From Methylobacter sp. (lineage in GTDB: Bacteria > Pseudomonadota > Gammaproteobacteria > Methylococcales > Methylomonadaceae), in assembly GCA_030684815.1 (NCBI GenBank), contig JAUXXQ010000196.1, positions 13,930 through 77,929 of the forward strand: 64,000 nucleotides of DNA. Direction: 5' to 3'. The translations under genes and the position numbers were made by a program. The notes under the pieces are model-generated. The model made no database searches, was not told the origin of the DNA, and worked only from the letters and a program-made list of their open reading frames with translations. Shown here in pieces: positions 1 through 64,000 of the stretch (the stretch's first letter is position 1; each line of letters starts with the position of its first letter).

Positions 1-1389
1 AAAGGTACAAATACCCGTTTGAATATCGCTCAGACTGGCATAATTAGAAGCGGGCCCCACTTGATTAAGACCAGGGCCTGCGTTGTTAAAACAGGCGATA
101 ATCGCTGAAAAAGCGCTGATAAAATCCATGCCACTTAACAACAACATAAAAACTAAAATAACAATACTGATGAAATACAGAAAAATAAATCCGGTTACTG
201 AGGTAACGATTTTATTGCTGATGACCGTATCGCCTATTTTCATCGATTTAACGGCAAACGGATGAATAAACTTGAACAGCTCCAGGCGCGCCTGTTTCAT
301 CAGGATGATGGTGCGGATCATCCTGATGCCGCCTCCAGTGGAGCCTGAAGATGCCGAAACACAACTTAAAAACAACATCCACATCGGCACAAAAATAGGC
401 CATTGATTAAAATCCTGGCTCGCATAACCGCTAGTGGTGGCAATAGTGACCACGTTAAAGGTTGCATGGCGCAAAGCGGCCAAAAAATCAGGGTAAGCGC
501 CTTCTTGCCATAATACTGAAGCGGTCACCAAACAACTGCCCAAAACCAAAGCAAGAAAAGACCGCGTCTCCCTATCATAAACATAAGGATTAAATGAACG
601 TTTTCGAAGGGCGATAAAATGGGTGGCAAAGTTGATTGCCGACAGTAACTGAAAAAGGGTCAACACCACCTCAATGGGCACCGAGTCAAAATACCCAATA
701 CTGCTGTCATGGGTGGAAAAACCGCCCAAACTTACGGCAGAAAAAGCGTGGCAAAGCGCATCAAACCAATCCATCCCTGCCAAGCGTAAAGCGATAATGC
801 AGGCGACAGTAAATCCTGCATAAACTAACCACAACGCCTTTGCCGTTTGTGCGATACGCGGCGGCAAGTCCGATTCCTTGACCGTCCCCGGCGATTCCGC
901 CTTATACAACTGCATACCGCCGATACCCAAAATGGGCAAAATAGCGACCGCAAAAATGATGATGCCCATGCCCCCTATCCATTGCAACTCATGGCGCCAC
1001 AGATTAATCGACATCGGCAATTGGTCAAGACCACTCAATGTTGTCGCCCCTGTTGTTGTCAAGCTAGAAACAGCCTCAAAATAAGCATCGACCCAACTCA
1101 GTTCAGCCAAATAAAACAACAACGGCAACGCACAAAATACAGGGATTATTGACCAAGTAATCGCCACCATCAAAAACCCGGTCTGCCTTGACACCTTTTT
1201 AGGTATGTTAAGCGTCGGAATAAACATCAGCGACCCCAATAGCAGGGTAATCAAAGCGCTTTGAAAAAAAGCAGTGGCGGCAGCATCGCCATCAAGCATG
1301 ACGGACGTCAGCAAACAAGTGACCATCAAGCCGCCAAAACCCAGGGTAACTAAGCCGAAAATATTAACAATAGTGAAGATGACATTCAT
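1..1389 (-). CDS. trkH: Trk potassium uptake membrane protein TrkH (3' end runs off window)
   Basis: Absent from the ORF track. Manual translation from ATG at 1389 gives MNVIFTIVNIFGLVTLGFGG..., a hydrophobic protein still open at base 1 (...VGPASNYASLSDIQTGICTF, TrkH C-terminal pore-region style). Lies directly downstream of trkA. Confidence 0.9.
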   Translation of the reverse strand, partial: MNVIFTIVNIFGLVTLGFGGLMVTCLLTSVMLDGDAAATAFFQSALITLLLGSLMFIPTLNIPKKVSRQTGFLMVAITWSIIPVFCALPLLFYLAELSWVDAYFEAVSSLTTTGATTLSGLDQLPMSINLWRHELQWIGGMGIIIFAVAILPILGIGGMQLYKAESPGTVKESDLPPRIAQTAKALWLVYAGFTVACIIALRLAGMDWFDALCHAFSAVSLGGFSTHDSSIGYFDSVPIEVVLTLFQLLSAINFATHFIALRKRSFNPYVYDRETRSFLALVLGSCLVTASVLWQEGAYPDFLAALRHATFNVVTIATTSGYASQDFNQWPIFVPMWMLFLSCVSASSGSTGGGIRMIRTIILMKQARLELFKFIHPFAVKSMKIGDTVISNKIVTSVTGFIFLYFISIVILVFMLLLSGMDFISAFSAIIACFNNAGPGLNQVGPASNYASLSDIQTGICTF

Positions 1390-1400
1390 GGGGCAGGTTC

Positions 1401-1447
1401 AAGGCGAAAGGCGAAAGACTAAGGTTTTTCGCCTTTCGTCCGCCCTT
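1401..1447. repeat. Palindromic repeat, AAGGCGAAAG/CTTTCGCC family
   Basis: aaggcgaaaggcgaaag...tttcgcctttcgtccgccctt; related copies at 2849-2907, 9589-9645 and 12795-12857. Confidence 0.7.
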
Positions 1448-1450
1448 AGT

Positions 1451-2812
1451 TTAAAGGGTCTGGAATTTCTTCTCGACGTTAACAATCAGCTTCTTATCCA
1501 TCACAAACATCACCACATGGTCGCCTTCTTCAAATACGGTGTTACAGTGAATGGAAATAACCTGTTTATCGCGTATCAATGCCCCCATCACGATGCCTTC
1601 CGGGAAGCTGACAGCGTCCACCCTGCGCCCGACCACTGAATTCAAATCACTGCCTTGGTGCGCTATCGCCTCAATGGCTTCAGCGGTACCGCCACACAAG
1701 GAACTGACTTGCGCCACATCGCCACGACGGACATGCTTTAAAATACTCCCCAGCGTTTCCTGATTAGGCAGCACCGCGACATCAATGCCAGTGCCCGGCA
1801 ATAATTTGCTATACGAAATATGGTTGAGCAGACAAAAAGCTTTACGCACGCCCAAATTTTTTGCCAGCGAAGCCGAAACAATATTGACGCCATCATTTTC
1901 GGTAATTGCACAAAACAAATCAGTGTCGCCAATAGACTCATCGAGCAACAGCGCCTCATCGGTGCAGTCGCCGAGCAGCACCACAGTGCGTTCCAGATCG
2001 TTAGCTATCTTGTGTGCGCGCCGAGGGTCTTTCTCGATAACCTTGACTTGATGATCGGCCTCCAACGCCAACGCTAAACGCTTGCCGACATGGCCGCCGC
2101 CCGCAATGATAATGCGCTTTAACGGCGCCTCCAGCTTATTTAACGCCTTTAACACTTCCCGCACTTGTTCACGCGGTGCCACCAGAAAAACCTCATCACC
2201 GGTCTCAATAACGGCTTCACCATTGACCACTAAAGGCTTGCCTTGACGAAAAATAGCCACTATGCGGATTTTGTCGCCGGTCAAGCGATCGCTGAGCACT
2301 TTAATTTTCTTGCCGGTTAAAATGCCATCGTCCACCACCTTGACCGAAAACAACCGCACCAAGCCATCGGCAAAATCGGAAATATGCAGGACACCAGGGA
2401 ATTCGACCAAGTTGCGGATGGCCTCCATAACAATCTGTTCCGGGCTGATGACAATATCGACCGGAATACCGTTAGGGCCGAACAAGCGCGGGTTTTTCAG
2501 ATAATCGACCGCACGCACCCGGGCGATTGTTTTTGGCTGGCTATACAGCGCATTAATGATGACACAGGCCAGCATATTGGTCTCATCGCGGTCGGTAACC
2601 GCAATGATCATATCCGCAGTACGCGCACCGGCCTGTTCCAACACCCTCGGATGCGCCGCATTACCGGCAACCGTGGCAATATCGAAACGTTCTTTTAACG
2701 CGTCGAGCAACTCCGTCCTGAAATCAACCACGACAATATCGTTCTCCTCGCTTGCCAGGGCTTCTGCAACCGAAGAACCGGTGACGCCAGCACCAAGAAT
2801 AAGTATTTTCAT
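1451..2812 (-). CDS. trkA: Trk system NAD-binding regulatory subunit TrkA
   Basis: 453 aa with two RCK-N Rossmann motifs (ILGAGVTG, IAGGGHVG); adjacent to trkH. Confidence 0.95.
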   Translation of the reverse strand: MKILILGAGVTGSSVAEALASEENDIVVVDFRTELLDALKERFDIATVAGNAAHPRVLEQAGARTADMIIAVTDRDETNMLACVIINALYSQPKTIARVRAVDYLKNPRLFGPNGIPVDIVISPEQIVMEAIRNLVEFPGVLHISDFADGLVRLFSVKVVDDGILTGKKIKVLSDRLTGDKIRIVAIFRQGKPLVVNGEAVIETGDEVFLVAPREQVREVLKALNKLEAPLKRIIIAGGGHVGKRLALALEADHQVKVIEKDPRRAHKIANDLERTVVLLGDCTDEALLLDESIGDTDLFCAITENDGVNIVSASLAKNLGVRKAFCLLNHISYSKLLPGTGIDVAVLPNQETLGSILKHVRRGDVAQVSSLCGGTAEAIEAIAHQGSDLNSVVGRRVDAVSFPEGIVMGALIRDKQVISIHCNTVFEEGDHVVMFVMDKKLIVNVEKKFQTL

Positions 2813-2848
2813 TTATACCCTGTGGGTGTTAAAAAATAAAAGCAGACG

Positions 2849-2907
2849 AAGGGCGAAAGACAAAAGGCTAAAAACCTTATATCTTCCGCCCTTCGCCCTT
2901 CGCCTTT
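2849..2907. repeat. Palindromic repeat, AAGGCGAAAG family
   Basis: aagggcgaaag...cttccgcccttcgcccttcgccttt between mtkB and trkA. Confidence 0.65.
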
Positions 2908-2924
2908 CAGCTCGTATCTTTTCC

Positions 2925-3812
2925 TTACAACCGGGACAATACTGCCGCCACTGTTTCACCCATGGCCGCCGGAGCCGGACAGATAGTGACACCCAATTCC
3001 TTCAGTAGCGCGACTTTTTCTGCCGCGCTTTCACCCGCCGATGAAATAATCGCACCGGCATGACCCATGCGGCGGCCTTCCGGTGCAGTCAAACCTGCAA
3101 TATAAGCAACCACCGGCTTAGTCATGTGTTTATTGGCAAACATACCCGCTTCAACTTCTTGCGGCCCGCCGATTTCGCCAATCATAAGAATGACTTTGGT
3201 TTCCGGGTCGGCTTCAAACCTTTCCAGAATATCACGGTGCGAACTGCCGTTGATCGGGTCGCCGCCGATACCGACCGAGGTTGAAATACCGATGCCCAAG
3301 CGTTTCATTTGGTCAGCCGCTTCATAGCCTAACGTACCTGAACGACCGACGATGCCGACATTGCCCTTCATGTAAATATGCCCCGGCATGATACCCAGCA
3401 TGGCGCGCCCCGGACTGATAGTGCCCGCGCAGTTAGGGCCGGTCAACATCATGCGTTGTTCCAGCGGAAAACGGCGCAGGAAATTTTTAACCGTCATCAT
3501 GTCCTGAGTCGGAATGCCGTCGGTAATCGCCACACAATATTTAATGCCCGCATCGGCGGCTTCCATGATGGAATCGGCGGCAAAAGCAGGCGGCACAAAG
3601 ATAATGCTGGCCTCGGCGCCTACTTCGCGCACCGCCTCTTTGACCGTATTGAAAACCGGCAAACCTAAGTGCGTCTGCCCGCCCTTGCCCGGCGTGATGC
3701 CGCCGACGACATTGGAGCCGTAATTGATCATGTCCTGGGCGTGAAAGCTGCCGATTTTTCCGGTAAAGCCCTGAACAATAATGCGTGTTGTTTCGTCAAT
3801 TAAAATAGCCAT
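2925..3812 (-). CDS. mtkB: Malate-CoA ligase (malate thiokinase) alpha subunit, SucD family
   Basis: SucD-family motifs QGFTG, GPNCAG and MGHAGA (phospho-His). Clustered with mcl, sga and hpr, which favours MtkB over TCA-cycle SucD. Confidence 0.85.
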   Translation of the reverse strand: MAILIDETTRIIVQGFTGKIGSFHAQDMINYGSNVVGGITPGKGGQTHLGLPVFNTVKEAVREVGAEASIIFVPPAFAADSIMEAADAGIKYCVAITDGIPTQDMMTVKNFLRRFPLEQRMMLTGPNCAGTISPGRAMLGIMPGHIYMKGNVGIVGRSGTLGYEAADQMKRLGIGISTSVGIGGDPINGSSHRDILERFEADPETKVILMIGEIGGPQEVEAGMFANKHMTKPVVAYIAGLTAPEGRRMGHAGAIISSAGESAAEKVALLKELGVTICPAPAAMGETVAAVLSRL

Positions 3813-3814
3813 TT

Positions 3815-5008
3815 TTATGCTCCCTGTGCCGCTTCTTTTGCAACCGCTTCATTGCGCGCCTGCACCGCTTTTTCAGCCGCTTCGGCCAGCGTTTCCGCAG
3901 TAATGATAGGCAGGCCGCTGTCTGCAATAATTTTCCGGCCTTCCTCAACGTTAGTGCCTGACAACCTGACAATCAACGGTATTTTCATATCGATTTTCTT
4001 AACCGCTTCAACCACGCCTTCAGCAATCCAGTCGCAACGGTTGATACCGGCAAAAATATTTACCAACATGGCTTTGACGCCCTTGTCGGCCAACACCAAA
4101 CGAAAAGCCTTTTCGGTGCGTTCAGCCGAAGCGCCGCCGCCGACATCAAGAAAATTCGCCGGTTCGCCGCCCGCCAATTTAATCATGTCCATCGTCGCCA
4201 TCGCCAAACCGGCGCCATTGATCATGCAGCCGATGTCGCCATCTAAGCCGACATAACTTAAACCTCGGTCGGCAGCAGCCATTTCGCGAGGGTCTTCCTG
4301 CGTTTTATCGCGCAATTCGGAAATTTTCTGCTGACGGAACAAGGCATTGTCATCAAAACCCATTTTGGCATCCAGCGCGACCAACTCATTGCTACGGGTA
4401 ACCACCAACGGATTGATTTCCAACATACTGGCATCAAGCTCACGCAAGGCACGGTAACAGCCACGGATAGTCTTAACCGCATGGCTCAGCAATTCAGGAT
4501 CCAGACCTAGAGCAAAAGCCATTTCACGCGCCTGATAATCTTGCAGCCCCACAGCAGGTTCGATATAAATTTTAGTGATGGCTTCAGGATTGTTTTCAGC
4601 CAACTCCTCGATTTCCATGCCGCCTTGAGCCGAACCCACCATAACGATACGCTCAGAACTGCGGTCAACCAAAAAACAAAAATACAACTCCTTGGCAATG
4701 TCGGTGCCGGCTTCGACATATAACCGGCCGCATACTTTACCAGCAGGCCCGGTTTGATGGGTCACCAGCCGTTTGCCCAACAATGCGCCCGCCGCCGCCT
4801 CGACTTCATCGTGGGTCTTGCAAATTTTAATGCCGCCCGCCTTGCCACGCGCCCCGGAATGGACTTGCGCCTTGACCGCCCAAATGTGCCCGCCAATGTC
4901 TCTGGCACGCTGTACCGCTTCTTCAGGGCTGTAAGCCATACCGCCTTCAGCGATTTTAACGCCGTAACCGCTTAAAATTTCTTTCGCCTGATATTCATGA
5001 ATATCCAC
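3815..5008 (-). CDS. mtkA: Malate-CoA ligase beta subunit, SucC family
   Basis: Likely GTG start at 5008 ([10 protein letters not shown]) with AGGAG upstream. Motifs [23 protein letters not shown] and NFLDVGG. Directly downstream of mcl. Confidence 0.85.
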
Positions 5009-5064
5009 AGCATCTCCTAATTTATGTGTTGCGTAGGCCGGATTAAGGTAACCCGGCAAGACTG

Positions 5065-6012
5065 TTATTTTTTTGCCGCAATCGCTTCAGCAGCCCTAAC
5101 CACGTTATTGGCCATTTTTTCCGATGCCGCGTCAATCAAACGGCCATCGAGTGCTGCAGCGCCTTTGCCTTGTGCCGCTGCTTCTTTTAAAGCGACCAAA
5201 ATACGCTTGGCTTTTTCAACTTCAGCCGCAGGCGGGGTGAATATTTCATTGGCTAATTCGACTTGTGAGGGATGAATCGCCCATTTGCCTTCGCAACCTA
5301 AAGCCGCCGCGCGCCTTGCCGCTAGTTTGTAGCCTTCCGGGTCTTTAATATCGCCAAACGGGCCGTCAATCGGGCGCAAGCCATAAGCACGGCAAGCCAC
5401 CGTCATCCGGCTGATGGCAAAATGCCATTGATCGCCCGGATAATCGGGATTCAAGCCACCGATATTGGTGGTTCTAGCACGGTTGCTGGCCGCATAATCG
5501 GCCACGCCGAAATGCAAGGCTTCAAGACGGCCCGATGCGCCGTTGCGGGCAATATCTTCGACATTGGCCATGCCCAAAGCGGTTTCAATCAAGGCTTCAA
5601 TGCCGATTTTGTTTTTCAGCCCCTGTTGCATTTCCAGCTGGTTCAGCATCGCTTCAACCATATAAACATCGGCATAAACACCCACTTTAGGAATCAAAAC
5701 CGTGTCCAGCTTAGCGCCGCACTGTTCGACCAAATCGACCACATCACGCACCATGTACTGCGTGTCCAGGCCGTTGATGCGCACCGAAATGGTGACGCCG
5801 TGCCCTTTCCAGTCCAGGTCGTTAATCGCTTCGATAATATTCTTTCTGGCTTGCAGCTTGTCATCCGGCGCTACCGCATCTTCCAAATCCAGAAAAATAA
5901 AGTCCGCGCCACTTCTCATCGCTTTTTCAAACATCTCAGGGCTAGACCCCGGAACGGCTAATTCACAGCGTTGAACGCGTTGTACTGACGCTGCATATAA
6001 AGTGTGGCTCAT
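5065..6012 (-). CDS. mcl: Malyl-CoA lyase (CitE/HpcH family)
   Basis: [27 protein letters not shown] and GKWAIHPSQ motifs; start MSHTLY at 6012 with AGGA upstream. Confidence 0.92.
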
Positions 6013-6340
6013 GGGTACTTTCCTAATGTCATTGTAGTAAATCATCTAAGGTACGCACTGCGCACCCTCTGCGTAGTCGGCTTAATAACGGTACGCCGTG
6101 TACACCCTGCAAAGCCCTTGTAGATACAGACTATGCGGGCAACTTAAGCCAAACTCAAATTAACCGAGCATTTTACTTCGGGAGCCCTTAAAGTCAATTT
6201 TTACCGCGTATTTTCCAACCACTACCCTAATCTAATCTTGCCGATTTTTAGCGGCTATGTCATTATTGCCGGTTTTTGGGCGTTGGCTTTTCAGCGCCCA
6301 AACCGCGTTAATCACTCAACTACTACAAAGAGGCAATGCA

Positions 6341-7507
6341 ATGGCTGGTCGTAACCACCTATATATTCCTGGCCCTACCAATGTGCCAAACGAAATCCTG
6401 AACGCTATGCATGTCACCATGGAAGACCATCGTTCGCCTACATTTCCAAAACTGCTGACCCCCCTTTTACAAGATTTGAAAAAAATCTTCAGAACGGAAA
6501 CCGGGCAAGCGTTTATTTTTCCGGCGACCGGTACCGCAGGCTGGGAAGTTGCATTGACCAACACCTTAAATCCGGGCGACAAGGTCTTGATCTATCGCTT
6601 CGGCCAATTTAGCCATTTATGGGCTGAAATGGCAAAACGTCTGGGGTTCGACGTTGAAATCCATCAAGAAGCTTGGGGCAAAGGCATTCCTCTGGACAAA
6701 CTGGAAGCCCGTTTAAAAGAAGACACCAACCACGAAATCAAGGCCGTTTTAGCCACACATAACGAAACCGCTACCGGCGTTACTAGCGACATTGGCGGCG
6801 TACGCAAAGCCATGAACGCGGCAAACCACCCCGCATTTTTATTCGTCGACGGCGTCAGTTCGATTGCCAGCCTAGATTTCCGCATGGACGAATGGGGTAT
6901 AGACGGCGCCATCAGCGGTTCGCAAAAAGGTTTCATGATGCCTGCCGGCGGCGCGTTCCTGGCGTTTAGCCAAAAAGCCTTGGCCGCAGTTGAAACCTGC
7001 ACTTATCCGCGCTGCTTCTTGGATTTAAGGGATCAGATGAATGCCAACAAAGACGGCTACACACCTTATACACCCGCGTTGCCGATTCTTTACGGCTTGC
7101 GCAAAGCGTTAGACATGTTGTTGGAAGAAGGCATGGAAAACGTTTACGCACGTCATCATCGTTTGGCTGAAGGCGTCCGTAAAGCCGTTGCCGCTTGGGG
7201 TTTAACAACCTGCGCACAACCCGGTTTCGAGTCGGACACCGTGACTGCGATTATGGTTCCCGCAGATAAAGATGCTAAAGACGTGATCAGCACTGCTTTT
7301 AGCCGATACGACATCTCTTTAGGCGCGGGCTTATCCGAATTGGCCGGCAAAGCCTTCCGTATCGGTCACGTTGGCGACATGAACGATGTGTCAATGTTAG
7401 GTTGTATCGCTGGCGTTGAAATGGCGATGCTGGATAACGGCTTTGATTTCAAGCCGGGTGTTGGCGTTGCTGCAGCGATTGAATACTACCGTTCAACTGC
7501 ACAGTAA
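6341..7507 (+). CDS. sga: Serine-glyoxylate aminotransferase (class V PLP)
   Basis: MAGRNHLYIPGPTN start (ATG 6341, AGAGG upstream); HNETATG and SGSQKG PLP-Lys motifs. Confidence 0.92.
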   Translation: MAGRNHLYIPGPTNVPNEILNAMHVTMEDHRSPTFPKLLTPLLQDLKKIFRTETGQAFIFPATGTAGWEVALTNTLNPGDKVLIYRFGQFSHLWAEMAKRLGFDVEIHQEAWGKGIPLDKLEARLKEDTNHEIKAVLATHNETATGVTSDIGGVRKAMNAANHPAFLFVDGVSSIASLDFRMDEWGIDGAISGSQKGFMMPAGGAFLAFSQKALAAVETCTYPRCFLDLRDQMNANKDGYTPYTPALPILYGLRKALDMLLEEGMENVYARHHRLAEGVRKAVAAWGLTTCAQPGFESDTVTAIMVPADKDAKDVISTAFSRYDISLGAGLSELAGKAFRIGHVGDMNDVSMLGCIAGVEMAMLDNGFDFKPGVGVAAAIEYYRSTAQ

Positions 7508-7520
7508 ACGATAAAAAATA

Positions 7521-7606
7521 GAACACGGATGCCACGGATTTTAACTGATAACCACGGATAAAAATTTCATAAAGAAAATCCGTTTAATCCGTGCCATCCG
7601 AGTTCC
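7521..7606. repeat. Palindromic repeat, AACACGGAT/ATCCGTG family
   Basis: gaacacggatgccacggat...atccgtttaatccgtgccatccgagttcc; related sequences near 21165-21203, 36435-36533 and 39485-39571. Confidence 0.7.
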
Positions 7607-7668
7607 ATTATAAAACTAACAAATGCTGAATCCTTAACTTAACGGCATTGCCCTGATGAGGATAAAAC

Positions 7669-8640
7669 ATGAGCAAACCCAAAGTCTTTGTTACCCGAAA
7701 ATGGCCTTCCTCGGTCGAGGCCAAACTCAAAACCCTCTACGACGTCACCTTAAACGAAGATGACCGGCCATTAACTGCGGACGAATTCAAATCCGCATTG
7801 CAACACTACGACGCTGTTTGCCCCACGGTTTGCGATTCATTGCCTGCCGAGGTGATTAACGTCGACAACAAGCGCTGCAAAATCCTCGGCAACTTCGGTG
7901 TCGGCTACAACCATATCGACATTCCGGCGGCCAAGGCGCAAGGCTTAATCGTCACCAACACACCCGGCGTATTGACGCACAGCACCGCCGATATTGCGAT
8001 GACTTTATTGCTGATGTCCGCCCGGCGCGGCGCGGAAGGCGATCGTCTGGTTCGCGCCAAACAATGGCAAGGCTGGTGCCCGACGCACATGCTCAGCAGC
8101 GATGTCACCGGCGCAACTTTGGGCTTAATCGGCTTTGGCCGTATCGCGCAAGCGATGGCAAAAAAAGCCCATCACGGCTTCGGCATGAAAATCATCTATT
8201 TCAAACCCAGCCCGGCCGATGACTATGTTGTTGAAGACCTAAACGCCATTCGTTGCGAGTCTATCGAAGAGCTGTTGCAAGTGGCCGATTATGTGTCGCT
8301 GCACTGCCCCGGCGGCGAAGCTACCCGGCATTTAATCAATGCCGGCAGGCTCAAGCTGATGAAACCGACCGCGCATTTAATCAACACCGCCCGTGGCGAT
8401 GTGGTCGACAGCACCGCACTGATTGAAGCACTTAAAAATAAACGCATAGCCGGTGCCGGCCTTGATGTGTATGAGGGCGAACCCAATGTCCACGAAGGCT
8501 TTTTAAGCCTGGATAACGTCTCGTTACTGCCGCATTTAGGTAGCGCCACCTTAGGCACACGCACGGCGATGGGCGAAAAGGTGCTAGCTAACCTAGCCGC
8601 TTTTTTTGCTGGAAACCAGTTACCTGACCAGGTTGCCTAA
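7669..8640 (+). CDS. hpr: Hydroxypyruvate reductase / D-glycerate dehydrogenase (D-2-hydroxyacid DH)
   Basis: GVGYNHID, IGFGRIA, NTARG, LDVYEGEP and PHLGSAT motifs; follows sga. Confidence 0.85.
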   Translation: MSKPKVFVTRKWPSSVEAKLKTLYDVTLNEDDRPLTADEFKSALQHYDAVCPTVCDSLPAEVINVDNKRCKILGNFGVGYNHIDIPAAKAQGLIVTNTPGVLTHSTADIAMTLLLMSARRGAEGDRLVRAKQWQGWCPTHMLSSDVTGATLGLIGFGRIAQAMAKKAHHGFGMKIIYFKPSPADDYVVEDLNAIRCESIEELLQVADYVSLHCPGGEATRHLINAGRLKLMKPTAHLINTARGDVVDSTALIEALKNKRIAGAGLDVYEGEPNVHEGFLSLDNVSLLPHLGSATLGTRTAMGEKVLANLAAFFAGNQLPDQVA

Positions 8641-8886
8641 CGAACCCGTTGTAGCCCGGCAAATGCCTTGAAAACAGTACAGGCTAAATTTTCAATGGCT
8701 ATACTGGGGATTAGCCACTATAATACCGCCCTTAGTAAGGCGGCACTCCGTTCCCATACGGGACGTCTACTTTAAGTTTTGCATGTTATTCAGCACTTTT
8801 CAGAAACTCCATTCGCTTTTCTTTTTAAAATTGCCCGGCATGATTTGCAATCAAACATTTTCTCATTGATTTATATAGGTAATTTT

Positions 8887-9093
8887 ATGGCAACAGGTAC
8901 TGTTAAGTGGTTTAACGAAGCAAAAGGTTTTGGTTTTATTTCACCTAGCGATGGCAGCGCAGATGTGTTTGTACACTTTTCTGCAATCGCCAGCGACGGC
9001 GGCTACCGCACATTGGCTGAAGGCCAAGCGGTTAAGTACGACGTAGAATCAGGCCCTAAAGGCCCACAAGCATCACAAGTAAGCGCCGCTTAA
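8887..9093 (+). CDS. cspA: Cold-shock domain protein (CspA family), 68 aa
   Basis: [18 protein letters not shown] and VFVHFSAI (RNP1/RNP2); true start at ATG 8887, not 8779. Confidence 0.95.
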
Positions 9094-9114
9094 AAAACGC
9101 CTTACTTTTCCTAT

Positions 9115-9145
9115 CCAACCCAGCATCTCAACAATGCTGGGTTGT
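9115..9145 (+). terminator. Stem-loop after cspA
   Basis: caacccagcat-ctcaaca-atgctgggttg inverted repeat about 20 bp after the stop codon; the U-tract is weak. Confidence 0.5.
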
Positions 9146-9200
9146 GACATAACCGGATCATCCGGCTCATCAACTCACCCCCCAATTTAGGACATGTCTT

Positions 9201-9467
9201 TTGAAACGAATTTTTGTAGGAAACTTACCTAGCGAAGCCACTGAAGAAACTGTACAGGCTTTATTTTCTGAATACGGCAAAGTCCGTTCCATTCAACTTG
9301 TTTCCGACATATTTAGCGGAAAATGCCGGGGCTTCGGCTTTATCGGCATGGAAGGCCACGAAGCAAGAGCTGCAATAGCCGCACTGGACGGCAATCTCTA
9401 TTGCGGAAAACCTCTAAAAGTTAAATTTGAAGATACCACCGCCGGTAAAAACGGCAGACGCAATTGA
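9201..9467 (+). CDS. RRM (RNP-1) RNA-binding protein
   Basis: IFVGNL (RNP2) and RGFGFIGM (RNP1); TTG start preceded by AGGA. Confidence 0.9.
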   Translation: MKRIFVGNLPSEATEETVQALFSEYGKVRSIQLVSDIFSGKCRGFGFIGMEGHEARAAIAALDGNLYCGKPLKVKFEDTTAGKNGRRN

Positions 9468-9588
9468 AACAACATCCTGACTCCCCGCTACACCCCTGAT
9501 GACTCAACGACCTTGGCTATATGGCCAACAGAGCTTTAGAATCTTTCATTAGCCGCAACAGTCGGCAAATTCAGATAAAAATCAGGCA

Positions 9589-9645
9589 AAGGTACAAGGC
9601 GAAAAAGCCAAGCTTCAAGCAAGCTGCGTTTTCGCCTTGCACCTT
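9589..9645. repeat. Palindromic repeat (AAGGTACAAGGCGAAAA/TTTTCGCCTTGCACCTT)
   Basis: 17-bp near-perfect inverted repeat; same family as 1401 and 2849. Confidence 0.7.
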
Positions 9646-9702
9646 GAATTAACCGCCCGCATGCAAAAAAATAACGCTTGACATCAAATCCGGCCAATCA
9701 TC

Positions 9703-9949
9703 TTTTCCACAAGCGAATACAAACTATTTTTGTTTCAAGCGGATAATCGGAAAAGTTCACACGGCGACCAAAATAGTCCCAATAACGCCACCTTTTACAC
9801 AGCTAACTCATTGATAGTTATTATCATATCAACTGTAAAACAGGCAGTGGCCACAATCTGGCCGATTTAACAAAAAAGCTTTAGAAGTGAATAGTTAGAC
9901 ACTTTATTTTCAGTTTATACACAGAGTTATCCACAGAAAATGTGGATAA
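9703..9949. promoter_or_regulatory. Cluster of five DnaA boxes plus an IHF consensus site (DARS/datA-like)
   Basis: TTWTNCACA matches at 9703-9711, 9793-9801, 9915-9923 and 9927-9935 (+), and 9941-9949 (-). IHF consensus WATCAANNNNTTR on the - strand at 9804-9816. Confidence 0.75.
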
Positions 9950-9980
9950 CTCGGCTTCAGTATTTAGATGCAGCCATCCA

Positions 9981-11435
9981 TCAACCGAAATTGATTTTAG
10001 CCTCCAAATCATTGCTGGAATCGGCATTTCTCAACGCCTCTTCCAAGGTGATTTTTCCGTCCGTATATAATCCAAACAAGGCGTCATCAAATGTTCTCAT
10101 GCCTTTGCTGCCGCTAGATGCCATCGCTGCCTTAATTTCATGCAAATCGCCCTTTAAAATCAGGTTTGCAATGTGCGGGGTGTTGATCATTACTTCAATC
10201 GCGGCACAGCGCTTACCTGCAATGTCGGGAATCAGACGCTGGGAAATAACCGCACTCAAATTGGTAGCAAGATCCATAAATAATTGGCCATGGTTTTCAT
10301 GCGGATACATATTGATGACCCGTTCCATGGCTTGGTTAGCGTTATTCGCGTGCATTGTGGAAATACATAAATGACCGGTGTTAGCCAGTTCCAACGCCGC
10401 CGACATGGTTTCCCGGTCACGAATCTCGCCGATTAAAATCACATCCGGCGCTTCCCGCAAACAGGCTTTTAGCGCACGGGCGTAAGAATCGGTATCGACG
10501 CCGACTTCGCGCTGATTGACAATAGATTTCAGGTTAGGGTGCGAAAATTCGACCGGGTCTTCAATAGTCAAGATGTGTCCCGCTGAATTGGCATTACGGT
10601 GGTTAATCATCGCCGCCAGCGTGGTAGACTTGCCCGAACCAGTGCCGCCGACCATCAGCAACAAACCACGTTTGGCCATAATCAATTCCATTAAAATGTC
10701 CGGCGTACCCAAATCCTTGCCGGTCGGGATGACAGAAGGAATCAAACGCATGACCAAACCGACGGTTTTGCGCTGATAAAAGGCATTGGCGCGAAAGCGC
10801 GCACTACCATCAGGCAAGCTAATGGCAAAATCCAGATCTTTGGTGACTAAAAACTCGTCAATTTGTTCCTGCGTCATAATGCTAAACGCACCCGATTGGG
10901 TCAATTCAGGCGTCAGCAAAAAATCATCCAGCGGTACGGCACGGCCAAAAATCTTGGCTTTAACCTGTGAACCCACCGTCAGAAACAAATCCGATGCCTC
11001 CAAACGGGTCATTTCTTGCAGATAAGGCAAAATATTCAAGCCGCCTTCCGGTAGCGCCCCCAAAATCTGATGACTAACCGGCTGTTGCCTGCGCTCCGGT
11101 CCGGCATAAGACGCCGCATCGACGTCGGTCGATACCTGCTCCGGCACAATAAACAGCACCAGACCATTATCTTCAACCTTGGCGCTGACCAAAAACGTCT
11201 CGCCGCCGGGAGCGGCACAGCTAAATTCCAGTGCTTTATTGTGGACTAATTCCTGCTTTTGCTGCTCGTCAATCAGGCTAAAGGTGATTTCCTTGATAAT
11301 ATTCGGGCTTAACTCGTTTTTACCTAACGGATATGACTCGCCAGCCAAGCCCAAAAGCGCTGGTGAACCCGCCTTTAAAGACAGGCTATCGGCTTTTTTT
11401 TCCAACATTAATTTTAAATACGGTGTCAGGCTCAT
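9981..11435 (-). CDS. pilU: PilT/PilU-family type IV pilus retraction ATPase with a duplicated N-terminal domain
   Basis: GGTGSGKST Walker A, TIEDPVE, LREAPDVILIGEIRD and TMHANNANQ; extra ~130-aa N-terminal extension. Confidence 0.88.
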   Translation of the reverse strand: MSLTPYLKLMLEKKADSLSLKAGSPALLGLAGESYPLGKNELSPNIIKEITFSLIDEQQKQELVHNKALEFSCAAPGGETFLVSAKVEDNGLVLFIVPEQVSTDVDAASYAGPERRQQPVSHQILGALPEGGLNILPYLQEMTRLEASDLFLTVGSQVKAKIFGRAVPLDDFLLTPELTQSGAFSIMTQEQIDEFLVTKDLDFAISLPDGSARFRANAFYQRKTVGLVMRLIPSVIPTGKDLGTPDILMELIMAKRGLLLMVGGTGSGKSTTLAAMINHRNANSAGHILTIEDPVEFSHPNLKSIVNQREVGVDTDSYARALKACLREAPDVILIGEIRDRETMSAALELANTGHLCISTMHANNANQAMERVINMYPHENHGQLFMDLATNLSAVISQRLIPDIAGKRCAAIEVMINTPHIANLILKGDLHEIKAAMASSGSKGMRTFDDALFGLYTDGKITLEEALRNADSSNDLEAKINFG

Positions 11436-11446
11436 GGGTATTCCGC

Positions 11447-12631
11447 TTATTGTTGCTGTTTAATGACGCCAACATTGGCAGCGTGTGTCTCATCTTCATC
11501 GCCACCGTCATCTTTTGACTGCAATGAAAGCCCGCCACTCGACCGGTCTTCACCCGAAGCCAATTTGATTTGCAGACGCAACTCGTTTTGGGAATCGGCA
11601 TTCCTTAACGCTTCGTCATAATCTATTTTGCCCGCCTGATACAGCTCCAACAACGCCTGATCAAAAGTTTGCATGCCCAATTCACGTGATTTTGCCATCA
11701 ACGGCTTGATGCTGGCCGCTTCGCCTTTGGCGATATAATCCGAAATCAACGGCGTATTTAACAAGATCTCAATCGCCGCACAGCGGCCGCCATCAACGGT
11801 CTTGACCAAACGTTGGGAAATAATGGCGCGTAAATTGACCGAAATATCCTGCATCAGCTTAGTCTGAGCCTCCATCGGGAAAAAACCTAAAATCCGGTCG
11901 ATAGCTTGGTTGGCATTGTTCGCATGCAAAGTCGCCAATGCCAAATGGCCGGTTTGGGAAAACTCCAACCCGTATTCCATAATTTCGGCACTGCGGATTT
12001 CGCCCAGCACAATCACATCGGGAGCCTGCCGCAAGGTATTGTGCAGCCCGGCTTCCCAGCTTTTGGTATCGACACCGACTTCCCGCTGCATGACAATGCA
12101 GTTTTTATGGGCATGCACATATTCAATCGGGTCTTCCAGCGTGATGATATGGCCGTAACTGTTGGCGTTACGATGGTCGATCATCGCCGCCATCGAGGTC
12201 GATTTACCCGAGCCGGTACCGCCCACCATGATGATCAGGCCGTTTTTGTGCATCATCACCTCTTTTAAAACAGGCGGTAAACCCAATTTATCAAAATTGG
12301 GTATTTCTGCAGCAATAACGCGGATAACCAAACCCTGGCAGCCTTGCTGGACATAGGCATTGACCCGAAACCGGGATAACCCAGCCGGCGCAATGGCAAA
12401 ATTGCACTCTTGAGTTTCTTCAAATTCTTTCAGCTGCTTATCATTCATAATGCACTGTGTCAGCGCTTTGGAATCGTTAGCCGACAAGGGCTGCTGCGAA
12501 ACCGGCGACATCTTGCCTTTGATCTTGATGGCAGGCGGAAAACCGGCGGTAATAAATAAATCAGACCCTTCTTTATGCAACATAAGTTTGAGCAACTTAA
12601 TCATAAAGTCCATCGCTTCTTTTCTTTCCAT
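11447..12631 (-). CDS. pilU: Type IV pilus ATPase PilU
   Basis: GGTGSGKST, TLEDPIE, LRQAPDV and TLHANNANQAIDRI; PilU-type C-terminus. Confidence 0.9.
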   Translation of the reverse strand: MERKEAMDFMIKLLKLMLHKEGSDLFITAGFPPAIKIKGKMSPVSQQPLSANDSKALTQCIMNDKQLKEFEETQECNFAIAPAGLSRFRVNAYVQQGCQGLVIRVIAAEIPNFDKLGLPPVLKEVMMHKNGLIIMVGGTGSGKSTSMAAMIDHRNANSYGHIITLEDPIEYVHAHKNCIVMQREVGVDTKSWEAGLHNTLRQAPDVIVLGEIRSAEIMEYGLEFSQTGHLALATLHANNANQAIDRILGFFPMEAQTKLMQDISVNLRAIISQRLVKTVDGGRCAAIEILLNTPLISDYIAKGEAASIKPLMAKSRELGMQTFDQALLELYQAGKIDYDEALRNADSQNELRLQIKLASGEDRSSGGLSLQSKDDGGDEDETHAANVGVIKQQQ

Positions 12632-12871
12632 TGACTTCCCCCTGTAATATTTCGCTGGAACGGTGTTAACCGGAATAGGCTAAGCCCCGGCTGATTATAA
12701 TTTTAATTGTTAAAGACGCCTAAAAAAACACAAGCAGCCCAAGTTTTAGCCAACGGCCATAAGAATATAGCTTAAATTCTGATTATTTTTTAACAAAAAA
12801 GGCGGAAGGAAAAAGGCAAAAAATAAATTTTTTGCCCCTCCCCTTTCGCCTTTTTTTACCCGCTGATTAAG

Positions 12872-13942
12872 CTAACTCCGAAACAACCGGTAGCGCTGAT
12901 TTTTGCCATTTAAAATAACGCCGATTAATTCCATTAAACGCCACCATTTCGACAGCAGCTTATTTTTGACCCGCTCCTTGCCATAAACCAAGCCGACAAT
13001 TTCATTGCGTGCCTCCAGCCAATCGCGCATCTCATCGCCTGGACTAAAACCGCGTTTTTCAGCCTTGTAATAAGCCGCTTCGGCGATCATGTGGTTAAAA
13101 TTATCAGGCTCGGCGGCAGGATTACCAGCTATGCCAAAACCGCACTTGAGCAGATTAAAAAAACCTTGCGGCACACCGCCCTTGACGCCGATTTCCGCAG
13201 GTTCCAGCACGGCCAGCGTAGCGAACAAACGATCCCATACCGATAAAACAGTACCGTAATTGCGGTCGTGCTCATCGCGCACGGTTGAATGATGGGCGCG
13301 ATGTAAGTACGGCGTAATCATGACCCAACCGAGATAGTGTTCGCCCCGGAATGACGTGTTGGTGTGGTGCAGCATGGTGAAAAAGATAATGATCGCCTCA
13401 TTAACCAGCAACAAACTGCCTTTTATACCCAAAATAACCACCAACAGCGCTTTCATCACACTGATAAACAACACCTCCAAAAAATGTATCCGAAACGCGG
13501 TTGACACATTCAGACAAGGGTCGTTGTGATGCACCCGGTGCAACATCCACAGCCAATCGAAACTATGGCTGGCTTTATGCAAGCAATACAACAACAAATC
13601 CAGCGCCAAGAAGGCCAGCAGCCACTTGGTCACCGAGTCCGGAAGGTAGCTCAGCAAGCCTTTATCGGCGTAACGCTGGGCTAACACAAATAATGAGGGT
13701 ATCGCCAATAACGACATCGCCACACTATTAAAAACAAATAGCTGCATATTCTCGCGATAGGATTGCCGTAGGCGTTTCGCAAGCCACCTTTCTCTTGGGT
13801 TATAAAACTCAAGAATGATCAGGAAAGCAAAAAACAGGATCAAAATCAGTGTGGCCACCGCGCCTGAAGGCAAATTGATGATCCAGCTTAAATAGGATTG
13901 AAGTAACGTAGTTGAAGATTTAAGTTCATTTAACATTGTCAT
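12872..13942 (-). CDS. Sterol desaturase/fatty acid hydroxylase family protein with C-terminal DUF2934-like domain
   Basis: His boxes HKASH, HRVHH and HRAHH with TM segments; tail IAEAAYYKAEKRGFSPGDEMRDWLEA resembles DUF2934. Confidence 0.8.
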   Translation of the reverse strand: MTMLNELKSSTTLLQSYLSWIINLPSGAVATLILILFFAFLIILEFYNPRERWLAKRLRQSYRENMQLFVFNSVAMSLLAIPSLFVLAQRYADKGLLSYLPDSVTKWLLAFLALDLLLYCLHKASHSFDWLWMLHRVHHNDPCLNVSTAFRIHFLEVLFISVMKALLVVILGIKGSLLLVNEAIIIFFTMLHHTNTSFRGEHYLGWVMITPYLHRAHHSTVRDEHDRNYGTVLSVWDRLFATLAVLEPAEIGVKGGVPQGFFNLLKCGFGIAGNPAAEPDNFNHMIAEAAYYKAEKRGFSPGDEMRDWLEARNEIVGLVYGKERVKNKLLSKWWRLMELIGVILNGKNQRYRLFRS

Positions 13943-14156
13943 CTCCTCATTACAAAACTGACGTAATTATTAGAGCAAAGTTAGCTTAACTTAATATTAT
14001 GAAAAGGCTATGACAAGCAAATTTAAGCGGCTCTGGAGGGCATTAATAGATTATCAACACGATGATCCCCCTAACCGCGACGCCTACGTCGCGATTAGGC
14101 GCGATCATAACCATAAAAAACTGATTTTTATGAGTTATTTCAGCCCAACTTGAACC

Positions 14157-14498
14157 TTAAACCTTTTTAACAAATTCCGACTTGAGCTTCATGGCGCCAA
14201 TACCGTCGATTTTGCAGTCAATGTCATGGTCGCCATCGACTAGCCTGATGTTCCTAACCTTGGTGCCGACTTTGACCACCAAAGACGAGCCTTTCACTTT
14301 GAGGTCTTTAATGACCGTAACCGTGTCCCCATCTTGCAGCGCATTACCGTTCGCATCTTTAATGGCACGCCCGTCATCACTACTTTCAACTTGCGCGTCT
14401 TGCGGCCATTCGTGCGCGCATTCGGGGCAAATGTACTGGGTTCCATCATTGTAAGTGTATTCTGAGCCGCACTTCGGGCAATTGGGTAAGCTACTCAT
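14157..14498 (-). CDS. phnA: PhnA/YjdM zinc-ribbon protein
   Basis: CPKC..CPEC zinc ribbon; [23 protein letters not shown] and [10 protein letters not shown]. Confidence 0.92.
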
Positions 14499-14533
14499 TG
14501 ATTTATGTCTATACCGTTAATTAAAGTGAAAAT

Positions 14534-14758
14534 TCATTCTATGCCAACAGGTTGCGACCCTGCTGTTTTTTCTTGGACCCAGTCCACCATCTCCCCTGAG
14601 GCCCATGACATCAAAAAAGCAAGGGCAAAGATCAATGTTCCGCGTGTCATGCCCTTGGGCAAACCTTGTTTTTCCAGATAATACCGGAGATACCGGGCGG
14701 CAATGAAAAACACCAACGTGGAGATGATGATGTTCGCCGGGGATGCTAGCGTAAACAT
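14534..14758 (-). CDS. Small two-TM hypothetical protein
   Basis: 74 aa with two hydrophobic helices; start overlaps the upstream stop (TAATG). Confidence 0.65.
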   Translation of the reverse strand: MFTLASPANIIISTLVFFIAARYLRYYLEKQGLPKGMTRGTLIFALAFLMSWASGEMVDWVQEKTAGSQPVGIE

Positions 14759-15603
14759 TATTGGCTGTCCCCTTGGGCTTGCGTGTTAAATGCCGCTTCA
14801 ATTTTTAAAAACTGTTCTTTCCAGTAGTTAGCGACCTTAACCGCCTCTTCCTTTTCAATGTTCAGCTCGTTGATCCGTTGGTTTAAAACCCGGTTCAGTT
14901 CAGTCAATTTTTTAATCTCGTCAATTGATGCCGAAATCCTGTCGTCAGACTCAATAATTTGCAACAAAGCATGATTATCAATCGCGCCCGGTTGCCCATC
15001 AACAATGCCGTCCAACGGGGCTTCATAGCTACCATCGGCTACCTGTGCGTCTGCAGGAACAGGGTCAGGCTTGGGCGCTATCGGCTTAGGCGGGGAAATT
15101 TCTTTTATCGCTTTATTCAGGCTTTTTTTACCGTCTATCACTTCCTTGACCAATTCTGCGGGCGCTTCCTTAATCAACTTATCAGCCAGCTGTTGAGTGC
15201 GCTGGCCTACACCCGATTGTTTAGCCCGAGCCGACGTGCTGTCTAATGATGCCGTAGTGCTTGCCGGGGCGGAGGCCTGGGCATTGATCCAGCTTTGGGA
15301 AGCTGACACGATAGCCGCAGACTGGCCTTGCGTTAAATGCCGACGGTGCAAATTTGACGACAAGATAAATTGCGTGGGGTTCGTGCCGGTGTATTCAACC
15401 ACGACCGGTTCAATGCCCAGTTCGCATAGCGCACGATAGCGATTGCCGCCATCCAGAATCATGCCGTCTAGAGTATAAATAGGATGCGTTTGCCCGTTCA
15501 GCTGGATATTTTCTTTCAACGCACTAAATTCATCATCGGACATGCGTGGGAAATACGTGCAAAGCGGGTGCAGTTCCAGGGTTTGATTATTTTTTTCAGT
15601 CAT
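14758..15603 (-). CDS. ParB/Srx-like N-terminal domain protein (phage/plasmid type) with coiled-coil tail
   Basis: LHPLCTYFPRMSDDEFSALKENIQLNG...ILDGGNRYRA and SNLHRRHLT motifs. Confidence 0.75.
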   Translation of the reverse strand: MTEKNNQTLELHPLCTYFPRMSDDEFSALKENIQLNGQTHPIYTLDGMILDGGNRYRALCELGIEPVVVEYTGTNPTQFILSSNLHRRHLTQGQSAAIVSASQSWINAQASAPASTTASLDSTSARAKQSGVGQRTQQLADKLIKEAPAELVKEVIDGKKSLNKAIKEISPPKPIAPKPDPVPADAQVADGSYEAPLDGIVDGQPGAIDNHALLQIIESDDRISASIDEIKKLTELNRVLNQRINELNIEKEEAVKVANYWKEQFLKIEAAFNTQAQGDSQ

Positions 15604-15775
15604 GGCTCAACCTTAAATTTGGCCGACGATTATATCATGGTTGCACCCGATAATTTTAGGCGGAGCCAACACGTTACAGGGTTTTTTGCGCCTATAATAT
15701 CAAGCGCACCGACACTATCCGATATCCGGCGACCCCTATTTACGGCCAAAAACACCCTTTAAATAATTTAACCCC

Positions 15776-18217
15776 ATGCACCTTCCCGAACTCCTACTGA
15801 TCTTATTGCTTTTTTTGATGCTGGCCGTAATGGTTACCGGCTTAGGCAAATATTTGCGCTTACCCTATACCGTGCTGCTGGTGATCATAGGGCTGGGCGT
15901 TAATTTGCTGGCGCCGTTGTCGCCTTACGGCACCCTGATTGCAGAATTTCGTTTGACCCATGATTTGGTCTTGTTTGTATTTTTACCGGGGCTGATTTTT
16001 GACTCGGCGTTAAGCCTGGATGCCCGTGCTTTGGTGAAAGATTTGATCCCGGTTTTGGTGATGGCGATTCCCGGCATGCTTATTTCCGCTGTGCTGGTGG
16101 GTTTGGGCTTGTTTTTTTCGATGAATGTGGATCTGACCGTTGCCCTGCTGTTCGGCGCATTAATCTCGGCGACCGATCCGGTTGCGGTCATTGCCTTATT
16201 CAAAGAGCTGGGCGTAAACCGGCGCTTGACAGTCCTGGTCGAAGGCGAATCCTTATTAAATGATGCCACCGCGATCGTATTGTTTAATATTTTATTGGCC
16301 TTCATTGTACGAGGCGGCTTTCTGCCCGGCGACCTTTTGACGGCGACAACTGATTTCATTAAGGTTTTTTTTGGGGGCATTGCCGTTGGCGTGGTGCTCG
16401 GTTTAATGATGAGCGAGCTTATTGTCAGGCTGAAACATGGCGGCAACAGCGTGGTGTTGGTGGCGACGCTGATCATGGCTTATTTAAGCTTTATCGTCGC
16501 GGAACAGGGTTTCCATGTTTCCGGGGTGATGTCGGTATTATCGGCGGCGCTTTGTTTAAGCGCCACAGGATTGCCACGGCTGTCGGGGCATACCGAGCAG
16601 GACATTCGTGAATTCTGGACGACAGTGGTGTTAATTTTTAATTCGCTGCTGTTTATCATGATTGGCTTATCGGTGGACATCGGGTCATTGTTGGACAGCT
16701 GGGAGCCGGTGCTGTGGGCCATGCTTGCCGTTGCTGTAGCGCGGGCAAGCAGTATTTACGGCTTGATTCCGTTGGCAACTTTTGCCTTCAGCTTGCCTAA
16801 AATCAAATTAGGCAGCCAGCATGTCATGTGGTGGGGCGGCTTAAAAGGCGGCTTGGCCATCGCCATCGTTTTTTCCATTCCCGATACGGTGGCCGATAAA
16901 CAATTGCTAACCGAGTTGACGCTGGGCGTGGTGCTGATCAGCCTGCTGGTCAATGCATCGATGCTCAGGCCGTTATTGCATTGGCTGAAAGTCGACCGGC
17001 TCAGCGAGGACGAATGGCTGGAATGGCAACAGAGCAAAGTGCAGTTAAAAAATTCAATCAACCATGTATTGCGTAATTTTTCCAACGTCCATTTGCTGGA
17101 CGGCAAGCTTCAATCGTCGGTAATCTCGGCATTACGTAAAAACTTACGAACTGGTGCAGACAATCTGACCGAAGAACAATGGCTTAAACAAGTCCATTTG
17201 CAAGTCTTGCAAAGCGAAGAGGAGGAATTGAACCGGCTGAATGACATGGGCTTGGTTAATTACTATAATTATTTGAATTTTAAAGATATTTTAACAAAAG
17301 ACAAATCAAAGGGCATCGCCGAATTAATCGCTGCGCCTTCCACGCAACAGCAATCGAAAAACCCGTTTTTACGCTTTGAGATGGCGATGATCAAATATTT
17401 AAGCGAATATGCGTGGACGCTGGGATTATTGGTCAAGTACCAAAGCAGCCGGTTTTCAAATTTGATCCGCCATGATATTGCCGGCGTGTTACTCGCGCAT
17501 GAGGCACTGCTAAAAATTAAGCAGCTTGGGCAAAGTATGCCCGGACATAAACTCGATGCACTAAAAACCATTTACCAAACCCGATTGAACCGGCGGCAAG
17601 GACGGCTAAAACAATTAAATGAAGTGTTCCCCGATTTTTATCAGCAGTACGAATATCGGTTATTCCAGGAAGTTGCGCTACTGTATGCGCTGGAACAGGT
17701 TACCGAGGAGCATGAACGCGGAAAATTGTCGACAAAAGTTTTCCGACGCCTGGAAACAAGCCTGATTGACGCGCAAAAACAATTGCCGACAATGACCGCG
17801 AGTTTGAGTTTGAGCAAGCGCGACAATTGGCTCGACAGTGTGCCGTTATTTTCCGGGCTACCTCAAAGCGTTATCCGGCGTTTGGCGAAAAATGCGCACT
17901 ACATTAGCTTTTTGCCGGAAGATACGGTATTTAACGAAGGCGATAAGGGCGATTCGGTTTATGTGCTGGTCAGCGGCAGCGTCAATGTGTTTAAACTGAA
18001 CAAGGCTGGCGATAGCTTCCATGTCGCTGAGCTACGTAAAGGCAGTTTTATCGGCGAACATGCCTTGTCGGCCCGGTCAATCAGAACCGCGACGGTGCGC
18101 GCCAAAACCTATATTACCCTGCTGCGATTGACCGCCGATGAGGTGGTGGCCTTATCCCAAGATGCGCCGGAATTGGCAATGCGCTTACGCGATGCCGAAT
18201 TTGGGCATTACGCATGA
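15776..18217 (+). CDS. CPA1 (NhaP-like) Na+/H+ antiporter with C-terminal cyclic-nucleotide-binding domain
   Basis: ISATDPVAV, EGESLLNDATA and GGLKGG motifs; C-terminal FNEGDKGDSVYVLVSG...FIGEHAL...RTATVRA. Confidence 0.88.
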   Translation: MHLPELLLILLLFLMLAVMVTGLGKYLRLPYTVLLVIIGLGVNLLAPLSPYGTLIAEFRLTHDLVLFVFLPGLIFDSALSLDARALVKDLIPVLVMAIPGMLISAVLVGLGLFFSMNVDLTVALLFGALISATDPVAVIALFKELGVNRRLTVLVEGESLLNDATAIVLFNILLAFIVRGGFLPGDLLTATTDFIKVFFGGIAVGVVLGLMMSELIVRLKHGGNSVVLVATLIMAYLSFIVAEQGFHVSGVMSVLSAALCLSATGLPRLSGHTEQDIREFWTTVVLIFNSLLFIMIGLSVDIGSLLDSWEPVLWAMLAVAVARASSIYGLIPLATFAFSLPKIKLGSQHVMWWGGLKGGLAIAIVFSIPDTVADKQLLTELTLGVVLISLLVNASMLRPLLHWLKVDRLSEDEWLEWQQSKVQLKNSINHVLRNFSNVHLLDGKLQSSVISALRKNLRTGADNLTEEQWLKQVHLQVLQSEEEELNRLNDMGLVNYYNYLNFKDILTKDKSKGIAELIAAPSTQQQSKNPFLRFEMAMIKYLSEYAWTLGLLVKYQSSRFSNLIRHDIAGVLLAHEALLKIKQLGQSMPGHKLDALKTIYQTRLNRRQGRLKQLNEVFPDFYQQYEYRLFQEVALLYALEQVTEEHERGKLSTKVFRRLETSLIDAQKQLPTMTASLSLSKRDNWLDSVPLFSGLPQSVIRRLAKNAHYISFLPEDTVFNEGDKGDSVYVLVSGSVNVFKLNKAGDSFHVAELRKGSFIGEHALSARSIRTATVRAKTYITLLRLTADEVVALSQDAPELAMRLRDAEFGHYA

Positions 18218-18219
18218 AA

Positions 18220-18489
18220 CTATTTGATGTCAAAAGACGTTAACGCTTCACCCGCTTCAAGTTCAGTGATTTCAATCGCATCGACCCGTGCGGTAAGCGG
18301 GCCTTTGCGGCACCAGTCGATGAATTTTTCAAGAACCATCGTTTCCGCTTCGGCGATAATTTCCACCCGACCATCAGCCAGATTTTTGGCGTAACCTTTC
18401 ACGGCAAAATGTTGGGCCTTGTTCTGGGTAAAATAGCGGAAATAAACGCCTTGCACGCGGCCGGAAACCAGTATTTTAACTTTACGCAT
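18220..18489 (-). CDS. acyP: Acylphosphatase
   Basis: VSGRVQGVYFRY and GYAKNLADGRVE; start at 18489 overlaps the rlmKL stop. Confidence 0.92.
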   Translation of the reverse strand: MRKVKILVSGRVQGVYFRYFTQNKAQHFAVKGYAKNLADGRVEIIAEAETMVLEKFIDWCRKGPLTARVDAIEITELEAGEALTSFDIK

Positions 18490-20810
18490 TATTCTTGAAT
18501 CCTCCAGCAATAATGGATTTTGGGGTTGCGGGCAAAATCTTCCGGCACCGTTGCCGCACTGATGTCTTCTACAATCAACTCGGACAAGGCGGCTTTGTCG
18601 ATTTTAAAACGCCTGAAATTGGTGGAAAAATACAAGATACCGCCGGCTGCCAGCAAGGCAACCGCGTTATTAATCAGTTGAACGTGGTCGGTTTGTATAT
18701 CGAACGCCGCCTCCATACGCTTGGAATTGGAAAAAGTCGGCGGATCGAGAAAAATCAGGTCGTACAGTTTGCCCGGTTGCGCGGCTTGCTGTTCCAGCCA
18801 GTCCAGACAATCGGCTTGTATAAATTCATGATTGCCTTCGCTGACATTCAGCGCCAGATTTTTTTTCGCCCAGTTCAGATAGGTGTTGGACATATCCACT
18901 GTCGTGGTTGACTTGGCGCCGCCGACAGCGGCATGGACGGTGGCGCTGCCGGTGTAGGCAAACAGATTGAGAAAATGTTTACCCTTGGCTTGCTGCTGGA
19001 TCATCATGCGTATAGGCCGGTGATCCAAAAATAAGCCGGTGTCCAGATAATCCTCAAAATTCACCAGCAGTTTGCAGCCGCCTTCTTCAATGATATGGAA
19101 GCGGCCTTGATCGCCGTATTTTTCGTATTGATCGGTGCTTTTTTGTTTGCGGCGGATTTTCAAAAATACCTGTTCGGGATCGACTTTCAGTATACGCGGT
19201 ATTTCGGCCAACAGCCCCGCGAGGCGCTGATCGGCTTTGTGTTGGTCTATGCTTTTGGGCGGCTCGTATTCCTGGACATTGACCCAGGTTTGCGCTCCTT
19301 GGTAAATGTCGACGGCAACTGCGTATTCCGGCAAATCGGCATCGTAAACCCGATAGCAACTGATGCGGTTTTGTTTGACCCAGTTGGACAGTTTTTTCAG
19401 ATTTTTTTTGAGCCGGTTGGCGAACATCTCAGCAGCGACAGGCTCACGCCCCTCGCCTACATCCCTGTAGGCGAACATTTCAGCGCTGGCCGGTTCACTG
19501 GGAACGTTTATCGCTTCAGGCTCAATGGTTTCTTTGTCGGCATTGGCTGGCGTAGGGCGGTTTTCGGTTGTTTGAACAATAGGCTTACTACTTTCAAGCG
19601 CCTGCGTAATCCGCTCTTCTTGCGTTCTGGCTTTGGGAATAAAAAAATTGCGCTCTTCAATAGCCAACCGTAACAGCTTACATTCCAGCGCGCCGTTAAA
19701 CAGCGTAATCGGCTTTTGCGAGCGCAATCCCAAACGAAAGCCCAATTCCGGGTTGCTGATAATCATCGCCGCATTCCAGCCGACAAAATGCTTTTTCAAT
19801 GTTTCGCCGAATTTCTTGTATAACTCGGCAGTTTCCTGCTCGTCGCCCAAACGCTCGCCATAAGGCGGGTTACAAATCAATAAACCGGGTTTCCAGCTTT
19901 CGGCAGGTGCCGCATCGTCAATATCGCGGCGTTCAATATGAATCTTATTTTGCAAACCGGCATTGGCAACATGCGCCAACGCCGTGTTGACGGTCTGGCG
20001 GTTTTGATCGAAACCGACGATGACCGGCAATTTTTCAATGCCAATTTTTTTGCGCTGTTCGGCTTCCGTGCGTAATTTTTTCCAGCAGTTGGCATCGTGT
20101 TTTTTCCAGCCGCTAAAGCCGTAATAATCGCGCAGCAAACCGGGCGCGTAATCGGCGGCGATCATCGCGCCTTCCAACAACAGCGTGCCGGAGCCGCACA
20201 TCGGGTCGATTAACGCGCCCTGTTGCTGGGCAATTTGCGGCCAGCCGCTACGCAATAACATCGCCGCCGCCAGATTTTCCTTCATCGGCGCTTTGATGCT
20301 GACATCGCGATAACCGCGCCGATGCAGGCTTTCGCCGGAAAGGTCGAGGCTCAGCTGCGCGCTTTCGCCGTTCAAATACACATTGATACGGATATTAGGC
20401 TGTTCGGTATTGATGCTGGGGCGGGTTTGAAAGCGGGCGCGCATTTGATCGACGATGGCGTCTTTGACTTTTAACGCGCCAAAATGGGTGTTGTTAATGG
20501 CTTCTGAGTTTTTCGCACTGAACGACACGGCAAAGCTGTCTTCAGGATTAATATGCTCAAACCAGTCGATTTTTTGCACACCGTCATACAAATCTTGCTG
20601 GCTTTTTACCTCGAACGAACTGAGCACCAGCAAAATCCGGTTTGCCGTTCTTGACCACAGACAAGCCCGGTAAGCAGTTTCCAGATCGCCCTGAAAAGCG
20701 ACGCCGGCCAGCGTAGCCTTGATATGACTGACCCCGATGGCGCGAAGCTCATCGCTCAGGATGGATTCCATCGCTTTGGGCGTGGTGGCAAAAAGTTGGT
20801 AAGTGGGCAT
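18489..20810 (-). CDS. rlmKL: Bifunctional 23S rRNA m2G2445/m7G2069 methyltransferase RlmKL
   Basis: THUMP domain, DPMCGSGT, CNPPYGERL, DTGLFLDHR, LNLFAYTG and DPPTFSNS. Confidence 0.95.
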   Translation of the reverse strand: MPTYQLFATTPKAMESILSDELRAIGVSHIKATLAGVAFQGDLETAYRACLWSRTANRILLVLSSFEVKSQQDLYDGVQKIDWFEHINPEDSFAVSFSAKNSEAINNTHFGALKVKDAIVDQMRARFQTRPSINTEQPNIRINVYLNGESAQLSLDLSGESLHRRGYRDVSIKAPMKENLAAAMLLRSGWPQIAQQQGALIDPMCGSGTLLLEGAMIAADYAPGLLRDYYGFSGWKKHDANCWKKLRTEAEQRKKIGIEKLPVIVGFDQNRQTVNTALAHVANAGLQNKIHIERRDIDDAAPAESWKPGLLICNPPYGERLGDEQETAELYKKFGETLKKHFVGWNAAMIISNPELGFRLGLRSQKPITLFNGALECKLLRLAIEERNFFIPKARTQEERITQALESSKPIVQTTENRPTPANADKETIEPEAINVPSEPASAEMFAYRDVGEGREPVAAEMFANRLKKNLKKLSNWVKQNRISCYRVYDADLPEYAVAVDIYQGAQTWVNVQEYEPPKSIDQHKADQRLAGLLAEIPRILKVDPEQVFLKIRRKQKSTDQYEKYGDQGRFHIIEEGGCKLLVNFEDYLDTGLFLDHRPIRMMIQQQAKGKHFLNLFAYTGSATVHAAVGGAKSTTTVDMSNTYLNWAKKNLALNVSEGNHEFIQADCLDWLEQQAAQPGKLYDLIFLDPPTFSNSKRMEAAFDIQTDHVQLINNAVALLAAGGILYFSTNFRRFKIDKAALSELIVEDISAATVPEDFARNPKIHYCWRIQE
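19419..19484. repeat. In-frame 51-bp insertion/duplication in rlmKL: 15-bp direct repeats and an 8-bp-stem hairpin
   Basis: ggcgaacatctcagc (19419-33) and ggcgaacatttcagc (19470-84); hairpin TCGCCTAC-atccct-GTAGGCGA at 19453-19474. Confidence 0.75.
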
Positions 20811-20885
20811 AAAGGCTTGGGGAAAAGGTTAAAAATGCAAGGCGCAAGGCTCAATAAAAAAAGAAGTAACTACTCATCGGTTGTT

Positions 20886-21010
20886 AAGTAGGTAAGCCTA
20901 TTTCTTTTAACATTTACATTGGAGTCCAATAGCTTTAGCTATTGGCGGTAAAACAGCTAAAGCTGTTTTACTCCCAACTTGTTTGTTAAGAAACTTTTGA
21001 ATGACTACTT
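20886..21010 (+). mobile_element. ~120-bp MITE-like repeat (family A; AAGTAG...CTACTT ends, twin internal hairpins), copy 1
   Basis: Near-identical copies at 28811-28936, 46187-46283, 46506-46620 and 60529-60654 (-). Confidence 0.85.
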
Positions 21011-21062
21011 AAAAATAACTAAATGGAACTCAACAATTACTCCTGCATCGCCTAAAGGGCTT

Positions 21063-21142
21063 CCCATTTAAAGCGGGACAGGCATGCCGAAGTAAACTTT
21101 CCAGGTTTTAAAAACCTGGAAGGTCTGTCCCGCGTTAAGTTG
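21063..21142. repeat. Nested palindrome: outer GCGGGACA/TGTCCCGC around CTTCCAGGTTTTAAAAACCTGGAAG
   Basis: Inner REP-like palindrome recurs at 36697-36729 and 60746-60778; outer arm recurs near 37825-37842 and 32221-32348. Confidence 0.75.
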
Positions 21143-21233
21143 ATAGCCCGTCTATTTTAAAAAATCCATGTAAATCCGTCTGATCTGTGATGTCCGTGTT
21201 CTATTTCTTTTTCGGCTGAGTAGTTATAAAAAG

Positions 21234-21265
21234 AAAGGCACAAGACCTGCTGGCCTTGTGCCTTT
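21234..21265 (-). terminator. Intrinsic terminator after the FKBP gene
   Basis: aaaggcacaag/cttgtgccttt stem followed by a T-run on the - strand. Confidence 0.7.
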
Positions 21266-21287
21266 ATTCTTGAACCTTAATCCTGCT

Positions 21288-21770
21288 TTACTGAATCTTG
21301 ATCAACTCAACATCAAAAATCAATGCGGCATTCGGGCCGATGGCACGGCCTGCGCCGCGTTCGCCGTAAGCGAGTTCTGACGGAATATAAAAACGGTATT
21401 TGGCGCCTTCTTTCATTAATTGCACGCCTTCAGTCCAGCCTGCGATGACGCGGTTTAGCGGGAACGTGGCGGGTTCGCCGCGACTGTAAGAGCTGTCGAA
21501 TTCTTCGCCGTCAAGCGTAGTGCCTTTGTAATGCACGGTGACGTTGTCGGTTGCTGACGGTGAGGCGGTACCGGTGCCGGGCGCCAATACTTCGTATTGC
21601 AGGCCGCTTGCGGTGGTGACGATATTGGGTTTTTTAGCATTTTCTGCCAGAAAGGCAACCCCGGCGGCTTTACTCTCTGCGGGGGTGGTGGCATTGGCCA
21701 TTGAAAACATAGTAAATCCTGTAAGGAGAACGGTGACGAGCGAAATAACCTGGGTTTGAATTTTTCTCAC
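21288..21770 (-). CDS. FKBP-type peptidyl-prolyl isomerase with signal peptide
   Basis: TASGLQYEVL, VTVHYKGT, EFDSSYSRGEP, VIAGWTEG and IPSELAYG. Confidence 0.93.
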   Translation of the reverse strand: MRKIQTQVISLVTVLLTGFTMFSMANATTPAESKAAGVAFLAENAKKPNIVTTASGLQYEVLAPGTGTASPSATDNVTVHYKGTTLDGEEFDSSYSRGEPATFPLNRVIAGWTEGVQLMKEGAKYRFYIPSELAYGERGAGRAIGPNAALIFDVELIKIQ

Positions 21771-21805
21771 GACTTATCCTATATGGTTGATGTAGAAACG
21801 GTAGT

Positions 21806-22405
21806 TTACCAAAAAAACCAGCCTTTGTTGTCTAAATCACCTTGGCACTCACCCAATTGGCGTTGAAATAATTGTGCGCGCCTGTCCACTTTAGTGGCGA
21901 CTTGTTGCAGCCACGGTTTTTTTAGATAACTTCTGCGGGAAAAACCGCCGTGGCCTTCGTGGTAAGCGAGGTACAGGTTCCGGGCGTCCCCTTTCTGTAT
22001 GCCTAAGCGGGTGTGGCTGACATGGCAGTACCAGCCGATAAAATCAACGGCATCGACAAATTCGTCGCGATCCGCCCACCAACTGCCCGCCTTATTTTGA
22101 TAATCGCCCCAAGTTTCGTCTTTGGCCTGGGCATAACCATAAGCGCTGCTGGTTCTCGGTAGCGGAATAAAGCCCAAAAACCAAGGGCGCGGCGGCCTGG
22201 CATCGGCAACAAAGCGCGACTCCTGATGCATAATCGCCATTTGTACAGGAATGGGCACGCCCCATTTTTTAAAGGCGTTTTTAGTGTCATCATACCAACC
22301 GTCTTTTTCCCTAAAAAGGGAGCAGATATTGTCAGTGTTTTTAGGGGGCAATGCCGTACAGGCCGTTAAAGTAAGCAACAACAGCAAGGTGAATAATTTT
22401 TTCAT
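21806..22405 (-). CDS. Transglycosylase SLT-domain lipoprotein
   Basis: MKKLFTLLLLLTLTAC lipobox; AIMHQESRF catalytic Glu; AYGYAQA and LYLAYHEG. Confidence 0.85.
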   Translation of the reverse strand: MKKLFTLLLLLTLTACTALPPKNTDNICSLFREKDGWYDDTKNAFKKWGVPIPVQMAIMHQESRFVADARPPRPWFLGFIPLPRTSSAYGYAQAKDETWGDYQNKAGSWWADRDEFVDAVDFIGWYCHVSHTRLGIQKGDARNLYLAYHEGHGGFSRRSYLKKPWLQQVATKVDRRAQLFQRQLGECQGDLDNKGWFFW

Positions 22406-22514
22406 GGAGCCATTAGATTGTGTAGAATCGACATGTGTAGCAAGCCAAAAAAACAATTGAAACAGAAAGGGAAAAATATAACACAGGCACTATAATCATG
22501 CGGGTAGCTTTTAC

Positions 22515-22745
22515 CAAAAAAGTCCGTAAAGCCCCTTCCTTCAGGTGGGGGATGTAAGGATGCTCTTGATTTATTTTGCTTGTTCATCTAGTGTTCTCTC
22601 CGTTGGGTGCGCTGTTGCTGCGTATCTCCTGCCATCAGGCTCACACTGAGATGGCGTGAAGTAAGACGATTTTCAGAGTCGTCCCCTTCGGGCATGAAGG
22701 GCTGCACTAAGGAATCCCCTTGCTTTAGCTGGGGGAGGATGTCAA
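22515..22745 (+). mobile_element. Non-autonomous IS200/IS605 (IS608-like) mini-element, 231 bp, no transposase or TnpB ORF
   Basis: TTAC target at 22511-14; AAAG at 22528-31 before the hairpin CCCCTTCCTTCAGGTGGGG; right end GAAT-CCCCTTGCTTTAGCTGGGG-GAGGATG-TCAA. Confidence 0.88.
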
Positions 22746-22792
22746 AGCACTCAAAACGGTTAGGGTAAACGATAATCAGCGAGGAAAGTTAG

Positions 22793-23410
22793 ATGAATTT
22801 GGTTTTAAACCGGCATTACCGAAAAAGATTAATGTCAAAAGGTCTGATTTATTTGGGTGAAGAAGAGCTGGAAATCACCATTAAAGACCTTTCCTTAACC
22901 GGCGTACTGGCGGAATTGCAGTCCAAGCACATCAGCGCGGACGTCAAAGACATTTTTAACATGCTGTCGGTGTCAACGATGGTTGATATGTACCTTCCCG
23001 AGATGCGATTAGCTGGCGAGGCCGATGTGGTCAGGGTTGACATCTTCGATGGCCATATATTGATTGCCTTGAACTTCAGAAATGTGTCCTATGACGTCAA
23101 TAACCAGCTATACAAAAGAAAAGCCTATAGAAAAAACATGACTGCGCCGGGAAAAATCCTGTTGGATGGCGCCTATCATGAATTCAGCGCCATTAATGTT
23201 TCAGTCGACGGCTTAATGGTTAAGCTCGCCGAATCGGTAGCCGTCGAAGCGGGCGAAATAACCGTGTTCGAATTTGAGCGGCTGGGCTTGAAAGGCGAAA
23301 TAAAAGTGGTCTGGGTTGAGAATGCTGAAGATGGCGGCTTGTTGATCGGTTTAAAATACGTACACATGGAAAATACAGAAGTTAAAGGCATACCGCGTTT
23401 TGCGCTGTGA
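22793..23410 (+). CDS. Tandem PilZ-domain protein
   Basis: RHYRK...DLSLTG and RKAYRK...NVSVDG (RxxxR and D/NxSxxG twice). Confidence 0.85.
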   Translation: MNLVLNRHYRKRLMSKGLIYLGEEELEITIKDLSLTGVLAELQSKHISADVKDIFNMLSVSTMVDMYLPEMRLAGEADVVRVDIFDGHILIALNFRNVSYDVNNQLYKRKAYRKNMTAPGKILLDGAYHEFSAINVSVDGLMVKLAESVAVEAGEITVFEFERLGLKGEIKVVWVENAEDGGLLIGLKYVHMENTEVKGIPRFAL

Positions 23411-23465
23411 CAGATCAACGCTTCAGCGTACCGCCAGGCACGGCTTAAAACTTAATTGCAGCGGG

Positions 23466-24668
23466 CTACATGAATGATAAAAAAGAACTGACACGCTTAA
23501 GCAGACTTTTGTTGGCCTCGTTAAAGTTAATGCCCCCGATATTTTTGGCAAGCTCTTTCAGATCATAGGCAATTTTTGAATGGGCCGCCGATTCACAGAG
23601 CGGAACGCCCAAATTGGAAGCGCTGGCGACACGTTCAAAATCATTGGCGATGATGTAAACCTTGTCATGATTCACCATGTTTTTTAAATCCTCTATCCGC
23701 AAACTGTTTTTTTGATCATAGCGGTTAAGCGCAATCGATATTCTCTCCAGAGGAATATCCAGGTCTTTATTTAATATCTGGATCAAGCGCCGACCATCCC
23801 TAAACTGCGCCAGGCTTTGTTGAATAACCAAGGTAATCTGATCCGCCTGTTCCATAATGGTACTGGATACCGGATCGATTAACCGGGGCAAATCAACCAC
23901 GATCTGACTGTAATTCATTTTTAGTAACGCCAATAGCCTTTTTAAATGGGTGATATTAATTTCTCCCGGCAATAAAATATCCGATGGCGACGGCAATAGC
24001 AGGCTCAAGTTATCATTATATTTTGACATATACGCCTCTAATGAAATCGAATCCAAATCGTCTACCGCGTGCAGTGCTTCGGTAATCGTATATTTTGGGG
24101 TTTTATCAAAATTAAGCCCAATTGAACCGAATTGTAAATCAAGGTCAACCAGCGCCACTTTTAAATCACTACACTTTGATAAAACATAAGCCATATTACT
24201 GGCGATAAAACTGGCACCGCTGCCGCCTTTAGCATTAATCACCGCCGTTAAATGTTTCGCATGGTTATTATTGTAATTGTGTGTGATATTCTGCTTAATT
24301 TTACAAAATACGCCATCCAGTTTATTTTCATACTCTCTGGTATCAATAAAATCTTTAACACCAGCACGAATGGCCTGACTTAATAAGTCAATATTGGTCT
24401 GATCGCCGATAATAATAATGGCGGCTTTATTATTGTCAATCTCATTCAGCGCCTGCAATTCCTTTAAGCCGTTAGCCGTTAAATTGATAATGACTATACT
24501 GTGTTTATCTTGCGTATAGTGGTTAATAGCATCCGTTATTGACGGTGTGCAAATTATTTTACTTTTAATGTCGCCCGAATAAGCAAGAATAGCCTGCTGT
24601 TTTTTAAGCGCCAGCTCATCAGCGCCGATGAGTATCAAATTTATTTTATTTTCCGTCATGTTATTCAT
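23466..24668 (-). CDS. cpaE: Tad pilus CpaE/TadZ (receiver-like domain plus MinD-like ATPase)
   Basis: NAKGGSGASFIASN, LVDLDLQFG and VVDLPR; last gene of the tad run. Confidence 0.88.
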   Translation of the reverse strand: MNNMTENKINLILIGADELALKKQQAILAYSGDIKSKIICTPSITDAINHYTQDKHSIVIINLTANGLKELQALNEIDNNKAAIIIIGDQTNIDLLSQAIRAGVKDFIDTREYENKLDGVFCKIKQNITHNYNNNHAKHLTAVINAKGGSGASFIASNMAYVLSKCSDLKVALVDLDLQFGSIGLNFDKTPKYTITEALHAVDDLDSISLEAYMSKYNDNLSLLLPSPSDILLPGEINITHLKRLLALLKMNYSQIVVDLPRLIDPVSSTIMEQADQITLVIQQSLAQFRDGRRLIQILNKDLDIPLERISIALNRYDQKNSLRIEDLKNMVNHDKVYIIANDFERVASASNLGVPLCESAAHSKIAYDLKELAKNIGGINFNEANKSLLKRVSSFLSFM

Positions 24669-24700
24669 TTGTTACCTCGTTGCCATGCGCTTATTTATCG

Positions 24701-25171
24701 TTAAAAATCACACTTGGACGAACTTATTGGATCGCCTGGATAGGTCGGAACCGCGCCCAGGCTTTCAGTGGGTAAGGTCGTCGTGAATGCAGGAGCTGTA
24801 ATCGAACTGCCCCAAAGGGGAATCATGAGCGTATGCGGATAACCGGTGATACTTACCTGAACAAAGGTTGGACTAGCCGACACATCCGAATAACTTACAG
24901 TCACCATGGCAGGCGTCAAACCATTAATAATCGGGCTAGTTGCTAATGAGCCGCCTTTATCGCCAAACATAGCCACTTGCTTTGGAATTGAGCTTCCAAC
25001 GGGACAAATAACCGCCATCCGCGCACCCCGGCGGGTTGCTTCGGTCAAGGCATTCCAGACAAACAAAGCCCTGCTGAATTCTATGATGGCAAACAGCACC
25101 GCAAAAAACAGCAACGCAATCATCGCAAATTCCACGGTTTCAGCGCCTTTTTGTTTATATTTATTGATCAT
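24701..25171 (-). CDS. tadE: TadE/TadG-like pseudopilin
   Basis: KQKG|AETVEFAMI prepilin motif; ALTEATRRGARMA. Confidence 0.88.
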   Translation of the reverse strand: MINKYKQKGAETVEFAMIALLFFAVLFAIIEFSRALFVWNALTEATRRGARMAVICPVGSSIPKQVAMFGDKGGSLATSPIINGLTPAMVTVSYSDVSASPTFVQVSITGYPHTLMIPLWGSSITAPAFTTTLPTESLGAVPTYPGDPISSSKCDF

Positions 25172-25617
25172 TGGGCGAACCTCATTATGCTGCTGGCACG
25201 AAGTGTCATAACAGACGGAATACTGCCCCCTGTAACCATCCCCACCAGCGCATTCAGACTATTACCCAACATAAAATTGGAGTCATAGCCGACAACTTCC
25301 ACCTGGACATGTTGGGCAATGGGATTTGTTATGACTATATTGGCTGCCGTAAGGCCGGGCACTACGGGTGTCCCGGTGCCCACAGTATTTCCATAAACAG
25401 CGAGATTTTGGGCGTTGGTCTTATCAAGTGCTGTATTAGCGTTACTGACCGCAACATCGGACAAATAACGGGTAGCCACTTGCACCGCTTTGCTCACCGC
25501 ATTCAGCCGGTAAAATATAACCCCGAATTCAGACACCATGACGACCAGCAACAATAGCAACGGCAACAGCATCGCAAACTCGACGGTAGACGTGCCTTTT
25601 TGTTTAATGATGTTCAT
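25168..25617 (-). CDS. tadE: TadE-like pseudopilin
   Basis: KQKG|TSTVEFAMLLP prepilin motif. Confidence 0.88.
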   Translation of the reverse strand: MNIIKQKGTSTVEFAMLLPLLLLLVVMVSEFGVIFYRLNAVSKAVQVATRYLSDVAVSNANTALDKTNAQNLAVYGNTVGTGTPVVPGLTAANIVITNPIAQHVQVEVVGYDSNFMLGNSLNALVGMVTGGSIPSVMTLRASSIMRFAQ

Positions 25618-26786
25618 GAGTCGCTACTCCCTGGACTTTTAAATAACACGATTTTGTAGGGGCCGAATAACACAGGATGGGTTGGACTAAAAGCGCCAGG
25701 CGCGGAACAAGAACCCGTTAGTTCGCCTATGATTTCATTGACAGTCCCTTTATGCGTCGCTTGTTCTGTCATCAAAAAGCAACTGGCAGCGATAATCTTA
25801 ATAGGGAGTGCGTCACAATCTTCAACAACCGGAACAGCCATAACTCTGTTGTAGGCGGTGCCTGCCGGTATGGGAGTTTTTGCAAGTTCTACATTAGTAT
25901 CATCGACATACTGAGGATTGTAGCCTCCGTCTGGAAACACGCCCTTATATTCCGTTTTCACCAGATCCGCATTAAATCTATCTTCTATTCCTTGACTTAC
26001 CGGGCCTACTTTATTTCCATTCTCCCATGTGGCCGTGTTTGCACAGGTATTAACATTACCCCCTAAAAGTTTTTTTATATCATTTCCGCCAGCAAACCCA
26101 TCAAAACGCAATAAACCGAAGTTTCCGCTGGGCAAACTTGCATCCTGGCAGGTATCCTGTTTTGCTGCGTTGGTTCCTCCCTTCAAGCAAACTTTTGTAT
26201 GAAAAGGGATACCGTTACAACCCTCTGTATTACATCCTATTTGTGGTGTTCCATTTGTTGGCGCACTCTTAGCGTTGCAGATTACCAATGGCACTAAATT
26301 GCAATTTTGACCTACCGCACCCGCTGTCGCAATGGCCGGAATAGCCATATCACCACTGAACTGCTCTAAAATTCTTATTAATACCGGCGTCACCTGTAAC
26401 ATATTCGTCGATGTCACCCTAACAAACGCGAACTTATCTGAGGCGGGATTAAAAGATCCCCAGGGCTGTAATGTCCGTGAATACTCAAATACCAGAGACC
26501 CCGCATTCAAGCCTGCCAATTCATCATTACCTGCTGCAGCTTTAAATTGATTAAATGTTGCAATACCTGCGTTATTGGCATTGGTTATGTTATGCGTAAT
26601 ATCGCCGTTAATCGCTATCGCCGCGCTAAGTGCCGTAGCATCAAGCACATTTTGCAAGCGGGTTTTATTGACAAACACATGGCCGAAATCCAATGCCAGA
26701 CCCATAATAAGCAGTAATACCGGCAAGGCAATAGCCACTAATACAGTAATGACACCATGTTGTTTCTTTAAATAATTTAGTTTCAT
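25614..26786 (-). CDS. tadG: TadG-like pilus assembly/tip protein
   Basis: Start MKLNY at 26786 with AGGAG RBS; QHG|VITVLVAI, LALDFG..F..KTRLQ..LDA.AL; Cys-rich C-terminus. Confidence 0.85.
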   Translation of the reverse strand: MKLNYLKKQHGVITVLVAIALPVLLLIMGLALDFGHVFVNKTRLQNVLDATALSAAIAINGDITHNITNANNAGIATFNQFKAAAGNDELAGLNAGSLVFEYSRTLQPWGSFNPASDKFAFVRVTSTNMLQVTPVLIRILEQFSGDMAIPAIATAGAVGQNCNLVPLVICNAKSAPTNGTPQIGCNTEGCNGIPFHTKVCLKGGTNAAKQDTCQDASLPSGNFGLLRFDGFAGGNDIKKLLGGNVNTCANTATWENGNKVGPVSQGIEDRFNADLVKTEYKGVFPDGGYNPQYVDDTNVELAKTPIPAGTAYNRVMAVPVVEDCDALPIKIIAASCFLMTEQATHKGTVNEIIGELTGSCSAPGAFSPTHPVLFGPYKIVLFKSPGSSDS

Positions 26787-26840
26787 TAATGAGCTCCTGT
26801 TACTGCGAAAGTTCATCGTGGAAGCGATTTATGGGGGGGT

Positions 26841-26910
26841 TGTGGGAGCGACGTGGGCGTGAGTGCCATCATTCGCAGCCGGGTGGCCGCTCCCACAAAT
26901 CGCTCCCACA
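26841..26910. repeat. REP-like TGTGGGAGCG/CGCTCCCACA palindrome
   Basis: tgtgggagcg...cgctcccaca plus an extra arm; sits between the lipoprotein gene and tadG. Confidence 0.75.
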
Positions 26911-26916
26911 AACTAG

Positions 26917-27204
26917 CTACCGCCCAACCACACCCGGATCAAAAGTAACCCCCTCTTTGCCCTGCTCAAGCCGTTCCGACGCCCCTTCCCGATAAGCCCT
27001 GATAACCCCTTCGGCCTTTCTGCCGTCCAGCGTCAGAACGGGCTTGTCATCCTGGCCGTGCTCGGGATACAAGGTCTGCTGCTTAACCATGTTTCTCACC
27101 GCATTGCCAAAATTTTGCTCAACCACCACCGGGTGTGAATTCCACTCGGCGCAACCTGTCACCAGCGTTAACACCACCAAACCTGCTTTATTCAACGTTT
27201 GCAT
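26917..27204 (-). CDS. Tad-associated lipoprotein (CpaD/RcpB-like position)
   Basis: LVTGC lipobox; QNFGNAVRNMVKQQTLYP; directly follows the secretin gene. Confidence 0.75.
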   Translation of the reverse strand: MQTLNKAGLVVLTLVTGCAEWNSHPVVVEQNFGNAVRNMVKQQTLYPEHGQDDKPVLTLDGRKAEGVIRAYREGASERLEQGKEGVTFDPGVVGR

Positions 27205-28790
27205 TATTGACCTCCATCCATTAATTGCTGACCGTATTCGCCATCAAGGCCGCCTTTGTTAGCAACCGCATTGACATCATCTTTTAGCCAGCGGTTTCTG
27301 ACTTTTCTTGATTCGGTTCTGCCCAAGACATAAAAATCGACATCATCCGGCGGCACAAAGCTATCGGTGGGCATTTGCGCATTCTGTGCCAGCACCGGTT
27401 TGGCCAGCCTCGGGGTGACAAAAATCACCAGTTCCGTTTGCTGGTTCAAGAATTTCGAACTGCGGAATAACGCGCCCAGACCCGGTATATCGCCCAGCCC
27501 CGGAAACTTGTTCACATTCTCGCGCAGTTTGTCGCTGATTAACCCGGCAATGCTCATGGTTTGGCCGTCCGCCAGCTCCAGCGTACTGCTGGCTTCGCGC
27601 TTGGTTAATGAGGGTATGGCAAACTGGGTGTTGGTGTTGCCTGCCTGGGCAATAATCGCCGCATCTTCCGACAGTTCGCTGACACTGACATTCATGTTTA
27701 AATTAATGCGCCCGGAATCGAGCACTACCGGGACAAACTTTAAGCCGATGCCGAATTCTTTAAATTGAATGGTAATGGTGCCACCGCCAACCGAACCGCC
27801 TTGCGGTACCGGAATCGGGAATTCGCCGCCTGAAATAAAAGTCGCCGCCTGCCCTGATAACGTGGTTAGCGTCGGTTGCGCCAGGATTTTCGCCAACTGC
27901 TGGTCATTGGCGGCATCAATGGTCAGGTTAAACAAAAATTCACCGCTGATCGCCTGTAAAAAAACAGCAGCAGCGTTAAAACTGTGCGGGCTGAGTAAAC
28001 CGCCGATACCCAATGGATTGGCGCTGCCGCCCCCGCTAACCGTGCCTATCGAAAAGGCATCGGACACTTGCAGGGCGCTGAATTTAATGTTCAGCCCTTT
28101 GATCAGCTTCCGGTCTATCTCGGCTATTTTTACATCCAGCATCACCTGCTGGGCGCCGCCGACATTCATTAGATTGATCACTCTGGGCGCATTACCTTGA
28201 CTTGAACCACTACCCAAAGCTGAACTACCTGTTGCACCGGAACTTTGTCCGCTAACTTGGCTACCTGCACCGCCCATGCCGCCGCGTTGCAGCGGCAAAT
28301 AGCTTTGCGCCAAATCAAGTGCCGCCTGCATGGCTGCCGACGTGCTCACTTCGCCACTTAACACAATATTCCGTTGCGATGAGCGGGCGGCTATTTTTTC
28401 ATGCGGCAGCAACTGATATAACTGGGCTTTCAGTGAATCCAGATCATGCGTCACCTCAATATCCAGGGCTTGCATGATCTTGCCTTTATCGCTCCACAAA
28501 TACAAATTCGTGGTGCCCAGCGATTTGCCACGGATTAACAACTGATTCGGCGGCATAAAACTGGCTTCGGCGGCTTCCTCATCAATAGCAAAATCGGCAA
28601 CAACCGGATTGCCTTGCGATATTTCCACTATATTTTTATCCAGCGTAATCAGCCGCGATTTATTTAACGAAACCTGCACCTTGTCGGAGCGAATGCCCGC
28701 GCTGGTGATCGCGGCAAGGGCGTGATGACCGGCAAATAATGCGGCGATTGCAAAAATGCAGGATAACTTTTTCTTAGTATTATTAGTCAT
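27204..28790 (-). CDS. cpaC: Tad secretin CpaC/RcpA
   Basis: QVMLDVKIAE, LTTLSGQAATFISGGEFPIP, FKEFGIGL and TELVIFVTPRL. Confidence 0.93.
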   Translation of the reverse strand: MTNNTKKKLSCIFAIAALFAGHHALAAITSAGIRSDKVQVSLNKSRLITLDKNIVEISQGNPVVADFAIDEEAAEASFMPPNQLLIRGKSLGTTNLYLWSDKGKIMQALDIEVTHDLDSLKAQLYQLLPHEKIAARSSQRNIVLSGEVSTSAAMQAALDLAQSYLPLQRGGMGGAGSQVSGQSSGATGSSALGSGSSQGNAPRVINLMNVGGAQQVMLDVKIAEIDRKLIKGLNIKFSALQVSDAFSIGTVSGGGSANPLGIGGLLSPHSFNAAAVFLQAISGEFLFNLTIDAANDQQLAKILAQPTLTTLSGQAATFISGGEFPIPVPQGGSVGGGTITIQFKEFGIGLKFVPVVLDSGRINLNMNVSVSELSEDAAIIAQAGNTNTQFAIPSLTKREASSTLELADGQTMSIAGLISDKLRENVNKFPGLGDIPGLGALFRSSKFLNQQTELVIFVTPRLAKPVLAQNAQMPTDSFVPPDDVDFYVLGRTESRKVRNRWLKDDVNAVANKGGLDGEYGQQLMDGGQ

Positions 28791-28810
28791 GGCTGGCTTC
28801 CGGTGTTGAT

Positions 28811-28936
28811 AGATAGGTAAGCATATTTCTTTTAACCTTTACGCCGGAGTCCAATAGCTTTAGCTATTGGCGGTAAAAACAGCTAAAGCTGTTTGACTCC
28901 TGCAACGTTGTTAAAAAAACTTTTGAATAACTACTT
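28811..28936 (+). mobile_element. Family A MITE-like repeat, copy 2 (diverged)
   Basis: ggagtccaatagctttagctattggcggtaaaaacagctaaagctgttt...ttttgaataactactt, between cpaB and cpaC. Confidence 0.8.
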
Positions 28937-28993
28937 AATGTTGTATTTAATTCGGCTGCCAAGTTAATGAGCAACCGCTAATTCCCGCGCGTC

Positions 28994-29752
28994 TTATTGC
29001 CATGGAATGATTTTTAGCGAGCGTTTTTTAGGCTGTCTTTTGACCATCGGCTTTGGCTTTGGCGGCTGCGGCGGCGCTGCCGCCACTTCAAGCGGCGCGC
29101 TATCCACCGTGTCATCGAGCGGATTTCTTAAACTCAGCTGTATCGTGCCTTCCTGCATGGCCTGAACCATGATCTCAGCCTGTTCCGGCTTTAATTCCAG
29201 CGTGACCGCCCGGACAATCGCAGGCTTTTCTTTTTCCTGCGATGCTTCTTGGTCTACCGCCAATACCTTGATGTTCTGCAGCAGCGTTCGGGTATTGGCC
29301 TCATTGGCGCTGCGGTCTTTTTTCGTTGCCAGAATATCGACCTTGTTGCCGGGTAAAATAAACCCCGACACCCCGACCACATCATCGACGCGCACCGAAA
29401 CGGCGCGATAGTCCTTGGCAATCAGCGCCGACAGCGTGCTGCCGCCCAAATACTCGGAAATTCTTTTTTCGGTAATGATTTCATCAGGATAAAACTTGTT
29501 CATCGTAACCTTGTTGACCACTTGCGCTTTTGAGGAATAAGCCCCTTTCGGCGTTGTATTGCCCGGCCAGGCCATGACTTTCACCTGCGATTCCTCCAGC
29601 TTGACGCCAAAGGGTATTTCAACCGCCGCCACCACCACCGACATTGCCTGATCGGGCACTGTCTTGCCCAGCACCCAACGGTTGGCCATCCAGGCCGCAG
29701 AAAATGCCAGCATCAAGGCAATACTCAGCATGATAATAAAACGCTTGTTCAT
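28994..29752 (-). CDS. cpaB: Flp pilus assembly protein CpaB/RcpC
   Basis: SAF domain; YRAVSVRVDDVVGVSGFILPGNKVDI and LLQNIKVLAVDQ. Confidence 0.93.
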   Translation of the reverse strand: MNKRFIIMLSIALMLAFSAAWMANRWVLGKTVPDQAMSVVVAAVEIPFGVKLEESQVKVMAWPGNTTPKGAYSSKAQVVNKVTMNKFYPDEIITEKRISEYLGGSTLSALIAKDYRAVSVRVDDVVGVSGFILPGNKVDILATKKDRSANEANTRTLLQNIKVLAVDQEASQEKEKPAIVRAVTLELKPEQAEIMVQAMQEGTIQLSLRNPLDDTVDSAPLEVAAAPPQPPKPKPMVKRQPKKRSLKIIPWQ

Positions 29753-29765
29753 CTCTCCCCCTTTC

Positions 29766-31034
29766 CTATATATCGATAAAATAGGTGCTCCACGCCAGCC
29801 TGATATGAGCCTGGCTCAGATACCCCTTATTATTTTGGAACGCCGACATATCCAGCCCTATGCCGATTAAATCCCGGGGCTGGCACGGCAAAAAGGGCCG
29901 CCGGGTCTGTTGGTACAACTCGAAAAGGCATTCCAGTACACCGTCTTCCGTGGTGACCCCGCGCTCCTTGCAAACGTCATCCCAGATTCGGCTAAATTGT
30001 TGCTTAGTAATTTCGGTAAAGTATATTTTGTAGCCCAGGCGCCGTAGAAACGCCTCATCAGCCAATTCCAGCGGATGCAAATTGGTTGAAAACACCAGCA
30101 CGGTATCGAACGGCACCGGAAAATGTTGGCCGGTACCGACGGTGAGATAATCCTGATGCTCTTCCATCGGCACAATCCAGCGGTTTAGCAATTCAACCGG
30201 CGGCATCCGCTGCCGTCCCATATCGTCAACGATATAAATGCCGTTATTGGCCTTTAACTGGATCGGCGCCTGATTGAGCCGGGTGACCGGGTCATAGCGC
30301 AATTCGAGCCTGTCCATGGTCAATTCTCCGCCGCTAATTGCCACCGGGCGCTCGCATAAAACCAGGCGCTGATCGGTGCGCGTGTCAAAGTGATAGCCTG
30401 CTTTCTCGCTGACCTGATAAACCGGTTTATGAATCAACGGATCGAAAAACTGTATCACCTCGCGACCCACCGCAATTGAGTAGGGCAAATAAACCGGCCC
30501 GCCCAGACAGCGCGCCAAATGCTTGCAGATAAAGGTCTTGCCGGTACCGGCCGCGCCATAGACCATGATTGCGCGGCCGGAATGCAAAGCCGGGCCCAGT
30601 TGGTCGTACAGATGGTCTTCAATGACCACATCGGCAAAAGTCTCTACCAATTGCTCTCTACTGACCGTGCAATCAAACACCGATTGCGCTTCAACCAATT
30701 GCCGGTAATGATCGATAGTAATCGGTGCGCGGCCAATATAACCGCTGCGTAAATAAGCGTTTTTCGCTTCGGCCTGGCCCAGGCCGGTTAACTGATAGCG
30801 GAGACCTGCGCTATTGTCGTTGGCGCCAAGCACCTCAATCCGGGCGTCCTTGCGCAAGGTCAGCAGCATTTCTTCCATGATCTTGCCGGTTAAAGCCATG
30901 CGCTCGGCTAATTGCTGCAAATCGAGCACACCGCCGTCATAAAAATGCTTCAGCGTTAAATCGAGCAGCAGTTCCGCATCGAGGGCGCTTTCATTTAACG
31001 TGCGCGGTTGTTTAATCAGCTCTGTTAAAGGCAT
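29766..31034 (-). CDS. AAA+ ATPase associated with the tad locus (not CpaF/TadA type)
   Basis: GAAGTGKT Walker A, IYIVDDMGRQ Walker B, STNL..L.DEAFLRRL; probable start MPLTE at 31034. Confidence 0.8.
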   Translation of the reverse strand: MPLTELIKQPRTLNESALDAELLLDLTLKHFYDGGVLDLQQLAERMALTGKIMEEMLLTLRKDARIEVLGANDNSAGLRYQLTGLGQAEAKNAYLRSGYIGRAPITIDHYRQLVEAQSVFDCTVSREQLVETFADVVIEDHLYDQLGPALHSGRAIMVYGAAGTGKTFICKHLARCLGGPVYLPYSIAVGREVIQFFDPLIHKPVYQVSEKAGYHFDTRTDQRLVLCERPVAISGGELTMDRLELRYDPVTRLNQAPIQLKANNGIYIVDDMGRQRMPPVELLNRWIVPMEEHQDYLTVGTGQHFPVPFDTVLVFSTNLHPLELADEAFLRRLGYKIYFTEITKQQFSRIWDDVCKERGVTTEDGVLECLFELYQQTRRPFLPCQPRDLIGIGLDMSAFQNNKGYLSQAHIRLAWSTYFIDI

Positions 31035-31570
31035 GGATTCACCCCCAATGCGGTATTGCAAAGCGTCGGATAGAGAACATAACAGGTTGCCAAAGCGATC
31101 GCCGGAGCCAGCGGTATACGTTGCCCCGCCGCTTCCGAACTGTCCGGTTTTTGGTAGGCGAAGACCCCGGAAAACAAACCGTACAACATCAGTTGGTAGC
31201 GCCGTAACAGCTTCATGAGATCGCCTTTAATGACGATAAATAACACCGCCAAAACCAACAGCAGCAGATAACTGTAAACAACCACATCGACTATTGGCAT
31301 AGCGCCGACCACACTGCCGATAGCCGCCATCAACTTGACATCGCCCGCGCCCATACTGCCGAACAGATAACCGGGCAGCATCAGCGAAAAACCTACCGCA
31401 AGCCCTGCGCCGCTATCAGTCAAACTCAGTCCATTGATGGCAAAACCGTTCCCGATTAATCCCGATACCATCAAAGCTAATGAAAGCCAGTTGGGTATCT
31501 TTTTTATACGGACATCGTAAAGGGAGGCCAGCAATAAACAGAGAATTAATAAGGCATGAAGTATTGGCAT
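31025..31570 (-). CDS. cpaA: A24 prepilin peptidase CpaA/TadV
   Basis: YDVRIKKIPNW, MGAGDVKL and IPLAPAI. Confidence 0.92.
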   Translation of the reverse strand: MPILHALLILCLLLASLYDVRIKKIPNWLSLALMVSGLIGNGFAINGLSLTDSGAGLAVGFSLMLPGYLFGSMGAGDVKLMAAIGSVVGAMPIVDVVVYSYLLLLVLAVLFIVIKGDLMKLLRRYQLMLYGLFSGVFAYQKPDSSEAAGQRIPLAPAIALATCYVLYPTLCNTALGVNPCL

Positions 31571-31679
31571 AGTATATATTTTAATTATAGTATTTGTAGT
31601 GTTATTTTATTATCTGAAAAAAAATAAGTATTTCCATTTATTATAAGAACCCTATCAGTTTAAGGAGGTTATAATAAAG

Positions 31680-31712
31680 GCCTTCTCTTTTAATAAAATC
31701 AAAAGAGAAGGC
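31680..31712 (-). terminator. Stem-loop after flp
   Basis: gccttctctttt/aaaagagaaggc inverted repeat 20 bp downstream of the flp stop. Confidence 0.7.
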
Positions 31713-31731
31713 TAACCTTTATTACCTATTA

Positions 31732-31932
31732 TCAGCCACCAGCAGGGGCTGCAACATCTGACATAAAGCCTGTTATATTGCCTATAGTAGTATTTACGGC
31801 GCCACCTAATGTAGTCCAATAAGCAACAGATATAATACCGGACAATACTGCAGCAATCATCACCCATTCCACCGTTTCAGCCCCTTGTTCATCAGCTAAA
31901 AATACTTTTATTTTATTGATTATGTTATTCAT
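31732..31932 (-). CDS. flp: Flp/Fap pilin
   Basis: 66 aa; FLADEQG|AETVEW followed by a hydrophobic helix; AGGA-type RBS; first gene of the tad run. Confidence 0.88.
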   Translation of the reverse strand: MNNIINKIKVFLADEQGAETVEWVMIAAVLSGIISVAYWTTLGGAVNTTIGNITGFMSDVAAPAGG

Positions 31933-32220
31933 GATGTATTCCTCAATGCAAAATTAAAAAAATTTTGACAGGGTTGGTTTCCAATCAAAAAACACTTTAT
32001 TAAAGATCCCTCTTTTAAAAATACTCCGATATGTTATTAAAGTTCCTTTTTATAAAACTCCATACTGCACAACAACAATTAATGGCATTTTATTAATTGT
32101 TTTATGACATCTTCGGCTTCAATAAATACCGATCAAATAAAGAAGTTGTCATTATTCTAGGAAGAAAGGCGATAAAAAAATATTAGTATGAACACCTACA
32201 ACTTAGGTAAGCGGCAAAAG

Positions 32221-32348
32221 CCGGGACAGTTTTAAGCGAGTAGCTGGGAACGCCAAGCCCCAGCTTGGCGAGTACCCTCAATTATCGATATTGTCGAGCT
32301 GAGGCTCGGCGTTCCCGGTTCTTTATCGGTTGTCCCGTCTTAAGTGGG
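32221..32348. repeat. Nested palindromic repeats upstream of flp
   Basis: Outer CGGGACA/TGTCCCG enclosing GGGAACGCCAAGCCCCAGCT/AGCTGAGGCTCGGCGTTCCC. Confidence 0.7.
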
Positions 32349-32494
32349 TAGCCGGTTTTGTCATTCACGGCGCGCCTTACCTGAACAGCAAAAAAAATCA
32401 CCGGTTAAGGTGATTTGAGAAAAAAAGCGCTTTAGGCGGCATGAAGTTTTATTCTTCGTGATCTTCGCGTGCTTCGTGGTGACAATCTTTTTAC

Positions 32495-32554
32495 CAAAAA
32501 AGTCCGTAAAAACCCTTCCTTCAGGTGGGGGGATGTAAGGATGCTCTTGATTTA
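32495..32554 (+). mobile_element. Solo left-end fragment of the IS608-like element
   Basis: TTAC|caaaaaagtccgtaaa...ccttccttcaggtggggggatgtaaggatgctcttgattta, near-identical to 22515-22573; no right end follows. Confidence 0.8.
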
Positions 32555-32576
32555 CCTGTTATGAGTGGGAAGTCAC

Positions 32577-32637
32577 CCACGCTTAGCATAAAAGCCACAA
32601 ATCTTTCGTGTTTTTTTGCTAAACGTGGACAATTTTT
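32577..32637. repeat. CCACG...CGTGG palindromic repeat family
   Basis: Related copies at 33654-33727, 46150-46180, 46378-46400, 46688-46716, 48040-48087 and 52568-52625. Confidence 0.75.
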
Positions 32638-32661
32638 GCAATGCCTTTTTCAGGCAATCAC

Positions 32662-33552
32662 CTAATCAAGCACCAAGTTTTGCAGATAATCCCGGAACCC
32701 CTCCTTTAACTCCTCATGTGCCAAGCCGTATTCAACGGTTGCCTGCAAATAACCGAGCTTAGACCCGCAATCATAACGTTTGCCTTCAAACTCATAGGCC
32801 AACACCTGCTCATCACCCATCAAGGCGGCGATAGCATCGGTCAGTTGGATCTCACCGCCGGCACCGCGTGCTGTTGTTTCGATCTTTTCAAAAATGGCCG
32901 GCGTTAAAATATAGCGCCCGACGACGCCAAGATTTGACGGTGCGCACTCAGGCGTAGGTTTTTCAATAATCAGCTCGACTTGGCCGATCGAAGGCGATAG
33001 TTCTTTGGTTTTAACAATACCGTATTTGTCGGTCTCCTGCGGGCTGACCCGTTCTACACCTAATATACTGCATTGATTTTTATCGTATTGTCCGACCATT
33101 TGCGTCAAGCAGCCAGCGCCAGTCCTATTCGCAATCAAATCATCGGCCAAGATAACGGCAAACGGCTCATCACCAACCACCGATTTGGCGCAAAGCACCG
33201 CATGACCCAAGCCCAATGCCTCCGGCTGACGAATAAACACAAATGACACATGCGGCGGCATCATTTCCCGCACCATTTTTAAGATGCCGGTCTTGCCACG
33301 CATGGTCAGCTCGTTTTCCAATTCATAAGCCTTGTCAAAATGATCCATGATGACGTTTTTGGTTCGGCCTGTGACAAATATGATGGTGTCGACGCCTGCA
33401 GCGACCGCCTCTTCAACGCAATACTGGATCAAAGGCTTGTCCACAACCGGCAACATTTCTTTTGGGCTGGCTTTGGTGGCCGGTAAAAACCGGGTGCCCA
33501 AACCCGCAACCGGAAAAACTGCTTTTTTTATTTTTTTGTTCATTTGGGGCAT
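32662..33552 (-). CDS. galU: UTP-glucose-1-phosphate uridylyltransferase
   Basis: KAVFPVAGLGTRFLPATKASPKEMLP, LGLGHAVLCA and GEIQLTDAI. Confidence 0.96.
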   Translation of the reverse strand: MPQMNKKIKKAVFPVAGLGTRFLPATKASPKEMLPVVDKPLIQYCVEEAVAAGVDTIIFVTGRTKNVIMDHFDKAYELENELTMRGKTGILKMVREMMPPHVSFVFIRQPEALGLGHAVLCAKSVVGDEPFAVILADDLIANRTGAGCLTQMVGQYDKNQCSILGVERVSPQETDKYGIVKTKELSPSIGQVELIIEKPTPECAPSNLGVVGRYILTPAIFEKIETTARGAGGEIQLTDAIAALMGDEQVLAYEFEGKRYDCGSKLGYLQATVEYGLAHEELKEGFRDYLQNLVLD

Positions 33553-33653
33553 TCTCGATAATACAGATAGTTAAAAATCAAATGCTGGATACAGCATTTG
33601 GCTAGCCTTGCCTTTGTATCAAAGGTGATTAATAGTTAAATTCAGGATTTTTT

Positions 33654-33727
33654 GTCCACGAAAAACACAAAAAGCACAAAAATTACAGTTACACAGTTTT
33701 TTCGTGGCTTTCGTGCTAAGCGTGGAC
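33654..33727. repeat. GTCCACG...CGTGGAC palindromic repeat
   Basis: gtccacgaaaaacac...gtggctttcgtgctaagcgtggac. Confidence 0.75.
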
Positions 33728-33763
33728 TCTGTTTTTTTGCAGGCTGATAACGCAGTTACATTT

Positions 33764-34540
33764 TTATTTTACGCTAAAAAAATCTTCAACCCGAGCCAAA
33801 AAGGCCGCCGGTTGCTGTACATGCAGCCAATGTCCGGCATCCGCGATAGCGCAAAACGCCGCCTTCGGAAACAGCGATTTTAAGTCATCCGGCTTAACAT
33901 AATCTGAAGCGCCGCCCGCGATAAACAAGGCTTGGCCGGTAAAAGCCGCAACCTGCCCGGTCGCGGGAAAAGCGGCAATATGAGGCGCCGCCCGGTGAAA
34001 AATAGCCAAATCAACACGCCAAACATATTTGCCATCCTGCAACACAAGGTTCTGCAACAAAAATTGGCGGTAACTCAACTCGGGAATGCCCGGTGCGAGT
34101 AAGGTTTCAGCCTGTTTGCGGTTGCTGATGTCGGCCAGCGGCAAGGCTTTTAACGCCAGCACGGTCGCATCGAAATTGTGCGGGTAACTGACCGGCGCAA
34201 TGTCCGCCACCACCAGCTTATCCAGCCTGTTCGGAACGGTCAGCGCCAGCCACATGGCTATTTTCCCACCCATGCTGTGCCCCAACAGGCTGGCCGTTGT
34301 CAAGCCGCGCTCATCCATAAAATGCAACACATCAGCCGCCATGGTCGGATAATCCATCAGCGGATGGTGCGGCGACGCGCCGTGGTTGCGCATGTCCGGC
34401 ACATAAATATGGAAGTGCCCGGCCAGTTTTTGCGCAATCTGCCGCCAGTTGCGCGACGAGGCAAAAAAGCCATGTAGGATAATCAGCGGACGATTATCTG
34501 TATTGCCGAATTCCTCAAACGCAAGCTCAACCGTTTCCAT
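33764..34540 (-). CDS. Alpha/beta hydrolase (YbfF-like esterase)
   Basis: LHGFF, DMRNHGAS, GHSMGG nucleophile elbow and AGHWLH; start METVE at 34540 overlaps the upstream stop. Confidence 0.9.
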   Translation of the reverse strand: METVELAFEEFGNTDNRPLIILHGFFASSRNWRQIAQKLAGHFHIYVPDMRNHGASPHHPLMDYPTMAADVLHFMDERGLTTASLLGHSMGGKIAMWLALTVPNRLDKLVVADIAPVSYPHNFDATVLALKALPLADISNRKQAETLLAPGIPELSYRQFLLQNLVLQDGKYVWRVDLAIFHRAAPHIAAFPATGQVAAFTGQALFIAGGASDYVKPDDLKSLFPKAAFCAIADAGHWLHVQQPAAFLARVEDFFSVK

Positions 34541-35262
34541 CAGGCAAAGACAAACAAGGCGCCCATCAGGCCGCCGAAAATGCCGCCCCAAACCACCAGC
34601 CAACCGAGATGCTCGCGAATGATAGTTTGCACCATTTCTTTGACCAGTTGCGGCGTCAATTCACTCAGGCGCTTGTCGATGACGGTTTCGATTTTATCGA
34701 CAATGTCGCCGCCGATTTTATGCGCATCCAAACCCTGTTTTAATGCGGCTTTAAAACGCTCTGACTCGACCATTTCGGTCAAGGTGATTTTCATTTTTTC
34801 GGTAAACGGCGCTTTTAACGGCAGCAACGCTTCCTCGCCGCCCATCATCGCCAACATGCCGCCGAAAGACGAACCCATAATCGACGACACCAAACCTTCA
34901 TAAACCTTGTCATAATCGACCGCAGCCAATAAAGGTTCCAAATTCAACACACCTTTGCCTTGTTGCTCCTCGGTTTCAATAAACTGTTCGATGTTTTTTG
35001 CAGTAAAAAACTGCTGCATCATCAAATGCTTAATCGACAGCTTGAATTCTTCAAAGCGTGCCGGTATCACCCCGGAGCCGTACAAAAACGGCACTTTCTC
35101 AAACAGCATGTAAATGGCCAGCCAATTGGTAATGGCTCCCGACAGGGCAAAAAAACCGATGGATTTAACCAAATTCTGTTGTACCGGGCAAAGATAGCCG
35201 GTAACAATGATGGCGACCGCGATAAAATTGGTAATAAAGCTTTTGTTGAATAGTTTTTTCAT
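34540..35262 (-). CDS. DUF445-like membrane protein
   Basis: GAITNWLAIYMLF...GVIP and HLGWLVVWGGIFGGLMG. Confidence 0.8.
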   Translation of the reverse strand: MKKLFNKSFITNFIAVAIIVTGYLCPVQQNLVKSIGFFALSGAITNWLAIYMLFEKVPFLYGSGVIPARFEEFKLSIKHLMMQQFFTAKNIEQFIETEEQQGKGVLNLEPLLAAVDYDKVYEGLVSSIMGSSFGGMLAMMGGEEALLPLKAPFTEKMKITLTEMVESERFKAALKQGLDAHKIGGDIVDKIETVIDKRLSELTPQLVKEMVQTIIREHLGWLVVWGGIFGGLMGALFVFA

Positions 35263-35303
35263 AGTGATTAATTCAATTGGAATAGGCGTTTAACAACATC
35301 TGG

Positions 35304-35528
35304 TCAACGCAATTTTTTGATGCTGACGAATTTATTTTCCGGCGTTAACTCCATTTCAAAATAACCGCTGATGCCGTCCCGGGTCAAGAAAGGCTGAATT
35401 CTGCCCGCCGGGAAAGCAATACGCCTGCCGTCGTCGGCAAGCACAGTGACATTTTTAGCAACGCCTTGATAGACTTTAAGATATTGGTCATAAGACAGGT
35501 TGAGCGAAAACCGGATATATTGGTGCAT
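35304..35528 (-). CDS. DUF2835-like small protein
   Basis: FSLNLSYDQYLKVYQG.AKNV...DGRRIAFPA. Confidence 0.75.
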   Translation of the reverse strand: MHQYIRFSLNLSYDQYLKVYQGVAKNVTVLADDGRRIAFPAGRIQPFLTRDGISGYFEMELTPENKFVSIKKLR

Positions 35529-35546
35529 AGTTATAACGAATTAAGG

Positions 35547-35783
35547 CTACTGCAAAAAATCTTTAACCAGGGCGGCATCAAAGGGCCAGCCCAGTTCACG
35601 CCCCGTTTCGGGGTCATATAAAACCGGGATGCGCAAGGCGTAAAGCTCCTGCCATTGGCTTTGTTCGGCAATATCCACCGCATCAACAACCCAATCAACA
35701 CCGTCCTGTAAACACTCATGCAGGATAATGTCCGCCTGCTCGCAAAGGTGGCATGCCGAGGTGCCAAAGAGTATTAATCGCAT
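35547..35783 (-). CDS. Glutaredoxin-like protein (DUF836 type)
   Basis: CHLC motif; RIPVL...ELGWPFD. Confidence 0.85.
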   Translation of the reverse strand: MRLILFGTSACHLCEQADIILHECLQDGVDWVVDAVDIAEQSQWQELYALRIPVLYDPETGRELGWPFDAALVKDFLQ

Positions 35784-35786
35784 GGG

Positions 35787-36293
35787 TTAGTGCTTGCTCA
35801 GTTTTTCAAGATAGCCCATTAACAGCGCCGACAGCACCATGGTCAAATGAATGATGACATACCATAGCAATTTGCCATTATCGGTGGCCTCAATGTTCAT
35901 AAACACTTTCAACAAATGGATGGAAGAAATGGCCACAATCGATGATGCCAGTTTCATCTTTAACGAACCGTAATCGTGTTTGCCTAGCCACTCGAGTTTT
36001 TGGGTCGCTTCGGCGATGTCCAATTGCGAAACGAAATTTTCATAACCGCTAAGCATCACAATCAAAATCAGGCTGCCCACCAAAATCAGATCAATCATCG
36101 ACAACACTTTTAAAATCAAGCTGGCTTCATCCATGTCCAGTATATGCGGCAAAAAATGGTAAAACTCCTGAAAGAATTTTAGCGCCAGCGCCAATAACGC
36201 CAAACTCAGCCCGAAATAAACCGGCGCCAATATCCAGCGGCAGGCATACATCACCCTTTCCATCGATTGCACGATTTTGTCTTGTGTCGTCAT
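35787..36293 (-). CDS. TIGR00645/UPF0114 (YqhA-like) membrane protein
   Basis: [21 protein letters not shown] and [14 protein letters not shown]. Confidence 0.85.
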
Positions 36294-36696
36294 ATTTTTC
36301 TTTTGCTTTGAATTAAAGGGGACAGCAGCGGGTTAGTGGACAATTTCCCGCCCCGGCCAGCGCAGCAATTTTACCGAATATGGCCATTTTAAAAAGTATT
36401 TTTAATTTTTCGGCAACTACCCAGCGAAAAAAAAGAAATAGAACTCTGAGGGCACAGATAAAACGGGGTTATACGGCTTTTTAGAAAATACTGCGCTCAT
36501 TATCCGTTTGCTTCAGCGTCATCCGTGTTCCATACTTCCAATTAGTTACAGGTAACATAGAATCCACAGGGTTATTGAACGTATTTATTCACCACGAAGG
36601 ACATGAAGTTCCATTCTTCGTGCCCTTCGTGCCCTTCGTGGTGATAATATTTTTACCAGCCATTAATGGGAAGTTACGCCCAGGGCACTGCACGCC

Positions 36697-36729
36697 AAAC
36701 CTTCCATGTTTTCAAAACCTGGAAGGTCT
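36697..36729. repeat. REP-like ACCTTCCA.GTTTT.AAAACCTGGAAGGT palindrome
   Basis: Same family as 21094-21126 and 60746-60778. Confidence 0.75.
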
Positions 36730-36877
36730 GCCTAACCGCCTGTTTCTCGCCCAGCCTAGGCAAAGAATTATCAGGGTGACTGCCCGCAGACAGTTGTGTA
36801 TAACGATGCGAATACATCGTTATCAAATTTAACGATTCCCTCTAAAAGGGGAGTTTTCTAACCAACAAGGAAATACG

Positions 36878-37774
36878 ATGAACATACTAATGACCGGCGG
36901 TACCGGCTTTATTGGCAGCGCATTAACTAAAGAACTGGTCAATCAAGGCCATAGCGTGACAGTGTTAAGCCGCAATCTGGATAAAGTCGCCAAGCTATGC
37001 GGCCCCGGCGTTCAGGCGCTGGGCAGCCTGAGCCTGATTAACGCAAACGACCGCTATCAGGCCATCGTCAATCTTGCCGGTGCGCCGATTGTTGGTGCGC
37101 GCTGGAGCCAGGCGCGCAAACAGGAGATCAGGGATAGCCGCATCGGCCTGACAGAACAACTGATAACCTGCATTGCGCGTATGGAAATTAAACCTGAATT
37201 ATTAATCAGCGGCTCCGCTATCGGCTATTACGGCAATCAGGGCGACACGGTATTAAGCGAACAAGCAACACCCTATGAAGACTTCTCGCAGCAGTTATGC
37301 GCCGATTGGGAAGCCGCCGCCAAACAGGCCGAGCAATTCGGCGTTAGGGTCTGCCTGATCCGGACGGGTTTGGTGATTGCCGGGGGCGGCGGTTTTTTGC
37401 AACAAATGTTGTTGCCGTTCCGTTTAGGCTTGGGTGGGCGCCTAGGTGACGGGCGGCAATGGATGTCCTGGATTCATCGTCAGGACTGGATTCATATTGC
37501 TTTGACCATGATGGCAGATGCAACAATGCACGGCGCGTATAACGCAACGGCGCCTAATCCGGTGACCAATGCCGAATTTACCCGACTATTGGCGCAATGC
37601 CTGAACCGCCCTGCCCTGTTGCCAGTCCCCGCCTTAGTGTTGAAAATGATGCTCGGCGAAATGTCGCAACTGCTGCTGGGCAGTCAGCGCGTGGTACCGG
37701 AACGCCTGCTGGCGCAAGGTTTCAAGTTTCACTATGACGACCTTGCGGCGGCGTTGCATGAAGCATTATCGTAA
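36878..37774 (+). CDS. TIGR01777-type NAD-dependent epimerase (YfcH-like)
   Basis: TGGTGFIG, VNLAGAPI...RW, SGSAIGYYG and WIHRQD. Confidence 0.9.
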   Translation: MNILMTGGTGFIGSALTKELVNQGHSVTVLSRNLDKVAKLCGPGVQALGSLSLINANDRYQAIVNLAGAPIVGARWSQARKQEIRDSRIGLTEQLITCIARMEIKPELLISGSAIGYYGNQGDTVLSEQATPYEDFSQQLCADWEAAAKQAEQFGVRVCLIRTGLVIAGGGGFLQQMLLPFRLGLGGRLGDGRQWMSWIHRQDWIHIALTMMADATMHGAYNATAPNPVTNAEFTRLLAQCLNRPALLPVPALVLKMMLGEMSQLLLGSQRVVPERLLAQGFKFHYDDLAAALHEALS

Positions 37775-37967
37775 TGCCCTATCCGCAGGCAATAGGCATC
37801 CATCTACTTGCCTATAACGGCTTTCCATTTAAAGCGGGACAAGCATGCCGAAGTAGACCTTGAAACTCTGGATACGCGAAAGCCCTACATCAACTTATAA
37901 TGTCGCCCTACAGTCTTTCAGATAAATAATTCGGCCTAAGCCAAGGCTGCCATTGCGGGGATAACGG

Positions 37968-39473
37968 ATGAATAAAATCCAACTGCTGTATGTTGAAAAT
38001 GTGGTGTCCCGAAAAAAAGCCGGGGTTGAGCAAGGCTTGATTTTTTTTATGCAGGTGCAAAATGCCGGTTACGACAAGCGTGTTGAGGTATTTTGGGCGG
38101 GCGAGGATGGCGTCTGGCAAACCCTGCCCGCAAACTATCACAGCAAACTGGGGCATGATAAAGAATACTGGCAAGCGCAGGCCAGTTTTAAGCTGAATGC
38201 CGACCAATCGCTGCCCGGCAATATTCAATTCGGTGTGCGTTATCAAGTTTCCGGGCATGAATATTGGGACAATAACCAAGGCTTGAATTATGGCAGCGAA
38301 GCCGATTCCGGCATTAACGTCATCAACACGGCACCGGTGTTAAATATCGGCTTTGCAGACCGGTTTGAAGAGGGGCAAAAAAACATTCCGGTGACGGTCG
38401 CGGTGCATAACTTCCAGCCCGGCGATAAAGTGACCTTGCACTGGACGACCGACAACTGGCGGCACAGCCAGAAAACGCCCTGCCATTTTAAAAGGGCTTA
38501 TTGGGACAAAGAGGCGCTCAGCAATGCCAGAAACCCAAACCAATACGGCCGCGCAATTTGGAAAGGCTGGCTAAAAATCGGCCAGGCTTTTCGCCTGCAA
38601 TACAGCATTTGCCTTGAGCGCAACGGCGAGTTTTTTTGGGACAATAATGACGGCAACAATTACTCGCTTAGCCACGAACCGCTAAAAGTGTTAATCCTTA
38701 ACCTGCATTGTTACCAAGAAGACCATCAGGATTATAAATTCTCGCAAATAGCCAAAGCGATTAAGGAGCTGGATGTTGACGTGGTTTGTCTGCAAGAAGT
38801 GGCCGAACTTTGGAATGACGGGGCTGGGGATTGGGCGTCCAATTCCGCCCGGATCATTAATGACCGGCTGCCGGTGCCTTATCATATCCACACCGACTGG
38901 TCGCATTTGGGTTTTGACAAGTACCGCGAAGGCGTGGCCATTTTAAGCAAATATCCGCTGCACAAACACGACGCCCGCTATGTGTCGGACAGCCATGACG
39001 TTTACAGCATACACTCGCGCAAAGTGGTCATGGCGCAAATCAAAGTGCCCCGTATCGGCCTGATTAATGTGTTTTCGGCACATTTAAGCTGGTGGGAAGA
39101 CGGTTTTGCCGGGCAATTCCAACGCTTGTGCGAATGGGCCGACGCTAAAAAATCGGCGGCGGTGACCGCAACCTTATTATGCGGCGATTTTAATATTGCT
39201 GCCGGATCGACCGGTTATCATCTGGTGGTCGATGCGCACCAATATGACGACCAGTATTTGGCCGCCAATGAGCAAGGTGTATTTGACAAAATTTTCCGGG
39301 TTAACGATCCGCATTGGCAAGATTATTTGAGCGACGATTACCGTATCGATTATATTTTTCTGGATAAAACCAGCGGATTGCAAGTCATCTCAGCGCGGGT
39401 TTTATTCACCGAACAGGATTACGGCAGCGTTTCCGACCATTGCGGTTATTTTATGGTTTTTGAGCCTAAATAA
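37968..39473 (+). CDS. Tandem CBM21-like domains fused to an EEP (exonuclease/endonuclease/phosphatase) domain
   Basis: Two modules ending YWDNNQGLNY and FWDNNDGNNY; EEP motifs LNLH, LQEV, HLSWW, GDFN, RIDYIF and SDH; no signal peptide. Confidence 0.8.
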   Translation: MNKIQLLYVENVVSRKKAGVEQGLIFFMQVQNAGYDKRVEVFWAGEDGVWQTLPANYHSKLGHDKEYWQAQASFKLNADQSLPGNIQFGVRYQVSGHEYWDNNQGLNYGSEADSGINVINTAPVLNIGFADRFEEGQKNIPVTVAVHNFQPGDKVTLHWTTDNWRHSQKTPCHFKRAYWDKEALSNARNPNQYGRAIWKGWLKIGQAFRLQYSICLERNGEFFWDNNDGNNYSLSHEPLKVLILNLHCYQEDHQDYKFSQIAKAIKELDVDVVCLQEVAELWNDGAGDWASNSARIINDRLPVPYHIHTDWSHLGFDKYREGVAILSKYPLHKHDARYVSDSHDVYSIHSRKVVMAQIKVPRIGLINVFSAHLSWWEDGFAGQFQRLCEWADAKKSAAVTATLLCGDFNIAAGSTGYHLVVDAHQYDDQYLAANEQGVFDKIFRVNDPHWQDYLSDDYRIDYIFLDKTSGLQVISARVLFTEQDYGSVSDHCGYFMVFEPK

Positions 39474-39484
39474 AATTATTAATG

Positions 39485-39571
39485 GAACACGGATTACACA
39501 GATAAGACGGATTTTAAAAAGTGATTATCCGTTTCATCCGCGTTCTATTTCCTTTGTTGCTGAGCAGTTAC
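39485..39571. repeat. AACACGGAT-family palindrome ending in GCTGAGCAGTTAC
   Basis: gaacacggattacacagat...atccgtttcatccgcgttctatttcc...gctgagcagttac. Confidence 0.7.
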
Positions 39572-39626
39572 AAAAATACTTTCACAGTCTGGTAAGGCTT
39601 CGCCCTTTCATCATGGAGATAAAAAT

Positions 39627-41219
39627 ATGCAGATAGCAGAACATTACGCCGCACCCACCCATGCCAATCTGGGCGGTTCTTTCCAGCGCGTAAATGATTT
39701 TAACGACAAATTTTATATCCGCTGGGGAAAAATAGACTTTGATGTGTTTTACGGCGTTCTGGCCAATATCAAAGTGATCATCAAAGTTTACCGCGACGAA
39801 ATCTGTGAAACCTACATTGTCGACACCGATGCCTACGATATTCAGTGGGATAGGCACAAACGCTGCACCCGGGATTTTTATATCCACCCATTTTCCAATA
39901 ATTTCGGCCACATTAACTGCATTAAATTTGCCTTTATCGTGCATCTGGATGAACGCTCGATTGCCTCGCAAAACGAATATATCTTTATGGACTGGCAGCA
40001 ACTGCAAGGCGACCAGCCGCAGTACCGGCGCATTACCGGCGACTGGGCGACAGCAAACCCTTATCGCGCCTACGAGTTAAATGCTGACGAATTGCAGAGC
40101 GATGCGGATTGGTACAACCACCATTTTGACGCCTTGCAGCTGGTGCCCAAGTTCACCAAAGGCCAGCAGTTCCACCCCTTTCATCCCAAGCGTTATATAC
40201 ACGACCTGATCGACAAGGTTATCCGCAGCAAACACGAAAATCCAGGCCGTTTATGCACGATAAAGGTCAGCGTCGATTGCATTGACGATCATGATTTCAT
40301 TACCCATTTGCTGAACGCCAGCGATCAGGGGGTTTTGGTGCAATGTATCGTCGACTGGCGAAAAATGACCTTGACCAACAGCCAAAATTATGCGCGCCTC
40401 AAGCGTTCACGGATTGAATTGGTCGGCGTGTTTTGCAGCCCCAAGCATCACTTGATTGAAGTGGAGCCGGATATGCACACCAAGTTCATCATTTTCAATG
40501 ACGAAGACAGCATTCTGGGCTCATTTAACATCACTTTCGACCGCTGGTGGGCCAACTGGGAATCGGGGATGACCTTCCATTCCAAAGGCATCTGCCGCCT
40601 GCTGGACAACATTTTTCAAAGCCAGCGCGGCGGCGTTATCCAAAAATACGGCATTGACCCATTAAGCCATTTCAACCTGCTCTACACCTTTGGCCGCCAC
40701 GTCATGCTGAACGGCCAGCCGTACCGGCCGCATCACGCCATTTTGGCCGAGATTAACCGCGCCCGGCATTCGATTAAGCTGTCGATATTCCTGATTGGCG
40801 ATTTGCTCGGCGACCATCACGACAGCGTCGTCAACGCGCTGATCAATGCCAAAAACCGGGGCGTTTATGTGCATATCCTGCTGAACGGGCATTTGGCCCG
40901 GCAAGGGCGTGTCGGCGTAGAACGTTCCATGCACGATGAACTCAACCGCCCGCTGCTGCCGACGGTCGAACGCTTAAAACATGCCGGTATCCCGATAGGC
41001 CTGGTTTACGGCCAGGACGACCATCCGGTGCCTTATTCGCCGATACATTCCAAATACTGCATTATCGACGATTATATTGTCATCGAAGGCAGTTTTAACT
41101 GGTACAACACCTCGGTTTTTTCCCATGATTTATTGGTTATCGCGGCCAACCACGACGTGGCGCAACCTTATTTGTACGAGTTTGAACAAATACAGCACTC
41201 ATTCAGGGTGTACTATTGA
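39627..41219 (+). CDS. Phospholipase D superfamily protein with two HKD-type motifs and an uncharacterised N-terminal domain
   Basis: HTKFIIFN...GSFN...NWE and HSKYCIID...GSFNW; no TM segment or signal peptide seen. Confidence 0.8.
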   Translation: MQIAEHYAAPTHANLGGSFQRVNDFNDKFYIRWGKIDFDVFYGVLANIKVIIKVYRDEICETYIVDTDAYDIQWDRHKRCTRDFYIHPFSNNFGHINCIKFAFIVHLDERSIASQNEYIFMDWQQLQGDQPQYRRITGDWATANPYRAYELNADELQSDADWYNHHFDALQLVPKFTKGQQFHPFHPKRYIHDLIDKVIRSKHENPGRLCTIKVSVDCIDDHDFITHLLNASDQGVLVQCIVDWRKMTLTNSQNYARLKRSRIELVGVFCSPKHHLIEVEPDMHTKFIIFNDEDSILGSFNITFDRWWANWESGMTFHSKGICRLLDNIFQSQRGGVIQKYGIDPLSHFNLLYTFGRHVMLNGQPYRPHHAILAEINRARHSIKLSIFLIGDLLGDHHDSVVNALINAKNRGVYVHILLNGHLARQGRVGVERSMHDELNRPLLPTVERLKHAGIPIGLVYGQDDHPVPYSPIHSKYCIIDDYIVIEGSFNWYNTSVFSHDLLVIAANHDVAQPYLYEFEQIQHSFRVYY

Positions 41220-41313
41220 AACTGGCGGCATAACACACGGATTGAAAAACGTACAACACGCTTTAACCCGATGTTCAAGTTTTTAGTTAAACTAAAAACT
41301 TGAACATCGGGTA

Positions 41314-42645
41314 TCAGTGTTTGATTAACTGGTTAATCGCCGCCACATCCTGAACATTAACCACGCTGGCCGATTGTTTTAATTTAAGCCCATTAATCAA
41401 ATAATCGTAGCGGGCACGGGCATAATTACGCTTGGCTTCATACAAATCGCTTTGATTTTTTAACACATCAACCATCGTGCGCGTACCTACTTCAAGCCCC
41501 GCTTCAGTCGCTTCCAGGGCATTTTGCATGGAGGTCACCGACGCTTGCAAGGCGTTAACCTGGCCGATGCTGGAGATCACGCCGCGATAAGCATCTTTAA
41601 CCTGCCGATCCACCGCCCGCCGAACCCCATTAAGCTTTTCTTTTGCTTGAACATAACGATACTGCGCTTGCCGGGTGCGCGAATTGACCATGCCCCCGGC
41701 AAACAGCGGCAAATTGAGCTGAACGCCAATACGCTCCTGATCGCCGCGCAAACCAAAGGAGCTATTGTTGTCGGTTAGCGTGTAAGCGCCGACAATATCA
41801 ACCGTCGGATAATGCCCGCTCTGTTGCAATTCAATCGCTTTACGCGACACTTCGGCATCATTAAGCGCGGCCAACACTTTTAAATTCTGATTTTCGGCAA
41901 TTTTGCCCCATTCATCCGAATTATTAGGTTCCGGGCTGTTTAACGGCAAATGTGCATTCAAAGCCAACAAATTAAACTCAACCGGGCCGATAATTTCACG
42001 TAAACGCTCTTTGTTATTATCCAACTCATTTTGCATTCTGATCAGATCGGCCACCGCCTTGTCAAAAGCCGCCCTGGCCTCATAAACATCGGTCATCGCA
42101 ATCAAACCTACATTAAAACGTTGTTCCGCTTGCTCTAATTGCTGCTCAATCGCCTCTTTCTCTGCTTGGGTAAATGCGAGGCTTTCTTCCGCTGCCAGAA
42201 TATTGAAATAAGCCTCCGACACCCGCACCATCAAACTTTGCACCTCGTCCTGATAAAGGGCTTCAGCCTGGGCAATTTGATTATCAGCCTGCGTCAATTC
42301 AACCCAATAATCCCAATGAAAAACCGGTTGCGTCAGATTGAGGGTAAAACCATTGTCCCAATATTCTTGAGTGCCGGCCCCTTGAAAAGTAGGCCGGCTT
42401 TTAGTGTTCGTTAAACGGTTCCAGGCGCTATTGGCGCTCAAACCTAAAGTCGGCAATAACTTAGCAATGGCTTGGTCTTCGTTTTCACCAATAGCCATCC
42501 GGTTAGCTTCCGCTTGTTTAAGCACGGTGTCGCTTTCCAGCGCCAATTGATAAATTTGCACCAAGTCTTGGGCGTACACTGAGGTGTGCCAAAATCCCAA
42601 CAACATCCCAAGCAAAAAAACCAACATGTATTTTGTTTTCATCAT
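41314..42645 (-). CDS. tolC: TolC-family outer membrane channel
   Basis: Signal peptide then QDLVQIYQLA, LTQPVF, SGHYPTVD and GTRTMVDVL. Confidence 0.9.
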   Translation of the reverse strand: MMKTKYMLVFLLGMLLGFWHTSVYAQDLVQIYQLALESDTVLKQAEANRMAIGENEDQAIAKLLPTLGLSANSAWNRLTNTKSRPTFQGAGTQEYWDNGFTLNLTQPVFHWDYWVELTQADNQIAQAEALYQDEVQSLMVRVSEAYFNILAAEESLAFTQAEKEAIEQQLEQAEQRFNVGLIAMTDVYEARAAFDKAVADLIRMQNELDNNKERLREIIGPVEFNLLALNAHLPLNSPEPNNSDEWGKIAENQNLKVLAALNDAEVSRKAIELQQSGHYPTVDIVGAYTLTDNNSSFGLRGDQERIGVQLNLPLFAGGMVNSRTRQAQYRYVQAKEKLNGVRRAVDRQVKDAYRGVISSIGQVNALQASVTSMQNALEATEAGLEVGTRTMVDVLKNQSDLYEAKRNYARARYDYLINGLKLKQSASVVNVQDVAAINQLIKH

Positions 42646-42705
42646 TTTTTATTAATTAGAGCTACAGATTAAACAGATTTTTATCGTTACCGCTCGCCGC
42701 TTAAC

Positions 42706-44256
42706 TCAAACATCCGTGCTGACAGCCAAGCGCTTTAGCAAGCGGTGGAAATTGCCCCGATCCAGCCCCAGCGACCGTGCTGTTGCCGCCATATTACCCT
42801 GCTGCGCGGCCAATTGCTGCCGAATCAGTTGACGCTGAAACTCATCTACCGCCTGTTTGAAATCAATGGGTGCAGTCGGTTCCGCTAATAATGCGGCCGC
42901 ACTGTTAATGTCAGTCGGGGGCAACGGCTCCGGCACTATATCGAGATAAGACAAAGAAATGGTGATGAAATCGGCCTGCCGGTTGGCGCGGGTTGCCGAT
43001 TTTAGCGCCGCCCGGCTCAGCAAATGTTCCAGTTCGCGGATATTGCCCGGCCAGTGATAAGACAACAAGGCTTGTTTGGCGGCTTGATCCAGACGCAGTT
43101 TTTTAATGCCCAGACGTTGCTGGTTTTTTTCCAGAAAAGCCCCGGCCAGCAATAACACATCTTTGCCGCGTTCGCGTAAGGCCGACACCTGCATCGGATA
43201 AACCGCCAGACGATGGTAAAGGTCGGGGCGAAACAGACCGGCCGCCACTTCCTGTTGCAGGTTGCGGTTGGTGGCGGCAATAACCCGCACATCGACCTTG
43301 ATTTGCCGGTCGCTGCCGACGCGGTGTATTTCGCCATTTTGCAAGGTGCGCAATAATTTGGCCTGAATCGACAGCGGCAATTCGCCGATTTCATCGAGAA
43401 AAATGGTGCCGCCGTCAGCCAGTTCAAATTTGCCCGCCCGGTCGCTAATGGCGCCGGAAAAGGCGCCCTTAACATGGCCGAACAGCTCGCTCTCGGCAAT
43501 GCTTTCCGGCATCGCCGCGCAATTGACATACACCATCACCTGATCGGCGCGGTTCGATTCCAGATGGATGCGCCGGGCGACCAGTTCCTTGCCCACGCCG
43601 GTTTCGCCCAAAATTAACACCGCCAATTCCGAAGGCGCAACGATGGAAATTTCACTGCGCAATTTACGCATACAGTCGCTGTCGCCGATCATGTCTTGGT
43701 CGGTGTTTTCCTGAAACACGGTTTGGGTGGCATAACGTACCCGCTGCTCCAGCGATGCTATCAGCCCCGCCGCTTTGACCGTCGCCGCCGTCAGGCTGAT
43801 AAAAGTGTTCAGCTGCATCGGGTCGATATTGTCGAACGAGCCGGGCGTCAGCGCATCCAGTGTTAAAACGCCCCACGGCTTACCGTCGATAAACAGCGTC
43901 GCGCCCATGCAATCATGCACCAGCAGCTGTTCGCTTTCCGATTCAACCAAACCATCGTAAGGATCGGGCAGCTCGCAATCGGCGGCAAAACGCACCGATT
44001 GCTCGGAAGCCAAAATCTGCGCCAGACGCGGATGTTCACTGACCTTAAAACGCCGCCCCAGCGTGTCTTCCGATAAGCCGTTAACCGCCAGCGGCAGCAG
44101 ATAGGGGCTTTCAAGTTTGAGCAACGCCGAGGCGTTACACGGAAAAATACGGCACAAATGTTCCAGTAAACGTTGGTAACGCTGCGCTGTGGTCATCTGC
44201 GTAGACAGATCGGCAACAATAGCGATTAAGGCCGTAAAAAATAGATTTGTTGTCAT
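42706..44256 (-). CDS. norR: NO-responsive sigma54 activator NorR (GAF-AAA+-HTH)
   Basis: GAF motifs PDPYDGL, HDCMG and LTLD; [21 protein letters not shown] and FLDEIGELP; likely start at 44256. Confidence 0.9.
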
Positions 44257-44306
44257 AAGGATAACGCTGTTGTTAATTTGACAGCTTTTATTGATGTTAA
44301 TTGCAC
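44252..44306. promoter_or_regulatory. NorR binding sites (GT-N7-AC)
   Basis: GTTAATTTGAC 44272-82, GTTAATTGCAC 44296-306 and near-match GTCATAAGGAT 44252-62. Confidence 0.75.
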
Positions 44307-44348
44307 AACGATACCTGGGTGAAAGCAGTAAACACAAGGCTTTTTTCT

Positions 44349-44364
44349 TGGCATGGTAAATGCT
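44349..44364 (+). promoter_or_regulatory. sigma54 -24/-12 promoter for hcp
   Basis: TGGCATGGTAAATGCT with GG at 44350-51, N10, and GC at 44362-63. Confidence 0.8.
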
Positions 44365-44430
44365 GTTGTCTGGAAGTTGGGGAAAATCCAAGCCCCTCAC
44401 TTTCTTTTCAATCTCAAGGAGACTTATCTG

Positions 44431-46098
44431 ATGTTTTGTTACCAATGCGAACAAACCGACCGCACCAATGCCGACAGCGGTTGCGCAACCGCCAAAGGCA
44501 TGTGCGGCAAAGATGCGACCACGTCCGATTTACAAGATGTATTAATACACGCCGTTAAAGGCATTGCCCAATACACCAAGCGCGCCCGTGCGCTGAATGT
44601 GCCGGATAATGCCGCCGATGAATTTGTGCTGTACGCGATGTTCACCACCTTGACCAACGTCAATTTCAACGCCACCCGTTTTGTGGCCTTGATTCAGGAA
44701 GCCGCGCAAATACGCGACCGGGTTAAAGCCAGCTATCTTGCCGCTGCACAAACCGCCGGTATTACAGCGGAAGAATTGGACGGGCCTGCCGCTTGGCAAC
44801 CGGCTGCCGATATGGACGGCATGTTGAAACAAGCCGCCGATGTCAGCATTAATGCCGACCTTGATAAAGTGGGCGCGGACATTATCGGCTTGCGTTCTTT
44901 GGTGTTGTACGGTCTTAAAGGCGTTTGTGCTTACGCGCATCATGCTTATGTATTGGGCGGCGAAAGCGCGTCGATTTATGCCGGCATTGAAGAAGCGCTG
45001 GATTTTCTCAGCACCGATCCTACCGATGTCGATGCCTTGTTGAATCAGGCTATGGCGTTGGGCACGATAAACCTTGAAGTGATGGCCTTATTAGATAAAG
45101 TCAATAACGGCACTTTTGGCGCGCAACAGCCCACGCAAGTGCGCACCACGCCGATTAAAGGCAAGGCCATTTTGGTCTCCGGCCATGATTTGGGCGATTT
45201 GGCGGCTTTACTGGAGCAAACCAAAGACACCGGCATCAACATTTACACCCACGGCGAAATGTTACCCGCGCACGCTTATCCAAAATTGAAAGCTTACCCG
45301 CATTTGGCCGGTAATTACGGCGGCGCTTGGCAGGATCAACAAAAAGAATTTGCCGAATTCCCCGGCGCTATTTTGATGACCTCGAACTGCATCATTGAGC
45401 CTCAAGCGCAATACCGTCAGCGCATTTTTACCGCCGGCCCAGTTGGTTGGCCCGGTGTACGTCATGTCAGTGACAAAAATTTTGCGCCGTTAATTCAGGC
45501 GGCTCAAGCCTTGCCCGGCTTTAAAGAAGATGGCGCGGAAAAATTCGTCACCGTCGGTTTCGGCCATGAGGCGGTGTTGGGCGTGGCCGATAAAGTCATC
45601 GATGCAGTCAAAACCGGCGCCATCAAACATTTCTTCCTAGTCGGCGGCTGTGACGGCGCGGCATCGGGGCGTAATTATTACACCGAGTTCGCCGAACAAG
45701 CGCCGCAAGACACCGTAGTGATGACACTCGGTTGCGCCAAATACCGTTTCAATCAGCATGAATTCGGCGACATCGGCGGCATTCCGCGCCTGCTGGATTT
45801 AGGCCAATGCAACGACAGCTATTCCGCGATCAAAATTGCCACCGCGCTGGCCGGTGCTTTTGAATGCGGCGTCAACGAACTGCCGTTATCGCTGGTCGTG
45901 TCCTGGTTTGAGCAAAAAGCCGCCGCCGTGCTGCTGACCTTATTATCTCTGGGAATCCGCAATATCCGCTTAGGGCCGACATTGCCTGCGTTCCTGACGC
46001 CAAATCTGGTGCAAGTGCTGGTAGATAAGTTTGGCTTGTTGCCGATTACCACCGCAGAAGCCGATATTGAAGCCTCGTTAAACCGCAAAGCTGCTTAA
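44431..46098 (+). CDS. hcp: Hybrid cluster protein (hydroxylamine/NO reductase), class II spacing
   Basis: MFCYQCEQT with C-X2-C-X11-C-X6-C; [23 protein letters not shown] and DLGQCNDSY; AAGGAG RBS before 44431. Confidence 0.95.
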
Positions 46099-46186
46099 TC
46101 CGATACAGATCAAGCTAAGAGCTGAAACGACAAAGGGTAGAAAAATAGAGTCCACGAAAATCACGAAAGACACGAACAAATCAGTA

Positions 46187-46283
46187 GTAGGCAAGCCTAT
46201 TTTTACATTGGAGTCCAATAGCTTTAGCTATTGGCGGTAAAACAGCTAAAGCTGTTTTACTCCCAACTTGTTTGTTAAGAAAC
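46187..46283 (+). mobile_element. Family A repeat, copy 3 (3'-truncated)
   Basis: Matches 46506-46604 and stops at ...gttaagaaac, where the hcp duplicate begins. Confidence 0.8.
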
Positions 46284-46404
46284 GAAGCCGATATTAAAGC
46301 CTCGTTAACCCGCAAAGCCGCTTAATTCGATACGAATCAAGCCAAGAGCTGAAACGACAAAGGGTAGAAAAATAGAGTCCACGAAAATCACGAACAAATC
46401 AGTA
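46284..46404 (+). repeat. Diverged direct duplication of the hcp 3' end and downstream sequence (first copy 46057-46186)
   Basis: gaagccgatatt(g/a)aagcctcgtta...gctgaaacgacaaagggtagaaaaatagagtccacgaaaatcacgaa occurs twice. Confidence 0.85.
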
Positions 46405-46505
46405 AGGAACGTGCATGTTTTAACTTGAGCAAGTTTTCATTTGAACAGCACGGTACTAAAGGAATCAGTGTTTCAAGTTGCTCAAGTTATTTCGTGCACG
46501 TTCCT
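46405..46505. repeat. 101-bp long imperfect palindrome (AGGAACGTGCA terminal inverted repeats)
   Basis: aggaacgtgca...aacttgagcaa...ttgctcaagtt...tgcacgttcct. Confidence 0.75.
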
Positions 46506-46620
46506 AAGTAGGCAAGCCTATTTTTACATTGGAGTCCAATAGCTTTAGCTATTGGCGGTAAAACAGCTAAAGCTGTTTTACTCCCAACTTGTTTGTTAAG
46601 AAACTTTTGAATGACTACTT
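46506..46620 (+). mobile_element. Family A repeat, copy 4
   Basis: aagtaggcaagcc...gaatgactactt. Confidence 0.85.
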
Positions 46621-46864
46621 ACCTTCAGTTGATTTAGCCATCCCCCCGCTGGATAAGCGGTCTACAGTTCGGTATCTAATTGAAAATTTTCGTGATTTTT
46701 GTGTTTTTCGTGGACAAAATGATTTTTCTAAGATGAAGGAAGCCAATACCACAACATCTTTAAGCCCTTCATGATCTTCGTGGTAAAAGATAACACTATC
46801 CCCCACTCAGTTGCCGGACGCTTAGCCGCGTTTCCGGCAACATTTTTTTCAGAGCTAACACCAC

Positions 46865-47899
46865 ATGAACACTCACGCTATAGAACTCACCACCCGAGAC
46901 GGCGAACAGTTCCATTTCGACTGCCCGGCTGGGCAAAATTTACTCGAAGCCGCCGCCAGCGCCCATATCGTCTTGCCCGCCCAATGCGGACAGGGCAATT
47001 GCGGCACCTGTTATGCCGAAGTCACTGAAGGCGACTTTACCTTAGGCAAACATAATCCATCAGCCTTGCCCACAGCCGATAGCGCCAAAGGCGGCGTACT
47101 GCTGTGCTGCACCTTTGCCAACAGCGATTTGCGCATTGCCCTGCCGTTCGACCATGACCGCGTGTTGCTTGGCGAAATTCAAGTCAGAAACGCCGACATC
47201 ACCGCGATTGACAGCGTCGGCGAAAATACCTTGCGTTTGGAATTGCACCTCGAACCGAATGAAGACAGCGGCAGCGCCGCCGAATTTGAACCCGGCCAAT
47301 TCATGGAACTGGAAGTGCCGGGTCAAGACATCAAGCGCGCCTATTCATTATCCAATATCAGCAATTGGGATGGTCGGCTGGAATTTTTAATCCGTCTACA
47401 ACCGGACGGCCTTTTTTCTACCTGGCTGAAAGAACGGGCCGCTGTCGGGCAAACGCTGATCGTGCATGGCCCTAAAGGCGCTTTCGGCTTGGCTGAAAAC
47501 GGCTTGAGACCGCGCTGGTTTGTCGCGGGCGGCACAGGTCTGGCGCCGATGCTCTCGATGTTACGACGGATGGCCGAATTTCAGGAACCGCATCCGGCAC
47601 GGCTGTATTTTGGCGCCAACCGCGCCGAAGAATTGTTTTGCCAAGCCGAATTGAAAGCCTTGCAGGCAGAACTGCCGCAATTGCAGGTGATTTATTGTGT
47701 CTGGAAACCGGATGACCAGTGGCAAGGCTTTAGCGGCACGCCGGTCGATGCGTTAGCGCAAGACCTGGCCGATGTCACAGTTATGCCGGATATTTATTTA
47801 TGCGGGCCGCCAAAGCTGATTGATGCCGCCGAAGCTGCCGCACGCGCTAAAGGCGTGCCCGATATACAAGTGATGAGTGAGCGGTTTTTGCCTGCTTAG
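46865..47899 (+). CDS. 2Fe-2S/FAD/NAD(P)H oxidoreductase (ferredoxin domain N-terminal); probable Hcp electron donor
   Basis: CGQGNCGTC...LLCC, RAYSLSN, AGGTGLAP, YFGAN and YLCGPP. Confidence 0.85.
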   Translation: MNTHAIELTTRDGEQFHFDCPAGQNLLEAAASAHIVLPAQCGQGNCGTCYAEVTEGDFTLGKHNPSALPTADSAKGGVLLCCTFANSDLRIALPFDHDRVLLGEIQVRNADITAIDSVGENTLRLELHLEPNEDSGSAAEFEPGQFMELEVPGQDIKRAYSLSNISNWDGRLEFLIRLQPDGLFSTWLKERAAVGQTLIVHGPKGAFGLAENGLRPRWFVAGGTGLAPMLSMLRRMAEFQEPHPARLYFGANRAEELFCQAELKALQAELPQLQVIYCVWKPDDQWQGFSGTPVDALAQDLADVTVMPDIYLCGPPKLIDAAEAAARAKGVPDIQVMSERFLPA

Positions 47900-48039
47900 A
47901 CCGGTAGCGTATGCATCGCGCCGCTTTATCGCAGTTCAAGTAACGGCGTGCGGTGCGTGCCCTACAATGCTACAGCCCTTATGTTTCAATCCACATGAAA
48001 TAACTTCCCTTAATAATCAATAATCTGACAAAAAACAGA

Positions 48040-48120
48040 GTCCACGAAAAGCACGAAATTTCCGTGTTTTTCGTGCTTTTCGTGGACAATTTTTGGTATG
48101 TCTTTTTCAGGAAATAGCCT
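48040..48120. repeat. GTCCACG...CGTGGAC palindrome with shared tail
   Basis: The tail caatttttggtat.tctttttcaggaaat.gcc is shared with 52625-52660. Confidence 0.75.
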
Positions 48121-48296
48121 AAGTTATTGAATAATAGAATTATTATTTTTTAGAAGATGTCATTTCGACAGCCTAGATCTGTCCCTAATTTCATGAGTTG
48201 GAACTTGGGAACGAGACAGCCAGCTTTATTTAACCGCAGAGTCTCGCAGAGTTAAGCGCAGAGTATCGCTGAGTTTTTTCAGTCCTGTTGGGTTGT

Positions 48297-48443
48297 ATCG
48301 TTCCCACGCTCCAGCGTGGGAATGCATCCAGCAACGCTCCAGCGTTGCGAAAGGAGCGATTGTTTTGATGGAACTAGTCATTGCAATGATACGGGACGCG
48401 GAGCGTCCATAACTGCATTCCCACGCCGGAGCGAGGGAACGAT
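48297..48443. repeat. BIME-like REP pair (ATCGTTCCCACGCTCCAGCGTGGGAATGC)
   Basis: Inverted REP copies flank the internal hairpins GCAACGCTCCAGCGTTGC and GGACGCGGAGCGTCC. Confidence 0.8.
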
Positions 48444-48487
48444 TTAATTCCCCCCCAATTCCCCTTCTACCCCGTCGCGCGTCCGTT

Positions 48488-49447
48488 CTAAGGGGGGCAA
48501 GCCTTACTAAAACTACAGTTATTACCAGAGCATCCGGTAGCTGCACAGCAAGCATTATAGCCTGATGGAGCAGAGCTATAATTACTGCTATTACCTGAAC
48601 GAGAACATGTGACATTAATAGTTGTTTGTACAGTACATGAAGAATGTGTATAGCTTCCCGATAACGTGCCATTTACGCATTGGCGTGACTCGCTGACACA
48701 AGCGCTTCCATAAGCTACGGTTGCGGCTGAATAAGCGGTCACAGATGAGCCACTGGAAACCGTTGTTCCGCCTGGCCCATCACATGATAAGCTACCACCT
48801 TCACCACCTTCACCACCTTCACCACCGTCGCCACCGTCGCCACCGTCACCACCGTCGCCGCCTTCACCACCTTCACCACCTTCACCACCTTCACCACCTT
48901 CACCACCTTCACCACCTTCACCACCTTCACCACCTTCACCGCCTTCACCGCCTTCACCGCCTTCACCACCGCCACCGCCACCGCCACCGCCACTTATACT
49001 ATTCAACAACACCACACCCGACTTAACCGGGTCGGCCTCGGCAATATAGGAGGTCAGTTGTACAGTTTGAGTGGCGTTTTGCCGATCTATCCAAGTTACA
49101 GTGGTATTAGCTTGCTTATAATTGCCCTGAGCAGTGCAATTGCCGGAAACGGAACAGTCCGTAATCGTCCAAGTTCGGGTAAACGTGCTGTTAGCACCAG
49201 CAACGGTATTATTATCCGAGCCGGTATAACCGGTATAAGTGTTTTGATTAGCAAAACCACGCAACTCTTCAATTTTATCCTGCGCCAAATTCAACGCATG
49301 GGTTTTCATACGGCTATCGGCACTATTGATTAAGGTAATGCCTTGCAAATTGGCTAAACCCAGCATGGCTACCGCGACTACTACGGCGGCAATTAACGCT
49401 TCAATCAAGGAAAATCCCGATATTCTGCTATGTAATATTTTTTTCAT
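48488..49447 (-). CDS. pilV: PilV-like minor pilin with (GGE/GGD)n linker and Cys-rich C-terminal domain
   Basis: ISG|FSLIEALI prepilin motif; likely start MKKIL at 49447 (alternative 49474). Confidence 0.85.
   Translation of the reverse strand: MKKILHSRISGFSLIEALIAAVVVAVAMLGLANLQGITLINSADSRMKTHALNLAQDKIEELRGFANQNTYTGYTGSDNNTVAGANSTFTRTWTITDCSVSGNCTAQGNYKQANTTVTWIDRQNATQTVQLTSYIAEADPVKSGVVLLNSISGGGGGGGGGEGGEGGEGGEGGEGGEGGEGGEGGEGGEGGEGGEGGDGGDGGDGGDGGEGGEGGEGGSLSCDGPGGTTVSSGSSVTAYSAATVAYGSACVSESRQCVNGTLSGSYTHSSCTVQTTINVTCSRSGNSSNYSSAPSGYNACCAATGCSGNNCSFSKACPP
48794..48992. repeat. 9-bp tandem repeat (TTCACCACC-type) encoding Gly-Gly-Glu/Asp
   Basis: About 19 GGE/GGD units plus a poly-Gly stretch, read directly from the sequence. 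Confidence 0.95.
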
Positions 49448-49458
49448 GGAGACCTTCT

Positions 49459-50829
49459 TTAAAAATCTTTCCAAGTGCCGGGAATGGCGCTAATGGCATA
49501 AGGCAGTGTGGTGGGTAATACATCCGGTGGATAGAGAGTATTATTTATCGCGCCATCATTACTGAAATCGATAGCAATAAATCTTGAATTGGCGTTAGGT
49601 TTATCCACATCACCTTCCCAAATAACAGAACCATAAATGTCAGCGCCGCCCCAACCATTCGAGGCGCAGGCTGTTGTAGACTCAAAATAGACAATGCCAT
49701 AGATGACAATACCGCCATTAAGTTTAGGGCAGCCATAAGCACTGGGAACAATCAATATAACTGGCGTACTCGGCGTACCAATTGTCTTATTATTCACACC
49801 GACACCCGAGCAACTGCCTACTATCGCACCTGAGTTAATATTGCCGTTTTGATGAATAAGATAAATGGGCGCACCGGATGGCGCGCCACAAGGGATATTG
49901 CTGGTAAAAACATTACCTGCGCTGGTCGCGGCCGCTTTAGCTGCTGTCAAACTGCCACCATTAAACGCGTGGTTCCAGGCACAATTGTTAGTGTTAGGCA
50001 CGGGGCAGAGTTCATCGAATTGACCACGCTTAAATGTCGTTGAATTAGCTGCAGATTCACCGCTATCCATAACACCGTTGTTATTGGCATCGTTCCAAGT
50101 ACCGACATTCAAATGGCCTTGCGGCAAACAAGAAGCACCACTTGACTTGCCACTGATTACAGCAGTATCACCTGCTGCCAACAAAAAGGTATCCGGTGTT
50201 CCGGTAGCGGCTGAGGTAATGCAGCCCGCCATAACCCAAGGCGGCGGCATACTAAATCCAGTGGGCCCGACTTCGGGCGGCACATAATTGGTCGGTGCTT
50301 GACTAACAATAAACATTTCCGATGTGGCCGTAACACTGTTGTCTGCATTGCGTGCTACCGATTTAACACGGATAGCAGAGCCTGAAAAAGCTGCCGGTAT
50401 TTCAGTATAGACTAGCTCCCCTAATGTATAAGTCTCGCCTGAACTGGTCATGCCGCTGCCCGGTAACGCTAAAGCCGGACAATCGGCTGAGGGGGTAATG
50501 TCTGAGCCGCAAGCAAAATTTCTTTCACCATTTTCATCCATCGACTCCCATTTAAGAAAATGCACAGGTGCATAATGGCTGCCGTCTGCTACCCATTCTG
50601 ATTTTGTCGCATAAGCCAAGGCAAATTCCAATCCGGCTTCTGCCGATTCTCTGGCTTCACGGGCGCGAATATCATTACCGGTAATTCTTTGCTCCATAAT
50701 ACCGGTGCGTGCTGTCGTCAAGGCGGCAACACCCATAATCATCGCCAGCACCAGGACTACAATTAAAGTAGCAGCGCCTTGCTGGCGAGATTTTATATTG
50801 AGGTTAAAAGCAATCATGTCTGCCTCCAC
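49459..50829 (-). CDS. pilX: PilX-like minor pilin with a long C-terminal extension
   Basis: QQG|AATLIVVLVL (no E5), EQRITGND.RA.EA..SAEAGL. Confidence 0.85.
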   Translation of the reverse strand: MEADMIAFNLNIKSRQQGAATLIVVLVLAMIMGVAALTTARTGIMEQRITGNDIRAREARESAEAGLEFALAYATKSEWVADGSHYAPVHFLKWESMDENGERNFACGSDITPSADCPALALPGSGMTSSGETYTLGELVYTEIPAAFSGSAIRVKSVARNADNSVTATSEMFIVSQAPTNYVPPEVGPTGFSMPPPWVMAGCITSAATGTPDTFLLAAGDTAVISGKSSGASCLPQGHLNVGTWNDANNNGVMDSGESAANSTTFKRGQFDELCPVPNTNNCAWNHAFNGGSLTAAKAAATSAGNVFTSNIPCGAPSGAPIYLIHQNGNINSGAIVGSCSGVGVNNKTIGTPSTPVILIVPSAYGCPKLNGGIVIYGIVYFESTTACASNGWGGADIYGSVIWEGDVDKPNANSRFIAIDFSNDGAINNTLYPPDVLPTTLPYAISAIPGTWKDF

Positions 50830-50841
50830 AAAGCAATAGGA

Positions 50842-51657
50842 TTAAGGCAGCGCCGGCAAGAATTTATCATTGCGCACCCGCACTTGTCCGGTGATGGTTT
50901 GAGTCACATTAGGGTCGTCGCGCAAACGGCCCGTTAAGGTAATTTTAACGTTGCGGACATATAAACACGCTGGATCGGGTGCAGTGCCATCACGGTCACA
51001 TTCATTACATCCACCAACCTCGGCACTATTGCATAAATCATCAGCGGGATCGGAATTTTTTAATCTAGCATCCATCACGGTCACGTTAAGTTCGGTTTCG
51101 ATTAATTCAAACAACGGCTCAGTGTTAGGGTTGGGAATAATTTGAACCTCGGGTTCGGTGATGGTTTCCCAACTACCGTCTGTGCAGTTTATATTAGTAT
51201 TACCACTCTCTCTCATGCTTAATATGCCAGCACTGTTCAAGCGAAAACCAAAGCGTTGACTTTGAACATCAACCGGATTGCTATCATTTGCGTTATACGA
51301 ATAAACAATACAATTACCAGTGCCTCCGTCATAATCGTGCACGTCAATATCGGTTGTTGCTGCAAAAAAAGGATTATTTTTTAAGAAATCCAAATTAGCC
51401 GCTGGATCAGATGTCACAAAGCCTGCCCGTCGAATATCCCGCACCATAATATCCATCATGGCACGCATATCCTGATTTAAGCGGGAAAGTTGCTGGTTAT
51501 CGGTTTGGCCTCTAATCGATGTGGTAAAAACCTGGAGACCACCGGCAACAACAATCATGCCGACCAATAAGCCGATCATAAGTTCGATTAAGGTGATACC
51601 GGTTTGTTGTTTATGATGTATTAAGGGCATGCTTCGTAACCTCCCATTGAGCCGCAA
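50842..51657 (-). CDS. pilW: PilW-like minor pilin
   Basis: QTG|ITLIELMIGL and DIRRAGF; true start may be the downstream MPLIHH. Confidence 0.87.
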   Translation of the reverse strand: MRLNGRLRSMPLIHHKQQTGITLIELMIGLLVGMIVVAGGLQVFTTSIRGQTDNQQLSRLNQDMRAMMDIMVRDIRRAGFVTSDPAANLDFLKNNPFFAATTDIDVHDYDGGTGNCIVYSYNANDSNPVDVQSQRFGFRLNSAGILSMRESGNTNINCTDGSWETITEPEVQIIPNPNTEPLFELIETELNVTVMDARLKNSDPADDLCNSAEVGGCNECDRDGTAPDPACLYVRNVKITLTGRLRDDPNVTQTITGQVRVRNDKFLPALP

Positions 51658-52109
51658 ATTCTTACACGCCCGAGTGTACTAACTTCGACTCCGGCATTAA
51701 AGTTGGTTGTAGTGATTGTAGCGATACCTTTATTGGCCGTACCTCTTACTGCTTCAAAAGTAGTCATCCCACCGGTAAAATCAGTTGTCAGGCTGGTTGA
51801 CGCAAAATCGCTACCATTGACTGTTTTCGGCAAAACGCCATCGGAAGCTGCAAGCGCAGGGTTGGTATCAATGGTGTAGTTCCAGTTACTACCCGTCGTA
51901 AAAGTCACTCTAACTGGTCTGTTACGTTTAATAGATTCCGCCCGCGCCCAGCGCAGATCGGCTAATACAGTTTCCGCTACACCTACAATCCGTTGCTTTT
52001 CCAGCATTGAATTAAACGAGGGCGCTGCCATCGCTGCCAGGATAGCAATAATTGCGACCACTATCATGGTCTCAATCAGGGTAAAACCGGTGTTTTTTAT
52101 GCTATTCAT
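51621..52109 (-). CDS. fimT: FimT/GspH-like minor pilin
   Basis: NTG|FTLIETMI, LRWARAESIKRN and LGRVRIC. Confidence 0.88.
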   Translation of the reverse strand: MNSIKNTGFTLIETMIVVAIIAILAAMAAPSFNSMLEKQRIVGVAETVLADLRWARAESIKRNRPVRVTFTTGSNWNYTIDTNPALAASDGVLPKTVNGSDFASTSLTTDFTGGMTTFEAVRGTANKGIATITTTNFNAGVEVSTLGRVRICGSMGGYEACP

Positions 52110-52131
52110 GATATTGGCCTGGTATTTTTAT

Positions 52132-52506
52132 CCATGAGTAGCGTAAAACCCCGCCGTTCAGGGCGGGGATGTAAGCGGCTCAGTTTCGTATTTCTCATCG
52201 TGTTAATCCCTTCCATTGTGTTAAAACCGACTCTTGTTACTATCAGAGGACGCTATCGGCTCTCTCAATGACGGCAACTTAAGTTTTAAAAGGCTTCAAA
52301 ATCACAACTCGCGAAAACCAAGCAAACAGTGTGAAGCCTAAATAACCGTTTTAAAAAGTAAAATAACCGTCGGGCAGACGGGGCTAGCCTGCGAAATGAG
52401 CGGTACAGTATGCCGTCAGCAGCAGAAACCAGTGGGCAGTAGCGATACAATCCCACTCCTGATTCACATCAGGAATCTCCATGCTTTAGCAGGGGGAGGA
52501 TGTCAA
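52132..52506 (+). mobile_element. Second non-autonomous IS608-like mini-element, 375 bp, with a tnpB-tail remnant
   Basis: TTAT at 52128-31; AAAA at 52145-48 before the hairpin CCCCGCC-gttcag-GGCGGGG; right end GAAT...GCTTTAGC...GGAGGATGTCAA; TnpB-tail-like peptide TVGQTGLACE. Confidence 0.85.
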
Positions 52507-52684
52507 CAGTTTAGGCCATTTACGGGAAATAACATCCCTTGATGATCCATAGGTTGTAAAAGATAAAGTCCACGCTTAGCACAAAAGCAACGAAATTTTC
52601 GTGTTTTTTCGTGCTAAACGCGGACAATTTTTGGTATATCTTTTTCAGGAAATCGCCCTATTTCTATTTTCGCGGAGTAGTTAC

Positions 52685-53143
52685 CTAGCGTTTTAAGTTA
52701 ATGACAATCCCTGCGCCATCTACCGATTTTTGTTTATCCGCTTCCAGTTCTTGTGACATTAGCATCTGCCCATCAAGAGACAAGGCCTGTGACTTTTCCT
52801 TTTTTGTGGCAAATATGTTGGAAGATTCCCGCTGGACGGGTTTGTTCTGCTCCGGCTTTTGCCAAGTTTTTTCAGGCAATTTAAAAGGGACGGAAAGATC
52901 CAGCGTTTTTTGAAATTTAGTGTCGTCAATATCGCTGCTTTTGACGCTTGACACGGTGTTTTCAGTTTTGGTCTTTTTTTGTTTTGAGTTAACGGGGGGG
53001 GCTTTACTGTTGCCCTGTTCTTCTTTTGCTGCAACCGCTGCCGCCTGTTTTTCCGCTAATGGATCACTATTAAACCCGGTTAGAAAAACCAATGAAATCG
53101 TCAAAATAATCCGTAAAAACAGGCGGTCATTGTTTATCTTCAT
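52685..53143 (-). CDS. Hypothetical exported protein
   Basis: 152 aa with an N-terminal hydrophobic segment and a Lys-rich low-complexity middle; AGAGAGG upstream. Confidence 0.6.
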   Translation of the reverse strand: MKINNDRLFLRIILTISLVFLTGFNSDPLAEKQAAAVAAKEEQGNSKAPPVNSKQKKTKTENTVSSVKSSDIDDTKFQKTLDLSVPFKLPEKTWQKPEQNKPVQRESSNIFATKKEKSQALSLDGQMLMSQELEADKQKSVDGAGIVINLKR

Positions 53144-53403
53144 GTGTTGCCTCTCTTTGCCTTCCAGTATCCATAATTCACAGAGCCTTTACTGCTGTTT
53201 ATTTTAGACCAACACGCCAAAATTGGAATGGCTCAACAAGCTGATTAATCCGGCGGCGACTATAGCAAGTGCCAGCATTTTTACCATGAAGGGCGCGAAG
53301 ACAATTTAGGCGACTCCCTGAAAATGACATACCAAAAATTGTCCGCGAAAAGCATGAAAATCTCTTGGCTTTCATGGTGATACAAAACTTTTTGAAGGGC
53401 GAC

Positions 53404-56400
53404 TTATTTGCCCAAACGCCGTTCCGTTGCCAGCACCAATTGCGTGGTCTTCAACACGCTATCGGGATTCAGGCTCATCGAATCGATGCCGATTTCAACC
53501 AAAAACTCCGCCATTTCTGGATAATCCGACGGCGCCTGACCGCAAAGTCCGCAATGTTTGCCGTTACGCCGTGCGCCCTCAACAGCCAGACGGATCATTT
53601 CCTTGACGCCGGGGTCGCGTTCGTCAAAGTCCTCGGCAAGAATCGCGGAATCGCGATCCACGCCCAAGGTCAACTGGGTCAAGTCATTGGAACCAATAGA
53701 AAAACCGTCGAAATGTTGGGAAAAGGCGTCTATTTGAATGACGTTATTGGGGATTTCGCACATGACATAAATCTGCAAGCCGTTATCACCACGTTTTAAG
53801 CCCAGCTCTGCCATATAATCCAGCACTTTTTTAGCTTCTTGTACGCGCCGACAAAATGGAATCATTAAAATAACATTGGTCAGTCCCATTTCATCCCGCA
53901 CCCGTTTCATTGCCCGGCATTCCAACGCAAAACCTTCTGCGTAAGCGGGATGGATGTAGCGCGACGCGCCACGAAAGCCTATCATGGGATTTTCTTCATC
54001 AAACTCAAACCAACTGCCGCCCAGCAAGGTGGCGTATTCGTTGGTCTTAAAATCGGACATGCGCACCACCACCGGTTTCGGATAAAACGCGGCGGCAATA
54101 GTGCCGACGCCTTCCGACAGTTTTTCGATAAAGTAATCTTCGGGGCTGGCGTAATGGCGCGTTAATTGATTGAGTTGCCCGCGTTCAGCGGCGTCTTGCA
54201 CTTTCTCGGGGTGTATCAGCGCCATCGGATGCGCTTTGATGTATTCGGTGATGATAAATTCCATCCGCGCCAAACCCACACCGGCATTGGGCAGGAAACT
54301 GGTTTTGAACGCCAGTTCGGGATTGCCGATATTGAGCATGATGTGGGTTTTGGGCTGTTGCAGGCCAGACAAGTCGGTGCTTTGAATGTCGAAATCGAGC
54401 AGGTCGGCATAGACTTTACCGACATCGCCCTCGGCGCAGGACACAGTGACTAGGCTGTCATGCTGAATCAACGTGGTGGCATTGTCGCAACCGACTACGG
54501 CAGGAACACCTAGTTCACGCGATATTATCGCGGCGTGACAATTATTCACTAATACAGGCGTGTAGCGTTCGGAAAAGACAATATAATTGTGATGGTCGGC
54601 AACCGTGATGTTATAAACAGCTTGTTCCTCTAACTCATGTACCGTTTGTAAGCGCAATTGACGTAAATCGCTGGCTAATAATTTTTCTAAATTATTTTTT
54701 AATGTGCTATCGGTCACTTGTTCTAGTGTGGCGCGAAGCTGTTGTTCGTCAATCAAATAATTTTTAGCACTGCGATTATTAATATCAGAATTAAAGGGTG
54801 TGGTAAATAACTGACGCGTGTTAAAAAAGCGTGTGCCTGTCCTTACTCGTGCGTCCTGACAACGTACACGTTGCGTGTATTGATTCAATAAGTCTAATTT
54901 TTCCACAATCTGCACGTTATAAATTGTGCGATTGACGGTCACGCTAGGCACTGTGCCAATTCGTAGACACGCCACAATCACGGCTTCCAATAATTCTTGC
55001 TTGGAAACGTAGATATTAACGCGCCCGTTGTTGAAGCTGCCGTCACCATCAATCACGCCCGCTAAAAAAGAGCAGACTAAATCAGTATCACCCTTCAGCA
55101 AAGTTTGACTAATGGTTGTTGCTTCATCATGCAGTTGGTAGGCGACATCTTTAGAAAAACAACGGTAAGCCGTTGCCTCGCCAACAACTTGCTGACCACG
55201 AATAAACCCTTGGGATTGTTTTTTCTCGAAGGCTTTAAATAATTTGCCATACACGCTATGCAGTGCGTCATTCATGGCAGCAATAAATTGTTGTTTAACC
55301 GCTGTGGGTTTTTGAATAAACACCACTTCGCCGTGTGTACGGCTACGATGAATATGTCCATCAGTCATGATACCGCCCAACAAATAAGCCAGCTTTTTCT
55401 GTTTATTGGTGCTACTGGTTAGCGCGGGAATATATTGTGCAAGCAAAGCACATTCTTGATTGCTTAGCATCTCTTGCAGTTCTGTATCAACCAATTGACC
55501 ATCACGCAGGTTTAGCATCTTATGGTCAGCGGTTACTTTGAGCGTGTTGTTTTTCATACGCCCTGTTTGTGACACATTGACTTGCAACAATCGTGCGGTT
55601 TTTTTCATGACTGCTTCGACGTTTTTCCATTCTATTTTTAGCGTGTCACGGTTAAGCGAGGGAACTTGTATATCTTCACAACCACGCTGTTCTAGTTCAG
55701 CAAAGGTCAAGAAACCTTGATTGGTTAATAATATCGTATCACCTGAAAAACAGGTTCTGCCACCACGATTAGTGACGATTGCCGAGGCTATTTTCATCAC
55801 CGGTTCCCAGTCCGGCGTGGTCATGTCGGCCACCAGAATATCGCCCGCTTTAAAGCTGCTCAATTGTTCCAGTTTGTCGATAATGCGCGCGTTGCCGCTG
55901 GCAATTTTGCTGCCGACTGCATGGCCGATTACTATCGGCGCGGCTGACTGTTTAAGGCTGTATTGCTCCAAGACCATGCCGCGCAACTGCGAAACCACGG
56001 TCTCAGGGCGCGCCTGCACGATATACAAAGTGCCGTCGATACCATCTTTCGCCCATTCTATATCCATCGGCCTAGCCTGCCCGGCCTTGGCGCTGTAGTG
56101 TTTTTCTATTTTAATCGCGTAATCGGCCAAGGTCAGCACATCGGCATCGTTCAAGCAATAGCGGTTGCGCTCTTCGGCAGAGGTGACAATATTATGCGTC
56201 GGTTCGCGGGTGCGTCCGTCGCTGTAGACCATTTTGATTTTCTTCGCGCCCAGGGTGCGCCTTAATACCGCCCGATGGCCTTGTTCAAAGGTCGGCTTAT
56301 GCACATAAAATTCGTCGGGGTCGACCGCGCCTTGCACCACATTTTCGCCCAAGCCGTAAGCGCCGGTAATGAACACCACATCGGTAAAACCCGATTCAGT

Positions 56401-57027
56401 GTCCAACGAAAACATCACGCCGCTGGCGTCCAAATCCGAGCGCACCATCTTCATGATGCCGATAGATAAAGCCAGCTTGAAATGGTCGAAGCCCTGATCG
56501 ATTCGGTAATGTATCGCGCGGTCGGTGAATAGGCTGGCAAAACAGCGTTTGCAGGACTCCAACAGAGCCTGGTCGCCGCGTATGTTCAGGTAAGTGTCCT
56601 GTTGACCGGCAAAACTGGCGGTCGGCAAATCTTCAGCGGTGGCGGAGCTGCGCACGGCCACGCTTAAATCATCGCCGTACTGTTGTTTCAGCTGGTTGAA
56701 GGCGGCGATAATTTGCTGTTCAAGGTCTTTGGGGAAAGGCGCGGCATAGATGATTTCCCTGGCTTTGCGCGCACGGTTGGCAAGATCGGTCACATCGTCA
56801 GGGTTCAAGCCGTCCAATGCCTGATGCAGCGCATCCCAGCCCTGCGCCTGATCCAACACGTAACGGTAAGCCTCGGCAGTCACGGCAAAACCGTTGGGAA
56901 TCTGTATGCCTTGCGGGGTTAATTCCCGGTACATTTCACCTAAGGAGGCATTTTTGCCGCCGACCAACGGCACGTCTTCAATCGTTAATTCATTAAACCA
57001 ACGGATATAGTTTGCTTGCTCGGACAT
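53404..57027 (-). CDS. ppsA: Phosphoenolpyruvate synthase containing an intein (1207-aa precursor, ~803 aa after splicing)
   Basis: VGGKNASLGEM, VRSSATAEDLPTASFAGQQ, RGGRT|CHAAI, RMSDFKTNEY, MCEIPNN and FSIGSNDLTQ. Confidence 0.95.
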   Translation of the reverse strand: MSEQANYIRWFNELTIEDVPLVGGKNASLGEMYRELTPQGIQIPNGFAVTAEAYRYVLDQAQGWDALHQALDGLNPDDVTDLANRARKAREIIYAAPFPKDLEQQIIAAFNQLKQQYGDDLSVAVRSSATAEDLPTASFAGQQDTYLNIRGDQALLESCKRCFASLFTDRAIHYRIDQGFDHFKLALSIGIMKMVRSDLDASGVMFSLDTESGFTDVVFITGAYGLGENVVQGAVDPDEFYVHKPTFEQGHRAVLRRTLGAKKIKMVYSDGRTREPTHNIVTSAEERNRYCLNDADVLTLADYAIKIEKHYSAKAGQARPMDIEWAKDGIDGTLYIVQARPETVVSQLRGMVLEQYSLKQSAAPIVIGHAVGSKIASGNARIIDKLEQLSSFKAGDILVADMTTPDWEPVMKIASAIVTNRGGRTCFSGDTILLTNQGFLTFAELEQRGCEDIQVPSLNRDTLKIEWKNVEAVMKKTARLLQVNVSQTGRMKNNTLKVTADHKMLNLRDGQLVDTELQEMLSNQECALLAQYIPALTSSTNKQKKLAYLLGGIMTDGHIHRSRTHGEVVFIQKPTAVKQQFIAAMNDALHSVYGKLFKAFEKKQSQGFIRGQQVVGEATAYRCFSKDVAYQLHDEATTISQTLLKGDTDLVCSFLAGVIDGDGSFNNGRVNIYVSKQELLEAVIVACLRIGTVPSVTVNRTIYNVQIVEKLDLLNQYTQRVRCQDARVRTGTRFFNTRQLFTTPFNSDINNRSAKNYLIDEQQLRATLEQVTDSTLKNNLEKLLASDLRQLRLQTVHELEEQAVYNITVADHHNYIVFSERYTPVLVNNCHAAIISRELGVPAVVGCDNATTLIQHDSLVTVSCAEGDVGKVYADLLDFDIQSTDLSGLQQPKTHIMLNIGNPELAFKTSFLPNAGVGLARMEFIITEYIKAHPMALIHPEKVQDAAERGQLNQLTRHYASPEDYFIEKLSEGVGTIAAAFYPKPVVVRMSDFKTNEYATLLGGSWFEFDEENPMIGFRGASRYIHPAYAEGFALECRAMKRVRDEMGLTNVILMIPFCRRVQEAKKVLDYMAELGLKRGDNGLQIYVMCEIPNNVIQIDAFSQHFDGFSIGSNDLTQLTLGVDRDSAILAEDFDERDPGVKEMIRLAVEGARRNGKHCGLCGQAPSDYPEMAEFLVEIGIDSMSLNPDSVLKTTQLVLATERRLGK
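54541..55752 (-). mobile_element. 404-aa intein with LAGLIDADG homing endonuclease
   Basis: Starts CFSGDT, block B TADH, ends VYNITV...PVLVNN before the +1 Cys; motifs LLGGIMTDG and FLAGVIDGDG. Confidence 0.93.
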
Positions 57028-57215
57028 CGTAACTCCTTAAAATGAATGACTTGCTTAATTTAGGCGGTAATTTCTTATTCCTTAGTAATTTCTCATTACC
57101 CACTGGCCACATCAAATCCATCAAACCAACTTAGGAAAAAAATAGTCATTAATGAGAAGTTACATTGATTATATCCAAGTATGCGATTTTAGGTAGCCCC
57201 ACAAGCCAACCTGCA

Positions 57216-58205
57216 TTAATTTGTAGGGGCTGCCCGTAATTGCGCCATCAAATCTTCGGTTAAGGCCTTGACTTCACCATGGGTAATAATAACCAATCGC
57301 CCGATACCGTCATCAGAAGCCCTTGCCGGTAACCGCGTTTCAGGATAAAGCCTTCCGGCCGCGCCCTGCACCAATAAAGGTTGGTTTTGCCCAGGCGTGT
57401 AAACCATGCCTTTTAAGCGCACCAGTTGTTTAGGATAGTGTGAAACCAGGTATTCCAGCGCTTTTTGTAAACGCTCCCAAGGCAGCGGATGTTCAAGCTG
57501 CAAGCTGATGCTGCTAAAGCCGTGATCAGGCAAATCGAGCTCTTCAGTACCGCGCAGCCGCCGGAATTTCCGGGGGAAATTTAGCAATAGCTCGGGGTCA
57601 AGTTCACCTTGCACAGCGGTCAGCCGGGTTGCAGCCGGAGCCAATTGATTCAGGCGCGCACCGATGCGTTCAATTTGTTCGGCTGTCGCCAAATCGGTTT
57701 GCGTCATGACCACCGTATCCGCCCAGGCGCAAGCGGCTTGCGCCTCAGGAAAATAATCAAAATAATCTTCATCCATAACCGCTGAAACGGTAGTGATAAC
57801 GCCTTGCAGGCTATAACGCGCAGCCAGCCAGCGCTCCCGTAACAAAATATCCAGCACCGGTTCAGGATTGGCAACGCCGCTGGTTTCGATGATCACCCGC
57901 TCGAAAGGCCTGTCCTTAGAATCCCAGGCCATGCGCAGGTTTTTAAGCAAGGGCGTTAACGAACCTATCACCTGACAGCACAAACAGCCGCCGACCAACG
58001 TCGATAACGGCACTTTGTGCTCGCGCAGTAATTGTTGATCGATCGGCGTGGTGCCGAATTCATTGATAATCACGGCGGATTTGGGCGCATGGCTCAATAA
58101 ACGGTTCAATAACGTGGTTTTCCCGCTGCCGAGAAAACCGCTGATAATGAATACCGGTATGCGTTCAATGGTTTTGGATGGCCGGGTTGGACTGTAATTG
58201 TTCAT
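57216..58205 (-). CDS. COG0523/CobW-family G3E GTPase
   Basis: ISGFLGSGKTT, INEFG, GGCLCC (CxCC), IETSGVA; CobW_C-like RLKG. Confidence 0.9.
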   Translation of the reverse strand: MNNYSPTRPSKTIERIPVFIISGFLGSGKTTLLNRLLSHAPKSAVIINEFGTTPIDQQLLREHKVPLSTLVGGCLCCQVIGSLTPLLKNLRMAWDSKDRPFERVIIETSGVANPEPVLDILLRERWLAARYSLQGVITTVSAVMDEDYFDYFPEAQAACAWADTVVMTQTDLATAEQIERIGARLNQLAPAATRLTAVQGELDPELLLNFPRKFRRLRGTEELDLPDHGFSSISLQLEHPLPWERLQKALEYLVSHYPKQLVRLKGMVYTPGQNQPLLVQGAAGRLYPETRLPARASDDGIGRLVIITHGEVKALTEDLMAQLRAAPTN

Positions 58206-58312
58206 TTATTAAAGTGATTTCCAAAAAATAATATCCCTTGATGATCATGGGCGGTAAAAAATAGGGTTCACCTTCGCTCGACGTTTTAATATCACACGCA
58301 ATTATTCGGGGC

Positions 58313-58981
58313 TCAGCCAAAATCCAGCGTCAATAACAAACGTCTGGGCGAGTTGGGCGTCAATTTTGGCGAACGATGTATCGCGCCATGCTGTTCATTG
58401 CCCTCCCAAAGACCGCCTTTCAGCAAGCCGATAGCATAGGGCGGCATCTTATGTACCGCGTTATTGTCCAAAATCAGGCCTGAGAGTTCGTCGCTCAAGC
58501 CGCCGGAACCGCTGCCCAATTTACGCCGGTCGGCATAAGCATCTTCCAGCCATTCAGTGCCGATGTCGCCGTAAGTGCAAACCAGACGGCAGGTCACCGA
58601 GTCAACATGAAATTTGGGGCACATGGCGTGATCCAGGGTGTGCAAACGCAAGCCGACACGTTTTAGCTCGAACAAATCGCAATAAAGCGCTGTTAAAGCG
58701 GCCACATCCTTGCAAAATTCCCGGTAACCCGGCAAGTGCGCGGTGTGGGGCAGTAAACCAAAAAAATTAAACGATGCAAAGTCAATGCTTTCGATAAAAC
58801 TAATGGGATTCGGGAGCTTTAACAAATGCCCGACAAAGTGGCTCAGTTCGCTATCAACCTGGCGCTCTACCAGGCAAATATTGATAGCCGGTTGATAGAT
58901 TTGAGCCAAATCAGCCATGTCGTCAGACAGGTAAGCCTGGGAATAAGTCGGTGTTATTAAATGCTGCGCGGTGACAACCAT
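58313..58981 (-). CDS. DUF1826-like protein
   Basis: MCPKFHVD...RLVCTYG..GTEWL and HGAIHRSP; start at 58981 with GAGGA RBS. Confidence 0.85.
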   Translation of the reverse strand: MVVTAQHLITPTYSQAYLSDDMADLAQIYQPAINICLVERQVDSELSHFVGHLLKLPNPISFIESIDFASFNFFGLLPHTAHLPGYREFCKDVAALTALYCDLFELKRVGLRLHTLDHAMCPKFHVDSVTCRLVCTYGDIGTEWLEDAYADRRKLGSGSGGLSDELSGLILDNNAVHKMPPYAIGLLKGGLWEGNEQHGAIHRSPKLTPNSPRRLLLTLDFG

Positions 58982-59241
58982 ATTTGTCCTCATTGATTGA
59001 ATAAAAAACGTTCCAGAATAATCATTGGCTGCATCAAGTCGATGCCGATGGCAAAAATTACAGTTTGCCCAAACAGACGGGTGTCCGGTAAATAAAATCG
59101 GCAATCGCATTGGGCAACTGATGCGTTAGCGCATTGGCTAAGAACAGCACCAGCACAACCAGCAATACATTTAAAGCCATTCGTTTTAAACGTTTGCCCT
59201 CAAACCGATACTGACCGGCTGCCCGTGCGTGCGCCGTCCGC

Positions 59242-60453
59242 TCAAGACTGCTCATCATCAGCAAGCCATACAGGAAAATCATCCCGATAGGTTTTCCACG
59301 CTTCTTGCCCGGCCGATAATTCATCATCGCTCAACAAGCACAGGTCTAATTCCCGGCGCGCTTTATCGGCATTGATGTTTTGACCGATAAAGACCAGTTC
59401 TTGCCGGCAATCGCCAAAGGGGGCTTGCCAGTTAGCGTGAATATCCGCGATGTAGTCTTCAGGCCATTCCGATTCAGGCACCGATGCCCACCAGCGTCCG
59501 GCACAGCCATGTTGCATGGTGCCGCCGGCTTGCGACCAGTTGCCCACCCATTCAGGCCGCGAGGCCAGCCAGAAAAAACCTTTGGAACGCAGCAAGGTGC
59601 CGTTGTTCCAATCGTCGCGATGCAGATAATCGTAAAAACGCTCAGGGTGAAACGGCTTGCGGGCGGCGTAAACAAAACTGGCGATACCGTATTCCTCGGT
59701 TTCGGGCTTATGCGTACCGCGCATTTCTTGCAGCCAGCCCGGCGCCTGTTCCGCCTGTTCAAAATTGAAGCGTCCGGTATTGATGATTTTTTGCAGTGGC
59801 GCTTGCCCCATCACCATCGGGATGATCTCGGCATCGCGATTCAGGGTGTGCAAAATGGCGGTCAGGTTAGCCAGCTCGTCGCTGCACACCAAATCGGCTT
59901 TTGAAATCAGAATCACATTGCAAAATTCCACCTGCTCCACCAGCAGGTCGGCAATATTGCGCTCATCCTCCTCGCCCAGCTCGGCATTAATCTCTTTCAA
60001 CGATTGGGCTTCCAGATAATCGCGCATGAAGTTGACCGCATCGACCACCGTCACCAAGGTGTCCAGTTTGGAAATATCCGATAAGCTAACGCCGTCTTCA
60101 TCCCTGAAGGTAAAGGTCTCGGCAATCGGCATCGGTTCTGCGATACCGGTCGATTCAATTAACAAATAATCGAAACGGCCTTCCTTGGCCAATTGCCCGA
60201 CTTCCACCAGCAAGTCTTCGCGCAATGTGCAGCAGATGCAGCCATTGCTCATTTCAACCAGTTTTTCTTCGGCGCGATTGAGCGCAACCTCGTTTTTAAC
60301 CAGCGCCGCGTCAATGTTGATTTCGCTCATGTCATTGACAATCACGGCTATTTTTAAACCCTCACGGTTGGCGAGAATGTGATTGAGCAGCGTGGTTTTG
60401 CCTGCGCCTAAAAAGCCTGACAGCACAGTGACCGGTAGTTTTTGGGTTTGCAT
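59242..60453 (-). CDS. COG0523 Zn metallochaperone GTPase (ZigA/YciC-like)
   Basis: [41 protein letters not shown] and RQELVFIG; start MQTQK at 60453. Confidence 0.92.
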
Positions 60454-60483
60454 AATATATATTAAAGTGGCGTTTAATTGTAA

Positions 60484-60498
60484 TGTTATAATATAACA
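60484..60498. promoter_or_regulatory. Zur box
   Basis: Perfect palindrome TGTTAT-AAT-ATAACA 30 bp upstream of the COG0523 start. Confidence 0.85.
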
Positions 60499-60528
60499 CA
60501 CAGTATCCCCTATTTTGCAAACAGGCGT

Positions 60529-60654
60529 AAGTAGTCATCCAAAAGTTTCTTAACAAACAAGTTGGGAGTAAAACAGCTTTAGCTGTTTTACCGCCAATAG
60601 CTAAAGCTATTGGACTCCAATGTAAAGGTTAAAAGAAATAGGCTTACTTAACTT
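60529..60654 (-). mobile_element. Family A repeat, copy 5 (inverted)
   Basis: Reverse complement of the 20886 copy. Confidence 0.85.
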
Positions 60655-60745
60655 ATGAAGAAGCAGAGCGTGGGAATGAAAAAAATGTGCGCTGTGGTAT
60701 CAAATTTCTCAACCCAGGCAGGGCATTGAAAGTATTTAGTGAGTT

Positions 60746-60778
60746 AGACCTTCCAGGTTTTTAAAACCTGGAAGGTCT
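60746..60778. repeat. REP-like AGACCTTCCAGGTTTTTAAAACCTGGAAGGTCT palindrome
   Basis: Perfect-stem member of the family seen at 21094 and 36697. Confidence 0.8.
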
Positions 60779-60984
60779 GCAGTCAGGCCTATTCCTTGTT
60801 TAACATAAGCCGAAAATGTGACCGTTCAAAGTATAGCCTTTGTGGTGGGCATAAAAAGAGGACTCGAGCCGCTGCTGTTGGGCTAAGCGGTAGACCTGAG
60901 CAGTTACTTTCCTGTGGCTAACGAGGAGTTACCACCAATCCGGCTATCTTTGATGTGTTGAGGGACGAGACGATTCAGCAAAGG

Positions 60985-61326
60985 TCATTCAAGTAACACG
61001 TCTTCCATCAGCTGGCGTAAATTAGCAGGCATTTCCAGGGTCTCCAAGTCCCAACCTTCATGGCGCAACACATCATCTAAACAGGCCTGCATAATGTCGT
61101 GCGCCTCATGGGTGGCCTGGGCAATTAGCTCATGGGTTTTTATGTCCAGCGTCAATTTAACGTTGCTCATACAGTTAAGCTGGTAAGCAAACAAACGCCG
61201 TAAATTAGAAACCTGCTCACTCACTTGGCTCGGACAAGCGCACATATAAACCAAGCCTTGCCCACGGATTTTTTCCAACTGTGCATCAGAATATTTAATC
61301 GTTAAATTTGTTTTTTGCGGTTTCAT
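60985..61326 (-). CDS. Hypothetical protein with a CxCP motif
   Basis: YSDAQLEKI...MCACPSQV..., THELI; likely start MKPQK at 61326. Confidence 0.7.
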   Translation of the reverse strand: MKPQKTNLTIKYSDAQLEKIRGQGLVYMCACPSQVSEQVSNLRRLFAYQLNCMSNVKLTLDIKTHELIAQATHEAHDIMQACLDDVLRHEGWDLETLEMPANLRQLMEDVLLE

Positions 61327-61407
61327 TTCCCATTCCCATTCCCATTGCCATTGCCAAGCGGTACGCCCATCGTTACACACCAATCCTAATATAGGGTGCG
61401 CCGTGCT

Positions 61408-62067
61408 TCATAAAGCATCCCTCATCATCCTTTGCGTTAAATCCGTCCACAGGCTTAAACGCTCAGTTCCACCTACGCGCTGGCCACTGCCACGCGCCTT
61501 CGCCAGCCATAAGCCGGAACCGTTGAAACTATATACAGGCAACAAATCGCTACGCTGACTCGCCGGTTTAATTTGCGGAATCAGATTATCCAAAACGACA
61601 GGGACAGAACGCGGCGTCTCAAAATAAGTCAGTACCATGTGCGCCTGATTCAATTCAAGCGCTTTAACATAAGTAATGCGTATTTTCTCTTCAGGCACGC
61701 CTAAGGCCTTGAGCGTGAAATATTTGGCAATGGCATAATCCTCACAATCGCCAGCGCCTTGGGCCAAAAACTCAATCGGCGTGGCCCAGTAATCATTAAC
61801 CTTCCACAGCACAATATCATCAACAAAATCAATGCGTTGATTAAAGAAATCATTGACCTTCTTTAATTTTTCCTTTTCCGGCAGATTTTTAGCCGCCTGC
61901 GAATCGAGCAATTGCCGCCATTCTTCCACCCTAATACGCCCGGCGACACCGTATTTTTTTTCAACTTTGGCAAGCAGTTCGGCGCTGATATTGATTTGCG
62001 CCGCAGTAACAATACTGAGCGCAAACCCCAACAGCAAAAGCAGTATTCTAAAACCTCGACTAAACAT
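61408..62067 (-). CDS. lapG: Transglutaminase-like cysteine peptidase LapG
   Basis: DYWATP.EFL..GAGDCEDYAIAKYFTL, AHMVL and VLDNL; signal peptide; adjacent to lapD. Confidence 0.92.
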   Translation of the reverse strand: MFSRGFRILLLLLGFALSIVTAAQINISAELLAKVEKKYGVAGRIRVEEWRQLLDSQAAKNLPEKEKLKKVNDFFNQRIDFVDDIVLWKVNDYWATPIEFLAQGAGDCEDYAIAKYFTLKALGVPEEKIRITYVKALELNQAHMVLTYFETPRSVPVVLDNLIPQIKPASQRSDLLPVYSFNGSGLWLAKARGSGQRVGGTERLSLWTDLTQRMMRDAL

Positions 62068-62072
62068 AATGC

Positions 62073-63974
62073 TTACCGACTTGCGCCGAACAAGCCTATC
62101 TCGCGCATCACGGCATAGTCTGCATCCGACTGTACATTTTCTGCCAAAATCACAATATCAAGCAATTGCGCCGCTTGTTGCATGGTTTCGATAAAAGCTT
62201 TTTTACTTTCATCGCGGCTTAAGTCACTGCCTAAATCGCGCGCCAAACGGATATAGTCAGGCCTTAAATCTTTCGCCATATCCAGCGGCATGGATTGGGT
62301 TTCAAAGCGTTTTAACATCACCTTGGCACCCAAAGAATGGATAAATTCAAAAAAATCACGATAGACATTGGCTTCTTTTGCCACCGCATACGCCGAAATG
62401 CTAAACACCAATTGTGCGGCAATAGCCGAATCCCTGATCTCGCCAGCCAGCCAAACCCTAAAATCGGCATTTTTAACCGTCCGGGTTGACAGGTTGACGG
62501 CAACTGCATGGCTAATATTTTCCAACCGGATATGATCCATCACCCGCTGCGTCACGCCTTGATCCAGCTCAACGATTTTGGCGAATTTTTCCGCAATGGA
62601 AACAAAAGTGCCAATCGGAATAACCTTGCCTTGCGGGTCAAACGCCTGGGTAAAGGCCTCCTCCATGAACACGGTATCGGTTGCAAACTGCTTGATCTCG
62701 CCGATGTAACTTACCTGATAGGCTTTTTGGTCGATGATGTTAAAGACCAAATCCTTCCATTCGGCGATGTCTTTGGCATGGTTGCTGCCTATCCTAAAAT
62801 AATAACTGTTGGAGCCAATCAGTTGCGCCTGCTCGAACGCCTCATTGGCGGCCGCCAAAATGTCGGCGGTCGTACCTAATGGGTTAAACATGGCGATACC
62901 GATATGGGCAATATCCTTGCGCCGGTAATCGTCGCCCAGCCCGGCAAGCAAGGCTGACACCGATTGCGCCAATTGTTCCGCCTGCTCCCGGCTTAAACTT
63001 CTGGCCAGAATCGCAAATTCGGAGCCGAAAAAACGATAGGGCGTCACCAAACCAGGCTCATATTGCGCGGAAACCTTGTTCAACAAACCGGCAAAGCGTT
63101 TTAAAAATTGATCAATGGTATCGCTACCGTGTTCCTTGGCCAAACTTGCCAGACCGTCTATTTTGATAACAAAAACAAACGCCTCAATATCGGCCATAAA
63201 CAACTGCTTCATATCGGTTTCGAAGCTGCTTTTTTTATGTAAGCCGGTTAAATCATCCAATTGCAGCTTTTTGCCGATAGAATCCAGTTTTGTCGTAAAG
63301 CTGCTGATCGCCCCCTCAATCTTTTTCGACATGGTATTCATTGAAATGGCCACATTTCTAACCTCAAGCGTCCACGGCAATTTCTCAATGGTTTTAAACT
63401 GGCCGTTGGCAATCGCCAGCGCCAGCTCGTTAATCGCTTTTAACGGCAACAACATAAAGCGCAAAATCAAAAATAACAGCAACACCGCGCCGGTAAAGGT
63501 AATTAAAGAATAATTGAACGAACTTTGCGCCAGCTGATACAGCTTCAAATAGGCGAAGCCGGGATTAATCGTCACATAAACCGTACCGCCGATAGACCAA
63601 CCCGAGCTGATTTCGCTTTCCGCCGTCGCGGTTTGTATCGGTAAAAAGTCAATGAACCACTGCGGAACTTCAGTAAAAATCTTATCGTTTTTCACCGTCA
63701 CCAACGGCTTGTTATCGACATTCACCAACCTGATTTCGCCGTAATAGCCCATATCGAAAATGGCATTAATCATCGTCTCCAGCACCGGATCATTTTCATT
63801 GCCGATATAAGGACTTAGCGACAAACCCAGCGAAGTCGCAGTATCTTGGGCATGAACCTGGGATTCGGATTCCAAATAATCCCTGATTTTATTAACGCTC
63901 AACAAAAAATTGACACTAAAAATAATGAGAAAAATAGCGGAAACCAGTATTAACAACTGTTTAGATAAAGACAT
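62073..63974 (-). CDS. lapD: c-di-GMP receptor LapD (LapD/MoxY-HAMP-degenerate GGDEF-EAL)
   Basis: MSLSKQL, HAQDTATSLGLSL and IFDMGYY; degenerate FGSEF and EEAF motifs. Confidence 0.92.
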   Translation of the reverse strand: MSLSKQLLILVSAIFLIIFSVNFLLSVNKIRDYLESESQVHAQDTATSLGLSLSPYIGNENDPVLETMINAIFDMGYYGEIRLVNVDNKPLVTVKNDKIFTEVPQWFIDFLPIQTATAESEISSGWSIGGTVYVTINPGFAYLKLYQLAQSSFNYSLITFTGAVLLLFLILRFMLLPLKAINELALAIANGQFKTIEKLPWTLEVRNVAISMNTMSKKIEGAISSFTTKLDSIGKKLQLDDLTGLHKKSSFETDMKQLFMADIEAFVFVIKIDGLASLAKEHGSDTIDQFLKRFAGLLNKVSAQYEPGLVTPYRFFGSEFAILARSLSREQAEQLAQSVSALLAGLGDDYRRKDIAHIGIAMFNPLGTTADILAAANEAFEQAQLIGSNSYYFRIGSNHAKDIAEWKDLVFNIIDQKAYQVSYIGEIKQFATDTVFMEEAFTQAFDPQGKVIPIGTFVSIAEKFAKIVELDQGVTQRVMDHIRLENISHAVAVNLSTRTVKNADFRVWLAGEIRDSAIAAQLVFSISAYAVAKEANVYRDFFEFIHSLGAKVMLKRFETQSMPLDMAKDLRPDYIRLARDLGSDLSRDESKKAFIETMQQAAQLLDIVILAENVQSDADYAVMREIGLFGASR

Positions 63975-64000
63975 GCTGACAGCCCTGTATTTTGATAATT

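What the first reader, a model, noticed from the sequence alone, without database searches (positions are those of the whole stretch)
52132..52506. Second IS608-like mini-element with co-varied target/guide (TTAT/AAAA versus TTAC/AAAG) and a tnpB-tail remnant
Seen: the 17-nt spacing from cleavage site to hairpin is identical to element 1, but the last base of both target and guide has changed together. The right end is again GAAT...TCAA. There is an extended -10-like TGtTACTAT (52235-43) with TTGTGT upstream, and a residual TVGQTGLACE...GISML*QGEDV tail typical of tnpB ends. Established: IS608 target choice is set by guide-target base pairing. Inference: a natural retargeted sub-family and a second putative trans omega-RNA with guide CAGTTTAGGCC....
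Basis: partly seen in the sequence, partly recalled or inferred. Interest (0 to 1): 0.72.

Follow-up and report, generated by a model that had tools for sequence, protein, structure and literature searches.

The report
Gene-less IS605-family mini-transposon with guide-RNA scaffold
This 375-base stretch is a protein-less miniature copy of an IS200/IS605-family jumping gene that inserts next to TTAT and still carries the folded guide-RNA (omega RNA) module of its parent; this kind of element is already known, and this genome has no matching transposase or nuclease genes.

Summary
Window 52132-52506 is a real, discrete 375-bp non-autonomous IS200/IS605-family element (a PATE or "mini-IS").

- **Ends.** It sits 3' of TTAT. 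The left end has a 13-nt spacer, the guide AAAA and a 20-nt hairpin. The right end has GAAT, a hairpin, 6 nt and TCAA.
- **Target follows guide.** Across 111 distinct left ends in 12 genomes of the genus, AAAA goes with TTAT (54 by script) and AAAG with TTAC (37). This holds whichever hairpin type the element carries; only about 3 ends are truly discordant.
- **RNA module.** The last 146 nt match the non-coding stretch between the tnpB stop and the right end of full-length elements (divergent tnpA + tnpB) in congeners. They fold into 40 conserved pairs, 13 with compensatory changes against 3.6±1.1 in shuffles. This is an omega-RNA scaffold.

- The true tnpB tail is about 7 codons in another frame. 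TVGQTGLACE is out of frame, and GISML* is only the right-end hairpin.
- The TGtTACTAT "-10" is a copy-specific 3-nt insertion.
- This genome and its source metagenomes hold no cognate tnpA or tnpB, so the RNA has no partner here.

The literature already describes guide-set targeting in IS608, the TTAT target of IS606, mini-IS elements and PATEs that encode omega RNAs. This is a new member of a known kind.

The parts
52128..52131 (+). TTAT: target tetranucleotide and left cleavage site. It is flank, not part of the element; it would be the TAM for a cognate TnpB.
   Evidence: Every AAAA-guide left end in 12 genomes is preceded by TTAT, with unrelated sequence further upstream.
52132..52506 (+). 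Whole non-autonomous IS200/IS605-family element (PATE / mini-IS, 'B' type), 375 bp, with no gene.
   Evidence: The ORFs inside it have no Pfam match.
52145..52148 (+). Left guide (GL) AAAA, immediately 5' of the hairpin foot and 13 nt after the cleavage site.
   Evidence: For the role of GL in IS608 see PMC3201880.
52149..52168 (+). Left subterminal hairpin (IPL) CCCCGCC-GTTCAG-GGCGGGG, followed by the family-wide ATGTAAG motif (52169-52175).
52183..52360 (+). Middle segment found only in mini-elements. From 52240 on it is shared with a third ('C') subfamily. It is absent from the full-length elements and has only weak structure support. It holds the copy-specific TGtTACTAT at 52235-52243.
   Evidence: 21 predicted pairs, only 2 with compensatory change.
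52361..52506 (+). Omega-RNA-type scaffold: 146 nt homologous to the region from the tnpB stop to the right end of full-length elements. This copy keeps 39 of the 40 consensus pairs.
52367..52387 (+). Decayed last codons and stop of tnpB (PSGRRG*). The same bases form helix 1 of the scaffold.
52473..52476 (+). Right guide (GR) GAAT, 5' of the right hairpin.
   Evidence: By my recollection IS608 has the same GR, but the paper read has no occurrence of GAAT.
52477..52498 (+). Right subterminal imperfect hairpin (IPR). It is the last helix of the scaffold.
52503..52506 (+). TCAA right cleavage site and last bases of the element. Counting from the foot of the family-consensus hairpin, the 3' tail AGGATG + TCAA is 10 nt, as in IS608.
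   Evidence: the flanks diverge immediately after TCAA; PMC3201880.
52507..52526 (+). Flank that would serve as the 16-20 nt guide of an omega RNA (CAGTTTAGGCCATTTACGGG). It has no second near-match in the genome.

Best explanation
The stretch is a palindrome-associated, protein-less derivative of an IS605/IS606-like insertion sequence. A Y1 (HUH) TnpA supplied in trans would move it as single-stranded DNA.

Inferred mechanism, by analogy with IS608:
- TnpA binds the two subterminal hairpins on the top strand.
- The four bases 5' of the left hairpin (AAAA) pair with TTAT. This sets both the left cleavage site and the insertion target.
- GAAT, 5' of the right hairpin, pairs with the terminal TCAA.

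Shown here:
- The element kept the parent's last 146 nt, a multi-helix RNA scaffold that ends at the transposon boundary. In the parent this is the omega RNA that guides TnpB to the TTAT-flanked empty donor site.
- In this genome the family is old (copies 79-92% alike) and orphaned, because no cognate tnpA or tnpB is present.

Conclusion (inference): this copy is most likely an immobile relic. Any transcript from it would have no matching nuclease.
For: - **Anatomy** at the stated coordinates.
- **Multi-copy family** with sharp boundaries.
- **Guide and target tally over 111 distinct left ends:** AAAA/TTAT 54 and AAAG/TTAC 37.
- **Target follows guide within both hairpin types:** H1+AAAG gives TTAC 26, H1+AAAA gives TTAT 22, H2+AAAA gives TTAT 31, H2+AAAG gives TTAC 10.
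- **Full-length parents in congeners:** same left end and TTAT target, divergent tnpA (136-138 aa, Y1_Tnp, E 1e-44) and tnpB (386-393 aa, OrfB_IS605 + TNB domain). The closest solved structures are ISDra2 TnpB and ISHp608 TnpA.
- **Scaffold:** 98.5% of cells paired; 13 pairs with compensatory change against 3.6±1.1 in shuffles (0 of 500 reach it); slid controls give at most 2.
- **This copy's fold:** MFE -50.6 kcal/mol, z = -3.06.
- **No B-type tnpA or tnpB in the genome**, apart from one deleted remnant. The source metagenomes cover only the element ends.
- **Possible insertion polymorphism:** another family copy lies where related strains are about 378 bp shorter.
- **Literature:** PMC3201880, PMC10055086, PMC2993954.
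Against: - No empty site could be found for this particular copy; synteny breaks in congeners.
- Transcription was not shown. The only RNA contigs belong to other copies or organisms, in metatranscriptomes that may contain DNA.
- The genome is a 235-contig assembly, and contigs break at these repeats, so a hidden tnpA or tnpB cannot be fully excluded.
- The 5' limit of the omega RNA is unknown.
- Helices could in principle also form in the single-stranded DNA intermediate.
- A few left ends are discordant: L167 (AAAG with TTAT) and two decayed copies (AAAA with TTAC).
Confidence: 0.85

Rival explanations
1. One reading: a live, self-promoted trans-acting omega-RNA cassette. It would be transcribed from about 52250 and loaded onto a TnpB encoded elsewhere in this genome, directing cleavage at TTAT + CAGTTTAGGCC....
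For: - The scaffold is almost intact in this copy, with 39 of 40 pairs kept.
- An extended -10-like motif exists upstream.
- PATEs that encode omega RNAs for trans use are discussed in PMC10055086.
- Family members appear in metatranscriptome contigs.
Against: - The -10-like motif is a private 3-nt insertion of this copy and falls below the scan threshold.
- The only TnpB in the genome is a different lineage: 29% identity over the C-terminal half, TTAC ends, and an ORF that runs into the right-end hairpin, so its scaffold differs.
- The source metagenomes have no cover over the B-type tnpB.
- Singleton substitutions are as frequent in paired as in unpaired columns (0.36 against 0.28 per column). 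That gives no sign of selection since insertion.
Confidence: 0.08
2. The conserved folds serve something other than TnpB guidance. Examples: structure in the single-stranded DNA transposition intermediate, or an RNA taken over by the host as a small RNA or terminator. Helix 1 read on the minus strand looks like a terminator.
For: - A terminator-like site on the minus strand at 52381-52367.
- TnpA does act on folded single-stranded DNA (PMC3201880).
Against: - TnpA needs only the subterminal hairpin and guide, not six further helices.
- The module sits exactly where omega RNAs lie, from the 3' end of tnpB to the right-end boundary, in the full-length elements.
- G-U (G-T) wobble pairs occur at 35-67, 47-57 and 80-100. 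Their complement on the other strand would be A-C mismatches, so the folds belong to the tnpB-sense strand, not to a minus-strand terminator. This does not separate RNA from the top-strand DNA intermediate.
Confidence: 0.05
3. It is a REP/BIME-type repeat moved by one of the RAYT-like Y1 proteins of this genome, not an IS605 derivative.
For: Several RAYT-like Y1_Tnp open frames exist in the genome: C79, C96, C5, C44.
Against: - The two ends are asymmetric, with IS608-type guide and cleavage tetrads.
- Both the left end and the right 146 nt match bona fide tnpA+tnpB elements in congeners.
Confidence: 0.02

Closest known systems
IS608 (ISHp608) of Helicobacter pylori: the mechanistic model for the IS200/IS605 family
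   Same: - Same end layout: the target and left cleavage tetranucleotide lie outside the element.
- A 4-nt guide sits 5' of the left hairpin foot.
- TCAA lies 10 nt 3' of the right hairpin foot (PMC3201880). GAAT as the right guide is from my memory of IS608.
- The TnpA of the congener parent matches ISHp608 TnpA (2a6m, E 7e-22).
- From memory only (not found in the paper library): the IS608 right-end sequence is nearly the same as GAATCCCCTTGCTTTAGCTGGGGGAGGATGTCAA.
   Different: - Target and guide are TTAT/AAAA, not TTAC/AAAG.
- The cleavage site lies 17 nt (16 in some subfamilies) from the hairpin foot, against 19 nt quoted for IS608.
- The parent has divergent tnpA and tnpB, whereas as far as I recall IS608 has them co-directional.
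- This copy has no genes.
IS606 and mini-IS606 / mini-IS605 of H. pylori
   Same: - IS606 inserts 3' of TTAT.
- The mini versions keep 100-150 bp of each end of a ~2 kb element and differ from one another by 10-20% (PMC2993954).
- That is the same picture as here: 375 bp, copies 79-92% alike.
- As far as I recall, IS605 and IS606 have the divergent tnpA and tnpB seen in the parent here.
   Different: - Different host lineage (an environmental proteobacterium from groundwater metagenomes).
- The middle 180 bp are not derived from the parent's ends.
PATEs with omega RNAs in Geobacillus stearothermophilus (ISGst families; Meers et al. 2023)
   Same: - Protein-less IS605-family elements with conserved left and right ends.
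- Clade-specific TAM and guide motifs.
- They 'often encode omega RNAs' that a TnpB encoded elsewhere would have to use (PMC10055086).
   Different: Here no cognate TnpB or TnpA is in the genome, so the trans partner is missing. No expression data exist for this organism.
ISDra2 TnpB-omega RNA complex (PDB 8h1j, 8bf8/8exa)
   Same: - The congener TnpB aligns over its full length with ISDra2 TnpB (E 8e-48 for 8h1j, 1.6e-47 for 8bf8).
- The RNA module ends at the right-end boundary and contains the right-end hairpin.
   Different: - From memory, the ISDra2 TAM is TTGAT and its omega RNA lies largely inside the tnpB ORF.
- Here about 120 nt of the scaffold lie downstream of the tnpB stop.
Rfam HgcC (RF00062)
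   Same: Weak match at 52432-52519. It shares the terminal hairpin and the ...GAGGAxGUCA tail.
   Different: 16.5 bits against a gathering score of 50, E = 0.16, so it is not a member. The match is a lead that HgcC itself may be an archaeal right-end/omega-RNA fragment.

Membership tests
IS200/IS605 family, non-autonomous derivative (PATE / mini-IS) | Subterminal imperfect hairpins at both ends on the same strand; no terminal inverted repeats and no target-site duplication. | tested here: met
   Hairpins at 52149-52168 and about 52477-52498, both on the + strand. The flanks ...GGTATTTTTAT and CAGTTTAGGCC... share no repeat. The hairpins are conserved, with compensatory changes.
IS200/IS605 family, non-autonomous derivative (PATE / mini-IS) | The left cleavage and target tetranucleotide is recognised by a 4-nt guide 5' of the left hairpin, so the two co-vary. 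| tested here: met
   AAAA/TTAT 54 and AAAG/TTAC 37 of 111 left ends, with one AAAT/TTAA case. The rule holds within both hairpin types.
IS200/IS605 family, non-autonomous derivative (PATE / mini-IS) | Right end: a guide 5' of the hairpin, and the cleavage site as the last 4 nt of the element. | tested here: met
   GAAT at 52473-52476 and TCAA at 52503-52506. Both are invariant or nearly so in 21 copies, and the flanks diverge right after TCAA.
IS200/IS605 family, non-autonomous derivative (PATE / mini-IS) | No transposase gene of its own; a related full-length element with a Y1 TnpA exists. | tested here: met
   No Pfam or blastx hit inside the element. Full-length tnpA+tnpB elements with the same ends are in congeners G005 and G012. 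None is in the own genome.
IS200/IS605 family, non-autonomous derivative (PATE / mini-IS) | Evidence of mobility: occupied versus empty sites. | tested here: inconclusive
   No empty site was found for this copy. For copy C99b, related strains carry 54 nt where this genome has 432, which is about 378 bp shorter, but the junction letters were not visible.
TnpB omega RNA (reRNA) | Lies at the 3' end of or downstream of tnpB, on the tnpB strand, and ends at the right-end boundary so that the flank supplies the guide. | tested here: met
   Bases 52361-52506 align at 77-83% with the region from the tnpB stop to TCAA in L062-L065.
TnpB omega RNA (reRNA) | Conserved secondary structure supported by covariation. 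| tested here: met
   40 pairs in 9 helices, 13 with compensatory change; no shuffle reached this (0 of 500) and slid controls gave at most 2.
TnpB omega RNA (reRNA) | Transcribed. | tested here: inconclusive
   Metatranscriptome contigs cover equivalents of 52377-52506, but they come from other copies with other flanks. This copy shows nothing.
TnpB omega RNA (reRNA) | A cognate TnpB is present to bind it. | tested here: not met
   All TnpB hits in the genome are the TTAC-type lineage, 29% identical. The only B-type trace is a deleted remnant at C124. The source metagenomes have no cover over B-type tnpB.
TnpB omega RNA (reRNA) | Guides TAM-dependent DNA cleavage. | not testable with these tools
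   This needs a plasmid-interference or TAM-library assay.
Rfam HgcC (RF00062) | Score at or above the family's gathering threshold. | tested here: not met
   16.5 bits against 50.

The most novel reading that the evidence does not exclude
The roughly 20 orphan B/C-type copies may still be transcribed, and their scaffolds may be accepted by the resident, only distantly related TTAC-type TnpB. This could work through the shared terminal hairpin, which is 92% identical over the last 36 nt. The result would be a dispersed pool of trans guides uncoupled from their own TAM, a step toward array-like guide storage. Alternatively, the host may have taken the RNAs over as small RNAs.
Probability: 0.04. 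Interest if true: 0.65.

Novelty: new member of a known kind. Interest (0 to 1): 0.27.

Why it matters
Mostly it settles the annotation: this intergenic stretch is a mini-transposon plus a second, unrelated MITE, not a regulatory region.

Its modest wider value is as a natural data set. In one genus the same two hairpin types each occur with guide AAAG and with guide AAAA, plus one AAAT case, and the insertion site follows the guide every time. That is a field confirmation of the IS608 retargeting rule. It also offers a ready series of related TnpA, TnpB and omega-RNA sets with TTAC and TTAT TAMs for anyone studying how TAM specificity co-evolves with the transposon guide.

It also documents omega-RNA-bearing PATEs outliving their nuclease in a genome.

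Tried and rejected
- **Rfam.** Nothing at gathering thresholds over the whole window. The permissive scan gave only a sub-threshold HgcC hit.
- **Protein remnants.** blastx of the element against the resident TnpB and the congener TnpA and TnpB found nothing significant. This rejects the quoted peptide remnants.
- **Empty site.** The orthologous loci in G045 and G012 lose synteny at the start of the pilin-like gene. Other metagenomes lack the unique flanks.
- **Resident IS200-like TnpA (C91).** Rejected as the obvious mobiliser. It is about 30% identical to the B-type TnpA and its hairpins differ (CCACCAGC...GCTGGTGG). Cross-mobilisation was not tested.
- **Middle segment (52240-52360).** Tested for structure; only 2 pairs show compensatory change.
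- **Second genomic target for the would-be guide.** None found.
- **IS608 end sequences.** Searched for in the paper library to confirm a remembered resemblance; not found.
- **Selection since insertion.** No signal.

Full report
**Observation.**
- TTAT lies at 52128-52131 and the element starts at 52132.
- A 13-nt spacer is followed by AAAA (52145-52148), the hairpin CCCCGCCGTTCAGGGCGGGG (52149-52168) and ATGTAAG.
- At the other end come GAAT (52473-52476), an imperfect hairpin, GATG and TCAA (52503-52506).
- Element 1 (22514-22745) has the same layout with TTAC and AAAG.
- This is not chance. A search of the window's own assembly (235 contigs, 4.29 Mb) gives about 48 matches. Nine of 41 related genomes, all in the same genus, hold copies.
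- Copies stop being alike immediately upstream of TTAT and immediately downstream of TCAA.

**Target and guide.** I collected every GGATGTAAG-anchored left end in the own genome and fetched 80 more from 11 congeners.
- Of 111 distinct left ends, a simple parser gives AAAA with TTAT 54 times and AAAG with TTAC 37 times.
- Most of the remaining 20 are register errors that are concordant on inspection. Causes are an extra or changed base at the hairpin foot, and a 12-nt spacer in place of 13 in some subfamilies.
- Truly discordant are L167 (AAAG with TTAT) and two visibly decayed copies with AAAA next to TTAC. One of these is a truncated third left end in this window at about 32494-32554.
- A few ends have TAAC or TCAC flanks. 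One copy pairs AAAT with TTAA.
- The sequence upstream of the tetranucleotide differs at every site, so these are independent insertions.
- The rule does not depend on lineage. Each of the two main hairpin types occurs with both guides, and the target follows the guide: H1+AAAG gives TTAC 26, H1+AAAA gives TTAT 22, H2+AAAA gives TTAT 31, H2+AAAG gives TTAC 10.
- This matches the published IS608 mechanism. Cleavage sites are read by 4-nt guides 5' of the hairpin feet, and changes in the left guide retarget insertion predictably (PMC3201880).

**What the element derives from.** The own genome has only one TnpB lineage.
- It is a 364-aa, tnpB-only element with TTAC/AAAG ends whose ORF runs into the right-end hairpin (...GIPVL*). 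Several near-identical copies break the assembly at contig ends.
- The mini-element shares only about 34 nt of the left hairpin region and the last 36 nt with it.
- Two congeners carry ~1.8-kb elements with a B-like left end (TTAT, AAAA). They have a 136-138-aa Y1 transposase read toward the left end, and a divergent 386-393-aa TnpB.
- The TnpB matches ISDra2 TnpB structures along its whole length (E 8e-48 for 8h1j). The TnpA matches ISHp608 and ISDra2 TnpA.
- The gene order is, as far as I recall, that of IS605/IS606 rather than IS608. TTAT is the published target of IS606, whose mini derivatives in H. pylori look much like this family (PMC2993954).

**The right-hand module.** Positions 230-375 of the mini-element (window 52361-52506) align at 77-83% with the stretch that runs from the tnpB stop codon to TCAA in the full-length elements.
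- An alignment of 21 copies from five genomes, three of them full-length, gives an RNAalifold structure of 40 pairs in nine helices.
- 98.5% of cells are paired. 13 pairs carry compensatory changes against 3.6±1.1 in column shuffles, and none of 500 shuffles reached this. At most 2 appear when partners are slid by 1-3 columns.
- G-U wobble pairs assign the folds to the tnpB-sense strand.
- The window copy keeps 39 of the 40 pairs and folds to the same structure on its own (-50.6 kcal/mol, z = -3.06).
- A structured RNA gene that starts near the tnpB stop and ends exactly at the right-end boundary is the definition of a TnpB omega RNA.
- No Rfam family covers it. The nearest is a sub-threshold HgcC match that shares the terminal hairpin and tail.

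- The real tnpB remnant is about seven codons, CCG TCG GGC AGA CGG GGC TAG at 52367-52387 (PSGRRG*, compare ...NQPSDRRG* in G012). GISML* is just the hairpin.
- The TGtTACTAT motif arises from a TTA insertion and a C>T change private to this copy. Its -35 matches 3 of 6, and the scan does not report it.
- The middle 180 bp are mini-specific, shared with a third subfamily, and only weakly structured.

**Is it alive here?**
- tblastn with the congener TnpA and TnpB finds no B-type genes in this genome, apart from a deleted remnant at C124 interrupted by another MITE.
- The only IS200-type TnpA (C91 type) is about 30% identical to the B-type TnpA and has different hairpins.
- In the four groundwater metagenomes that hold the window at high depth, contigs pile up on both ends of the full-length reference. 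They leave tnpB and tnpA uncovered at 80% likeness or more, apart from low-depth fragments that probably belong to other organisms.
- B-type copies are 79-92% alike, whereas the TTAC-type minis are 94-98% alike.
- Singleton substitutions are no rarer in paired than in unpaired columns.
- The family therefore looks old and stranded here.
- Transcription of this copy could not be tested. Two metatranscriptomes contain contigs of other family members, one running from the scaffold into a different flank.
- The would-be guide, CAGTTTAGGCCATTTACGGG, has no second near-match in the genome.

**Mobility.**
- No empty site could be found for this copy. Congeners lose synteny at the start of the pilin-like gene, and a related strain in a hydrocarbon metagenome already has the insertion.
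- For another copy (C99, L004 1505-1879), contigs of related strains in three runs carry 54 nt where this genome has 432. The difference of about 378 bp fits absence of the 375-bp element, but I could not read the junction.

**Comparison and verdict.** Each ingredient is already described:
- guide-directed targeting and retargeting in IS608;
- the TTAT specificity of IS606;
- mini-IS605 and mini-IS606;
- PATEs that 'often encode omega RNAs' needing a TnpB in trans, and clade-specific TAMs (PMC10055086).

The finding is a correct call of an ordinary, well-understood kind of element, with some details wrong. What it adds is a clean natural 2×2 of hairpin type by guide within one genus, and an example of omega-RNA-bearing PATEs that have outlived their nuclease.

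Noticed in passing
window 52514-52657: The right flank is a separate 144-bp MITE with terminal inverted repeats (GGCCATTTCCGGGAAA...TTTCAGGAAATSGCC), an internal hairpin and TA(A) flanks. The genome holds about 40 copies. The would-be omega-RNA guide runs into its left repeat. Loose ends of metagenome contigs at 52513 and 52657 fit these boundaries.
   Followed up: partly
window 32494-32554: This is a third IS608-type left end (TTAC type). It is cut off after about 60 bp and is followed by a fragment of the same MITE. Its guide has decayed from AAAG-C to AAAA-A while the flank is still TTAC.
   Followed up: partly
G000:C35:47985-49335 (own genome, outside the window): Full-length tnpB-only element of the TTAC/AAAG type with a 364-aa TnpB ending ...GIPVL* inside the right-end hairpin. 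Several 95-100% identical copies sit at contig ends. This copy's flank reads TCAC, not TTAC. No cognate tnpA was found, although these copies look young.
   Followed up: partly
L114 (G043:C51:12186-12306): A single left end with guide AAAT sits next to TTAA. This would be a third guide/target pair obeying the same last-base pairing rule.
   Followed up: no
G000:C91:100-3400 (own genome): A different IS200-like element whose hairpins are CCACCAGCTTTAGCTGGTGG. Its tnpA copies are disrupted (an in-frame stop in one, an inverted partial duplication beside another).
   Followed up: partly
window 52432-52519: Sub-threshold match to Rfam HgcC (16.5 bits, E = 0.16), sharing the terminal hairpin and the GAGGAxGUCA tail. 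This suggests HgcC may itself be an archaeal IS605 right-end/omega-RNA fragment.
   Followed up: no
window 52240-52360: The mini-specific middle segment is shared by the B and C subfamilies. It has one stem (GGCTTCA...TGAAGCC against GACTTCA...TGAGGTC) with compensatory changes. Its origin and role are unknown, and it is absent from the full-length elements.
   Followed up: partly
window 51621-52109 (- strand) and congeners L177, L178: A pilin-like gene with a prepilin-type N-terminus (162 aa) starts 22 bp from the element. In two congeners a divergently read type IV pilin gene lies where this genome has the two MITEs.
   Followed up: no
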